From Pelomyxa schiedti (lineage: Eukaryota > Protista > Evosea), in contig JAHLWZ010000290.1 in NCBI GenBank assembly GCA_020536535.1, forward strand, positions 1 to 59,247: DNA of 59,247 nt, written 5' to 3'. Under the pieces are notes generated by a model, which made no database searches, was not told the DNA's origin, and worked only from the letters and a program-made list of their open reading frames with translations. The position numbers were made by a program, and so were the translations under genes. Positions 1 to 59,247 of the stretch are shown here, one piece after another (the first letter of the stretch is position 1; every line of letters begins with the position of its first letter).

Positions 1-180
1 GGCGGCTCCTTGTGCCACAGGTACCCTCCCCACAGGCTCTCCAGGTGGCTGGCGACGGCCTCCGCCCGGCTCCTCCGCTGCTGGGCTTCGGATGCAGAGG
101 AGGAGCCGGGGCCCTGCTGTTGCGTGGACGAGGCGGTGGCGTCGGGCCCAGCGAGGAAGATACGCACACGGGCCGTGTAG
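1..180 (+). CDS. 3' end of an upstream gene (partial, unknown product)
   Basis: GC-rich frame-1 reading frame open from the window start to TAG at 178-180, followed by a T-rich tract. No recognisable motif. Confidence 0.3.
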   Translation, partial: GGSLCHRYPPHRLSRWLATASARLLRCWASDAEEEPGPCCCVDEAVASGPARKIRTRAV

Positions 181-652
181 GTGCTGGGTGTTTGCATTTT
201 TTTTTAATAGCACTTTCGATTATGCGCTGAATGTGAAGTGTCAGCGGATTGACCGGGCAGGGAATTTTCCTTGGTTAGTAAGTCAACGACAACGAGTGCG
301 GTGAACCAAGCACAACTACAGGAGGGAAAGAGTCCGTCAGTTGACAGGAAGCTTCCAAGTTGTGTATTAGTTCGGTGGAAGAGAGGTCCATACCAACCAA
401 ACAAGTAGGTAGCAATGTGATAACCGGGAAAACCGAGAAAACCCTGAAGGTGCTTCCAAATGGCATTCAGAGAAAAGATCATCACTGCCGGCAAACATCA
501 ATGGTGATGTGGATCATCCTGGGCCTTCGTATACGGAACAATTCTCATGCAACCCAAAGAGCAACATTGGAGCACAATTCCCAAGAAAAAAAAACAACGC
601 CGTCGTTGAAGTTGGTGCCAGTGGGGAGGAGACAGGCACACCCAGTCCATAA

Positions 653-3600
653 ATGAAGAGCAACAGGATCCTACCCGAGGACGACGCAGAAGCCATTGTG
701 GGAGACATTTCCTCCTCGTCTGTTGGACTGTCATCCCAGCACAAACAAAACTTGGCAATCATTGGAGTCCCTGCAGCTTCTGAAACTTCAAAAAAACACA
801 ATTCAGGCAAAAACCAAGGCTTTGTTTCAACATGCTTCTCCCTCCAGGTTGGTTGCTATTCCTTGTTATTTTGCTTTTTGGAAGCTGTATCTCCAAGTAT
901 TTATACCACACCACAAATTCTCACTTTCTTTCAGGTGTGCCTTCCTGTTGGAATTGCAGTCTGGGTAATGTGTATTATAGCCGTCTCTGTGGCACCCATG
1001 TCATCACAGTGGGCCTCATCCATCAACCACGTGACCTCTGTATGTCATGACAGCCTCTTAGAAGTGAGTCCTCTGTGCCCTTCCAACAATTCTCCAACTT
1101 CATTAGGACATGGACCTCTACAGATCATCTCTGATCCAGAAAGTGGTCACGAATGTATCAGTGCCACTGACTGTCCCTCCAGCAGTGGTGTTTTTGCTAT
1201 CAAAGCTCATCAATAGCAGCAAGTACACTGATTCAATTCCTGTGCAGCAACACTGGTCTGGATTCCCGGAAGAAGTGCACCCATTTGCAATGGAGTACCC
1301 CGAAATCAACACCATAGTTAGTGCCCATCATAATCAATTCATATTAATCGAAGCTCCCTCTCATCATTTTCTTCTCACCCCCAATTGAAGACCATTGGTT
1401 GGGTCAACGCCTACGGAGATCATCAATACACCGACTCAAGGTCGTTCTTTGCACTCTACGACAGTTCCATCGCTTCAAATTTTACATTTCACGCCTGGGA
1501 TGCCAATGGAAACCCTACAAACACAATTTTGCCAACGACGATCTCAAATTTTAATCTCACAACCCGTTCTTGGTGGTACGCAATCATTAATTGAACTATC
1601 TACTGAATATTTGGTTTTTTTTTTTTAATCCCACACAGGAAAGTTGGAATGAATGCCTTGGATGGTGCATGGACGGCTCCCTATCTATCAGCAAGAGTTG
1701 AGGAGGGAATGCTGATAGCATTTGTTACTCGGCTACCAATTCCTGGAGCAACTGTATGCCTGCAGGTGGCTCACAATCTTGGGTTTCTGGAGACCTACTT
1801 CGCAGAGTATACTCTCACGCCAAATGGAATTGCATTCCTGACAGATAACGCCAATTTGAACATGCTTGCTGCCTCCCCCGGCTTGACTCTCTTAAATCCT
1901 TCTGGCTCTGGCAATGTCAATGCCCCTAATAGTCCAAATGAGACTGTGTCGGGAGTTGCCAAGGAGGTTATATCTTTTTCCCAGTTCTAAGATTGCTGAT
2001 TTGCGTGTAGTGGCTGAAGAATACAAATGGAACTCATGTGGAATACCACTTCCACTACCAAGGCGACTTATTGGTGGATGTGGTTCCGGTTGAGGCTTCA
2101 GGTGGATTGCTTCTGTGGCTATTCGTAGTGACCCCTGAAGCCGTAATTTTGCTCCAATTTGTCATCCCTTAATCCATTCAATCAGGATTTTGTTGGTCAA
2201 CTTTCACAAGCGCAACAGAAAGCAGAAGATCAGGCATACGTATCTTTATGGTCAGTTCTTGGGGGGGAATTGTTTTTGCTGTTACTTGCTCTGATACTGA
2301 GCATTATCATGGCGTATACTGTTTCAAAAGCACTGAAAAATGTTGTAAACAAACTGCGACATATTTCAAATGGGCACTTCTCGAGAACTACATCGAACTC
2401 GAATTTGGGGCACACCTTTTCTGAAGTGAAAGATGTATGCTCTTGTTTTCTTTTCTTTAAGAATAAGAATTTTTCAGTTGAATTGTCAAGTGGCTACAAT
2501 GCAACTGGCTCTTGATTCATTCAGCAAGTAATCCTCTTTAAAGAATGCTTACCACTCAAACAATCCATTCAGATATGTTCCAACCCAAGTCGTTCACTAT
2601 TTGTGTAAGTATAAGTTGACCCCAGTTGTGGGAGTAACTTGTGTACCCTGCACAGTTCTATTTCTGGATATAGTGGATTTTGTGAGTGTGCAAGACTAGA
2701 TATTGTTATCTCACCCTTTTTTTTAAGACCAAAAAAATGGATCTGTACGGCGCCACAATGATTTTGGAGGTACTAGGAATCATGTTTGAATCCTTTTCAA
2801 CCATAATTACTCAAAACGGAGGTTGCATAGATAAAGTATGACATTTCTCTTTCCTCTTTTTTTGTGTCGAGCTCACATGTCTGTTCAGTACATTGGCGAT
2901 GCCATCATGGCTGTATGGGGTTGTCCATACCCAGTGGAACGGGCAGAAGTTCATGCCTGTAGAGCAATCTCAGATATACTCGCTGAGCTGCAGAGACTAA
3001 ATGAATACTTCATGACTACTTACAAACTCACTTTGGAAATTCGTATTGGAGTATGAGAACACTCATTCATNNNNNNNNNNNNNNNNNNNNNNNNNNNNNN
3101 NNNNNNNNNNNNNNNNNNNNNNNNNNNNNNNNNNNNNNNNNNNNNNNNNNNNNNNNNNNNNNNNNNNNNNTTCATGCCTGTAGAGCAATCTCAGATATAC
3201 TCGCTGAGCTGCAGAGACTAAATGAATACTTCATGACTACTTACAAACTCACTTTGGAAATTCGTATTGGAGTATGAGAACACTCATTCATGCTGTGAAA
3301 CAGTAACAAATTCAAAGGTGCATTCAGGAGAGGTGCAAGCAGGAAATGTTGGTTCTTCACATCGGCTGAACTACACAGTCCTCGGTTTGTAGTCAACTTT
3401 TCAAATATTCCAGTGAAGAAAGCTGCAGGTAATACTGTCAACTTGGCTAGCCGCCTTGAGGCTGTGAATAAAGAAGTTGGGACCCAGGTGCTAGCCTCAA
3501 ATAGTTTCCGGAGTTGCGCCGGTGGCGATTTTGCTTTCAGAGCACTGGGTTCGATATCTGTAAGTAACATTTTCCTTTCTCTTGAGACTTACTTGTGACA

Positions 3601-3873
3601 AGGTCAGAGGATTCCAAGACCTCGTTCTCGTTCATCAGTTCCTCGGTGCTATGGATAGGTCCGACTTTTTTTTCCCCTTCAGCTCTCCTAACCAAGAACA
3701 GGCTTGACCCAACAACGAAACAACTCCTCAAAGACTATCTGGAAATAGATAAAGCCTTATGTGAAGGACAATCCAATATCGACCCTATGATTGCATCATT
3801 TTTGGAAGTACACCCTGAGGATAAAACAGTGTCACTTGCACAGAGCTACCAACAAACACACAAAGATCGATAA
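653..3873 (+). CDS. Receptor-type class III adenylyl cyclase (TM - extracellular sensor - TM - HAMP-like - catalytic domain), multi-exon, interrupted by an assembly gap
   Basis: Spliced motifs FLDIVDF, IDKYIGDAIMAVWG, IRIGVHSGEVQAGNVGS, NYTVLGNTVNLASRLE. Hydrophobic segments at about 940-990 and 2245-2320. Short GT-AG introns. Confidence 0.85.
3071..3170. other. Assembly gap (100 N); about 120 bp before the gap is repeated immediately after it
   Basis: N run. Sequence 2950-3070 (ttcatgcctgtagagc...actcattcat) recurs at 3171-3291. Confidence 0.97.
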
Positions 3874-3962
3874 AGAACGGCAACAAAATAAATATCAACG
3901 TCACTCATGGTTTGCCCGGAACATCGAATAAACCTTCAACCGGTTGTTCACGAGTCTGCGGA

Positions 3963-5228
3963 ATGACGAGTGACAACGGAATACCGATAAGAGCTACATG
4001 GAAAATCGACGCTCGATCGCAGTTCTTGGCTTTGGCGTGTGGTGCCACGGCCTCTGGTCGTGGGCCAGTGAGCCTGCTGTCAAACGCTTTCGAAGTGTTG
4101 GCCTACGAAATTGGCCGCAAGTGGGTAGTAAGTTGCTCGCGCCGTTGGGGATTCGGCGTGGGGGAGGGACACAGCAAGGACGAGATTCCGTGTGGTGATT
4201 GCTGCCTTGTGGTTTTCTTTGGAGTGTCGCACACGCTGGGGCTTGTGTGGCACAAGTTGCACCTGTTTGGCGGCTGTAACTTTGGGGCCTCCAAGCCCTG
4301 TGCAAACGGAATGCAGATTGGGTGCTACTTGGGTAGCTCCAAGTGGATGTCCTATCTTCCTTGGGCTGTCGACAGGGATGGCGCCTTTGTGATGAATGAA
4401 GATGACGGCAGGATCGTCGGGCGAATTCGTGGCTCAGTATCCACCTTAAACTGGGTCGAAAGCTTCCATAGCAACGGCAAGTGGCTCGTTCAGATTTGCA
4501 GAAAAAGTAAAATGAGAGTGTGGCGACTTCGTGAGGGTGTTCCTGAGGGCCATTGTGTGCTTATTCGGAACCGTCCTGACCACAGAATTTTTGGCACACG
4601 TTTCCTGCCTTGGGGCGATGAGAATGAAGTTGTTGTGGTTTCTCAGTCGAAAGAGAAACACGCTTCAGACCTACTATTTGTGGATCTTCAAACCAGCGTC
4701 TTCAATGAGGCGCTGGTCGTGACCAGCAGTATTTCAGTTCCCTACGAGGCAGACGATATACTGTGCCTGCCACGTCAGGAATTCCTAGTACTATCGCGGG
4801 ATTTTTCGATTGAAATGGGGTTCCGCAGGTTTACATACAACACTTTGACCCGGCGACTGTTCTACTTTCCGGGAGACGTTCAGTTTGTACCGCCGTCACA
4901 CGTGCTCAACAGACCCCGCCTCGATCATAATTGTAGGATTTATGCTGCCTCCGACCTGGGTCAACCTTTGCGCCAGTTTCAACAACATGGGTGCCAGCAT
5001 CCATTTTTCAGAATGACCACAACAGACCGCTGGATCGCAAATGGCGATCCTTCTGTCTCCCTGAATGTCTACGACTTGGTCACAGGCACCACCGTGCTCA
5101 CACTTACTCGCACATTGAAGAGCCCAGGCGTAGCAGGCCAACATTCAGGGGAGACGATACCACAACACCACAGCCCACGCCCCCGGTCCCCTCCTTGGCC
5201 CCCTGGAACTCCTTGGCTCCACTTCTGA
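3963..5228 (+). CDS. Intronless hypothetical protein (~420 aa), probably a lineage-specific family
   Basis: Long uninterrupted ORF from ATG 3963 (MTSDNGIPIR...ARSQFLALACG...). A near-identical copy lies at 57795-59042. Confidence 0.7.
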   Translation: MTSDNGIPIRATWKIDARSQFLALACGATASGRGPVSLLSNAFEVLAYEIGRKWVVSCSRRWGFGVGEGHSKDEIPCGDCCLVVFFGVSHTLGLVWHKLHLFGGCNFGASKPCANGMQIGCYLGSSKWMSYLPWAVDRDGAFVMNEDDGRIVGRIRGSVSTLNWVESFHSNGKWLVQICRKSKMRVWRLREGVPEGHCVLIRNRPDHRIFGTRFLPWGDENEVVVVSQSKEKHASDLLFVDLQTSVFNEALVVTSSISVPYEADDILCLPRQEFLVLSRDFSIEMGFRRFTYNTLTRRLFYFPGDVQFVPPSHVLNRPRLDHNCRIYAASDLGQPLRQFQQHGCQHPFFRMTTTDRWIANGDPSVSLNVYDLVTGTTVLTLTRTLKSPGVAGQHSGETIPQHHSPRPRSPPWPPGTPWLHF

Positions 5229-5359
5229 GCATCGTTTACAGGACGAACACAGGGAATTTCCTCAGGAAAAGTTGGTTTTTACATGTGCAGGCGCTGTTGT
5301 TTTCTGAGCCCAAAAAAAAAAAGCCCTTTCCAAAAACCAGTACTTTGTTGTCTTCAAGA

Positions 5360-6073
5360 TTAAATTGCATGTCCCCCAACTATTGAGGCCACGGTAAGGG
5401 GGCCAGCCTTGCACTCCAGTAGCATTCCGTTGAACGTGAGTTGGTGATTGGAATTTGCATGAATGTTCTATTGTCATTTTCAAGAAAGGAGCAACGGTTA
5501 AGAAAGAATGAAAGTGAGTGATAGGTTTACCTCGTAAAGTTTCTCCACAAAGTCTATTGTAATTTGGGGTTCTGGATCGGCCATAACACAATTCTTGAGT
5601 ACCACTCTATCACCAACAGTGCAACCAGCAGGGGGGTCAATAAGCTGAACGACCCTGGCGTGATCATGCAGCTCCATTCCGGTAAGCTTTCCGCTTGATT
5701 TTTGCCCTTGAAGTGTTATTTCCTTGATGTTGCATGTAACAACAACAAATCGATTCTGAAAGGGATTGTGAAAAGAGAATAGGCGGAGGGATGGGAATAC
5801 CCTTAGGTGATCGATATTTGGTATATGTTCCACAAGTGCACTTACAATTTGTCGTCTTGAGGTTCCTAAATCCACATCTTCCATGTATAATCTTCTTGAT
5901 GTGAGCTTGGTAATAGAGACAGCGATGATACTTACTTGGCAGAATTTGGTACACGTTTGATGGACAGTATTTTTCCGATACGAAGCTCAAGTTTACTGAA
6001 ATCAAGGGCAGATACTTCACTGCAATCAATACAACATGAAAGTACTGTTTTGTCACATACGGTATTGGTCCAT
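5360..6073 (-). CDS. EMAP II/Arc1p/Trbp111-like tRNA-binding OB-fold domain (C-terminal domain of the STAND gene, or a separate small gene from ATG 6073)
   Basis: Spliced translation MDQY|LSALDFSKLELRIGKILSIKRVPNSAK|LYMEDVDLGTSRRQIVSALV...VVVTCNIK...LIDPPAGCTVGDRV...GPLTVASIVGGHAI*. Confidence 0.8.
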
Positions 6074-9000
6074 CTTATTTAACTTCAGCCAGTATAAGTT
6101 TCCAACTGAATCACCAGCCACGAGAGGGATATTGGAGCCTCCATATTGGTCAAAAGGTTTGCTGCACAACACTTCCATCGAGAGAATGGAGGTAGGAAGA
6201 TAGAAACAGTGCACTTCGTGACCACTGAAAACATCCTAGTTGGTGAATTAGAGACTCAGCATCACCTATCTAGTTTGGAACAAACCCAAATCCTGATCGT
6301 CTTGTCACTTGAAGATGAAATGAGGAATGTTGAATTCTGACCTAAGATAAGTTATCATTTTGATTTAGAGACAGGAAGTCGTTACTGAAAAAAGCTAAGG
6401 CAGTAACTTCGTGAGTGTGTCTACGTATAATTCGCAACAGAGCTTTTTTGATTACATCCCATATACATATGGCCTGATCTTCACCACCACTTGCAAGAAT
6501 CCTTCCTGAGTCCAAAGTTAAAGGTGGACTGGAGTTTTGATAATGGACAGACCATCTGGTGAGAATTTACAAGCAAGTAGCCCATCTTTGTGTGCTGTTA
6601 AATTAGCCTGGTTCTCACCAGAACGAGTGTTCCAAATCTTAAAGAAATTTAGAATTATCATGGACTGAAAATAGTACCTTCACTGATGCGTCTTTGGATC
6701 CAGTAGCCACCAATTTACTTTTGGGAGAAAAGTCGATGGTGCTTATCCAGCCAGTATGCCCGGATAGTGATCCGACTTCTTCTCCTGCACGAACCAGATT
6801 AGTATGTTCAGGCATTGTTATTGGGGTACACCAAACCATTTTCCAATGACCAAACTTTTGCTGTACGATCAACACTTCCTGTGACAGCATATCTATGATG
6901 GGTGTGCGTAAGGGAATTAATCCAAAAGAAAAGAAACCTTCCGTCGTGGCTTATCGCACAGGCAAATATAGGTAGTGTGTGTCCCTCAAGTGACATGGCT
7001 TCCTCTTTTGACTGTTTAAACCAATCAATGGAAAGGTATGGTCTGAAGGGTTATTACCTTAACTTCCCAGACTTTTGAAGTGTTATCACTTGAAGAAGTT
7101 AACAACATTGAGCCATTGGGTGACAGAGCAACGGCGTTTATCTTTAAAAGTTATAACCAAACTACATGTAAATTGTTAGATACCCTCTTAGGATGTGAGA
7201 AAGTAGCCAGTTCACGGCCTTGCTCATCAAAAATTTTTGCTTGCCTATCCCAGGAACCTGATGCCACCAGATGTGCCGATGGAGAGTATGATATTCCTTT
7301 CACCATTGCTGTGTGCTCTGATGTAGAGCCCTCTGACCCACCAGATAATGTATCAGCTAGAGAATAGAGTCTATTAGACTTGTCAGTACAGAGGAAATAG
7401 CAAGTGGCCAGGTGGTACCTTATAGACATATCTGCAGAACCGGTGACAAATAAGTCACCTTTCGGTGAAAATGCTACCGTGTTGATAAAATGGGAGTGCC
7501 CTTCCAGAGTTGCCACTTCTTCACCTGTGTTGGTGTTCCAGATCTTCGCTATCTTATCAAATGAGCCGGTGAGCAAGTAGTTTTGATCACTGGAAATATC
7601 ACAGCAACTCACACTTTTTATTGGTCAGCAAAATAGAGGGAGCAGTACAGGAAAACCTTTGTGTGTGTCCTGTCATAGTTTGTGCTGGAGCAGACCTGGC
7701 AATATCCCATTTTATTATTGATCTGTCAGTGGATACAGAGAACAGATATTTACTTCCAAAGAAAGCCAAGTCCTGTTAAAAATTTTAGTGCATGGTATAC
7801 GTGGTTGTTAGTTTACTTTGGCGTATTTATTGTGTCCCTTTAAATCGACAGCAGGCTTAGAAGAATTTGATGTCCAAGTGCCATTGTTAACTGTACAGTG
7901 GAGCAGTCGGACATTTTTATCATTAGATGTGGTTGCTAACATGCTGTACAATAGATTAGAAGGATCTTTCTATAATGGAACAAGTACCTTCCAGATTCGT
8001 GGAATTTTATGGAAGTTACTGACGAGGTATGGGGTTTCATAGTGATCAAAGGAGAAAGGGACTTGGCAGGAGGAAGGGGAGAACTAAATACAGCGATACT
8101 TCCATCTTCATAACCAACACCCATAACCCAAGTTCCTGATGCACAAAATGCAGTACAACACGTGGCTTCTTGGATCTCCGGACTGTGCGGCAGTTAAATT
8201 CACGGACAGGACAAGTATGATTAGTACCAGGTGAGTGTTCCAATAACTGAGGATGTTGATATTTGCCAGATCAGAGCGGAGCCATATTTATAAGCAACAA
8301 GTAGATACTTTGATGACATAAAGCAGCATTGGTTTGCACTTCCAGCTTGTATACCAAATGCCCCAGGATCAAGATTACCAAGTTCGGTGCATGTACTAGT
8401 TTTCCATATCTTTTTATAATTGTAACTTTTTTGGTGAAAAAAGAAGAAAGACCTTGGTAATGCCATTTGTCTTATAGGTGGAAGCTATAAGTAGTCCATC
8501 TGGGTCAAACTGGCAATTTAAAACCTATTTGAAGAAGTTGCAAGTCTACTCCACACAAAGAAGTTTACCTCACTGGGACCAGCCATAACTCCTCGGTGCT
8601 TACTATGTCCTATCAAACGTTTGTTTTCCCAAACAAAGTAGGGAGAATGTTGTAAGGTCAGTAATGAATTGCCGGCTGCAGAAACAATGGAGTTATCAGC
8701 ACATGCTGCTGCTTGTTGTATCACAGTGGCTGGGTGATCTGTAAGAGCCGTGATATTGAGCATAACAAATTTCCTGTAGCCTGTAAAAATACACAGGTAC
8801 TCAAATGAGATGGTACTTGAAAGCTTGAAGTTTTTCGGTCAAGAATTCATTTGGAATCATTGTAAAATCTTCCACCAAACTCGCGGCCATCCCAAGAGAA
8901 CATTTAGCGGAAACAAATTGAAGGTCACCCAGAACCATTTCAAGTTCAGACCATGACTCTGAACAAATGTTTAGGCTATCTAGGATGAAATGGGGAAAAA

Positions 9001-12000
9001 AAAAATACTTACGTGCTTGAATCAGATGATATGGTAACTCTGAAAAAGCATGCGGGTTGATAGCATTCCATTTACCATCGGACTGAGCTTGGGTCTTGAA
9101 AAATTGAGCAAGCTGCCCATGTGTCCTGATGGCGGAATTACCTCCGAGGTATCTTGTTTGAACTGTCCCATATTAGCTACTGGAGTAGTGTTATAAAAGA
9201 ATTACCCGCTTTAGCAAGCTGCTGGTGAAAGAAATCAACTCGACCCTCATTGTTATTGCCCACTGGCCGAAGAAGCGATTTTAAGCCCAAAAATACTCCT
9301 GTCCATTGTGCAGCAGTTGCATTCATGCAATGGATGATATCTGATACAAAGAGGCCATGTCTTGCACACCGCAAGAGTGCTAAAGTAGTTCCAACAATTT
9401 TCTCCCCAAGATCAATCTCCAGCCTCTTCAAAACGACCTGAAGTAATTCTACAGCAAGTTACTGTTACATTCCTTTCAGGGCACACGATACCTGGGATGG
9501 TTGGGGGAAGACCCGAAATGAAGTCGTGCAGTTTCTCAAAGGCACCATATATCCGAAGCTCCTCACATGACAGAACTAAATACAAGGGGTTCCCACTTCC
9601 AGGTTTTTGGAGGAGGGTATTCATCTGGCTCGAGTCCAACTTTTTACCGAATTCAGAAAGAATCTGTGTAACAATCTCCTGCCTAAATTGTTCATTACTC
9701 AAACGACAATTTTCACAGGTGAGAACCTGTCTTCTGTGGTGAGGGGTGGTACTGGAATTTCAGGGGCCTTCCTGGAATGTAATTGATCAAGACAATCTCC
9801 AGGCAGGCATGATAGCACGATTTTCACCTTGGAGAGTCATTTACATACATAGAGTTAAGAATTCTCACCGATTTTGGCAGAATAGAAGGAATCCAACCAA
9901 GGCGGTGACTATTATTTGTATCATCAAGCTGATTAAGTGCATCAATTATTAAAAGAAGGTGCTCCCGCTCTCCCGAAACCTAGATTGGTGTAAAACACTC
10001 AAAGTGATACAGTGTATCAACCAACCCGGTGTAGAAGTTGTAACCACGTAGACTCCAGGTCGGAAAATTCCAGGGGGATCTCAACGTCTAAGGAATAATG
10101 CGATGAAAGCTCCGCACATAGACGGGATAACACTTTTGTGATGTCAGTGCTATTAGGACTTCCTCCCACAAAGTGAGGAAGTACAAAGAACTCTCTATCA
10201 GCCATTGTCAGAGGTTAGATGATTACGTAGAAAATTAACCGGTTGTTAAGTTTCTGTTGGTGTGCAAAATGAGCCAGTAAGGAACTTTTACCAGATCCAG
10301 GTGAGCCAACAACAACAATTGGCTGACTTTGATTATAGTCTTCAATGTAGGTGTTTAATTGCTGTAATAGTTGCGATCTGCCAACAAAGTTTCTACCCCT
10401 TATCTCAATGAATTCATCGTGATACGCTCTATGAGGTAGTGAGGAACGTCACAGAGAAAAAAAAGGGGATGTGACCTCTCAATGGACATAGGTGTTTGCT
10501 TGACAGAACTTTTTGGAGCACATTTCTCGATTCCCTGCCAAACAGCAGATTCAAATTGCTCAAGCATTTTTTCCAAGCCGGACAGTTCAACATTATCATC
10601 AGTTACTCCTGTGTAGCAGAAAATGAGTGGGACGCTGAGTTTTCAGTGGGGAAAAAACACCTTCGTAGCAAGGAGTGTAGTGATAAACAGTCGAGGGAAA
10701 TTTGTCATTGATAGCTGCTTTGAGTTGAGCCATGCGCTGCACTTTATTTGGGACTTCATCTTTCCACTGAGCTTTGATCTATATTTTGTTGGAAGGAATT
10801 GTACTTTTATTTAAATGACTACTTACAGACTCAGGTAGTCGGTCAAGAAATTCAGGGTCCCTAAAGAAAAAGATATTGCTATGTGCAGTGTCCTTAGCTT
10901 TCGCAATGGCGCCACATTGAACCTTTTCGTATTAATATATTAAACAAAAAAACGAGTCTACCTCCATAGCAGTTACACTGAGACCATTTTGCCAAGTAAA
11001 TTTGACTTTGGCTTCATCTGGTACATCGTGGGGGTCTGGGATCCAGCCATACCTTTCTCCAAGTAGTCCCACGAAGATGTCACAAGTGGAAGCGCTCTCA
11101 AGGCACATATTAATAACCTGCTTTGACTTGGCATCCTCTTCAGTAATTCCCCATCTAGGCAAAGAAAAAAGGACAATTTAATCTAGCAACTCGGCCAGTT
11201 GTTTCTACCGCAGATCAATGTCAATAAGATGAATTTTCTTTGCAAGACAGCGCTCTCTCAGACGTGGAATGATCTGAACAACAGGTTAAAGAGCAATTTA
11301 GTAGTTGCAAACCTGCTTAATTAGTAGGTCACGCTCAGTATTCATATCCACAAATGTAGAGGACAGGAACAATCTCAGAGTACGCCATACAGAGGGAGCT
11401 TCTGAAATACAGTTACAGTTACACTTGCAAGTGCAGAGGTGATTAATATAGTACCTTCATCATCTGAGACTCGAGATATCTGTTCCTTGGCGCCAGTGAA
11501 GAAGAACCCTTGGAATGGATTGGTCTCTTCGACTTCATCATCAGGGAAACTCATTAATTCTAGACTACAGCCAGTTGAGAAAAAAAAAAAAAAAAGGTGC
11601 TTGAATTTCACCTGGAGCCAGAAGGGGTGGAAGCTTTGCTTTCAGCTCCCTGTGAAATGAGAAATTGCACCAATGCTGGGGCTTGGGCTGCCTAATAACA
11701 TTACTCGTGGGTTAGCAACAACTCTCTAGATACTTGGGCCATTTGAAGTGGGGTACAAGCTCCACTCTTCTTTACCACAGAGTTGACATCGGCACCATAT
11801 CTAACTAAAATCTTTGCCACATCCACATAACTAGAAGTTGTTAGAATTTCCCAAAAAGAGACAAGTGTACCCCTTTGATGAAGCCAAATGTAGGGGTGCC
11901 ATCTTCTTTTTGTTAAGCATATCCACAGTGGCTCCCTGCTGAATCAGTACTTCAGCAACATCAGCCATTCCAGACTGAGCTGAAATTGATGAGGAAATTA

Positions 12001-14711
12001 AGGAAAAGTGCAAACCCACCTGCTATGTGCAGTGCAGTATTCCCAAAATCATTCTTGGAATCAATTATTTTCTTCGCCCCAGCAACTTTGGCTAGGACTT
12101 TAACAACTTCTTGGTTATCTGAAGGAGTGTGAAACAAGGTATTTCTCCCAATGTGTGACCTTTTTCATGGACTGCAACATGAAGAGGGTTCTGCCCACCA
12201 GAATTTGAGATCGTAACATCGGCGCCATGATCCAAAAGTAACCGAACCTAAAAACTTGAGATAGAGGAGAACATGGAAAAGCTACCATCTCACAGTCACA
12301 GTTAGCAGAGGCAACGTGAAGAGGTGTAGAACGTGTGACACTCTTTTCCGCGTTGGTAAAATACAAGAAGGCATTATTGTACCGGTAAATTTGGGTTGGC
12401 ACCAGCTTTTAGAAGGAGCTTAACCTGATTCATATTTTTATTTTCTGCTGCAACATGGAGTGCACTATGACATATTAAAAAGAAAAGAAAAGAATATTAT
12501 GACTGAACGTGGACTCAGAGCCAAAATCCAGTATTTGCTTTGAAAAACTTGCGTTTAGAAGAGATTCCATCAGTTCATCATTACGGGTTTGGGCCGCTGA
12601 AGAGGCATAAAACCAAATCCTTTCATTTTCACATCTTAAAAGCTAACCTATGTGTAAAACCGTATTGGAACCACGGCTGAACATATTAGCCAATACTGCA
12701 ACATCTGCAAGTAGTTAGTATTTCCCTTGCTTGGGATTAGACGGACCAAGTGATAAAAAGGACTGCACAGATTCTAGTTTGCCCGAGGTGCATGCTTGGG
12801 AAAATGCTCGTGCCAGATTTGGGTCGGGTGTTTTTGATATGCTTGCCTATTGGATGTTAGTTGGGACGTCTTATTCTTTTTTAACATACTGTAAATAGAT
12901 TAATAGTATCTCTGTTGCCACTTCGGGCAGCTACTTCAACAGCCTTAATGAAGGTGAATGTCACAAGGACTTTGGATAACAACATACAGTAGCGCCATTC
13001 TCGTTTGCGAAAGGATTAGCCCCTGAATCTAGTAATAGCTTGGCAACACTTGCATGACCGCCTGCACAAGCTAGTCCAAGGGCACTAGATCTATTTTAGA
13101 TGTTTGAAATAATGCACCAGGCAAGTCGTAGACCTCTGTGGGCCAGAGGCATTTGAATTTGTTGCCACCATTGTGGCTCCATAAGATAATAACAGTTTCG
13201 TAAGTGGAGCATTTCTTAAGGGTGTTACTAACTGGATCACAAAGTAATAAGTTCTACCCCTTGATTGCTGCAACATGCAAAGGTGTTTGGCCATTTCTGC
13301 GTGTATTTATGGCATTTGGATTGCCTCCTAAACCTAGTATTAGTACGGCAACTTGTTCACTTCCACGTAATGCTGCAATATGCAGAGGGGTCTATGGAGA
13401 TATTAGTTATTACTCATGAACTCTGAGGGAAGAACCTGTTGATGAAAGTTGTAGACAGAGCAATCTAATTTGCCTTCTTTTATCAGCCAGGAAGCAATTT
13501 CTGGACGATCAAACCAGGCAGCTACATGCAGTGGCGTCCACTTTCCCGACCAAGGGAAAGTTTTGCTTGGAGCTGCAGTCAGGGTGGCAAACTGTGCTAC
13601 TGAGGTGGCTCCAACTATGCGCTGGAGGTCACTAAGCTTTCCTATGATGACGTCAACAGGGCATCCACAGTTACAAGACACTACCTTTCTCAATGGAGGA
13701 AAAGAATCTCGATACAACAGCTGGTGCCAAGCTTGAAGATGACTTGAATTCAGTTAAATCGGTTGGTGGTGGTGTCACCGGGCGTGATGATGTGGGTGTT
13801 GTTACAACTGGAGTCGAATCTGGCTGCACTGTTGGCGTGGATGGAGGTGTTACTGGTCTCACAGGTAAGTCCACTTGCTGCTGTTGAGGTGGTAGTGGTG
13901 GCGTTGTTACAGGTGGGGGTGTGCTTGGCTTTGATGGAGGGGTGATTTGAGTAGTAGTAGTACATGAAACCGTTGGTGCTGGAAGCACCTTAACGGATGG
14001 GGAAGGTGCAGAAGCGGTAGTAGTTTGTTGTTGCTGCAAAACTGGCTGCGAAGCTGGAATGGGGGGTAATGGCACAGGTGTTTTATTTGATTTGGAGGCC
14101 AACATAGACCAAGAACAAGATGGCTTTGGAACCACAGGCTCAACAGGAGGCAATGAACTTGGCAGGGGTGTTGGTTCCACAACCACAATGGCAACAGAAA
14201 CAGAAGCAGAAGTAGAAGAAGTGGTAATTGTGGAGGATACAACATCAGAACCGATCGTCCCAGATTCTGCAGCACTGATCAGTGTTTTGCGTTTCCCATA
14301 ACGCGATGCCGACCCCAAGCTGGGTGTCCCTGTTTTTTTTGCCGAGGACACTGTAGTTGTCAGTGTAATTCCCTCGTCACGAGACGGTAATGATAGCGGG
14401 AGAGCATTTTCCTTGGGCGTTTGCGTGGGACACGGGTGTCCCACGTCTTTGGGCTCAGAAGCGCACACATTGGGCTGCGAAATTTGTTGCCGAGGATGTT
14501 GGCGTCGAGGAAATTGATGTGGGGGCTGAGGGATTGTGGGGTCGAACAAAACTTTGCTTGGCGACACCGCTCTGGGTCGTCGTGGTACTTTTCGGGCTGC
14601 ATTCGTCCCGACACTTTTTGAGGGTGCAGGAGCTGATGAGGGGGCAGGCCGATTGCCTAAGGAGGCGGACAGGAAGGGGTTACTTTGTGTGAGGGTGCTG
14701 AAGAACTGCAT
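5360..14711 (-). CDS. TEP1-like STAND protein: Pro/Ser/Thr-rich N-terminus, ankyrin repeats, DUF4062, NACHT NTPase, WD40 repeats, and a probable C-terminal EMAP II/Arc1p-type tRNA-binding OB domain
   Basis: Ankyrin motifs (WTPLHVAA, TPLHVAS, APLHLAS) at 13550-11750. DUF4062 motifs LFLSSTFVDMNTERD...DLRWGITEE...FVGLLGERYGWIP at 11375-10960. P-loop VVVGSPGSGKSSLL near 10280-10320. GNPLYL and FFHQQL motifs. Many GH..WD-type repeats at 8600-6100. DFSKLELRIGKIL...LYMEDVDLG...RQIVSAL...DPPAGCTVGDRV at 6014-5360. Confidence 0.8.
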
Positions 14712-15051
14712 CGTCCCTTGGGTAGAAGTGATGATAAGGGTTTTTTCAACTTTTGTTTCGGGGAGCTCCACTCAAACGGTGAGAAAGTATAAAAATGAAC
14801 GGGTTTGAGTTTGAAACACGGCTGGTGACATTCCGGTACACGAACGGAAATGCACACAGATACACGTGTCTGATGGATCTGCTATGTGGAGAAACCAACT
14901 TCTGGCAGTTTGTTCCTTACATCAATTTCTGCCGCCAGAATCAAAAGACGAGGAACCGAGGAACCCTCAGGTTTCAGCTGTTACAGGAACGTTAGAAGCA
15001 ATCACTTCTCCGGAAGACCACTCCACAGTTCATACAACATAGTCAACTGAC

Positions 15052-15691
15052 ATGGGGACCGTATTGGTCAAGTTATGGCGGTTTGAGTTCACAAGGAAGA
15101 ACATGAAAATAGTGGTGCTGGGTCTGAATGGCGCTGGAAAGACAACAATATTGAGGCAATTGCAGATGGGCGAAATAGCGACCACTACTCATGGAGGTGG
15201 TTTCGAGGTGGAGACCGTTGCATTCAGGAGCCTCACCTTCAACGCGTGGGATGTTAGTAACGAAAATGTGACAATGCTCTGGAGACAGGTACTACCTTTC
15301 CCTCAACAGAGACTACAATGTAATGCCGCAATACATGAACACACAGAATAAGATATCAATCAAATGCTAATTTGCTAACCACACCTGGCAGTATTTCCAG
15401 AACACACAAGGAATCATATTCGTAGTTGACACGACGGATCGTCCGCGGATCACAGAGGCCTGCGACGCACTCCGCAGAATTCTCGCCGAAGACGGTCTCC
15501 GCAACGCCGGGCTTCTGATTTTCGCCAACAAGCAAGATATGGCCAATGTAATGAGTGTGGCTGAGATCACCCAAAAGCTCGACCTTAACTCCCTGAGGAA
15601 CCGAAGGTGGTTCGTTCAGGACTCATGTGCTATTTCTGGCGACGGGCTCTACGCGGGCCTCGACTGGCTCTCCCATAATCTCGGGGACTAG
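15052..15691 (+). CDS. Divergent ADP-ribosylation factor (Arf family) small GTPase, one intron 15289-15391
   Basis: MG start, [10 protein letters not shown]-loop, [38 protein letters not shown]. Switch I/II motifs are degenerate. Confidence 0.9.
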
Positions 15692-15729
15692 TTGTACCCT
15701 TCACTACTACTACTACTCCGTGCCCCAGC

Positions 15730-17203
15730 ATGCCACATCACCTAATTTATGTCCGTTCGTTGTACAAAAAAAAATAAAAACCAAAGCACAAACGAGAAGA
15801 AGAGAGGGCAATGTTTGTAGTAGGGACGTGGTCGTGTGTGGTTTGGTGCCTCACATTGGGATCTGCTTTTGTGTTAAGTGTACGTGCCTCTTGTTGGTGG
15901 GGTTTTTTTTCTCCCTTTTCCTGAGGTTGTTTCATTAACAGCCCCCTTTTTTTTTTTTGACATAACACAGTTGTACATGTGGCCTGGAGCTTTGCATGCG
16001 GACAGGGATGCTCCACAGGAAATTAAAAAACGGCTCATCAGTGTATCAATAGTATCTGTGGCTTCCTTGTGTGGCTTCTACTTGTTTTGGATTTACCCAG
16101 CTTCTGGAAAAATGGTGCCTCTATTGTCTTTTGTTTTCCTTTTTTTTTGTTGGTTTTACTCCTTTTTATGAACCGTTCTCGTTTCTAAGCTCCCATTGCG
16201 TTCTTTTAGTATGTCTTTCAATAAACCATTTGTCACAGTCTACAGGCTTTTGGCAGTTTATAGGCCTGTGGCCAAATTCACCTTGGCTTGGTATTATTGT
16301 CCCAACAGCCCTTACCGTGTTCCTATTCTTTGGCCCCCTGGTGCTCTCACTTATGTCTCCCGACATTTGTGGAGTACCGTATAGGTGTAAGCTGGGACAA
16401 AGGTTTCAAGATAAGTTGCGGGGATGGCTATATGCACTCCGTTTGCAACTGGAGTATGAAGCCACCAATATTATATCTTGGCGTACTTTTGTTATGGTTT
16501 ATACCATTTTCATTCCCATTACATGTAACGCACTTCTTCCAAGGGACCCCTCACGGAAGAAATTGTTTTCCGTGGCTGTATGATTCCCATTTTGTGTGCT
16601 TCAGGCCTTTCTATTCAGGCTGCGTGCTTCATGTCACCACTGGTTTTTGGACTTGGTGCGTTCAGCCTTACACCAGCATTAGTCTATAAAACTCTTCACA
16701 AATCCTAAAACCCTTTTTATAGCTCATGTGCACCATGGAATACAAAGGGTTGTAACAAAAAAGGCACCAATTCTGGAGGTTATTCTGGGTACAAGTATGC
16801 AAAAAGAACTTTTCCTCAGATCGGTAACTGTACTTTTTAGTTGTTCAGTTGACTTACACCACTATTTTTGGTGCATACACGTCATTTATTCTTATTCGCA
16901 CAGGTACCCTCTACTACCCTCAACCACTCATGTAACAGGATACAGGGAATCTCTATGCCTGTATATTGGCGCACTCATTTTGTAACGTTATGGGTCTTCC
17001 ACCATTTCAAGAAGCAATTGAACATAAATACCGATTTTGTGTGTTATCTTGTTCCCTACTAAACTCTGGAGTAACACTTTCCAGTGATTTGTACATCTTT
17101 TGTTATTGGGCTTGTTGGATTCTTCTTGCTGCTATTCCCACTGACCAACCCACTGTGGTACAGCTCCGTCTTTGTAGAATTGTTGGAAGGAAGACCAATA
17201 TAA
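15730..17203 (+). CDS. RCE1: CAAX prenyl protease 2 (Rce1/CPBP family), multi-exon
   Basis: Motifs RD.P.EIKKR, GPLTEEIVFRG, FGL.HVHH, Q..YTTIFG.Y, HSFCN.MGLP. Several hydrophobic segments. The start codon is tentative. Confidence 0.88.
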
Positions 17204-17342
17204 ACAAACAAAAAAAAAAGAGAAGTTCACTCAAGTTGTTTGTTGTTTGTATTATTATTGCCACACACACAAAACAAATACTCCCATCCCAAACTGCCTT
17301 CCCCTCCCTCTCCCTCCCATAAGTTCCCCCCAGGCCTCTCAC

Positions 17343-20300
17343 TCAGTCGCTAGCATATCCCCCATCATCGCTGCTCTCGCCCCCATCACCTCCCCCAGTA
17401 AACGGCCCAGTCTCCTCCGTGCCGGGCTCAGCCTCCGGCTCTGGCTCGGGCTCCTCCACCTTGGGTGTCTTTGGCTTGGTGGTGGGTATGACGAGCCTAG
17501 GGGGAGGCGGCGGCGGGGCCGGCTCGTGCTCCCTGGGGGCCAGCGGGGGTGGCGCCCGCAGGGTCCCGGGGGTGCTCCGCAGCGTGCCCCCGGAGGCCGC
17601 GGTGGACACAGCGGCGACGGTGGCGGTCACCGCCGCGGTGTCGTTGATGCTAAGGGCGGTGTTCTGCCCCTGCAGGTGCACCGGCATGGGCGGGAACGGC
17701 AGAATTTCCATGGGCGTAGGGCAGCTGCGCCAGTGGCGGGGCTTCCCGGTGTGCCAGAATCCTGTTCCGTGCGTGATAGGTTAGAGCTCTTGGGGGTTGA
17801 ATTTGGGTTTTTAGGGTTTTGGCCACTTACCAACTTCTTGAGGCGAGTTTCGCTGAAGGGCTCGGTGGATGGATTCTAGTACCATGGCTAGTCTTTCTTT
17901 AGACTTTCCTTGGAGTGCCGCCAGCTCTCTCTGGGCATCTTCACTGTAGTTCATTACGCCTACTGTTTTGTTGTGGATAAAGGCGCTGCTCAATGCCTGT
18001 CATTTTGGTTGGTTGAATTGGATGAACGCAAGAGAAATACAGTGAATCCATTGGTCTTGGTTAAGTTTTTGTCCATATCAAGGAACTGCAACCGACGATT
18101 GTGTGTAAGCATGTTAGCAACAGCAGCAGCACCGGAGTCACCCATCTGAAAAGATTGAGGGGATTGTACGGAAATATTACCAAGTACATTATTGTTGGAT
18201 ATATCAATGGATGTAAGGGAGACAGTATCATTCCAAGAATCAAAGAAGGGTATCAATACACGTTTGCCTGGATAATGGTGAGTTTAGGAAAATTCCAATG
18301 GAGGGTAAAAACCAAAGCAGGAGCCAAGTTTCAAGGTTGTAATAGTAGGGCATGACTGAAGGAGGCCTGAAAGGGCCTGGATAATGGGTCCTTGTGGTCC
18401 ACTCCGGCTGAGTGTGTCACTCAGGTTCAGAGTATGAAGCATGTTAAGTTTACCTACTGTCTAGAAGATTATGAGAAAACATAAACTGAAACGTGGTACA
18501 ACCTGGACCATCTCTATCCAGGTAGCATCTTTTGTTTTAATACCGGTTAAATCTAAAGAAGCTATCTTAGATGCGGCTTGCACAAGGTCTTTGTGAATCT
18601 GCATCTGTGCAAATGTAAAAATCTAGTTTGGTACCGTTGTGTGCGCACCTTCAGCTCAGTATTCTCGGAGAAATTGACTGTGCAATTAGACGCTTTGGGA
18701 TTACGGGAGAGAGCAGTGAATAGCGATTTGGCTCCAGCGTCATACGAGATACCACAGCCAGAAAGGTTCAAGTTTGTGATAGAAGGAGAAACCTAATGGA
18801 GGTCAGTGATTCCACAGTGTAACAGAGGCAGGACAGTGTTACCTCCAAGAAAGCAGAGAGTACAAAAGTTGAGTTACCATCTACCAATCTATTATTTGAG
18901 ATATCCTGGAACAATAATAAGTGAAAAATAGGACTCACTAACAACACACAAGTTCTGCAATTTCGGTCATGTGCTTTAGTGATTGAAGGACATTGAGCGA
19001 CAAAGTGCATCCAGAAAGTAACAAATGTCTAACACTGGTGAGTAATTCTGAATTCTTACGAGCCATATCAAACCTTATTTTGGCATAGACCTTCAGAGCA
19101 AAGAACCACCTCTCCAATTCCAGTGACCCAGGAAGTTCAAACTTGTTGTTTGATAAATTAAGAACCTGCAGAGACAACGACACGGATGGATTTTCAATAA
19201 AGGCCGAGAAAATTAACTGTATTGCTCGGGGCTGAAGGGAGTCAGAAAATACGGATGAAGGAGGGAACAATGCAACTTGCATGGAACAATTGGATAGGTC
19301 CAATTCAATCAATGGATGTCGATAGCTGTGAAATACTTTGGCCAATTCCAGGGCCGCTTTGGGGGAAATGTTGTTTCCAGACAAATCCAAAATTTGTACT
19401 GCATGGAGTGAGTTCTGTCAATTGTTAAATGGTTACAATCAGAAGGGGCTAACTTTTTTAAGTGCCTCTGCAACTTCAATAATTTGTTGTTCTGAAGCTC
19501 CTATGTCAGAAAGTACAACTTTGGTCAACGTGACATTCGTTTGTAGTACATAGGCAACCATAGACATTACTGCTGGTTGTGGAGTATCAGTGCAGATCAC
19601 ACTGTAGGTAGTCTGTGAATTACAGAAATAATACTGGAACGGGATAAAAACCTTCTGAAGTGAGAATCATATCGCAGAGAGGCCACAAGGGCTCTCAGTT
19701 CCAGAAGAGGTGCTTTGTCAGCATCATCTTCAATTACAGGGATTTGAGTTATATCCAACTCGGTAACATTGTTATCTATCAGGTCACGCAAATAGAAAAC
19801 AACTTCACTGTTGTATTGTTTCAGATAAGAAAGAACAACGTATCATAAAGAATACCGATTTGCGAGCACTCCATAAAAAGAACATTGTCCATAGTAATTA
19901 TTGATAAACTTGGTTGCAGGATCAGCTTCATAAGGATCCACTGCAACAGCCCTAAGGAAGGATCAGAGATTCACAGTAGATAAGTTACCATACCCACTAT
20001 CTTCCAGTTGGAAGTATGTGGCAGGGAATCCACTTGCAATTATTGCAAAGGACTCCCTGATGCCCTTAATCATGGCACCAGCAGTGGAACATGAGACACT
20101 GAATTTATTCGACTTGGAGGGCGATTTATAGGAAATTGTCACCTTGTATCAATTAGGTCATAAAAAAAAAAGGTTACAAATTTGAAACAAACTTGGTCGT
20201 TGCTTCGATTAAGGGACTCCAAATCATACAAGTGGAATTCCCTGACCTGAATGTGCCAAGTTTATTTTAATTGAATGGGAAAGTATCTCAAACCATCTTC

Positions 20301-20570
20301 AATTTCATCTTCTTTTCTTTGAGGAAAACCCAGATTCGGTACTTGCCAACAACCAAGAGAAGCTGGAAATCCTTCTTTTTCTTTTCTTGCCTCTCCACAC
20401 AATTATGCACGCTTTGGACTTCTTCGCCGTACGGAGACCATTTGCTGATGTGAGGGTCCGCTTGTGCTATGTCTGTTTGGGTTTTGTTTGTTTTGTTTCC
20501 CTTGCGTTAGTACTTGTGGGTGCGTAAACTTGGCGGGGTTACTTTTGTACTGTTCTGTTTCGTCCGACAT
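17343..20570 (-). CDS. CARMIL-like protein: N-terminal PH-like domain, RNI-like leucine-rich repeats, Pro-rich/acidic tail
   Basis: LVVGKYRIWVF N-terminus. LRRs (LDLSGNNI, LDLSNCSM, LNLSNNKF, IDISNN..GDSGA..VANML..NRRL..LDMDKN). Tail PPPPPPPR...EPEPEPEAEP...GESSDDGGYASD. Confidence 0.7.
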
Positions 20571-20845
20571 CTCCGCCGGTTGTGTGGTTGTTCGTTGTCT
20601 TTTATTTTAAGGGATGTGTCGATCCGCGTCCGCCGATCAGATTTAATTTTTCTTGATTGTCGGTTGAGATCCGGCACACGTTACGTGACAACAAACGTCA
20701 TGTGCGTGGGGTGAAACGGCGACCTCCGGTTTGGTAGACATTCGTGTCGGTGTGAATAGACGCCGTGCAAACAATGTTATGGGCCTGGCTCCCTGTTATT
20801 GTTCGTTTAGTTCCTAGTTTGCAAATAGATGACTCGCGAACCCAC

Positions 20846-21906
20846 TTAAGTTCGCACAGCTTGGGTGTGTTGGGACAGTTTTTGTGCGCTCAGCAGGAAG
20901 CAGGATACCTGTCTTTTTATGCTATTTGCTGGAGTGAGGTCAAACACTGAGGCTTCTCTACCAGTGAACGGGTCCCTGTGGTGCCTTGTCAACCACCTTA
21001 ATTGGACTGTTAGGCATGCTAACAAAAACGAAGACTTAACATACTCTGTTATAGGTACGCGACTGAACACATTGCCATGAAGGAATACAGGGTCATGTAA
21101 GATGTCCTGAGAAACGGGGCTATAAAGAGTTAGTTAGCAGCATTCCGGCAGGCTCGCTCTAACCAAAGAATATCTGACGGAACATCTGGTATAAATACAA
21201 TGGGCTTCTTCGTTTCTTCTCTCTTAGCCTTTTCATAGGCGAGAAAGGGATTTGGAATCCGCCTTGCAAACTTTCTTAGTAGGTTTGTTTATTGTACAAA
21301 CTGTTATTAAGAAACCATAGGCCTCATAGAACTTGCTATTTGACTATTATATTGTCAAAGAAGAGGAGGATACACTTCGAGCTAGTATATGCAACTTATA
21401 GAACACCCGAGACCAGAAATCCAACACTCTTGTGCTCCATGGGGATCTCCAGAACAATATACTTCCGCATGTTGCTAGTGTTGGTAACGCCACGCCCAAG
21501 CCATCTTCTAGGCCCACATTCCCACTCAAATACGAACGCATCAAGTTCACCGTCGCAATAGCAGATGCCAGTACAATCGAGAGGCCTATAGAGTCCACCC
21601 TGCGCCTCGAAGTCTCCGATTGACCACATTTGGATCTTCTCCTCCTTCCACATGCCCTAAATACTTCGGCGATAGTCACAGCGCCACACAAGACCAATGC
21701 ACTCTTCCACTCTGTTGTAGCCCGTTGTGCAGATCCAGTGGGGATCAGATTCCGCTGCAGCTTTGTTGCCGTATTACTGAGTACCGGGCATGATACCAAC
21801 CCAAATCTCTGCTGTCCTGTGATACTGCCCATCTCCTATTTCTTTCGTTTTAATGAGATTTCCGTTATTTCCTGTTTGACACCTTGGCACTTTGAAAGGT
21901 TGGCAT
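20846..21906 (-). CDS. U-box E3 ubiquitin ligase with hydrophobic N-terminal segments
   Basis: Spliced VPSDILCPVSQDILHDPVFLHGNVFSRVPITEWLTRHHRDPFTGRE...LTPANSIK matches the U-box consensus. Gene ends are approximate. Confidence 0.78.
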
Positions 21907-22015
21907 CTTGGCACCTGTAATCCCCGGATGTCTGAAAAAAAACACCACAAAGCAACACTAAAAAGAGAAAAGATGTTTGTGTTCTTTTCCAGATCTCCAT
22001 TTTATTCCAAATGCG

Positions 22016-23616
22016 ATGGGACAACGTTTAACTAGACGGGATGCACTGTTACAGGAGTATGACGGGTACACGCCAACACAGCTGAATGCCGTTCGCGAGG
22101 AAGCAGTGGCTGCAATAACCAAAGAGATATGCCGCCAAAGAGCAGAGTATCAACAACAGGCACCTCATCCAAATCTTCTTTCTGTTTTGTTAGTTTATTG
22201 TAGGCTTCAACTGAGCTCGCGACTGCACTTCACAGTGCGGTGGTTGAAGATATGAAATACGACCTAAGCCACTTGCCTGGAGCGCACCCCGGGAAGAAAC
22301 TTATTGAGCCATTCATAGAACGGGTGAGGATTAGGTTAGCAGCAGTAAAGAGCGGCCGAGAATCTTTCCAAGAGCAAGTATGCTTTCCTCTGTGAAGTTA
22401 ATCTTTTCACGAAGTATGTATTAGATTAACCTGGAAGAGCCTTTGCTGGATAAATACAAGAAATTTTTTTCGGCTTGTGCTGCAGTTACACCTCCAATGC
22501 GATTTTTTCTCTTCTTTACACTTTGTTAGGTAGCTTTGATTTCAGCTCTCACTTCAACTCTGAAATTTGTAGTAAGCTTCTGCTATAATCATAGCTGGTC
22601 AGATGGTTTGTAACTCATCTGCAACTATTCCGCCCAACTACATTATGTAAGAGGATTTTTGGGAGGACCTCACAGTCGGAATCTTACTCCACCTGGGAGT
22701 AGGTGCTGTAAACGGATCTATTGGGGTGGCCCTCACTTGTATGCAGATTTTTTTGGGGTTTCCGCTGTTTTCACGAATTTCTGCAGACATTGTCGAGCAA
22801 ATTCCCAAGATAATTCCTATCCTCAATAAAGGCGTTGGTGCAACATTCACACCATCGGTCTGTACTGCTCTTGTATCATTCCTTTCCAGTACTCTGTTTT
22901 ACTTGATTGTCCACGTGTGGTGGTTCCACAACCAAATGGAGAAGAAGACTCTAATTCGAAACGGTATCCTGGCACTTGTTGACAGTTTTGGCACAGCAGC
23001 ACTGGCCCCATTGGGCCCCCTTGGTAAAAAATTAACTGTAATTTCGTGAAAGATTCCAACCTGGAGCAAAAGCAATTCCGGCATTTATCGTCATATCGCT
23101 GCTTGCTACAATGGTATTGGATCATTACTTCATCGAGTCTCCAGAGGCGATCCAGAACAGAGTTATCATAAAACTGCTTGGTGAGTTCAACTTACAGTTC
23201 CTCTGTTAATGCATAAACAGGTCCTCAGGCAAATGAAAGGGAAGAGCAGCACGAAGAGTGGATGAAACAATTCTTATGGTATTTTGCTGATACTAGTCCT
23301 CAATTAATTACAACCAGTTGTATTGCAATGGACATTCCACGTAATCCAGTATTCTTACATGGACACCTATACGACTCTTCTCTTCTAACAATTTGGCTCA
23401 ATAAAAATCACAGTGGTATCAATTAAATGGAGAGAATCTTGCAAGACTAATAAAAACGCAAAAGATCCAATGACACGACTGCCAGCTTCAGTAGCAGACC
23501 TAATACAAAGTGAGGAAGCAAGCCTAGCATGTGACAAGTGGTACGCATATTGTCAGATTCGTGAACGTCGCTTTGCTGCCCTACGTGCATTTGCTTTCCA
23601 TACATGTACATTCTAA
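22016..23616 (+). CDS. Hypothetical multi-pass membrane protein, multi-exon
   Basis: Chain of open exons separated by short GT-AG introns. Hydrophobic stretches at 22670-23120. Transcribed divergently from the U-box gene. Confidence 0.55.
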
Positions 23617-23854
23617 GTGTAAACCTACCAAAGAAGTGAGTGCTTTAAAATAGTATTCATGTCTCCTACATCCGGAAGAATTTGGTGACCCCGCCAACAT
23701 TTTGGGTCTGCAGTTGGTTTTTTTGGTTTTCTGAGCTGACGTTTTGATTCCCAACCTGTAAATCACGATTAATTGGAAAAAGCGGGAAAAACCAAACAAA
23801 GAGTGAAGGTGAAGTGGATAGACGACGCGTGCGTACTAAAGTCGAAGTTTAGGC

Positions 23855-26800
23855 ATGTTTAACGGCATTAGAGCGACATTTGGCATTGGGATGGGTATGT
23901 TGTTTCTATGTCACTTTTTTCCCCTTTTTCCTGTCCCGTTTGGTTTGTGCACATCCATCACTCTCATTCATTGTCACTTGGTAACTTGAACAGAAAAACC
24001 AAACCCCCAAGTGGCCACAACACGGAGAGAAGGTGCGGAAGAGAGTGGTGATAAAACACAGCATCAGGAAACGCAAAGCACAAGTCTATCCTGTGAGAAG
24101 CAGCCTGATGGTGTCAATGCTCACCCACCTCCCAGAGTAGATGAGTCGGAGCCGGCTATGCTTGGAGACAGGAGGGAAGATGAATCAGATAGAGATTGGG
24201 AGCTTTGTCCAATGGAAGAGGGTCATGTTGGAATTGAAACGCCTTGTGAAATCGTGGTTGCTGATCAAGGGAAGCAAATGGAGGAACTTGGAATGGGTGC
24301 TGAAATGGGCATGAGTGACAGTGTGCTATTCCTGAGGAGTACAGACGGGAGAGTAGAGGATGATGTGACAAATGGGGCTCATCCAGTGACTGAGGCTAGG
24401 GAGACTGCTGTACCAACTGAGGAGATTGTCAGGGAAGAAGTCAAGGAGATTGAATGCCCGACAAGTAATGAAGCTGAACAAGGAAATATCAAGAATTGTG
24501 CCGGTGGGGAGATCACAGAACCAAGTTGTACAATTTCTGTTGAGACTGTGGCCAACGACAGTTCCCTGCCCAAAGCCGATCAAGTACCACAGGAACCCCA
24601 ACAAGTCACAGAGGTGCTCAGAGAGAAGAGAAGTAGACGTAAAAGCTGCATCAACATCGTTTACAAACAAGTGCGCCGTACTATGCTTTCAAAGGCAAAG
24701 AAGGAACCCCTTGTCTTTTTCCTTGTGTGGAGCCTAGTGTTGGTATGTCTGATATTGCTTCCTCCCCCACTTACACAGCAAAAAAAATCAACGAATGGGA
24801 AAATATATAGGGAGTTGCAATCAGGACGTCGTTCTACGCCGGAGAGTTGTACGCAACCCAAGGCCTGAGCCACCCAATGGCTGCCAAATCAACGATGACC
24901 AATGGCAATCCCAGCTACAAACAGCCACAGCCACAGCCACAGTCACAGTCACAGTCACAGTCACAGTCACAGTCACAGGCCGAGCCTCCACTCTGCGGAG
25001 CCCAATTCCAAGAAAGGCTGGCCCTGCTGCTCGACGCCCTCGGGGGCACGGGCGACCCGCCGCCCGCTGCTGGCGTGACGGTCGAGCTGATGAGCCGCCC
25101 AGAGGCAGGCCACCCCCCCGCGGAGCCCGGGTCATCGCCCAGCACCTACCCCACAGTCGCGGCGGCCTTGGTCAGCGGGCCCCCTCGCCCCTGTCGCTTC
25201 ATGGCTCGCGTCATCGCTCAGTACCTGGGGCCCCGCCGCCGGCTTGCTGAGGATCAGGGGCCGCGCCCCGCAATGCTGCACCTCATCGAGTGCCGCGAGA
25301 GTCGCCTGGGCCCGCGTGCTACCGTGGAGGAGAACCAGGAGGCACTGAGGGAGTACATTGTGGGAGGCGGTGGGGCCGTTTACGTGGAGGGGAGGGAGGA
25401 GGCCTGCTGGGAGGAGGTCGTGGAGATGGTTAGGGGGCTTGTACAGGACTGCGACGGCGCCGGCGTTCTTGTGCTACTCCACCCAACAAGTGACATCATC
25501 TTGGCCTGAAAAAGGAATCCAAAAGATAGGTTGCTTTTTTGTTTCCCCTTGCCCTGCAAATAAGTTGGGTCTATGAGAAAAAGTTGGGTTGTTCTCTGTT
25601 GTTTCGAGAAGATCTGGTCAACAATTAAAAAAAATGTTGAATAGTGCAGAAACTACGACACACAGAGCGGCAGTGGTCAACAGCTATCTACGAGTGATTT
25701 ACAGTTCGCCAAAGCCCTTTGGTGACCCACAATTTACTGTTGTCCAAGCTGGATTGCGTCACATTCACCGCCGTAATGCACGTGCATTGCTTTTTGAGGT
25801 TTTTCTCTCCGGGTTCTGTGGAATTTCTCAGTCACACCCCTTTTTTCCCTCTTCCGTTTAGAATCCCGTGCTGAGAGAGAGGTTTGGAGGTGTGGTGTTG
25901 GAATGTGGGAAGATAAGTCACGAACCTCTTTTACCTACCGAAAAATTCCGGGATGATGTCACGAAGGACCATCCTGTAGGTGGTCTCAAGTTTTGAAATT
26001 GAAATGTTAAACCCAAAATATGCAGGTAGTGAAGCTTGCTTTACATTCTGACAAAGAATGTATACATCCCCTTCTCTTTGTCTTTCTATCTTCCCATTAA
26101 ACAGACTGGTGGTTATTGTGCACCATTGATGGCTGTTGCCCAATTCATTCTGTTCAACAACTTCCATTTTGGCACGTGACTACTTTTGGCCAACCTCCTC
26201 ATAAAAAAAAGAAAACCAGAATGCACAGGGTGGTCAAACAGACTCTTATGGGAAATAATCAGTCTCTGAAATTGATGTTTCTCACCAAACCATATCTTGA
26301 AAAAGGGAGTGTTCTTGCCCCTCAACTTCTGGAAAGCAATGTCCAGATGAAGCAAACTATTTTCACACTACGGCCTAGAACAGATGATGTTGATATGGTA
26401 ACTGCACGACGTAGTAAGATATTGACACCTAGATTTCAATCTTATCCATTTATTTTTGGTCTGCATCACCTATGTAAATTACCAGCCCACACATTATATC
26501 TAGGAAAAGTACTACATGTTGTGGGCCATGTTGAATGTGGGTGCGCGGAAGGTACTGATCCTCGATTTAAGGAACCTTACCAACTCTGTCCTGACACCCA
26601 TGGCACATTATACTTTTCGGACTACTCTAACAAACGACTTTGTGTGCTGTTCCCAGACAGTATTTTTTTGGCAACCCTGATGCTGCCTAACAGCAATTAG
26701 GAAATTTAAACATAATAAAAACAAATCTTGGACGTATATATGGCATGGCCCTTTCGAAAAATGCTTTAGCATATAGTGAGCGTCATCAAATAAAAATCCT

Positions 26801-28730
26801 GGAGCTAGGTTGTAGACCAGAAATTGTAGCTCATTAACTTGCCTTAGATAAACCTGATCTGGACCCACTTACCATAGGTGATAAAATAGGGTCCACAGAT
26901 GGGCCTTTGATTGATGCACTGTTCACACGGCCCTCTGCATTAACATTCGACTACAACGGGAATTTATGGGTTGCTCAAAGTCACACAAAGTCTGTGCGAG
27001 TTATTGTGTTTTCAGCAGGTATGCATGTCCCAGTAAACATTGCGTCACTACAGCAATTACCCAGAGAGTGTTTTTACTGTTCTCGTTTTTTCTGAGCCAC
27101 CTACTGCTCTATGCTGTGACAAACACAATAACCTGTACATTGCAGTTGGAAATCGGATTTTGAAAGCCCCTCTCAATTCTGAGCACACTACATGTTTCAT
27201 CCTCTAAAATAACATTGCCTCTTCTAAATCAACAAAAGCACCTCCACTTCTGCTGTGTGTTCTTCCACCACCTATCAGTTACATATATTCAATGGCCGTT
27301 ACCGATGAAGATAGGCTTCTTTTTACATGGGGTGACAATATTCTCATGCTTCCTACACTTGGCGGACAGTGCGGGTCTGAAGGACAAACAGCCCATACAG
27401 AGAGTTCAAGAAGAGCCAGTTACTGTGACGTTGTTGATGGCATTTCTACAGATGATATTTGCTCACCTGTAATTGTTGTTGGTGGAGGAGCCGATTTTCA
27501 GGGTGACCCCTATGGTGCACACCCCCTTAATATCAAGCTTCGACGGCCTCGTGGTGTTGCAGTTGGATGCAGCAGTGGTGAGATATATATTTCTGACAAC
27601 CACAGGATAATGTGCTTAGTGGAGATGAAGGTATCAGGCTGTTTGTATCTGGTCACCTTCTGAGAGTTCCTCAGGTATCTGCAAAATCAAAACATTCAGA
27701 CCTACCTGACGTAATGATCTCCCCTCACTGTGTGTACTCTCATATGTTGAATTTAATAACAAAATGGCTAGTGAGAAAAGCATTTGAGCAATTGCCTCTG
27801 GTGAGGTTGTTTGGCATTACGTCTCCGTGTCGGTTTGCTGAACACATGATGGGCATTCTCGGTTCCTGTGTTTTCAAGGAGGTGGAAAACTTGTATTTCT
27901 TTTGCCAATGCGTGAGAGAGCCACCATTGGATGCACTTGCATTGGTCTTGCAACGATTCATTTTTGACATTTTCCCCTGGTTGTTCAAGGTATATCCAAA
28001 TACTACGTATCCCAGAGATACACTCGTCACCAAGGCGCGCGACTGTTCCAACGATTCACATCGACTCATCGTACAAGTTTGCCACAACATAATAAGCCAG
28101 ACAAAATCCGCAACAGATCCGCCGGCCTCGTCAGTGGCAATAGCACACCTTGTTTATGGTTTCATACATCAAGAAGGACTTGGTGCACAACAAGACTACA
28201 CCACAGCAGCAAGACACTTCTTGATTTCTGCACAGTTGGGAAATAGCCTGGGTAATTATTATATTGCCACATGCTATTTTCATGGACATGGTGTGTCACA
28301 ACAGCTAAGGGAGGGAGTGCGGTACCTACAGCTTGCTGTTCAACAAAATAACCCCATTGCTCAAAGTGACCTAGCATATTGTTACCGCACAGGATATGCT
28401 GGTGTTGAGCTGAATCTATGTGAAGCTGTGAGATTGTGGACCATATCTGCCGGCCAAAGCTGCCCCATTGCCCAAAACCAACTTGCATTGTGTTATGAGG
28501 AAGGCAAGGGTGTTGATAAGAACATAATGCAAGCAATTACCCTCTATGAAGAGGCAGCTTATTCGTTTCAACTCCCCGATGCACAGTTCAACCTCGCTGA
28601 TTGCTTTCTCAAAGGAGAAAAGCTAGGGATACTTCAGGACATGCCCAGGGCAGTGGCATTGCTTGAACAGGCCAGAGCACAAGGGCACAAGAAGGCCACA
28701 ATAAAGCTGAAGAGGCTTGGAGTTGGATGA
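23855..28730 (+). CDS. Large protein with acidic low-complexity N-terminus, NHL (beta-propeller) repeats and C-terminal Sel1-like repeats (may be more than one gene)
   Basis: ATG 23855 with a GTATGT intron joins in frame to ORF 24011. NHL-like motifs FKEPYQL..D..GTLYFSD.SNKR, FTRPSALTFDYNGNLWVA, LRRPRGVAV..SGEIYISDNHRI. Sel1 motifs AQ..LA.CY..G.GV.KN...A..LY at 28140-28720. Confidence 0.68.
24922..24978 (+). repeat. Coding hexamer microsatellite (CAGCCA)n(CAGTCA)n encoding QPQPQP-QSQSQS
   Basis: Directly visible tandem hexamers. Confidence 0.9.
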
Positions 28731-28984
28731 CTACCAAAAAAAAACAGAAAATTTATCAGTGCCATGTATATTTTTGCCTCCTTTTTTGGCAGTTGATTCC
28801 TGGGAAGAACTTTCACCACAAAATAAATGAACACTTTGTTTCCTCTTTATCTCGCTACGAAGCAGCATGTGGCAATGTCGTTCGTCTTGGAATCACTCGT
28901 ATCGTTGACCTGAGTTGTTTGATGACGTTAAGGAGTTTTTCACCCTGGGTGGTGATAGAATACCCACCTCTTCAAAGGGAGCGA

Positions 28985-29598
28985 TCAAGAATATTTCACC
29001 CGTAGGATGCACATAGGCCTTTCCTCACGAGGGACCAACATCCAAGCCCTGTCATAAGCCTTGTAGTACTTGTCTAGGACTGAGTGCTCAATGGCGGGAG
29101 TGTGTTTGACAAGCGGGCGATTTAATGTGCATTTTGTTCCGTCACAGCACCTGTAAACATTGCCACACACAGTGCAAAAGTTACGTGACATCCAAACAAA
29201 AGATACATGTTTCCACTTTTATGTATAAACAAGGTAAAGGCAAGAAAAAAGGATCATAAGGAAGGTACCTTGGTTTGGTCACAATCTCCTCCAATCTCAT
29301 TCAAAAAGTGGCTCAAAACTGATCTTGCATTCTTAGACCACGTTACACTGCTGTTCAACAATGCTTGCTAGTTTTGTGACTCAGTGGGTCGGTGGAACAG
29401 ATGAGAAAAGCGCACCTTCCAACAGGAACTGGAACGCCCTGCATGGTACCTTTTTTTCGAAAAAGAAGGTTATTCACCCGATATTGTGGGTGATATGATG
29501 GCAAACCAAAATCGGGAAGTCCGTTGAATCCTCCCAAGGGCTTGCACATCAAGAAGCGCCAGCACTCCGGCAGTTTCGGCTTGATACAGTGCTGCCAT
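28985..29598 (-). CDS. Small F-box-like protein with Cys-rich C-terminus (copy 1)
   Basis: Spliced MAALYQAETAGVLALLDVQALGRIQRTSRFWYHAGRSSSCWK resembles an F-box. Later exon has CTVCGNVYRCCDGTKC...H. Confidence 0.6.
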
Positions 29599-29661
29599 TG
29601 CTGTGATGGAATCATCGATCCTGATGATCTCGTTACAAAATTGTTCTGAAAATACGGAGTT

Positions 29662-31088
29662 TTACTCAATAGATGCAGAAACCATCTGTCGTGTATCTAT
29701 GGCCCCACTTGGAGGCACCTTCTCGAATTCCATGACAGGCATGGATGCACGTAGCGCGTCCGTTGAGCCGATAATTTCTGAATATTTTGACACTGAGATG
29801 GACCCCACAGCTTGATTTGGGAACAACTTCCAGTATCCTGACGTGGTGTGTTAAAAAAGAAAAAAAAACAAAAATGCAAGAAATTGCAGATACCGTGGAT
29901 GTGATCGTACTCTGAACTCTGATAGTGCTTCCAGAGGTCACACTCTTTGTTTGGCAGAACTCCACCCAGTCTCACCATTTCAGCCACCAACTCACTTTGG
30001 TCCAAAATAACAGCAAGAATCATTGGAGTGAAAATTCCTTCATAACTACGAAGCTGGAAGCTGCAAGAAGCATTGGGATTCGCCCCGAGGGTTAAAAACT
30101 TCATTGCCAGCTCTCGCTGGTTTCTCAATATTGCCATGAAAAGTGGTGTTTTTTCATTTGCCGTCTCCGAATTGAGGAATGCAGAGAAATTTGGATGATT
30201 GACGAGAATATCAAGAAGCTCCTTGTTTGTTGCACTCCAGCGCGGGTACTGTGTTGCGTTCACAAAAGCACGGCCAAGGCCCTTGTGGAACACCTGACAG
30301 AGATACTGCAAAACATCTGGACGAGCTTCCTCACAACCACAGTACACTGCAATTGGCAGTTTGGCGTCAAGAGCCTCGATGAATTTATTCCCGCCCCACT
30401 TTTCATTCACCAGCAGTTGTATGACTTCCAAATTGTTGTTGTGCATGACCATTTCCAGGGGAGAGTCGGGCTGAGGGGGCGTTTTATTGAATAGCAAGGT
30501 AGCCTTAGTTGGAACATCAAAACGAGAAAGTATCATTCCAATGACATCCGGCTGTAGCTTACCAATACACAAGTGCATAGCCGTGACCTTTCTGCCATCC
30601 ACCGAGCACCACAACCCCGGATTTGCACCGAAGGGTTCCAGCAAGAATCTGGCCACTTCCACATGCCCCTCATACACAGCACAAGCAAATGCAGTCCCTT
30701 CATCCCACTGGTTCCAAGTGCACATGGAATCCGCCATCCGGGAGAAAAAATCTCGCCGGCAAGGCCTTTCGTGCCACGCATCGTGCACTATCTTCAGCTC
30801 CTCGAGGTGCCCGAGAACCGCGCATACGAACATGACATTGATTCGCACCAATTTTTTCGCGCCGTGGCCTGTTGACGTGTCTGGGACTTTGGTCTTGCAC
30901 TCGAATGCCCCTGGTTCGTGGCCCACGGGTGTCCGAGCAGCCAACTTGGCCAATTTCCCAGGCCGCGCCTTGGCCGCGGCTGTGAGGAGCTTGTTGCCCT
31001 TCACAACCGAAATGAGGCTGGCTCGTTTGGCGGCATAATTTGCAGAGTGTTGTTGATTGTGGGTGTCGGTTCCCACTGTCTGTCCCAT
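29662..31088 (-). CDS. Ankyrin-repeat protein, MG start (copy 1), one intron near the 3' end
   Basis: Motifs TAFACAVYEGHVEVARFLL and TPLFMAIL...KFLTLGANPN. Last exon GYWKLFPNQAVGSISV...VSASIE* is conserved with copy 2. Confidence 0.82.
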
Positions 31089-31168
31089 GTTTCTTTTAAA
31101 AAAAAAAACGGTCGATCAAACCCGGTGGTTTTCCGAACGGAATACTTTTTTTTTTGGCTATTTTATGC

Positions 31169-31850
31169 TCATGACTGATCAGACATAGCATATCTGTCAA
31201 AAAACCCAGAAGGTGTCTCAACAACGCCTCCAAACAGTGAAAGAAACTCGGAGATCACTGCGGTCTTTTTTTCCTGAGGAACTACCAAACTCCAAGCCAG
31301 GTCATATGTCTGGTAGTATGTGTGAAGGGCTGGGTACTCAATGGCGGGAGTGTGACTGACACGCGGGCGATTTACTGCGCATTTTGTTCCATCACAGCAC
31401 CGGTAAGCATAGCCACACCCCGTGCAATAGTTCCGCGCCATCCAAACAAAAGATACATGCTTCCACTTGGGTGTTTTTCGAATGTTAAACACCAGGGAAC
31501 AGTACTAGAAGGTACCTTGATTTGGTCACAATCTTCAATCTCATTCAAAAAGTGGCTGAAAATAATCCTTGCATTCTGAGACCACGTCGCACTGCTGTTC
31601 AACAATGCTTTCTAAGGTTTTTTTTTTTTGTTTTTGGTTTTTTTTGTGCTTCGCCAAACCGTTGGAAAACATACCTTCCAACATGAATTGGAACGCCCCA
31701 CATGGTACCTTTTTGAAAAATGATTATGTTTTTGATGTTACAATGAAGGAGCATAAACCAAAATCGGGAAGTCTGTTGAATCCTCCCAAGGGATTGAACA
31801 TCAAGAAGCGCAAGTACTCCGGCAATTTCAGCTTGATACAGTGCCGCCAT
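31169..31850 (-). CDS. Small F-box-like protein with Cys-rich C-terminus (copy 2)
   Basis: MAALYQAEIAGVLALLDVQSLGRIQQTSRFW... and CTGCGYAYRCCDGTKC. Same intron positions as copy 1. Confidence 0.6.
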
Positions 31851-31913
31851 TGCTGTGATGGAATCATCGATCCTGGCAGAACAGTTATTAGTGGTTCTCA
31901 AAATCTCGGAGTT

Positions 31914-33339
31914 TTACCCAACAGATGCAGAAACCATCTCTCGTGTGTGTGAAGGCAGTTTCTCGAATTCCATGACAGGCATGGATGCACGGAGCGCGTC
32001 TGTCGAGCCGATAATTTCTGAATATTTTGACACTGAGATGGACCCCACAGCTTGATGTGGGAGCAACTTCAAGTATTCTGATGGGTTTGTTAAAAAAACA
32101 TAAAAACGAAAGGAAATTACAGACACCGTGGATGTGATCGTACTCTGAACTCTGATAGTGCCGCCAGAGGTCAGAATTTTTACTTGGCAGAACTCCACCC
32201 AGTCTCGCCATTTCAGCCACCAACTCACTTTGGTCCAAAATAACAGCAAGAATCATTGGAGTGAAAATTCCCTCATAACTACGAAGCTGGAAGCTGCACG
32301 GAGCATTGGGATTTGCCCCGAGGGTTAAAAACTTCATTGCCAGCTCTCGGTGGTTTCTCAATATTGCCATGAAAAGCGGGGTTCTTCTGTTTTCAGTCTC
32401 CGAATTGAGGGACTCGGTGAAATTTGGGTGATTGACGAGGATATCGAGAAGCTCCTTGTTTGTTGCACTCCAGCGCGGGTACTGTGTTGCGTTCACAAAA
32501 GCGCGGCCAAGGCCCTTGTGGAACACCTGACAGAGATACTGCAAAACGTCTGGACGAGCTTCCTCACAACCACAGTACACTGCAATTGGCAGTTTGGCGT
32601 CAAGAGCCTCGATGAATTTATTCCCGCCCCACTTTTCATTCACCAGCAGTTGTATGACTTCCAAATTGTTGATGCACATGGCCATTTTCAGGGGAGAGTT
32701 AGCCCCAGCGGACGTTTCACATAGCAATTTAACTCTGGCTGGAATATCGCAAGCAGATAGAATCATGTCAATGACATCCGGTTGCAGCCTCCTAATACAG
32801 AAATGCAGAGCCGTTAATTTGTTACCTAGCTTGTCACCGAGCACATCGCACTCCAACCGCGGATTTGCGCGGCACTTTTCCAGCAAGAATCTCGCCACTT
32901 CCGCATGCCCCTCATTCACAGCACAAGCAAATGCGGTCCCTTCATACCACTGTCTCCAAGTGCACATGGAATCCACCAACAACACAGAAAAAGTAGTTTT
33001 GTCCTCCCAACAGACCCTTTCGTGCCAGGCATTGTGCACTATTTTTAGCTCCTCGAGGTGTCCCAGAGCAGCGCAAACAAACATAAGATTGAGTCGCACC
33101 AATTTTTTCGCGCCGTTGCCTTTCGACGTGTCCGGGATATTGTTCTCGATCCGACATGCCTCTATTTCATGGCCCACGGGTGTCCGAGCAGCCAACTTGG
33201 CCAATTTCTCAGGTTGCGCCTTGGCCGCGGCTGTGAGGAGCTTGTTGCCCTTCACAGCCGAAATGAGGCTGGCTCGTTTGGCGGCATAATTTGCAGAGTG
33301 TTGTTGATTGTGGGTGTCGGTTCCCACTGTCTGTCCCAT
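31914..33339 (-). CDS. Ankyrin-repeat protein, MG start (copy 2)
   Basis: Paralog of 29662-31088 with the same intron and stop position. Confidence 0.82.
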
Positions 33340-33507
33340 GTTTCAACTTGTTGGTAACGACCCTTCAGCAACCACCGCAGTTTTCTCTTTGCCCTTCTTT
33401 CCAAGAAATGGATCAAGATCTGGCAGAATGGAGGTGATGAGAGTTTACTGTTTTTCTACAAATTCCACAATTACTTTCTTTTTGGGGTCTGCCTGCCGCG
33501 CCCTTTG

Positions 33508-34757
33508 TTAGGTGACTTTGAGAAGTTCCCACAGCTTGAGCAACTTGTGGTGCCCAAGAACATCCTCCAGCCTTATACCGCCCTCAGGCGTTTTCGCCAG
33601 CTCATCCACAATCTCGCCAAGGAGCAAATCAATGGCCTGCTTGGCCCTGTCGTCCTCCACAGTTGATGCACCACTGGGACCACTGGGCCCGCCTCCGCCA
33701 CCAGAGTCCAATTGTCTGTGTGCGCGGTAGGAATCATACATTACATCGCTGAACGTGTGGAGTTCGTCTGGTTCCAATACACCATCGGAGTTAATATCAA
33801 ACAATCTTGGAGTAGTAGTAAGAGTCACGTGAAGGATGATTAGAGAGGCAAGGGGAAGAACCTGCAATAAAAATACAACTTTTCCTCGTTTGTTCCCTTC
33901 TTCAAAATTGACAGAGTTTGTACACAGGCACAACATGCTTTAAGTTGCCTGTCTTTGTCTGCATCACTACTCTCTGTTGGAACAGCTGCAGCCACTTCAG
34001 TGGCATAGCCCAGGGAGTCGATGATCAAGTCAATTAGTTTGGAACCTATGCCCTGTTGGGCAAAGAACATCCGCATGTGTTTCTCAGAAAAAGGTTCATC
34101 TGATACAATGTCTGAGGTTTGTGCGGTGAGATAACTTCACATAGAAGAAATATAGAGACCGGAGAATTCCTGGAATAGCTGATCAACTTCATACATTGAG
34201 TAGTGAGTCTAAATAGTAAAGTGGTTATGTTTAATTTTGTTGTTGGGAAAAGAGCGAACCTGGAATGAAAGTTTTTTATACATGGCACTATTTTTTGTAC
34301 CCATTCGAGAGCGAAAGGTTTTAGAGCCAGAAGCACCTGAACTTTGGGGTGCCTCAGTAGATCTTCTACGAGGTTGCGGAGCCTTTGCAGCAGTTATGGA
34401 GCGGAGTGCTTGCATTACTTCGAACGAAAAATTTTCATCTTGTGGTGACCACACATTAGGCCCAAAGTGCATTAAGAAAGGGCATATCAATACCCGTTAT
34501 AGTTACAAGTGTTTGTGCAAAGAGCATTGCCTCTCTATCCCGTAGAGCCTATTACTGATCAGCGTTCAAAGCAACTTTTCCACAAGGGAAAAAAATATCA
34601 AACTGAGCAACGCTGAAAAAGCGTAACACAACACAGCGAAACAAAGACCAACATCAGTTAGATCTCTATGCTCCAGTCCTCGCAGTGGCTTTTGAGCCAC
34701 CATCGCCTGGCCTGTCGTTACTCGCCCTTGCGGCGACGCGGATAGATTACACCCCAT
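33508..34757 (-). CDS. EF-hand calcium-binding protein with predicted N-terminal myristoylation/palmitoylation (calcineurin-B/NCS-like)
   Basis: Start MGCNLS. EEKLYFYC|RLFDINSDGVLEPDEL is a canonical EF-hand loop. Confidence 0.7.
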
Positions 34758-34957
34758 CTGGCACCAACAGAGTAGTAACAATAAATTACTCGTTGTGTGG
34801 TTTTTTTTCTTTTTCGGCCGAACTTACGGTAATTTTTACAGCATTGCCCTGCGTGGCCACCAAAGAAAAAAAAATCACACAAAACAGATCTCAAAAAAAA
34901 ACAGGGCGATCGACATTGCCTGTGCTTCGTTAAGTACATACAACCAACTGGCTGTGA

Positions 34958-36937
34958 TCAGGGTGGGCGGCTGAGTGTGCTTGTTGCTTGTGTGATACAG
35001 TCCTTGTTCACTGCATCTCCCAATAGAAGGTGTATGGGTGACTTTTCTGTGTGGAGTATGGCCAGGTGACCGGTGGACCAACTGCGTTGCATCGTTACGG
35101 CACTGATGTAATGCGTGCCCACTTGCTCCAGGAAAGAAAGGTACGAATCCATTTCTTTTTTGGGTGAGTTGTGAACTTGTTTAGTATTTGATAAATACCT
35201 TGTTTAGTAGCGCAGCTTTTTGGAAGGTCAACGGAGAGTGCGGAAAGTAAAGGAGAGGATGCAGGATTCCGCTGCTTTACAGTGTAGTATCCCTAATACC
35301 GTCACTGACAAAGAATTTTCCGTCAGAACCTACCTCTCGGCTTTGCTGAAGGGAAATCCTTTGGTTCTCCTCTGAGGAGACCCGGAACGGATAGTACAGA
35401 GTGAATCCCAGAGAATTGTTATCCACAGGATCAGTGGGAGCAGGAGACAGGGAAGTTTTGTATTGCATTGCCCGATACGGCGTATTTGTGGATGTTATCC
35501 ATTGCGACACAATGAAATGCAAGTCACTCAACGTGGATAATGAGTGAAGGAAACCGCCATAAAGCTGCGGGACTTCAGTTCCCGTGAGCATCACTTTCTC
35601 GGCGCTCCAAATGCCATCTATTTGAGAAGCTGTTCTCATGACAATTGCATAGCGCGATGGCGAAAAGTATGACAACACCCAAGTCTTGTTGAAGAGTCGG
35701 AGAGAAAGTTCACCAAGTGGTCCTGTGAAGATTATTAAAAACCTCCAAAACGCATTTCAGTTTCTACCTGGAAGAATGGGAGTTGCAGGTTGTCCCCATT
35801 GCCATCCATTTTCCTCAGTCCAACCCCATGGTATATATGCCGATTGTACGAGAAGTTGCTTTTCTGGCACTTTCTGGAGTATCATTCCTTCAGTCCGCAC
35901 TCGGCCAAACGCACATGATATGATGTAGATATAGCCATCATTTCCATTACACATTGTCCACATTTGATGCATGTCACCATTCCCATCATTCCACCACACT
36001 GGCGATTGCACTGTCCAGTCCTCCCCGTAGTTGGTACTTGTAGCAAGCCCTGCATAGTTCGTTGCCCAGTTTGGGTCGGACCAGGAGTGCACACTCATAA
36101 ATGACAGATAGTTTACATCAGAAACTGTGATTCCATCCCCAGGGATTACAGTAACTTCGTATTGCCCATACTTATTGTAGCCATTTTGAGCATTGGGAAG
36201 TATTTGCTTTGCCCTACCACTGGATTCTGATCCCGTACCAGCACAATTATCCCAAGTTATGCCCCCATCAAGTGGATATGTATGCGACCTGCACATCACA
36301 GGCGACCTCCACCCTGTACCTCCTGCCTGGTACTCGTCAAATGTATCGCCAAAGAAAAAACCTACCAATAAAAACATGTAAAGTAAGGCTCAAAAAAATC
36401 GCCTCCTACTTACCGAAAGCCCCATTCTGGAACATAAACGGCTCTCCCAGGTCAGTGCCTTCAAATTCGAACTGAGTTGTGACTCCTGGGCCAGTGATAT
36501 CTTTAACCTTAAGGTAGACGTCACCAAATATTGGAAGGGTATTACCGGCAACCTACTGTAAACCTACCTTCAAAGTTAATTGAGGAGCCACAGGGTCATA
36601 TTGTAGTTGAGTCTCCAAACTCGCGGTAGGTGTACCAACTGATATCTCATCCGCAACAAGATAAGCCGCGCTAGCAGGGAAGTGTGGGTGATACCAAGTC
36701 CTATTCTATACAGCCATCAAAAAGGGTAACCAGGCACCCTTACTATCCATTATACTTATTGGAGGCAGGGCGCCTTACGCTGTTGTAATTCAAGCGGACC
36801 ACTGCCCCACGTCGCACCGGCTCGCCTCGCACGTTCGTCGTAGTGAACAAAAGTTCCGCCCCAGGTACGCGGGCCAGCTCCGCGTGCGACAACCACGCCA
36901 CACTGAGGCAGCACACAACCGCCACCAAGCTTCTCAT
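34958..36937 (-). CDS. Secreted DUF4185-family (GH183-like) glycoside hydrolase, multi-exon
   Basis: Signal peptide MRSLVAVVCCLSVAWLSHA. Motifs GTDLGEPF, FFFGDTF, WRSPV, VIPGDGITV, YLSFMSVHSW, LYGGFLH, FIVSQW, PYRAMQY. The 3' end is approximate. Confidence 0.78.
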
Positions 36938-37161
36938 TGGAATTTTGAATTTTTCTCAAACGCAAACCCCAAAACGGGTCGAGTTGAAGAGCGATCCATC
37001 TTTTCTTGATGCAACCCTCGCCTCACACCTCCAAATGGAAGAGGGTGGTTGTTTTTCTGCTTCGTAAGAGGACGTTGCAGCACGGGATGTGAGAGCTTGA
37101 GCAAAGATGTCTCCTGATTGTTCAGTTGATTGTCGAAAGTGCTGGAAATTAAAAGTCCGAG

Positions 37162-37839
37162 ATGCAGTGTAGCATGTGCCACGGCGTGATTGATGGGCGA
37201 GTGGTGGACGCAATTCAACAGAAATGGCACCCTCAAGTTGTAGAGTTGTAGTTGAGCCCGTTTGTTTTGTGGCTGTCACGTCACCTGGCCTCCCACTAAC
37301 CTCCCATAAGTGCTTCATTTGTGATTTTTGTAGGGCGCCTATAGTCTCCCAGTACAGCACGAAGTACGGTGCGTTGTGCTCGTTTTCTACTCATCCTCTC
37401 CTTCCCTGCCTTGTCATTAAGTAACAGTTAGATTAATTAGACACGCGGGGGTTATTAACATCGAAAATTTCTTGCTAATACGACACGATATTCAGGGAGG
37501 CCCTATTGTGTGCCGTGTGAAAGAAGGTTGTATGGAAATTATTGCGAGGCATGCCACCAGGTATCCTCTCCTTTTTAATTGGCATTGAAATCTAAATGTG
37601 TACAAGCCTATAGCAGGACAGCAGATATCCGCAATTGGAAGGTTCTATCACCCCAATCACCTGGTTTGTTTCGTTTGTAAAGTACCTGTTCAGGTAAACA
37701 CCCCTCTCCACCTTTCCTAACTGAAAAGAAACCACTCCCACAAATCCTGTTATTGTTTATTATGCAGAATGGATTTGTGGAGCACAATGGCAAACCGTTT
37801 TGTTCGACCTGTGCCCACAATGCTGGAAAATCCTCTTAA
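37162..37839 (+). CDS. Two-LIM-domain (paxillin-like) protein, ~115 aa, 4 introns
   Basis: Spliced MQCSMCHGVIDGRVVDAIQQKWHPQCFICDFC...PYCVPC...CEACHQPI...FYHPNHLVCFVC...PFCSTC. Confidence 0.88.
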
Positions 37840-37880
37840 CACTTAATTAATCAGGAAAAAAAAACATTTTTCTTGTTTTC

Positions 37881-40800
37881 TTATGCATTTGCTCTTCTAT
37901 ACCACAGTGTTGCAATAAATGCCAAAACGATTGCCACTCCAATTCCCATGTATGTTCTCAGGTTGGTGTTTTTGGGTTCAGAGTCTGGTGTGCCTGTGAA
38001 GAATGAGTTTTGCTTCGAGAAAAGAACTTTTCTACTTGGAGGACTAGGGGTATCTCCTGAAGTGGGGTCTTCAAGAGGTGTTCCATCATAAGAAACCTTG
38101 ATGGACTCCTAACCGGCTGAGCGACGGGAAGGGATAAAGGGCAAAAAACCTGTTTATCACACAGGGGATCTGTGAAAGTCACCTGAACTCCAGAAAACGG
38201 TGCACTCCTGCCTTCAGCTGTAAGTTCCAGCTGATAAGAACTTGCTACTTTGGAAATGGAGAGTAAATTGGGGTGTGTAGATGTGACTTCGAGAACAGGG
38301 GGTGCATTAGCGATTGAAAGTTTGTAGGTGGACAATTTGAAGGCTTTCCCAAATTGGATCTGTTTAGTTTTAAGTAATGAATGACATCGGGATAATGTAT
38401 GCTTACTTGGAAAGGCTTGTTGATGACTGTAAATATGGGGTGGTATGGAACCTTTACCTCAGTTACAAATGCGCTATTTGTCTGAGGATTTTTTATTTTA
38501 ATGGTAATCTTGATGTCATAAATCTGTTTAACATGAAACAGATGAAGAGAGTAAGTCAAAGGGCATTGACGATGAAATAACCTGTAGGATCGTATTGGTA
38601 GCAGATAAGACACATGACAGAGTTTTATCAGTGGTGCTGTAGGCCACGGCAACTGGAGATTGACTGCTGCACTCAACAACCAGATTGCGTCTCACACTTG
38701 ACATCTGAGAAGTTAAAACACCCACTTTCGTAAGCAGTTGCAGGGGCAATCTGGGAAAAGATTGACGGTCAATAAAACATGACAGTTGAACATGTAACCA
38801 ACCGAAGAGTTTTCGAACACTTTGCATGAGTACCAGAGTCGTCAGCACAGAGAAGAGCCGCATCAGTGGAGTTACCTATGTTAACTCCGGAAATTTCTTG
38901 TACTGTGACGGTGGTTTGTGATGCTCCATACTCAACCTCGACTGATCCAACAGAGGAGGCAATCCCAACACCAGTTGTTGGTTCAATTCTTCATCCCAGG
39001 TTGGTTTTTTTTTTTTTTTGGGGGGGGGTTTACCTGAATACGGACGAATTTGAACTCCTCCATGTCCATTCTTTATCTAGCAAGAATGGGAAAAGGGAAA
39101 TAGGAAAAGAAAAATGCCTTGCTCCCCACTGTAATGAAAACGGACCTCGTCGCCAGTTGTTAAAACTGGTTCGTTGATATTAAAGGCTTGGACTGTTTTG
39201 ACCTTCATTCCATGAGGAGGAAGTATGTGAATTTTGTGGAGCAGATGTACGATACCTGAAAAACTGTATACAAAGCAGGAAACCAATTACTTGTCAGAGT
39301 CACCCCAACAACAGTGAGTCCCGTGTGCTTCCCTGTTAAGACAAGCCCTCCTTCAACCTGAATGAAGTTTTGGTCTGGAAGAAAATTGGGGAAGTTGATT
39401 TTACTGGTAGGACATCCAAAAGATTTTTTGGGGAGATGGTTGTTTCTACGGAATAATCACCGAGTTCAGCAAATACGATACCACGAGATGTGACTGCTGT
39501 AAAATTAACGCTAAAGACAGTCAGGAAAGCCAACGAAAACAAGAGCACACAGAACGGGGGTGTGACAGGGAACCTGTCAGAGTGGTGAGTATTTTGGAAT
39601 TGTGGGTATTCTTACATTACTGGATGTCATTTTTACCATAAGAGCTGTTGGAGTGGCCACATTCACACTCAAGGGCTATACTCAGTTAAAGGAAATTCCA
39701 CATAGAGAGGAAAGCAAACCAGCTTTTGTTCTGTTGGTTCATCTGTGAATAGCACCACAGCAGCACCGAGATTAGATAGTGAATGAACCAGTATATCACT
39801 CTTCGCGTCTCTATGAACTTGAATCAATCTTTCTCCACTTGACACTTGGAATGAGACCTGTGGTATTGGCGTTGGTCATTTCCAAGTCCGTTATGACAGA
39901 GATACCTGTGGAGAGGAGAGCTTGACGTGAAAGATGCTATGGGGTGCCACAGTAATACTGGAAGGGTGTAGGAATTCAACTTTATCTAAAACAGAGATCT
40001 GCAGAGAAGCTTAGAGACGGAAAGAGCACAAGGGCTAACTTCGATAGTGTCATCTATTTTAAATGACGAAACGAATTTGTCTTGTTGCAATTTAACAGCA
40101 AGAAGACATTTCCCAGGACTTAATGCTAGCAGAGAGACACTCAATAAGTGACTATCTACGGATTCAAGAAACACTAAGTAATGGACAAGGAGAAGTAAGA
40201 AAAACCTTGAGGGTCAAGCTGCAAAACTGTAGGGTTGCTAACTGTCCAATTTGGCGTGATGCTACCAATTGTTAAAAGTGAATACTACACACATGGTATA
40301 CCCCAGAGAAAGGAGGGTGTCAGGGGAGGATGCATCTTCCACTTTGGCGATTTAGATATTTCATGGAATATAACCGTAAAACCTTTGAGATAAGCAGATA
40401 TTTGGGACCCAACAACAGCTTGCAAAGTAGATTGGATTTTGATTTCTACTCTATGTCACATTGTTTCACATCAATAACTGCATACTTGGCATCTCTTTCA
40501 CAGCAATTGTTATGGAATTAGCAGATCTCAACACGTTTCCTGGTTTCAACTCAACTTCTGCAAAAGCATGTGTTGTTCCTATTTTGCGAGTGGTCACGAC
40601 TCCATCAACAACAGTTGCAATTGTGGGATTGTCTACTATCCACTTGACCTGATCCCATTGTCAATGCTTTGTTCCTATGTCAATGTACTTGAACCTGAGA
40701 AGTGGAAGATGGAGGGCCCCCCTGAAGTTGTAGATGTCCAAAGAATCCCAAAGACAAACTCAATTCTGGAGGAGAAATAGTGATATCCTTATAGACTTGA

Positions 40801-43800
40801 ATCTTAAGAACAATCAATTATTGACCAATGTGCAAAGCAAGAAAGTACAAGTTTTGGAGGACTTGAAATGACTTTCCCTTCTCGTGTAGTAAAATAGGCT
40901 ATCAATGCAGTTGTGCCCTAGTTATTCTATGAGGGGAGGAAATATAATTCCTGGCATACAGCATTGAGTGCCTTTATAGAAAAAGAGGTAGGGGTGTCTG
41001 AGGAAATACTTATTACCCCGTCACCAGTGTCAGTGTCATCTTTGAGTCTTAATTTTATTGACAGGGCTTGAAGTCTAGAAAGCATTTTAGTGGAGTACGA
41101 GCGAGAAATCTTACAAGTCTTCCGGGATAAGGTGTTCATATACGTCAAATGCACGGACCCTTACTTCACCTCTATTACCAACAAGAAGAAGGTCCTTATC
41201 GATATCAATAGATAGAGCTTGAACATCAATTACAAGAATGCTAACAACACGCTCCTCATTTCCACAACTATCACGGACCAATATCTTGGTAAATTAGGAA
41301 AGTGGCATAAACAATTGAGAAGCAAACTGCAGTGGTCCCAGACTTAAGTGCCTCCACCTACAGTGATGTAAGGAGTTCATTTCATTAACTTTGTTGTTCT
41401 TTACCTGAACAGAAGCCGAATCTATGTCAGTAACTCTAATGATATCAGAGTTTCCATTCCCAAAAGAGTACATCCCAGAACCAGATATTACTGAATATTG
41501 TCAAACACATCTTTTACTGTGCTCTTGCCTTTAATTATTGCTCTGCTTGTCATGTGATTCAAAAGAGTGACCTAGTAGAATTAGATAATACAATGGCATC
41601 ATAGTGGCTACCTGCTGAGGAGATACAGATAAGCTATCGTAGACTCTTAGTTGGAGGGAGTGCGACAGAGTTGTCAGTGATGGTATTGTTCTGCATGAGT
41701 ATTAGAGTATTGCATCATCTTCTTTCTTAAAAAAGTATCCTGTGAGTGAGATTACAAACCGGGTTTTAGAATCTGCCAATGTTTGTGGAGTGAATGACGA
41801 AATGGAAGCACTTATCGTTATCAACCCCTTTTGGTTTCCGTGCAAAGAGGCTGTTTGTTTATCGGTCTGCCAGGAGGCAATGGACTGCAATAATTAGGAG
41901 AAAAACCCCAACGAAAAGGACTGAAGTATACCGGATCTGAAGATAGGTAACTAATATGGAGTGTAGATATATTGGGAAACTGGCGACTCTGTTCATCAAA
42001 TACTTTGAGTGTAAACATAAGGGAACCACCTGTCTTTAAAGCAATAGGAGATTCTGCAATACAGGAGCCTGAAACTAGGGTACTTCTATTGGTGAAATGA
42101 TTTGGGACTTGAACTGTCACCTGGCTCAAGTAAGAGTTTCGACGGAGGCAAGCATTCCAACTCAAAAGTGGTCACACTTGCACCGCCATACAATATGCTG
42201 ATAACCTGAGGTGTTGTGCATAACTGGTTCTTATCCAATAAACAAATTTACATGTTTGCCAAACTGAAAACATGATATACTAAACTCACGCTTGTTGGCA
42301 GGGTTATTGGCAATCTCCTTTTGTCCAGGTTTTCGTTTTAGTCCTGTCCCACTAAGTTTAAATTACATACCAGTGAGTCAGTATTCGAAGTCAGTTCATA
42401 AAAAGTTGAGGAGGAGGGCTCTGGGCCGCCAGTAATAGTAAACTTCCCTGCAGCTCCAAATGTCAATAAATCGGGGCCTGACAAAGACACTTCAGCGTGA
42501 ACAGTGATTGTGAATTGTGTCGATATAGTCAGCCCAGCCCGATCTTTGAAGGAAGCGGTAATTTGGGCAACTCCTTCATGTGGAAATGTTGCTTGAACAC
42601 CAGCACAGATGCGCTTTTTTGGTTTCTTACTTTAATAGGGTTAAAAGATGACATACAGCTGATTCTGGTTTGGTTTGAGAGGAAAAAGTCACATGAGGCA
42701 GAGACGACTTCCATTCAAACGGTACTGCCGTGCAATCGTCAAAAAATTGTCCACTGGAATCTTTAGCCTACTTGTATGTGATGTTGGGAAGAGGCTAGTG
42801 GTAAGATACAATTATCCCCAGTAGAATGCTTCCGCCAACAAAGAGGGAGAGAGTGGGTGAATTGGCAGAAATGAGAGAAATCTTGTCAATCACAACCTTT
42901 CAGGTGTTATATTTCCGTAAGACAAACTGAGGGTTGTAACTGAAATTTCATCAAAATTGGAGGGGGTAGCCGCATCCAGTAATTGCACCTGAACAGTTCC
43001 CACATTTCCAGATACAAATGTTAGAATACCAGAGACTCCGACTATTGCCACGGAAGAATCAGAGGTGCGCCATTGATAGACACCACTTCCGCCAGTTGCC
43101 TTTGGAATATCAGTGCCATACAAAGATGTATTAAGAGTGCCTGCAGTTGGAAGTGGGAGTTAAAGGCTGGTGGTAGCAATAGCTTTTCAGGTGAAATTTT
43201 CACGGGTAGGACAACTGATATATCCTTGTTTAGCACAAGGTTCTTCATGTCAACCTGCATGAGTGTGATTGTCAAGAGACAAAGTGCCTGCAAATTGTTA
43301 CCACAGTTGCTGATACGGATATTTGAGTGAGTCCCGTGTTCTTTGGAATTACAGAGAAAGAATCACGAGTGGATGAAGGAATATCGAATTTTGTAGTATC
43401 AAGGTGAATGGAGAACCGGAAGCTCTTAAAGAAAAGTTTAGGATGGATTTGATGGGGCAGCAATTACATCAGAGAGCTGCAAAATGTGCTCTTCACTGTC
43501 TAGTACTTTCATCTCAACCTGTGTTCAATAAGAATGCAAATTTTTTTGAAGAATCGCAACAAAGTATTTCTGGCCGGTTATGAGAGGAGAAGACTCAGGT
43601 AACACTATCACAGCTTAAGATTTTACCGACATTAAGAGAAAGAATCACATTCGTTGTCTCTGTACACATCCAAGTGCACACTGTGGGGTTGGGACACAAA
43701 AATCGTACCACAAGTGCGGCTTTCTTGCATATCTGATAACCCATGAGCTTGGAGAGGAAGTGATTTAAAGACTCACATGAACTTGTTACGCACACTTGAA

Positions 43801-45139
43801 CAGTAGTGGATACTTTGACTTGAGGAGAAATTGTTACCACACCATGAGCTTCTACTGTAGCTATAGAAATATCAGATGTTGACCAAATGAAGTCATGGCT
43901 AGGAAGAGATACAACTTTGTGTGGTCAATACATATTCAATACCAAAATGGAAAACCTTCTAAATTTCCTGAAGGGGCACGGACAGAAAGACTATACTTAA
44001 TGACAGAGCCTGGTACAACATACAGAGATTTTGCTGGTGATAGTACTAGCTGCAGGAGTACTGTCATGACCGCCGATACCTAGGTGACTGTTTAAATCCA
44101 GGATGTGCATGTAGAAAAAAGTGTATCTAACTGGAGGAACTCGAGAATTTCCAGTGATACAAGAGGATAGTTTTGCTTTCCCTACAGTCATACTTTCCAA
44201 TGCAACAGCGTTGCTTCGTAAACCCTTGACTGGTCAAATGAAAGGGGAGGCTGTAACCTTGTACCTTGGCTTCCAGCTCAAGTAACATTTGGGAAGCCTC
44301 CACAGACACATCTCTAAAGTTTCTAATACGGAAAGGAGTAGATAAACTCAGTGTTTCAATCGTCCAATCAAAAAGAATTCCTTCTAATGTGGAAAAATGG
44401 TTGTCTGTTTTTTTTTTTTTTTGGTTTACTGTTACAACTTGTAAAACCAAAAGAGAAACCATACTTGATGAATCAAATCCAGTCAGGCTTACAACCTGAA
44501 CAAGCCCTTTGTAGAGAATTCTAGTTGTAGTCTGTTAAAGTGTTACCAAAAGAGGGCAGAAAGGGGAATAGGGCTGGACCTACAGCAATATCAAGTCGAT
44601 GGATATCATCAACCGATACTTCACATCTCAATATTGAATCACTCACTTTTAGTGGAGTTACCACCTATACAGGAAAATTCTCAAACGTACATTGGTCTTC
44701 TGCAGTAACCCATGTAGAGTGGCGGTGGTGAATGTTTTGAATGTCTCCAACTGGCAACTTTTTGGATATCACAGAAACACTGTCCACGCATGTAAGTTGC
44801 TTTTCTCTGTGAGTCTTCAAAGGTTGCACTGTTGCCACCATGGGATTGTCTGTTGACCTTCACAATCACATGTTCAGCATTTTTACATTGTTGTGTGCTA
44901 TTTGGAAAAACCCAAAGACCTCGACGCACAGCAAAAGCACAACAAAAACAACAAACGCAAACTTACCACGTGAAACAGCCACCACTGACTTGCAAAGGAA
45001 ACGCGATATTGGGACCACCTTCAGTACCGAACGGCAGTAGGATATTAACAGCTGATATGGATGGCACTTCACCACACGAGATCGAGATCGCGTGCCACAG
45101 CACCACAGCCGCAGCAATTATGTCAAACCTTGGCATCAT
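37881..45139 (-). CDS. NUP210: Nuclear pore membrane glycoprotein gp210 (Nup210), many exons
   Basis: Signal peptide, then NILLPF...LQVSGGCFTW, NHFSTLEGILFDW, ATGGSGVYQW.TSDSSVAIV, F.GGPEP, GGP-type Ig-like repeats. Single C-terminal TM MGIGVAIVLAFIATLW followed by RRANA*. Confidence 0.82.
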
Positions 45140-45352
45140 TTCCCGGTTGTGAGGTGATGTGGGCGAATCTCTTAACGGATTAATCTCAGAAAGGCGCTGG
45201 CCACAACCAAATAGAAACAAGCCCTGGGCTCCGTTTCTTTTCTATTCGGACTTTTTTCGTTGATTTACTCTTCTTTTGAGTTTCGCTGCGGGGAAGCCAT
45301 TCTTCAGGGTTTTTTCTTTTTTTTTACAGGCATAAATAAATACAACCAAAGC

Positions 45353-48300
45353 ATGGCCACGAGACCGGTGACGTTCTTAGTGAACGGGAAATTGCATTCC
45401 GTAGCGAATGCCAACCCTTTGGAATCTTTGCTTACTTATTTGCATGAAGGTATGTTTCTTCTGTATTCGTTGGGCCTTTTTTTTTTTTCCTAACACCAGT
45501 GTTGTATCGTTAACACGTTGCAGCTGGAATAAAGGGAACCAAATTGGGTTGTGGCGAAGGCGGCTGTGGTGCTTGCACAGTTGTCGTGTCTTTCTTCAAC
45601 AAATCACTTGGCTCTGTTTGGTAATTGCTCTACCCTTGGCCTTGGTTATATTTATGTGGCTTAGCCATAGAGCTGTAAACGCTTGTTTAATGCCCCTTTG
45701 TGCTGCTGATGGCACTGCTATAACAACTATCGAGGGTCTCAAGTCAACCACTGCATTGCACCCCATTCAGGTTTTCTTTCTCTGTAATGTACAATGCTTT
45801 GACAACCATATAATTTATAGGAACGAATGGTCAAGTCCAACGCTATCCAATGTGGGTTTTGTACTCCAGGCATTATAATGGCCCTATATGCGTACCTTCT
45901 GGAGCACCCAAATGCTACAGAGTCTTCTTTGCAATCTTGTCTAGATGGAAATTTGTGCAGGTGCACCGGGTACAGACCAATTATCGATGTCGCAAAAAGT
46001 GTATGTATACCCTTTTACTCATAACTCTAAAGCACACCAATAGTTCGCTCGGAAAACCTGCCTTGGTACTTGCACCACAACAGACATTGAGGTCGTTCCC
46101 TTTTCTCAGGAATGTACTTTAATGTAATTCAAGACTCTTCCTGTTGCTCCACCATCCATACCAGTGGAGTTTCTTACAGAAGCGAGGACTCCGCTCTTTG
46201 CTTCAACTCCCCAATGCTCGTGGTTTGTTCCACAGACACTCTCAGAGCTTCTTGAACTCAAGGCATTGAACAAATTCCTTTTCCTTCCCTCTATCCTCAT
46301 TTTCCCCAGAGGCTGCACCCTAAAGCCGAAATTGTTGTAGGAAACACGGAAGTAGGGATCTTCAATCATTTTAAGGGTTCATACCCAGGGCATATCATTT
46401 ACCCTGCTAACATTCCGGAGCTTCTTTCTGTGAGTGATATACACTGTTTGCTTTGTAACATCTTTGCAGTTCTCCACCACAGAGGACGGTGCCTTCATTG
46501 GGGCCGCTCTCTCTTTGACGGATCTTGAAATCAAATTGGAGAGTCTTATTGCATCAATGGATGTATTTCTCCAGTTCACTAAAATGCATCTGATTTCTGT
46601 AAAGAAAGCAAAGGCCAAAATTTTTGTGGAAATGATACGACAACTTGAACGTTTTGCTGGCCACCAGGTGCGTAATGTTGCATGTTTGGGTGCAAACTTG
46701 GCAACTGCCAGTCCAACTTCTGACATGAATCCCATTCTTCTCGCCTCGGTACAGTTTTGCTTTTTTTGGGCACACATTTCTCATACCAATTAGGGAGCTG
46801 TGGTCCATGTTGCTTCTTCCACTGGAAAAAGAACAGTTAACATCTCGGACTGGTTTATTGGGTACAGAAAGGTAGCACTTGCTCCCGAAGAAGTCATTGT
46901 CAGTATATGTAGGACCCACTCTAATATTTTCTCGCACTCAGCCTCTTTTAGTTGTACCTTTTACAAAGCCAAATGAATTCGTCAGTGCTTTTAAGCAATC
47001 CCGACGGCTTCACGATGATATTGCTGTTGTAACAGCCTGCTTCCGAGTTACCCTGCAAGAAGTAATATCTATGGAGAAAAGGATATATTAACGTATTTGA
47101 AGGTTCCAAATGAACCAGCCCCCAGTAGTGTAACTGCAACATCAGCACCAATTTTAAGGTGGGATAGTGCCTCCTTCAATGCTGCAGTGGCGTCTGGATC
47201 AGGATTTGTTGCGCAGCCCCCTTCTCAGTCACTGTTTCCCCCGACCAATAAGAAATGGGTAGTGCAATCTTGCTCCCTAGCCTTTGGCGCTATGGATGCC
47301 CGAACTCGCCTGTATTTTATTTTTCCAATTTTCTTTTTTAATTTCTCCTTCAGTGCCTCCAGTACTGGTCAGTTCCTAACAGGCAAATCTTGGGATTTCT
47401 CTATTCTTCCAGGGGTCATACGTGCATTTGCCACAGTAAGTCAATTTATTTCCTGTTGTTTTCTAATGTGTTAGGATTTTCCAATTGCCGCAAAAGTGCC
47501 TGGTGGTATGCCTGAATACCGTCGCACAATGACAGGCAGTTTGTTCTTCAAGGTACATAAAATGTTGCACTCCAACCAGAACTCAGTCTCTTTCCAAGTT
47601 CTTCATGGACGTTTATGCCAATATCCACGGCTCCACTTCAGTTCCACCCCAGTATCTCTCAGCTGCGAAGAAATCTTTTGATCGAGCAGTGATGAAAAGT
47701 GTTGTTGACTTTGATTGTGCAACCCCCAAGTGGTAGATTCTACTAGCCCGACTCTCCCCTCCACTGATAATACTAATAAAGCCCAACTGATGTTGTTGGA
47801 ACTCCTGTGACCCACATCTGTGCTGATAAACTTGCAACTGGAGAAGGTTTTGACATCTTAATTTCACCACAAGTAATTTCCTTGAAGCTGTTTTTGCATC
47901 CGATGTTGATGCACCATATCATGCAGTGATGATACAGAGCTCCAAGGCACATGCAAGGATTGTGTACGCACTAAGATGATTTGTTGCATGACATGATTTA
48001 TTTCTACCAGGAGTATTGATGCTACTAAGGCACTTGCAATGGAAGGTGTTCTTCGTGTTTTCACTGCCAAAGATGTTCCTGGTACAAATGTTTTCCCTGC
48101 CACCAAGGATGAAGAAGTCTTTGCCAGCTCCGAGGTTTTATGCGTGGGTAGGCGTTTGACGAACTTTATCTTCCCTTGGTAACTCTCCTTTTTTTTAGGC
48201 TACCCAGTTGGTGTTGTTGTTGCCAGGACCCACGAGATTGCCCGCAATGCAGCTCGGTTGGTTCAAGTGCAATATGAAGAGTTACCGGCAGTTTTAACCA

Positions 48301-50906
48301 TCGATGTGCGTTAGAACTAGCAAATAACCCATCTCATTTTTCTAGGATGCAATTAGGACAAATTCCTGGTTAGCTCCACCAATTGTGTATGAAACAGGTG
48401 ATATTAACGCGGGCTTCAAGGCATCTGATCACGTCATTGAAGGTCAACCACAAAGTATTTCCATAGAAGTAACTGTGAGCAGGTGAAATGTCTGTTAATG
48501 GACAAGAACACTTCTATATGGAAACCAACGTTGTGGTCGCTACACCTCGTGAAGATGAAATTGAACTCTTCTGTTCGACCCAAAATACCTCAAAAACCCA
48601 GTCCAGTGTTGCAACAGTACTGGGAATTCCTTCGAACGCTGTAACAGTGAAGGTAGTGATGACATTGACTGTATTTCCTTAATCTCCTTTAGTGCAAACG
48701 TGCTGGTGGAGGCTTTGGAGGCAAGGAAACCCGGAATATATTCGTTGCTGTTGCATGTGCCGTTCCTGCGTACATAATGAAGAAACCAATTAAATTGTGG
48801 ATGGATCGTGACGTGGATATGTCAATCACTGGCACCCGACACCCTTTCCTGTGCAGGTACAAGGTCGGTTTTATGAACAGTGGAAAGCTTGTTGCCGCCG
48901 ATTTTACTCTCTACAGCAATTGTGGTTACTCACTGGATCTTTCTATTCCCGTAATGTCACGGTAGATATCAAACCGGCAGATACTAAAGCTAATAGTTTT
49001 GTTAAGAGCCCTTTTCCATGTCGATAATGCATATTTCTTCGAAAATCTTCGTGCAACAGGACATATGGCCAAAACAAACAAGCCATCGAATACAGCGTAA
49101 ATTCTTCTTCCTGTCATCTCTCATTGTAAGAATAATTACCAGTTTCCGTGGATTTGGCGCTCCTCAGGGAATGTGTGTAACTGAGCAGATTATGATTAGG
49201 ATAGCACAGATGCTTGCTAAGCCTGTGAATCCTCTAAGAGTTGGCACCCTCAAGAAGACTTCCTTCCCACTAACTGTCACTACAGGAACTTAACTTCTAC
49301 AAAGAAGGAGAAATGACCCACTATGGAATGCAGGTGAAAAACAATTTCATGGCTCGTGTTTGGGCAGAACTTCTAGAAAAGAGCGAATTTAAGAAGAGAG
49401 AGTGAGCCTCCCTTTTTGTTTGATTCAAGTTCTAATACAACGAAAAGACATGAAGTGACCGTGTTCAATGCCCAGCAGCGATACAGGAAGCGTGGTATTG
49501 CTTGTATACCCGTTAAATTCGGTCTTGCCTTCACCCAAAGTGCACTGAACCAGGTACACCACACAGTTGAAACCTCTTTAATATCTTAACTCTAAAAAAG
49601 GCTGGCTCACTGGTTCACATCTACGTTGATGGCAGTGTTTTGATCTCTCACGGAGGCTGTGAAATTGGGCAAGGTCTTCATACAAAGATGGCGCAGGTGT
49701 GCTTTGCCTGAAAAATGTATTACTGTCCTTACATACACAGATTTGTTCTACGGCCCTAGGTATTCCACTCAGCATGGTGCGGGTAGGTGACACGAGCAGT
49801 GACAAAGTTCCAAACTCTTCACCCACTGCGGCTTCATCTCAGTCAGGTACTTTAGTTTAATTAACTGTGGTGTATGTAACACTATGTCACTTCAGATCTG
49901 AATGGCATGGCTGTACTGCTTGCCTGCACTGCTTTGAAGGAACGCCTGGAAAAATTCCGAGCGACTCTGCCCCCCACCCCCGAACCACTACCCTGGGACA
50001 AGGTACCAGCTGTAACCTTCTTGTCTTGACTAAATTTCCATTTTCCAGCTGGTGCAAGCAGCGTATGCAGCCAGGGTGGATCTATGCGCTCATGGATTCT
50101 ATGAGACATCTGCGGTCAAATTCGATTTTAAGACAGGAAAGGGAAACCCGTTCTCCTACTTCGTTTTCGGTGCTGCCTGCTCTGAGGTAGAAATAGACAC
50201 TCTCACAGGTTTGGTTTTGTTAGGTTGCAGCCCTTGAAATGACAGTGTGGTAGGAGATCACACGATCCTAAGAAGTGACGTAGTAATGGATATTGGGAAG
50301 AGTTTGAACCCAAGCATAGATATCGGCCAGGTGACAACACAACAGCCCCTTGTGTAATGGCATTTACTATCTATTTAGATTGAGGGCGCATTCATTCAGG
50401 GCTCTGGGTGGTCCACTCTGGAAGAACTTGTCAATTTCCCCAATGGGTCATATTACACTCTGGGGCCATCAACCTACAAGATTCCAGGTACTTGGACACC
50501 CATGTATTGTGGACCTTACACTCTCCCAGGAGTTGTTGATGTGCCTTCCGACTTCAGGGTTTACATTTTACGTGACGTTGAAAACCCTATGGCCGTTCAC
50601 TCATCCAAAGGCATAGGGGAGCCCCCGTTGTTCCTAGGCCATTCCGTTTTCTTTGCAATCCAAAACGCAATTACCAGTGCAAGGGCCGAAGAAGGAATAC
50701 AAGGATTTTTCCAGATGTCTCTACCCGCCTCCTGTGAACAGATAAGACTCGCTTGCCGTGATGCCTTCACCGATCCCACTCCAAATGGTATCAATCATCC
50801 TATTCCCCTTTCTCTCCTCACATACAAAACAGCCGGCATCAAGGGTGAATCCTGGACCACCGTAGAAAGCAGGCCTACTCCCGACGACCTCCACCAACTT
50901 CCCTGA
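45353..50906 (+). CDS. XDH: Xanthine dehydrogenase/oxidase (2x[2Fe-2S], FAD, molybdopterin), many introns
   Basis: [99 protein letters not shown]. Confidence 0.95.
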
Positions 50907-51092
50907 AGCCTCTCCTTATCCAACAAACAAAAACCCCTCTTATAGATACCCTTTCCATAATAAAACTCTTTGTACCCTCAACACCATTTCCTTTTTCGCG
51001 CTCTCTTTTTCTTTCCCTGTTTCCGCCCGTTATCCAACCGTTATTTGGTAGCGAAAAACCGCGTCTCGTGCCTCTCAGCCCCATCAATTACA

Positions 51093-52928
51093 ATGACAGG
51101 CTGCCACAAGACCTTTGTTGTAGCAGTGTTGGTGGCCGTTCTGGTGGGTAGTTGTTGGTCACTTGACCCTGTGTGTGACACCACACGTGAATGGAGGGAC
51201 GATTTGACCAGCAAGGTGCTGTCTACGTTGGTTGACAAGTACGGATACAGTGTGGCCGACCAGGGCATGTATTACTACAACAAAGTCACTTCGTTTGGTG
51301 CAAGTGGTGAACAGGCCTATGGCGTATGTGTACATGTTGGCTTGGGCTGTTCACTGCATCTAACTTTCTTTTTTTTTTTTTTTTTTTTCTTCTTTACAGC
51401 TGTACAACCTTTCAAGGAGCATTATGCTTTGGGATGAATACCCAATTTGGAGGCAGTTGGGGAATGAGGCTATAATCTTTGTGGGTTGTACTCCTCCTCC
51501 TGCAAGGTTGCTTCTGATCCCTTATGGGTCACGCTAAAAATCACGCAGATATTTTGGGTGGCGGTCCTACTTGCTATCCGACCCTCTTATTCGTTCACCT
51601 TTCACTAGAGGAGTCGATCCTGTGGTAAACTTATGTTATAACACCATTATGACCTTATATTGTCCAGCCTTGGACTGCTCTAGGTGATGTTTTGAATCAG
51701 TTTGTGATGGAAACTACACAAGGCACTAATTCATTCTCATCCACAATGGCCGTAGTAACTGTTGCGGACGGGTGTGTACCCTGTAGCACTTACATTATCT
51801 CATTTCTTGATTTTGTGCAGCACAACAGAAAGCGTAATCAAACAGGCTTTTCTTGACAACGGATTTCCTTATGTCAATTCTGACAATATGCCCGGCCAAT
51901 ACATTGAATTTGGCCTCGAAAGTCCATCAGACACCTTCTTAATGGAGAATAGGTACGCATTCTTGTAAGTATATTAGTATTTATTCCTTGTACAGAGTCT
52001 CCTGCTTCATAGATTCAGATCAGGGAGCATATTACCTCAACACAACGGCACCCATTTATTTGGTGAGACCGCCTTCCACTCAGGGGCTTAACCTGTACCC
52101 CCTGTTGGAGTACCGATCAACAGAAACTGGGATGGATGGTGTGCTAACTTCCAAAATGGAACCCCTTCTAAGAGGAATCACAGAGTCCTACCTAGAATCC
52201 AGTCTGGATCAGCTAGCGTCCCAAGTGGAACAATACTGGAACAACAAAAGATATAGACTCGTATCTACGACCTTAATGGAATGGTGAGGCCCCAAAACAA
52301 CCTAATATATCAAGAGTTAACAACAATTCCTCAACTCTAACCAGTACAACTAAACTAAGTGAACTAAATGTAGATAGAAGCAGTCACAAAAACACCACAC
52401 ACTGGACCCTAACTAACACTTACATTCCATAGGAAACCCGAAAACTGGACGGACTGCCTCATCAACCACGAATTCTGTGGCGGGATATCAACAGATGCCA
52501 CATATGGTCATCTCCCGCGCCCCCTTATCGAGAACTACTTCGACAGCTCGTCGGACCGCTTCTACGTCTTCGTCGGAATCTCGCACTACAACGCCGGCCG
52601 CCGGGCGCAGTACACGTCGCTGGAGCTGTACAACGCCATGTACGTGCAGGTCGCGGGCGCCAGCGACGTGGCGTACAACCTCAGCGCGCGGGCGTACGAG
52701 CCCCCCGACGTGTCGTACGCGGACCAGATGTTCGCCGTCAGGTTCGCGAGGCGATGCGATGATGACGCCGCAACGTTCTGCGTGGAGGTACGGGAGGACG
52801 CACTGCCCGACGGCGACAAGTTCATGGCTTGGTCGAGGGCGTACCTCAGTCCTTACAGCTACACGCAACCCGATCCTGACGAGATCCTGTTCCCTCGAAT
52901 GTTGCACTTCACCAAAATCCTTGGATAA
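51093..52928 (+). CDS. Secreted hypothetical protein, multi-exon
   Basis: Signal peptide MTGCHKTFVVAVLVAVLVGSCWS. Exons such as AIIFVGCTPPPA.YFGWRSY. GC-rich final exon ending at TAA 52928. Confidence 0.65.
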
Positions 52929-53377
52929 AAAAAATTACAGGGAAGGGCTCCTCAACTTGGTTTTTTTCACATAACAGCTGGAAATAATCAACGGACCGAA
53001 CGCTGTCATTTTCGTTATCGTCGCTCAGGATCGGTGGTCTGGAATTTTTTTTATGCAGCCAATTGTAGTCCATGGTACGGATTTTTGCAATGAGTCTTAT
53101 GTGCCTAGGGTTCAAATTCCTACCGTGAAGTAGTCCCAAAGCCCTCACCTGCAGCAACTCGTGGTGTGCAAAGGCAAAGTACGACGGCTTATCGTCCCAC
53201 AATACCACCCCGTTCTACACCATCCAATTTTCTTGGGGTGGGGTCTTTAAAAGCTTCATACCCAAGTGAAATGGCTATTGCCAATGGTAGTAGTATTAAT
53301 GACAATACGATTTCTGCAGCCTGTTAGGAATACTTCAAGAATAATTGTTCACTGACAACCAACTTTCAGCGGCACTT

Positions 53378-54299
53378 ATGTCAATGTCAACCAGCCAAGA
53401 TTTGCCTCAGCCAACTGGCAGCTCCAAGCCACTCTTGGAAACAGCTCCACTATCTGCTCAGTTGAGTGCAACACAAAGGGCATTTCAAATTCAAACAGCT
53501 AATACCGAGCAAGTGTGTTCCTGGCTTGCACCACTCGGGATGGATGACGATTACCTGAAGATCATTAAAGCAATCAAAATCAGAGGAAGAACGCTTGCCA
53601 ATTACTCTGCGCAGCAATTGTGTGGTCTCGTTGTTGGGGATGCAGAATTCATTGTTGATGAAGTAAAAGACCATTTGGCAAGATATCAAGAGTCGATAGG
53701 CGCCAGCCAAAAGCCACGTGGTATGATAGAGCAACTCCCTAGACTCGTGGGAGTAGTACCTCTGTATAGTGCCTCGCGTTTGTTGTTGGAAATGAATCTT
53801 ATGGAAAGAATATCCGCAAAAACGATCAATGATTCAGAATCTGTTAGTGAGGTTTCTTCATTTCCAAATAAGTGTCTTTTTTACATTGACGACAATGTAG
53901 TTCTTGAAGAAGAAATGTAATTTTGAAGCTACCTGCCACAACAACGTCCCGAATCTCAGCGAGTTTGAGAGCAATTTGCGAGAATTCCAAAAGAAGCTTA
54001 GCAAAGAAAAAAGGGAACGGCAAGGTTTGCCTGCTCCTTTTTCTTATGTCGAACTTGGGGCTGACACCCGGCATCAGATTGCCAGCCTATTTTATTTTGC
54101 TGGGTATGGAAGGCAAGTAGCAGGACACAACTTCCTGCTGATGACAGATGACGAGACTGGTGAGAATGATTTCGAGGAGACCACCTATGATCTCATGGAG
54201 CTACAAGCACCGACGCTTGGCACTGTGATAGACGGAATGAAGAAACACTCCGACCTAACAATCGGCATTATTGGCTTGAAGCCAATCCAACGACTATAA
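53378..54299 (+). CDS. Hypothetical protein with SAM-like domain, one 49-nt intron (53852-53900); 5' and 3' ends uncertain
   Basis: TEQVCSWLAPLGM..DYL..IK..KIRGRTL resembles a SAM domain. The intron joins the two ORFs in frame. Confidence 0.5.
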
Positions 54300-54747
54300 G
54301 GGTGCTTTCAAGGTGACACTCAGCCCTTTAAGATTCAACACACTGATTTTCTTAAATTAAAGACTCGAGGGTCGACGACTGAACTAGCATTGACAAAAGA
54401 AGATTTCCGGGCTGTGTGAAATGTGGTGTATCCAACAAGCCCAGCTTTTCTCCAGACTTCCACTGCCCAACCAGCGGAACCGCGGATTCTTCACTGGTCA
54501 CTCCCTTGAAGGTTGCTTTTGTTTCGCACATTCCAACTGGCTTACATCACAGTTATAGTTGTCGACAATGCAGAACCGGCACATCCTGGAATGATCTCGA
54601 GTACGCCATCACTCATAAAGTGCAGATTCAATAGGTATGCTTTGCTCTCTTATGAGGTCAAGGCATTGTGTTGCTTGTGCTAATACATGGATATTTTAAG
54701 ATATCTTCAGCTTCATAGATTTCAGCCTTTTTTTTTTTTTTTTGAAA

Positions 54748-54906
54748 GGAGTTGCGCATAGAACGCAAACCCCATCTAAACAAAAATTACACTGCTGGGC
54801 TCCCTTGCGGGATCCATACTGCAACCTCAGACTAGAGTGCTAAGTCCGAGGCTACAACAGCACACCAGTCCTTATTGATCAACGGTATGCACAGTCAGGT
54901 ATGTAT
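54748..54906 (-). ncRNA. U1: Variant U1 snRNA (5' end ATACATACCTG)
   Basis: The reverse complement folds as U1: helix H ACTG/CAGT, SL1 loop GATCAATAAG, SL2 loop TAGCACTCT closed by CCTCGGACT/AGTCTGAGG, SL3 GCAA tetraloop, Sm site TAATTTTTG, GC-rich SL4. About 159 nt. TCCCATAA at -63. Confidence 0.88.
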
Positions 54907-54961
54907 GAAGGAACACTTTGTCCTGTTGGGCGGTGAAATACCCCCGGTCCCTCCATCTGGG

Positions 54962-54990
54962 TTATGGGAAACCCTGGAAATTACCCATAA
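54962..54990. promoter_or_regulatory. Back-to-back DUSE-like snRNA upstream elements (bidirectional promoter)
   Basis: TCCCATAA on the - strand (54969-54962; -63 from the variant U1) and ACCCATAA on the + strand (54983-54990; -62 from the canonical U1). Both match the Dictyostelium DUSE consensus WCCCAWAA and its spacing. CCTTC immediately precedes both +1 sites. Confidence 0.8.
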
Positions 54991-55044
54991 GGGCAAAAAA
55001 CCCGGGCGGGTGAAATTGCGATCACACTGAGGTGGAAAACCTTC

Positions 55045-55203
55045 ATACTTACCTGGTACTCACAGACGCTGATCAATGAGGGCGTTTTGTGTGTTGACGA
55101 TCCCATTCCTGCACTCTGAGTGGGTTGTTGGCATGAGTCTCCGCAAGGGGATATCTAGTACACAATTTTTTCTAGTGGGGTGCGCGATTCTTCGCCGCCC
55201 TCC
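55045..55203 (+). ncRNA. U1: U1 snRNA (canonical 5' end ATACTTACCTG)
   Basis: ATACTTACCTG, helix H GTACT/AGTAC, SL1 loop GATCAATGAG, SL2 loop CTGCACTCT closed by CCCATTC/GAGTGGG, SL3 GCAA tetraloop, Sm-like AATTTTTTC, SL4. About 159 nt. Confidence 0.92.
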
Positions 55204-55386
55204 TTTTGTAAACTCAAAATAACAAGTGCCTTACTTCGGGTTGCGTTGGTTTCCGTGGTGTTGTTCTCTTTAGATTGTTAGCTCCTCAGAGTCTAAGAGA
55301 ATTTTCTTGTCAACACAGTGATCAGGGTCTGAAATTTTCTTTTTTTTTTCGTGATCCAGTAAATAATCAGTGAGGTGACAGCGGGC

Positions 55387-55991
55387 ATGGCGGCACGAAG
55401 CAGAGCAAATGTACGTCCAATTAACATTTACCACCAACCCTCGTAACGCGCAATGTCGAAGATCTTATTTGTATAAAACGAAACCCAACAAACCAACAAC
55501 CAAAGCAAGCCAGGTTACCCCCCGAAGTCAACCGCATTTTGTTCGTGCGTAACTTGCCGTGGAAAATCACGTCGGAGGAGATGTACGATATTTTTGGGAA
55601 ATACGGCGCCATAAGACAAATCAGAGTGTATGCCTCACGCTTTACTCTACTAACATCTGCTTCATTTCGCGTTTGCTTTATGTTCGATACCAATATTACA
55701 CACCATTAACCGCCAAAACCCACCTCTTACAGGGGAAATTCTTCTGACACTCGCGGTACAGCTTTTGTTGTATACGAGGATATCTATGATGCGAAAAACG
55801 CTGTTGATCACTTGTCTGGCTTCAATGTTTGTGGGAGATACCTCATCGTTCTGTACTTCAACCAAAACAAAATGACCAAGAAAACGGACTTGCAAAAGAA
55901 AAAGCAAGAGGTGGAGGCCCTCAAAGAGAAGTATGGCATGGATGAATCCGCAGCCAAGAAAGACACAGTGGCACCAAGTGCTGTGGATTAA
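55387..55991 (+). CDS. SF3B6: Splicing factor 3B subunit 6 (SF3b14a/p14), two introns
   Basis: [36 protein letters not shown]|.GN...[36 protein letters not shown]. Confidence 0.95.
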
Positions 55992-56361
55992 GCTTCTTCC
56001 TCTTTCAAAGGCCATTCACTCACATCTCCTGTACGTTGTCCAAGGCAGAAAACAAAACTATAATCACACTACCTTGCCTCTCACCTTTCACTATGCCATT
56101 CCCACATTACCAAAGCCGAATCAAAATAAATAGGCACAGTTAATCGACCATTTCACTTGTTCTTTTTTATCTCTTGTTTGTTGTGGCGAGACATGCGGCA
56201 CTCGCCACATTGGTCTTTTGCTTCTGTGGAGTATATTTAGCTGTATGAACAGTCAAACTGATCTTTTTCCTTGAATGCAAAAGTGAAGAACAACGCTTGT
56301 TGTTGGTTCAACATGTTTCCGAGGTGACGAGAAAATTCCTTTTCGAAAAACTCGACGAGAG

Positions 56362-56899
56362 ATGGGACAAGCAGTGGGCACCCGTACCGGAAAAAGTAAT
56401 TACCAGAACAACCAGGACAGCATCATCCCATTCGTGAAGGACAACGAGCTCCTCGCAGCGGCGGCCAAGGCCCAAGCCATCAAATTGTCCTGGTTGGTCT
56501 CTCGGACACCCGTGGGCCATGAGGAGGATGCTTGTTGGGCGCGCTCGTCGGGATTTTCCCTCAACGTGTTGTTTGTTTGTGCGTCTCTGGGACACCTCGA
56601 GGAGCTGATGACTGTGTACAATGCCTGGCACGAAACTCGTTGGTGGGAGGATCGCTTGGCACCTTCCGAGTGCAAATGGAACCAGTGGGATCCAGGGACC
56701 CCTTTGGCTTGTGCAGTGAACGAGGGGCACGTGCAAGTGGCGAGGTTCTTGATGGAAAAGTGTGGCCAACGTCCGGAGAGCTGGTGCACTCTGGATGGAA
56801 AAAAGGTCACGGCTCTTCATTTGTGTGTTCAAAAGCAGCTGTTGGAGCTCATTGACCCGATTCTACAATCCGTTGGTGATCTGAAAAGGAGGGTTGATC
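56362..56899 (+). CDS. Ankyrin-repeat protein, third more divergent paralog of the 29662/31914 genes, truncated by the gap
   Basis: MGQAVGT..., RTPVGHE, WNQWDPGTPLACAVNEGHVQVARFL. Confidence 0.78.
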
Positions 56900-56999
56900 N
56901 NNNNNNNNNNNNNNNNNNNNNNNNNNNNNNNNNNNNNNNNNNNNNNNNNNNNNNNNNNNNNNNNNNNNNNNNNNNNNNNNNNNNNNNNNNNNNNNNNNN
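56900..56999. other. Assembly gap (100 N)
   Basis: N run. Confidence 0.98.
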
Positions 57000-57703
57000 T
57001 TCATGCCTGTAGAGCAATCTCAGATATACTCGCTGAGCTGCAGAGACTAAATGAATACTTCATGACTACTTACAAACTCACTTTGGAAATTCGTATTGGA
57101 GTATGAGAACACTCATTCATAATGAGAAACAGTAACAAATTCAAAGGTGCATTCAGGAGAGGTGCAAGCAGGAAATGTTGGTTCTTCACATAGGCTGAAC
57201 TACACAGTCCTCGGTTTGTAGTCAACCTTTCTAACATCGCATTGAAGAAAGCTGCAGGTAATACCGTCAACTTGGCTAGCCGGCTTGAGGCTGTGAATAA
57301 AGAAGTTGGGACCCAGGTGCTAGCCTCAAATAGTTTCCGGAGTTGCGCCGGTGGCGATTTTGCTTTCAGAGCACTGGGTTCGATATCTGTAAGTAACATC
57401 TTCCTTTCTCTTAGACTTACTTGTGCAAGGTCAGAGGATTCCAAGACCTCGTTCTCGTTCATCAGTTCCTCGGTGCTATGGATAGGTTCCGACTTTTTTT
57501 TTTCCCTTACAGCTCTCCTAACAAAGAACAGGCTTGACCCAACAACGAAACAACTCCTGAAAGACTATTTGGAAATAGATAAAGCTTTATGTGAAGGACA
57601 ATCCAATATCGACCCTATGATTGCATCATTTTTGGAAGTACATCCTGAGGATAAAACGGTGTCACTGGCACAGAGCTACCAACAAACACACAAAGATAGA
57701 TAA
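57000..57703 (+). CDS. Adenylyl cyclase 3' portion (second copy, partial)
   Basis: IRIG|VHSGEVQAGNVGS, GNTVNLASRLE, same stop as the copy ending at 3873. Confidence 0.75.
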
Positions 57704-57794
57704 GAACAAAAAAAAAAAAAAATCTCAACGTCACTCATGGCCTGGACATCCAGGAATAAACCTCCAACAACCGGTTTGTTCACGAGTCTACTGA

Positions 57795-59042
57795 ATGACG
57801 AGTGACAACGGAATACCGATAAGAGCTACATGGAAAATCGACGCTCGATCGCAGTTCTTGGCGTTGGCGTGTGGTGCCACGGCCTCTGGTCGTGGGCCAG
57901 TGAGCCTGCTGTCAAACGCTTTCGAAGTGTTGGCCTACGAAATTGGCCGCAAGTGGGTAGTAAGTTGCTCGCGCCGTTGGGGATTCGGCGTGGGGGAGGG
58001 ACACAGCAAGGACGAGATTCCGTGTGGTGATTGCTGCCTTGTGGTTTTCTTTGGAGTGTCGCACACGCTGGGGCTTGTGTGGCACAAGTTGCACCTGTTT
58101 GGCGGCTGTAACTTTGGGGCCTCCAAGCCCTGTGCAAACGGAATGCAGATTGGGTGCTACTTGGGTAGCTCCAAGTGGATGTCCTATCTTCCTTGGGCTG
58201 TCGACAGGGATGGCGCCTTTGTGATGAATGAAGATGACGGCAGGATCGTCGGGCGAATTCGTGGCTCAGTATCCACCTTAAACTGGGTCGAAAGCTTCCA
58301 TAGCAACGGCAAGTGGCTCGTTCAGATTTGCAGAAAAAGTAAAATGAGAGTGTGGCGACTTCGTGAGGGTGTTCCTGAGGGCCATTGTGTGCTTATTCGG
58401 AACCGTCCTGACCACAGAATTTTTGGCACACGTTTCCTGCCTTGGGGCGATGAGAATGAAGTTGTTGTGGTTTCTCAGTCGAAAGAGAAACACGCTTCAG
58501 ACCTACTATTTGTGGATCTTCAAACCAGCGTCTTCAATGAGGCGCTGGTCGTGACCAGCAGTATTTCAGTTCCCTACGAGGCAGACGATATATTGTGCTT
58601 GTCACGTCAGGAATTCCTAGTCCTCTCGCGGGATTTTTCGATTGAAATGGGGTTCCGCAGGTTTACATACAACACTTCGACCCGGCGACTGTTCTACTTT
58701 CCGGGAGACGTTCAGTTTGTACCGCCGTCACACGTGCTCAACAGACCCCGCCTCGATCATGATATTAGGATTTATGCTGCCTCCGACCTGGGTCAACCTT
58801 TGCGCCAGTTTCAACAACATGGGTGCCAGCATTCATTTTTCAGAATGACCACAACAGACCGCTGGATCGCAAATGGCGATCCTTCTGTTTCCCTGAATGT
58901 CTACGACTTGGTCACAGGCACCACCGTGTTCACACTTACTCGCACATTGAAGAGCCCAGGCGTAGCAGCCCAACATTCAGGGGAAACGATACCACAACAC
59001 CACAGCCCACGCCCCCGGTCCCCTCCTTGGCTCCACTTCTGA
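57795..59042 (+). CDS. Intronless hypothetical protein (second copy of 3963-5228)
   Basis: 415-aa ORF nearly identical to copy 1, with a short in-frame deletion near the C-terminus. Confidence 0.7.
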   Translation: MTSDNGIPIRATWKIDARSQFLALACGATASGRGPVSLLSNAFEVLAYEIGRKWVVSCSRRWGFGVGEGHSKDEIPCGDCCLVVFFGVSHTLGLVWHKLHLFGGCNFGASKPCANGMQIGCYLGSSKWMSYLPWAVDRDGAFVMNEDDGRIVGRIRGSVSTLNWVESFHSNGKWLVQICRKSKMRVWRLREGVPEGHCVLIRNRPDHRIFGTRFLPWGDENEVVVVSQSKEKHASDLLFVDLQTSVFNEALVVTSSISVPYEADDILCLSRQEFLVLSRDFSIEMGFRRFTYNTSTRRLFYFPGDVQFVPPSHVLNRPRLDHDIRIYAASDLGQPLRQFQQHGCQHSFFRMTTTDRWIANGDPSVSLNVYDLVTGTTVFTLTRTLKSPGVAAQHSGETIPQHHSPRPRSPPWLHF

Positions 59043-59247
59043 GCATAGTTTACAGGACTGAACACAGGGAATTTCCTCAGGAAAAGTTGTTTTTACATGT
59101 GCAGGCGCTGTTGTTTTCTGAGCCCAAAAAAAAAAAAGCCCTTTCCAAAAACCAGTACTTTGTTGTCTTCAAGATTAAATTGCATGTCCCCCAACTATTG
59201 AGGCCACGGTAAGGGGGCCAGCCTTGCACTCCAGTAGCATTCCGTTG

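Follow-up and report, generated by a model that had tools for sequence, protein, structure and literature searches.

Three U1 snRNA arm classes and a repeated head-to-head U1 gene pair in Pelomyxa schiedti

Introduction

Why would a single genome keep U1 snRNA genes that differ in the very arm with which U1 reads the 5' splice site? The question is raised by a pair of divergent U1 genes in Pelomyxa schiedti (GenBank assembly GCA_020536535.1), on contig JAHLWZ010000290.1, of which positions 1 to 59,247 were analysed (hereafter the window). The U1 arm is usually treated as nearly fixed. Its position 5 faces donor position +4, and the arm did not vary among 227 genomes of Saccharomycotina in spite of switches from A to U at +4 (PMC10581693). 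A 2026 tunicate study suggests that duplicated U1 genes may be limited in how far they can diverge (PMC13326754). P. schiedti belongs to the Archamoebae, and its single-cell genome comprises 52.4 Mb in 5337 scaffolds with 149,016 introns, 7.43 per gene (PMC8887013). A first-pass annotation of the window, made from the letters alone, had proposed that the two genes represent two specialised U1 snRNPs reading two classes of donor. Here we ask what the pair is, how many such genes the genome holds, and which donors they could serve.

Results

The window contains two full-length U1 genes and no other Rfam match (Table 1). Both score above the RF00003 gathering score of 69.5 and span model positions 1-166, their starts are separated by 138 bp, and when folded with the arm and Sm site constrained unpaired each forms helix H, SL1-3 and SL4. 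The two divergent elements of full U1 architecture that had been described from the sequence are thereby corroborated, and the helix H, SL2 stems and loops given for both copies proved correct on re-reading. The + copy begins ATACTTACCTG and carries the canonical ACUUAC arm. The - copy begins ATACATACCTG, the differing base lying at window 54902; its arm is ACAUAC, a Watson-Crick match to GUAUGU donors, and we class it as a U1 variant like the published amoebozoan cases. Sm sites differ among canonical-class genes, and the less typical one (AAUUUUUUC) belongs to the canonical copy in the window.

Table 1. Features of the U1 gene pair in the window, with other loci mentioned in the text
Feature	Sequence	Position	Strand	Evidence
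U1 snRNA gene, canonical U5 class, arm ACUUAC	window	55045..55203	+	RF00003 75.8 bits; folds as U1
U1 snRNA gene, A5 class, arm ACAUAC	window	54748..54906	-	RF00003 72.7 bits (match 54745-54906); folds as U1; top match of genome-specific U1 model
Arm reading 5' splice site, AUACAUACCUG	window	54896..54906	-	sequence; position 5 = window 54902; common to 10/10 intact A-body genes
Sm site AAUUUUUG, variant copy	window	54781..54788	-	sequence; unchanged in 10/10 intact A-body genes
Sm-type site AAUUUUUUC, canonical copy, slightly atypical	window	55164..55172	+	sequence
CCATAA promoter-like box (DUSE-like), -61 of variant copy	window	54962..54967	-	sequence
CCATAA promoter-like box (DUSE-like), -60 of canonical copy	window	54985..54990	+	sequence
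SF3B6/p14 gene	window	55387-55991	+	last exon matches PDB, E 2e-28
U-body U1 gene with A arm (L003)	C22	72485-72641	-	
Shortened U1-like copies	C1151	13638-14055 and 15330-15473		
Shortened U1-like copies	C918	59-389		
Shortened U1-like copy	C3860	272-415		
METTL16-family gene, three collinear pieces	C725	30624-31535	-	PF05971
G5 and canonical U1 genes in tandem, organism C	L099	124-281 and 617-774	+	each with CCCATAA upstream
Animal-type U1 gene, A at position 5	L089	3717-3882	+	152 bits

Could the variant base be an error? A sequencing error at position 5 is excluded by the same A in 10 further full-length genes; in addition, a contig from a DNA run, covering 54789-55162 at depth 183, shows zero differing letters, position 5 included, although this run may itself be a source of the assembly. 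The U1 genes fall outside the coverage of two single-cell RNA assemblies that do cover neighbouring mRNAs, and such libraries are uninformative for snRNA.

Scanning the whole assembly (52,367,397 bases, 5337 contigs) with Rfam, pattern and custom-model searches revealed 27 U1-like loci, 21 full length and 6 shortened at SL3. By their arms the full-length genes fall into three classes, named here by the base at position 5, the sole arm position that varies among them: ACUUAC (canonical, U5; 8 genes), ACAUAC (A5; 11 genes) and ACGUAC (G5; 2 genes). The A5 class is therefore the largest, outnumbering the canonical one, and its 11 full-length members are spread over ten contigs. A class with C at position 5, or one altered at position 6, was absent from three pattern scans and a custom-model scan of the genome. 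Where the first-pass annotation proposed two classes, the genome has three.

The body of the RNA tracks its arm: genes with a U arm have helix H GUAC, those with A or G arms have ACUG (GUUG in one), and identity is 73-75% within classes and 55-60% between them. The exception is a U-body gene with an A arm on contig C22, which also carries G11>U and a short SL3 and represents either a second switch to A5 or conversion from its neighbour. Seven intact head-to-head pairs combine a U with an A gene at spacings of 132-152 bp, the partners being 50-61% identical; other pairs are an A+A pair on C22 and shortened pairs on C1151 and C918. Distances among the U partners track those among the A partners (Mantel rho 0.67, p 0.006), which indicates that the U+A pair was duplicated as a unit. 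The two G5 genes are unpaired, on contigs with host-like GC (45-47%) and short predicted introns.

Five of the six shortened copies were read. In these, G11>A is common to the A and U partners and both have lost 18-20 nt at SL3, with clean edges in the A partner and ragged ones in the U partner; the two partners have changed in parallel. The A form that lacks SL3 may be functional. What had looked like a fourth U1 family, with TTCCCGG after the arm at six or seven loci, is a repeat with no U1 fold and no Rfam match at E 0.05. ATACTYACCTG and GATCA at U1-like spacing occur in a repeat without U1 fold on C174, C294, C482, C792, C1186, C2434 and C4804, and promoter-anchored candidates on C526, C583, C792, C794, C873 and C901 were no more frequent than chance would give (12 control matches) and went unrecognised by the model.

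The stems of these RNAs covary. In the 21-gene alignment, changes on both sides are seen in 26 of the 34 consensus pairs, and 94% of cells are paired, a result that none of 500 shuffles equalled and that compares with 37-56% in slid controls, although the relatedness of the 21 genes inflates such scores. Helix H is wholly exchanged between classes, yet 100% paired. The first 11 nt are fixed within each class, whereas only 41-46% of columns overall are invariant, and the columns of the U1-70K loop (GAUCA..AG) and U1A loop (GCAC) are invariant in all 21 full-length genes.

Upstream, a CCAYAA box stands at -58 to -63 in 21/21 full-length U1 genes, and the DNA between box and start is at or near shuffle level (identity 0.48-0.50 versus 0.45-0.47 shuffled). 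In dictyostelids, expressed ncRNA genes have the DUSE about 60 nt upstream (PMC7919456, PMC3188802), and the U1 boxes are of this kind (CCCAYAA-type, about 60-63 nt upstream). Covariation, a box in every full-length gene and spacers decayed to chance identity together mark the A5 variant as an old, selected family. The long-term selection on both copies that had been suggested is upheld by the same evidence, the spacers being at chance identity while the RNAs are 73-75% identical, and judged on sequence features the pair in the window is real, old and selected.

Which donors could the arms read? Ten RNA-verified junctions near the locus have T (5), A (2), C (2) or G (1) at +4. A raw count of GT..YAG distances over 169 kb revealed no peak from introns, and a gene model was therefore self-trained on these 169 kb with +3, +4 and +6 unseeded; it recovered exactly only 6 of the 10 verified introns. 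The predicted set comprises 451 GT introns, with a median length of 46 nt. At their donors +4 is T in 43%, A in 25%, C in 22% and G in 9%, compared with 38%, 25%, 24% and 13% inside introns, and the information content is 0.02 bits at +4 versus 0.43 at +3. Because +4 is so close to intron composition, we read it as nearly free with a T lean in the predicted introns, among which no distinct donor class with its own consensus appeared; the bimodal A-versus-T usage expected by the first-pass annotation is rejected, while its match of the variant arm to the commonest donor type stands.

Genome-wide, AG|GTA-N-GT motifs linked to an acceptor have T (623), A (451), G (359) or C (215) at the free position, just 1.0-1.8 times Markov expectation with G not separated from A or C, and a reversed control is no fair null; being near background, these counts lend weak support and give no class sizes. 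A G at -1 is scarcer at +4A donors than at others (46% versus 67%, p 5e-5), the pattern of the U5/U6 trade-off of PMC10581693. When each donor takes the best of the three arms, computed duplex energies average -6.2 instead of -4.6 kcal/mol; part of this gain is inevitable, because three arms will always do better than one. About 22% of donors are +4C, yet there are only two G5 genes.

The SF3B6/p14 gene begins 184 bp past the canonical U1 gene of the window, and its two RNA-verified introns start GTACGT and GTATGC, matches to the G5 and A5 arms. It is probably a chance neighbour.

U6 is represented by at least 19 full-length genes (L067-L081) that are almost identical, and the upstream box was found at those read; the U1 genes, by contrast, are highly diverged. 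ACAGAGA occurs in 15/15 U6 genes read (of 19 full-length matches), with no changed donor-pairing box among them. A zf-U1 search for U1-C, which like our other protein searches used exons or single ORFs, returned a single strong match (74.8 bits), with weak ones on a further two contigs. Uniform U6 among the genes read and one strong U1-C match fit a broadened U1 panel within one spliceosome better than two systems.

Searching metagenomes for U1 genes with A or G at position 5 yielded 25 matches, with real U1 genes on 12 contigs; frequencies cannot be read from these matches because only variants were sought. The Pelomyxa-specific A/G pattern found nothing in the metagenomes. Organism B (GC 55-59%) has A5 and G5 genes (L103 and L087, respectively) on separate contigs recovered from the same three assemblies, with a tetranucleotide correlation of 0.82-0.88, and the two likely share one genome; three homology-inferred introns of its cap-methyltransferase gene start GTACGC, GTGCGT and GTACGT. 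An RNMT search with organism B gave best named matches of 32% identity. Organism C carries a G5 and a canonical U1 gene in tandem (Table 1), the canonical one weaker (54 bits) with a weakened helix H. A single G5 gene was found on L093 and a single A5 gene on L097. A CCCATAA-like box precedes each of these metagenome U1 genes, at about -57 to -64, a hint that they come from Amoebozoa.

In a tree built without the arm, the organism B genes group together (98/90), as do those of organism C (96/85). AU tests, from which the long rows orgD and orgE, the C22 chimera and an animal gene were left out, rejected a single origin of A (p 0.001), G (5e-6) and U (0.0007), although paired sites violate the independence assumed by the tree model. 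Either position 5 was re-programmed repeatedly, or bodies were homogenised within genomes while arms stayed different. That organisms B and C also carry mixed position-5 arms is a new finding, and these arms apparently evolved separately. The animal gene, which served only as a tree row, is an animal-type U1 with A at position 5, located near a U2 gene, a histone stem-loop and another U1 copy; it is presumably not human, as its body sequence differs.

Discussion

What might three arms be for? We think it probable, on the sequence evidence assembled here, that the mixed U1 panel functionally widens donor recognition to nearly any +4 base. The window pair would be one copy of a two-gene cassette duplicated many times, and with a DUSE-like box for each gene its 138-bp spacer would hold two back-to-back promoters. 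Canonical, A5 and rarer G5 RNAs are probably transcribed, capped and assembled with a common Sm ring, U1-70K, U1A and U1-C, since their binding loops and Sm sites are intact. The canonical arm would pair with +4 A (and G by wobble), A5 with U, and G5 with C (and U by wobble), each class preferring its matching donors, and by computed duplex energies nearly every donor would find in the mixed pool a U1 that pairs at +4; after U1, all introns would pass to a common U6/U5 step. Such a panel would suit a genome in which short introns abound, donors are weak and +4 is under almost no constraint. Elsewhere U1 can do without pairing at position 5, since yeasts, Giardia and Trichomonas read +4U donors with canonical U1 (bioRxiv 10.1101/2022.06.08.495308), and this counts against the panel.

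The same point could be taken to mean that the classes are functional but interchangeable, position 5 being minor and having drifted in old duplicates kept for dosage, with the loose +4 set at U6/U5. Saccharomycotina do serve +4U donors with the canonical arm (PMC10581693), the paucity of -1G at +4A donors suggests that a step after U1 still reads +4, on C22 a single U-body gene has changed to A5, and invariance of position 5 is by itself weak evidence when 41-46% of columns are invariant. We nevertheless regard this reading as unlikely: position 5 alone differs in the arm and is fixed within classes despite saturated flanks; it has changed in several lineages, with at least 7 changes on the tree and single origins rejected, a recurrence that is partly by design, as the metagenome search asked only for A or G there; and the arm matches the donors where these are visible, namely at the three homology-inferred +4C donors of organism B, which has a G5 gene, and in Mastigamoeba and Entamoeba.

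Less probable again is the specialised arrangement of the first-pass annotation, in which separately regulated U1 snRNPs with their own proteins or expression would each serve a distinct intron set. Class-specific helix H (GUAC versus ACUG) and Sm context, partners only 50-61% identical, and G5 genes that stand alone and could be regulated apart are in keeping with it. Yet U and A genes are packed tightly and divergently into one cassette and carry the same promoter-like box, an arrangement that suggests co-expression, and no sign of separate machineries was seen, with one strong U1-C match and uniform U6 among the genes read; nor are there clean +4 classes, SF3B6 alone mixing +4C and +4T. A second splicing system is thus probably not what the locus encodes, and the family is larger than had been seen, with three classes. 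A family of pseudogenes, an error of assembly or the U1 of a contaminant is very unlikely to explain the variant, given covariation, fixed arms and the promoter-like box. The assembly does come from a single cell, the six shortened copies show that decay occurs, and the RNA assemblies cover neither U1 gene of the window; against this stand eleven full-length A5 genes on ten contigs, seven intact pairs linked to canonical genes, compensatory stems, an invariant Sm site, host-like G5 contigs and agreement with the DNA run.

The widening panel that we favour has relatives among known systems. The earlier statement that the U1 5' end is almost invariant across eukaryotes fails in this group, where the U1 arm is reported as ACAAAC in Entamoeba, ACGUAC in Mastigamoeba balamuthi and ACAUAC in Physarum, with standard and modified variants both present in the last (bioRxiv 10.1101/2022.06.08.495308). 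Coexistence of standard and A5 U1 therefore has a precedent, thinly documented: Physarum polycephalum, an amoebozoan like Pelomyxa, reportedly has an A5 arm beside standard U1 and GUAUGU as its commonest donor, but the case is an aside in a preprint without gene counts or layout, and no third class or head-to-head cassette is described. Mastigamoeba and Entamoeba, also Archamoebae, have re-programmed arms that match donor +4, and the Mastigamoeba arm is that of Pelomyxa G5; each is reported to have one arm type per genome, matching one dominant donor, however, whereas intron-rich Pelomyxa has three types and a nearly free +4.

Further afield, dictyostelid snRNA genes resemble those of Pelomyxa in their CCCAYAA-type box about 60 nt upstream and in close pairs of related genes (PMC3188802, PMC7919456), but those pairs are of closely related genes, whereas Pelomyxa pairs unite two classes with different arms. 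Human vU1 genes (PMC3561869, PMC10870369) are expressed paralogues beside the canonical gene, some in snRNPs; there they appear as imperfect copies by the main canonical locus, whereas the Pelomyxa variant class is larger and has one fixed arm change. U11 of the minor spliceosome is likewise an old U1 counterpart reading another donor; the Pelomyxa genes, unlike U11, score as U1, keep the U1-70K and U1A loops and have one arm base changed, with no variant U6 among the genes read. In the literature searched we found no paper on U1 in Pelomyxa; the panel of three classes, the repeated cassette of two and the loose +4 appear not to have been described there.

With three natural arms retained in one genome, and the variant class the largest, P. 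schiedti amounts to a natural version of the suppressor-U1 experiment, and offers a direct test of U1 pairing versus U6/U5 in shaping donor +4. More speculatively, and with considerable doubt on our part, a group of amoebae may have repeatedly evolved position-5 U1 panels whose classes serve matching +4 donors in a tunable ratio, so that splicing would be regulated by the RNA arm rather than by proteins. P. schiedti also has a METTL16-family gene despite donors that lean to +4U, and this intron-rich genome may be an exception to the link between +4U and METTL16 loss in intron-poor genomes.
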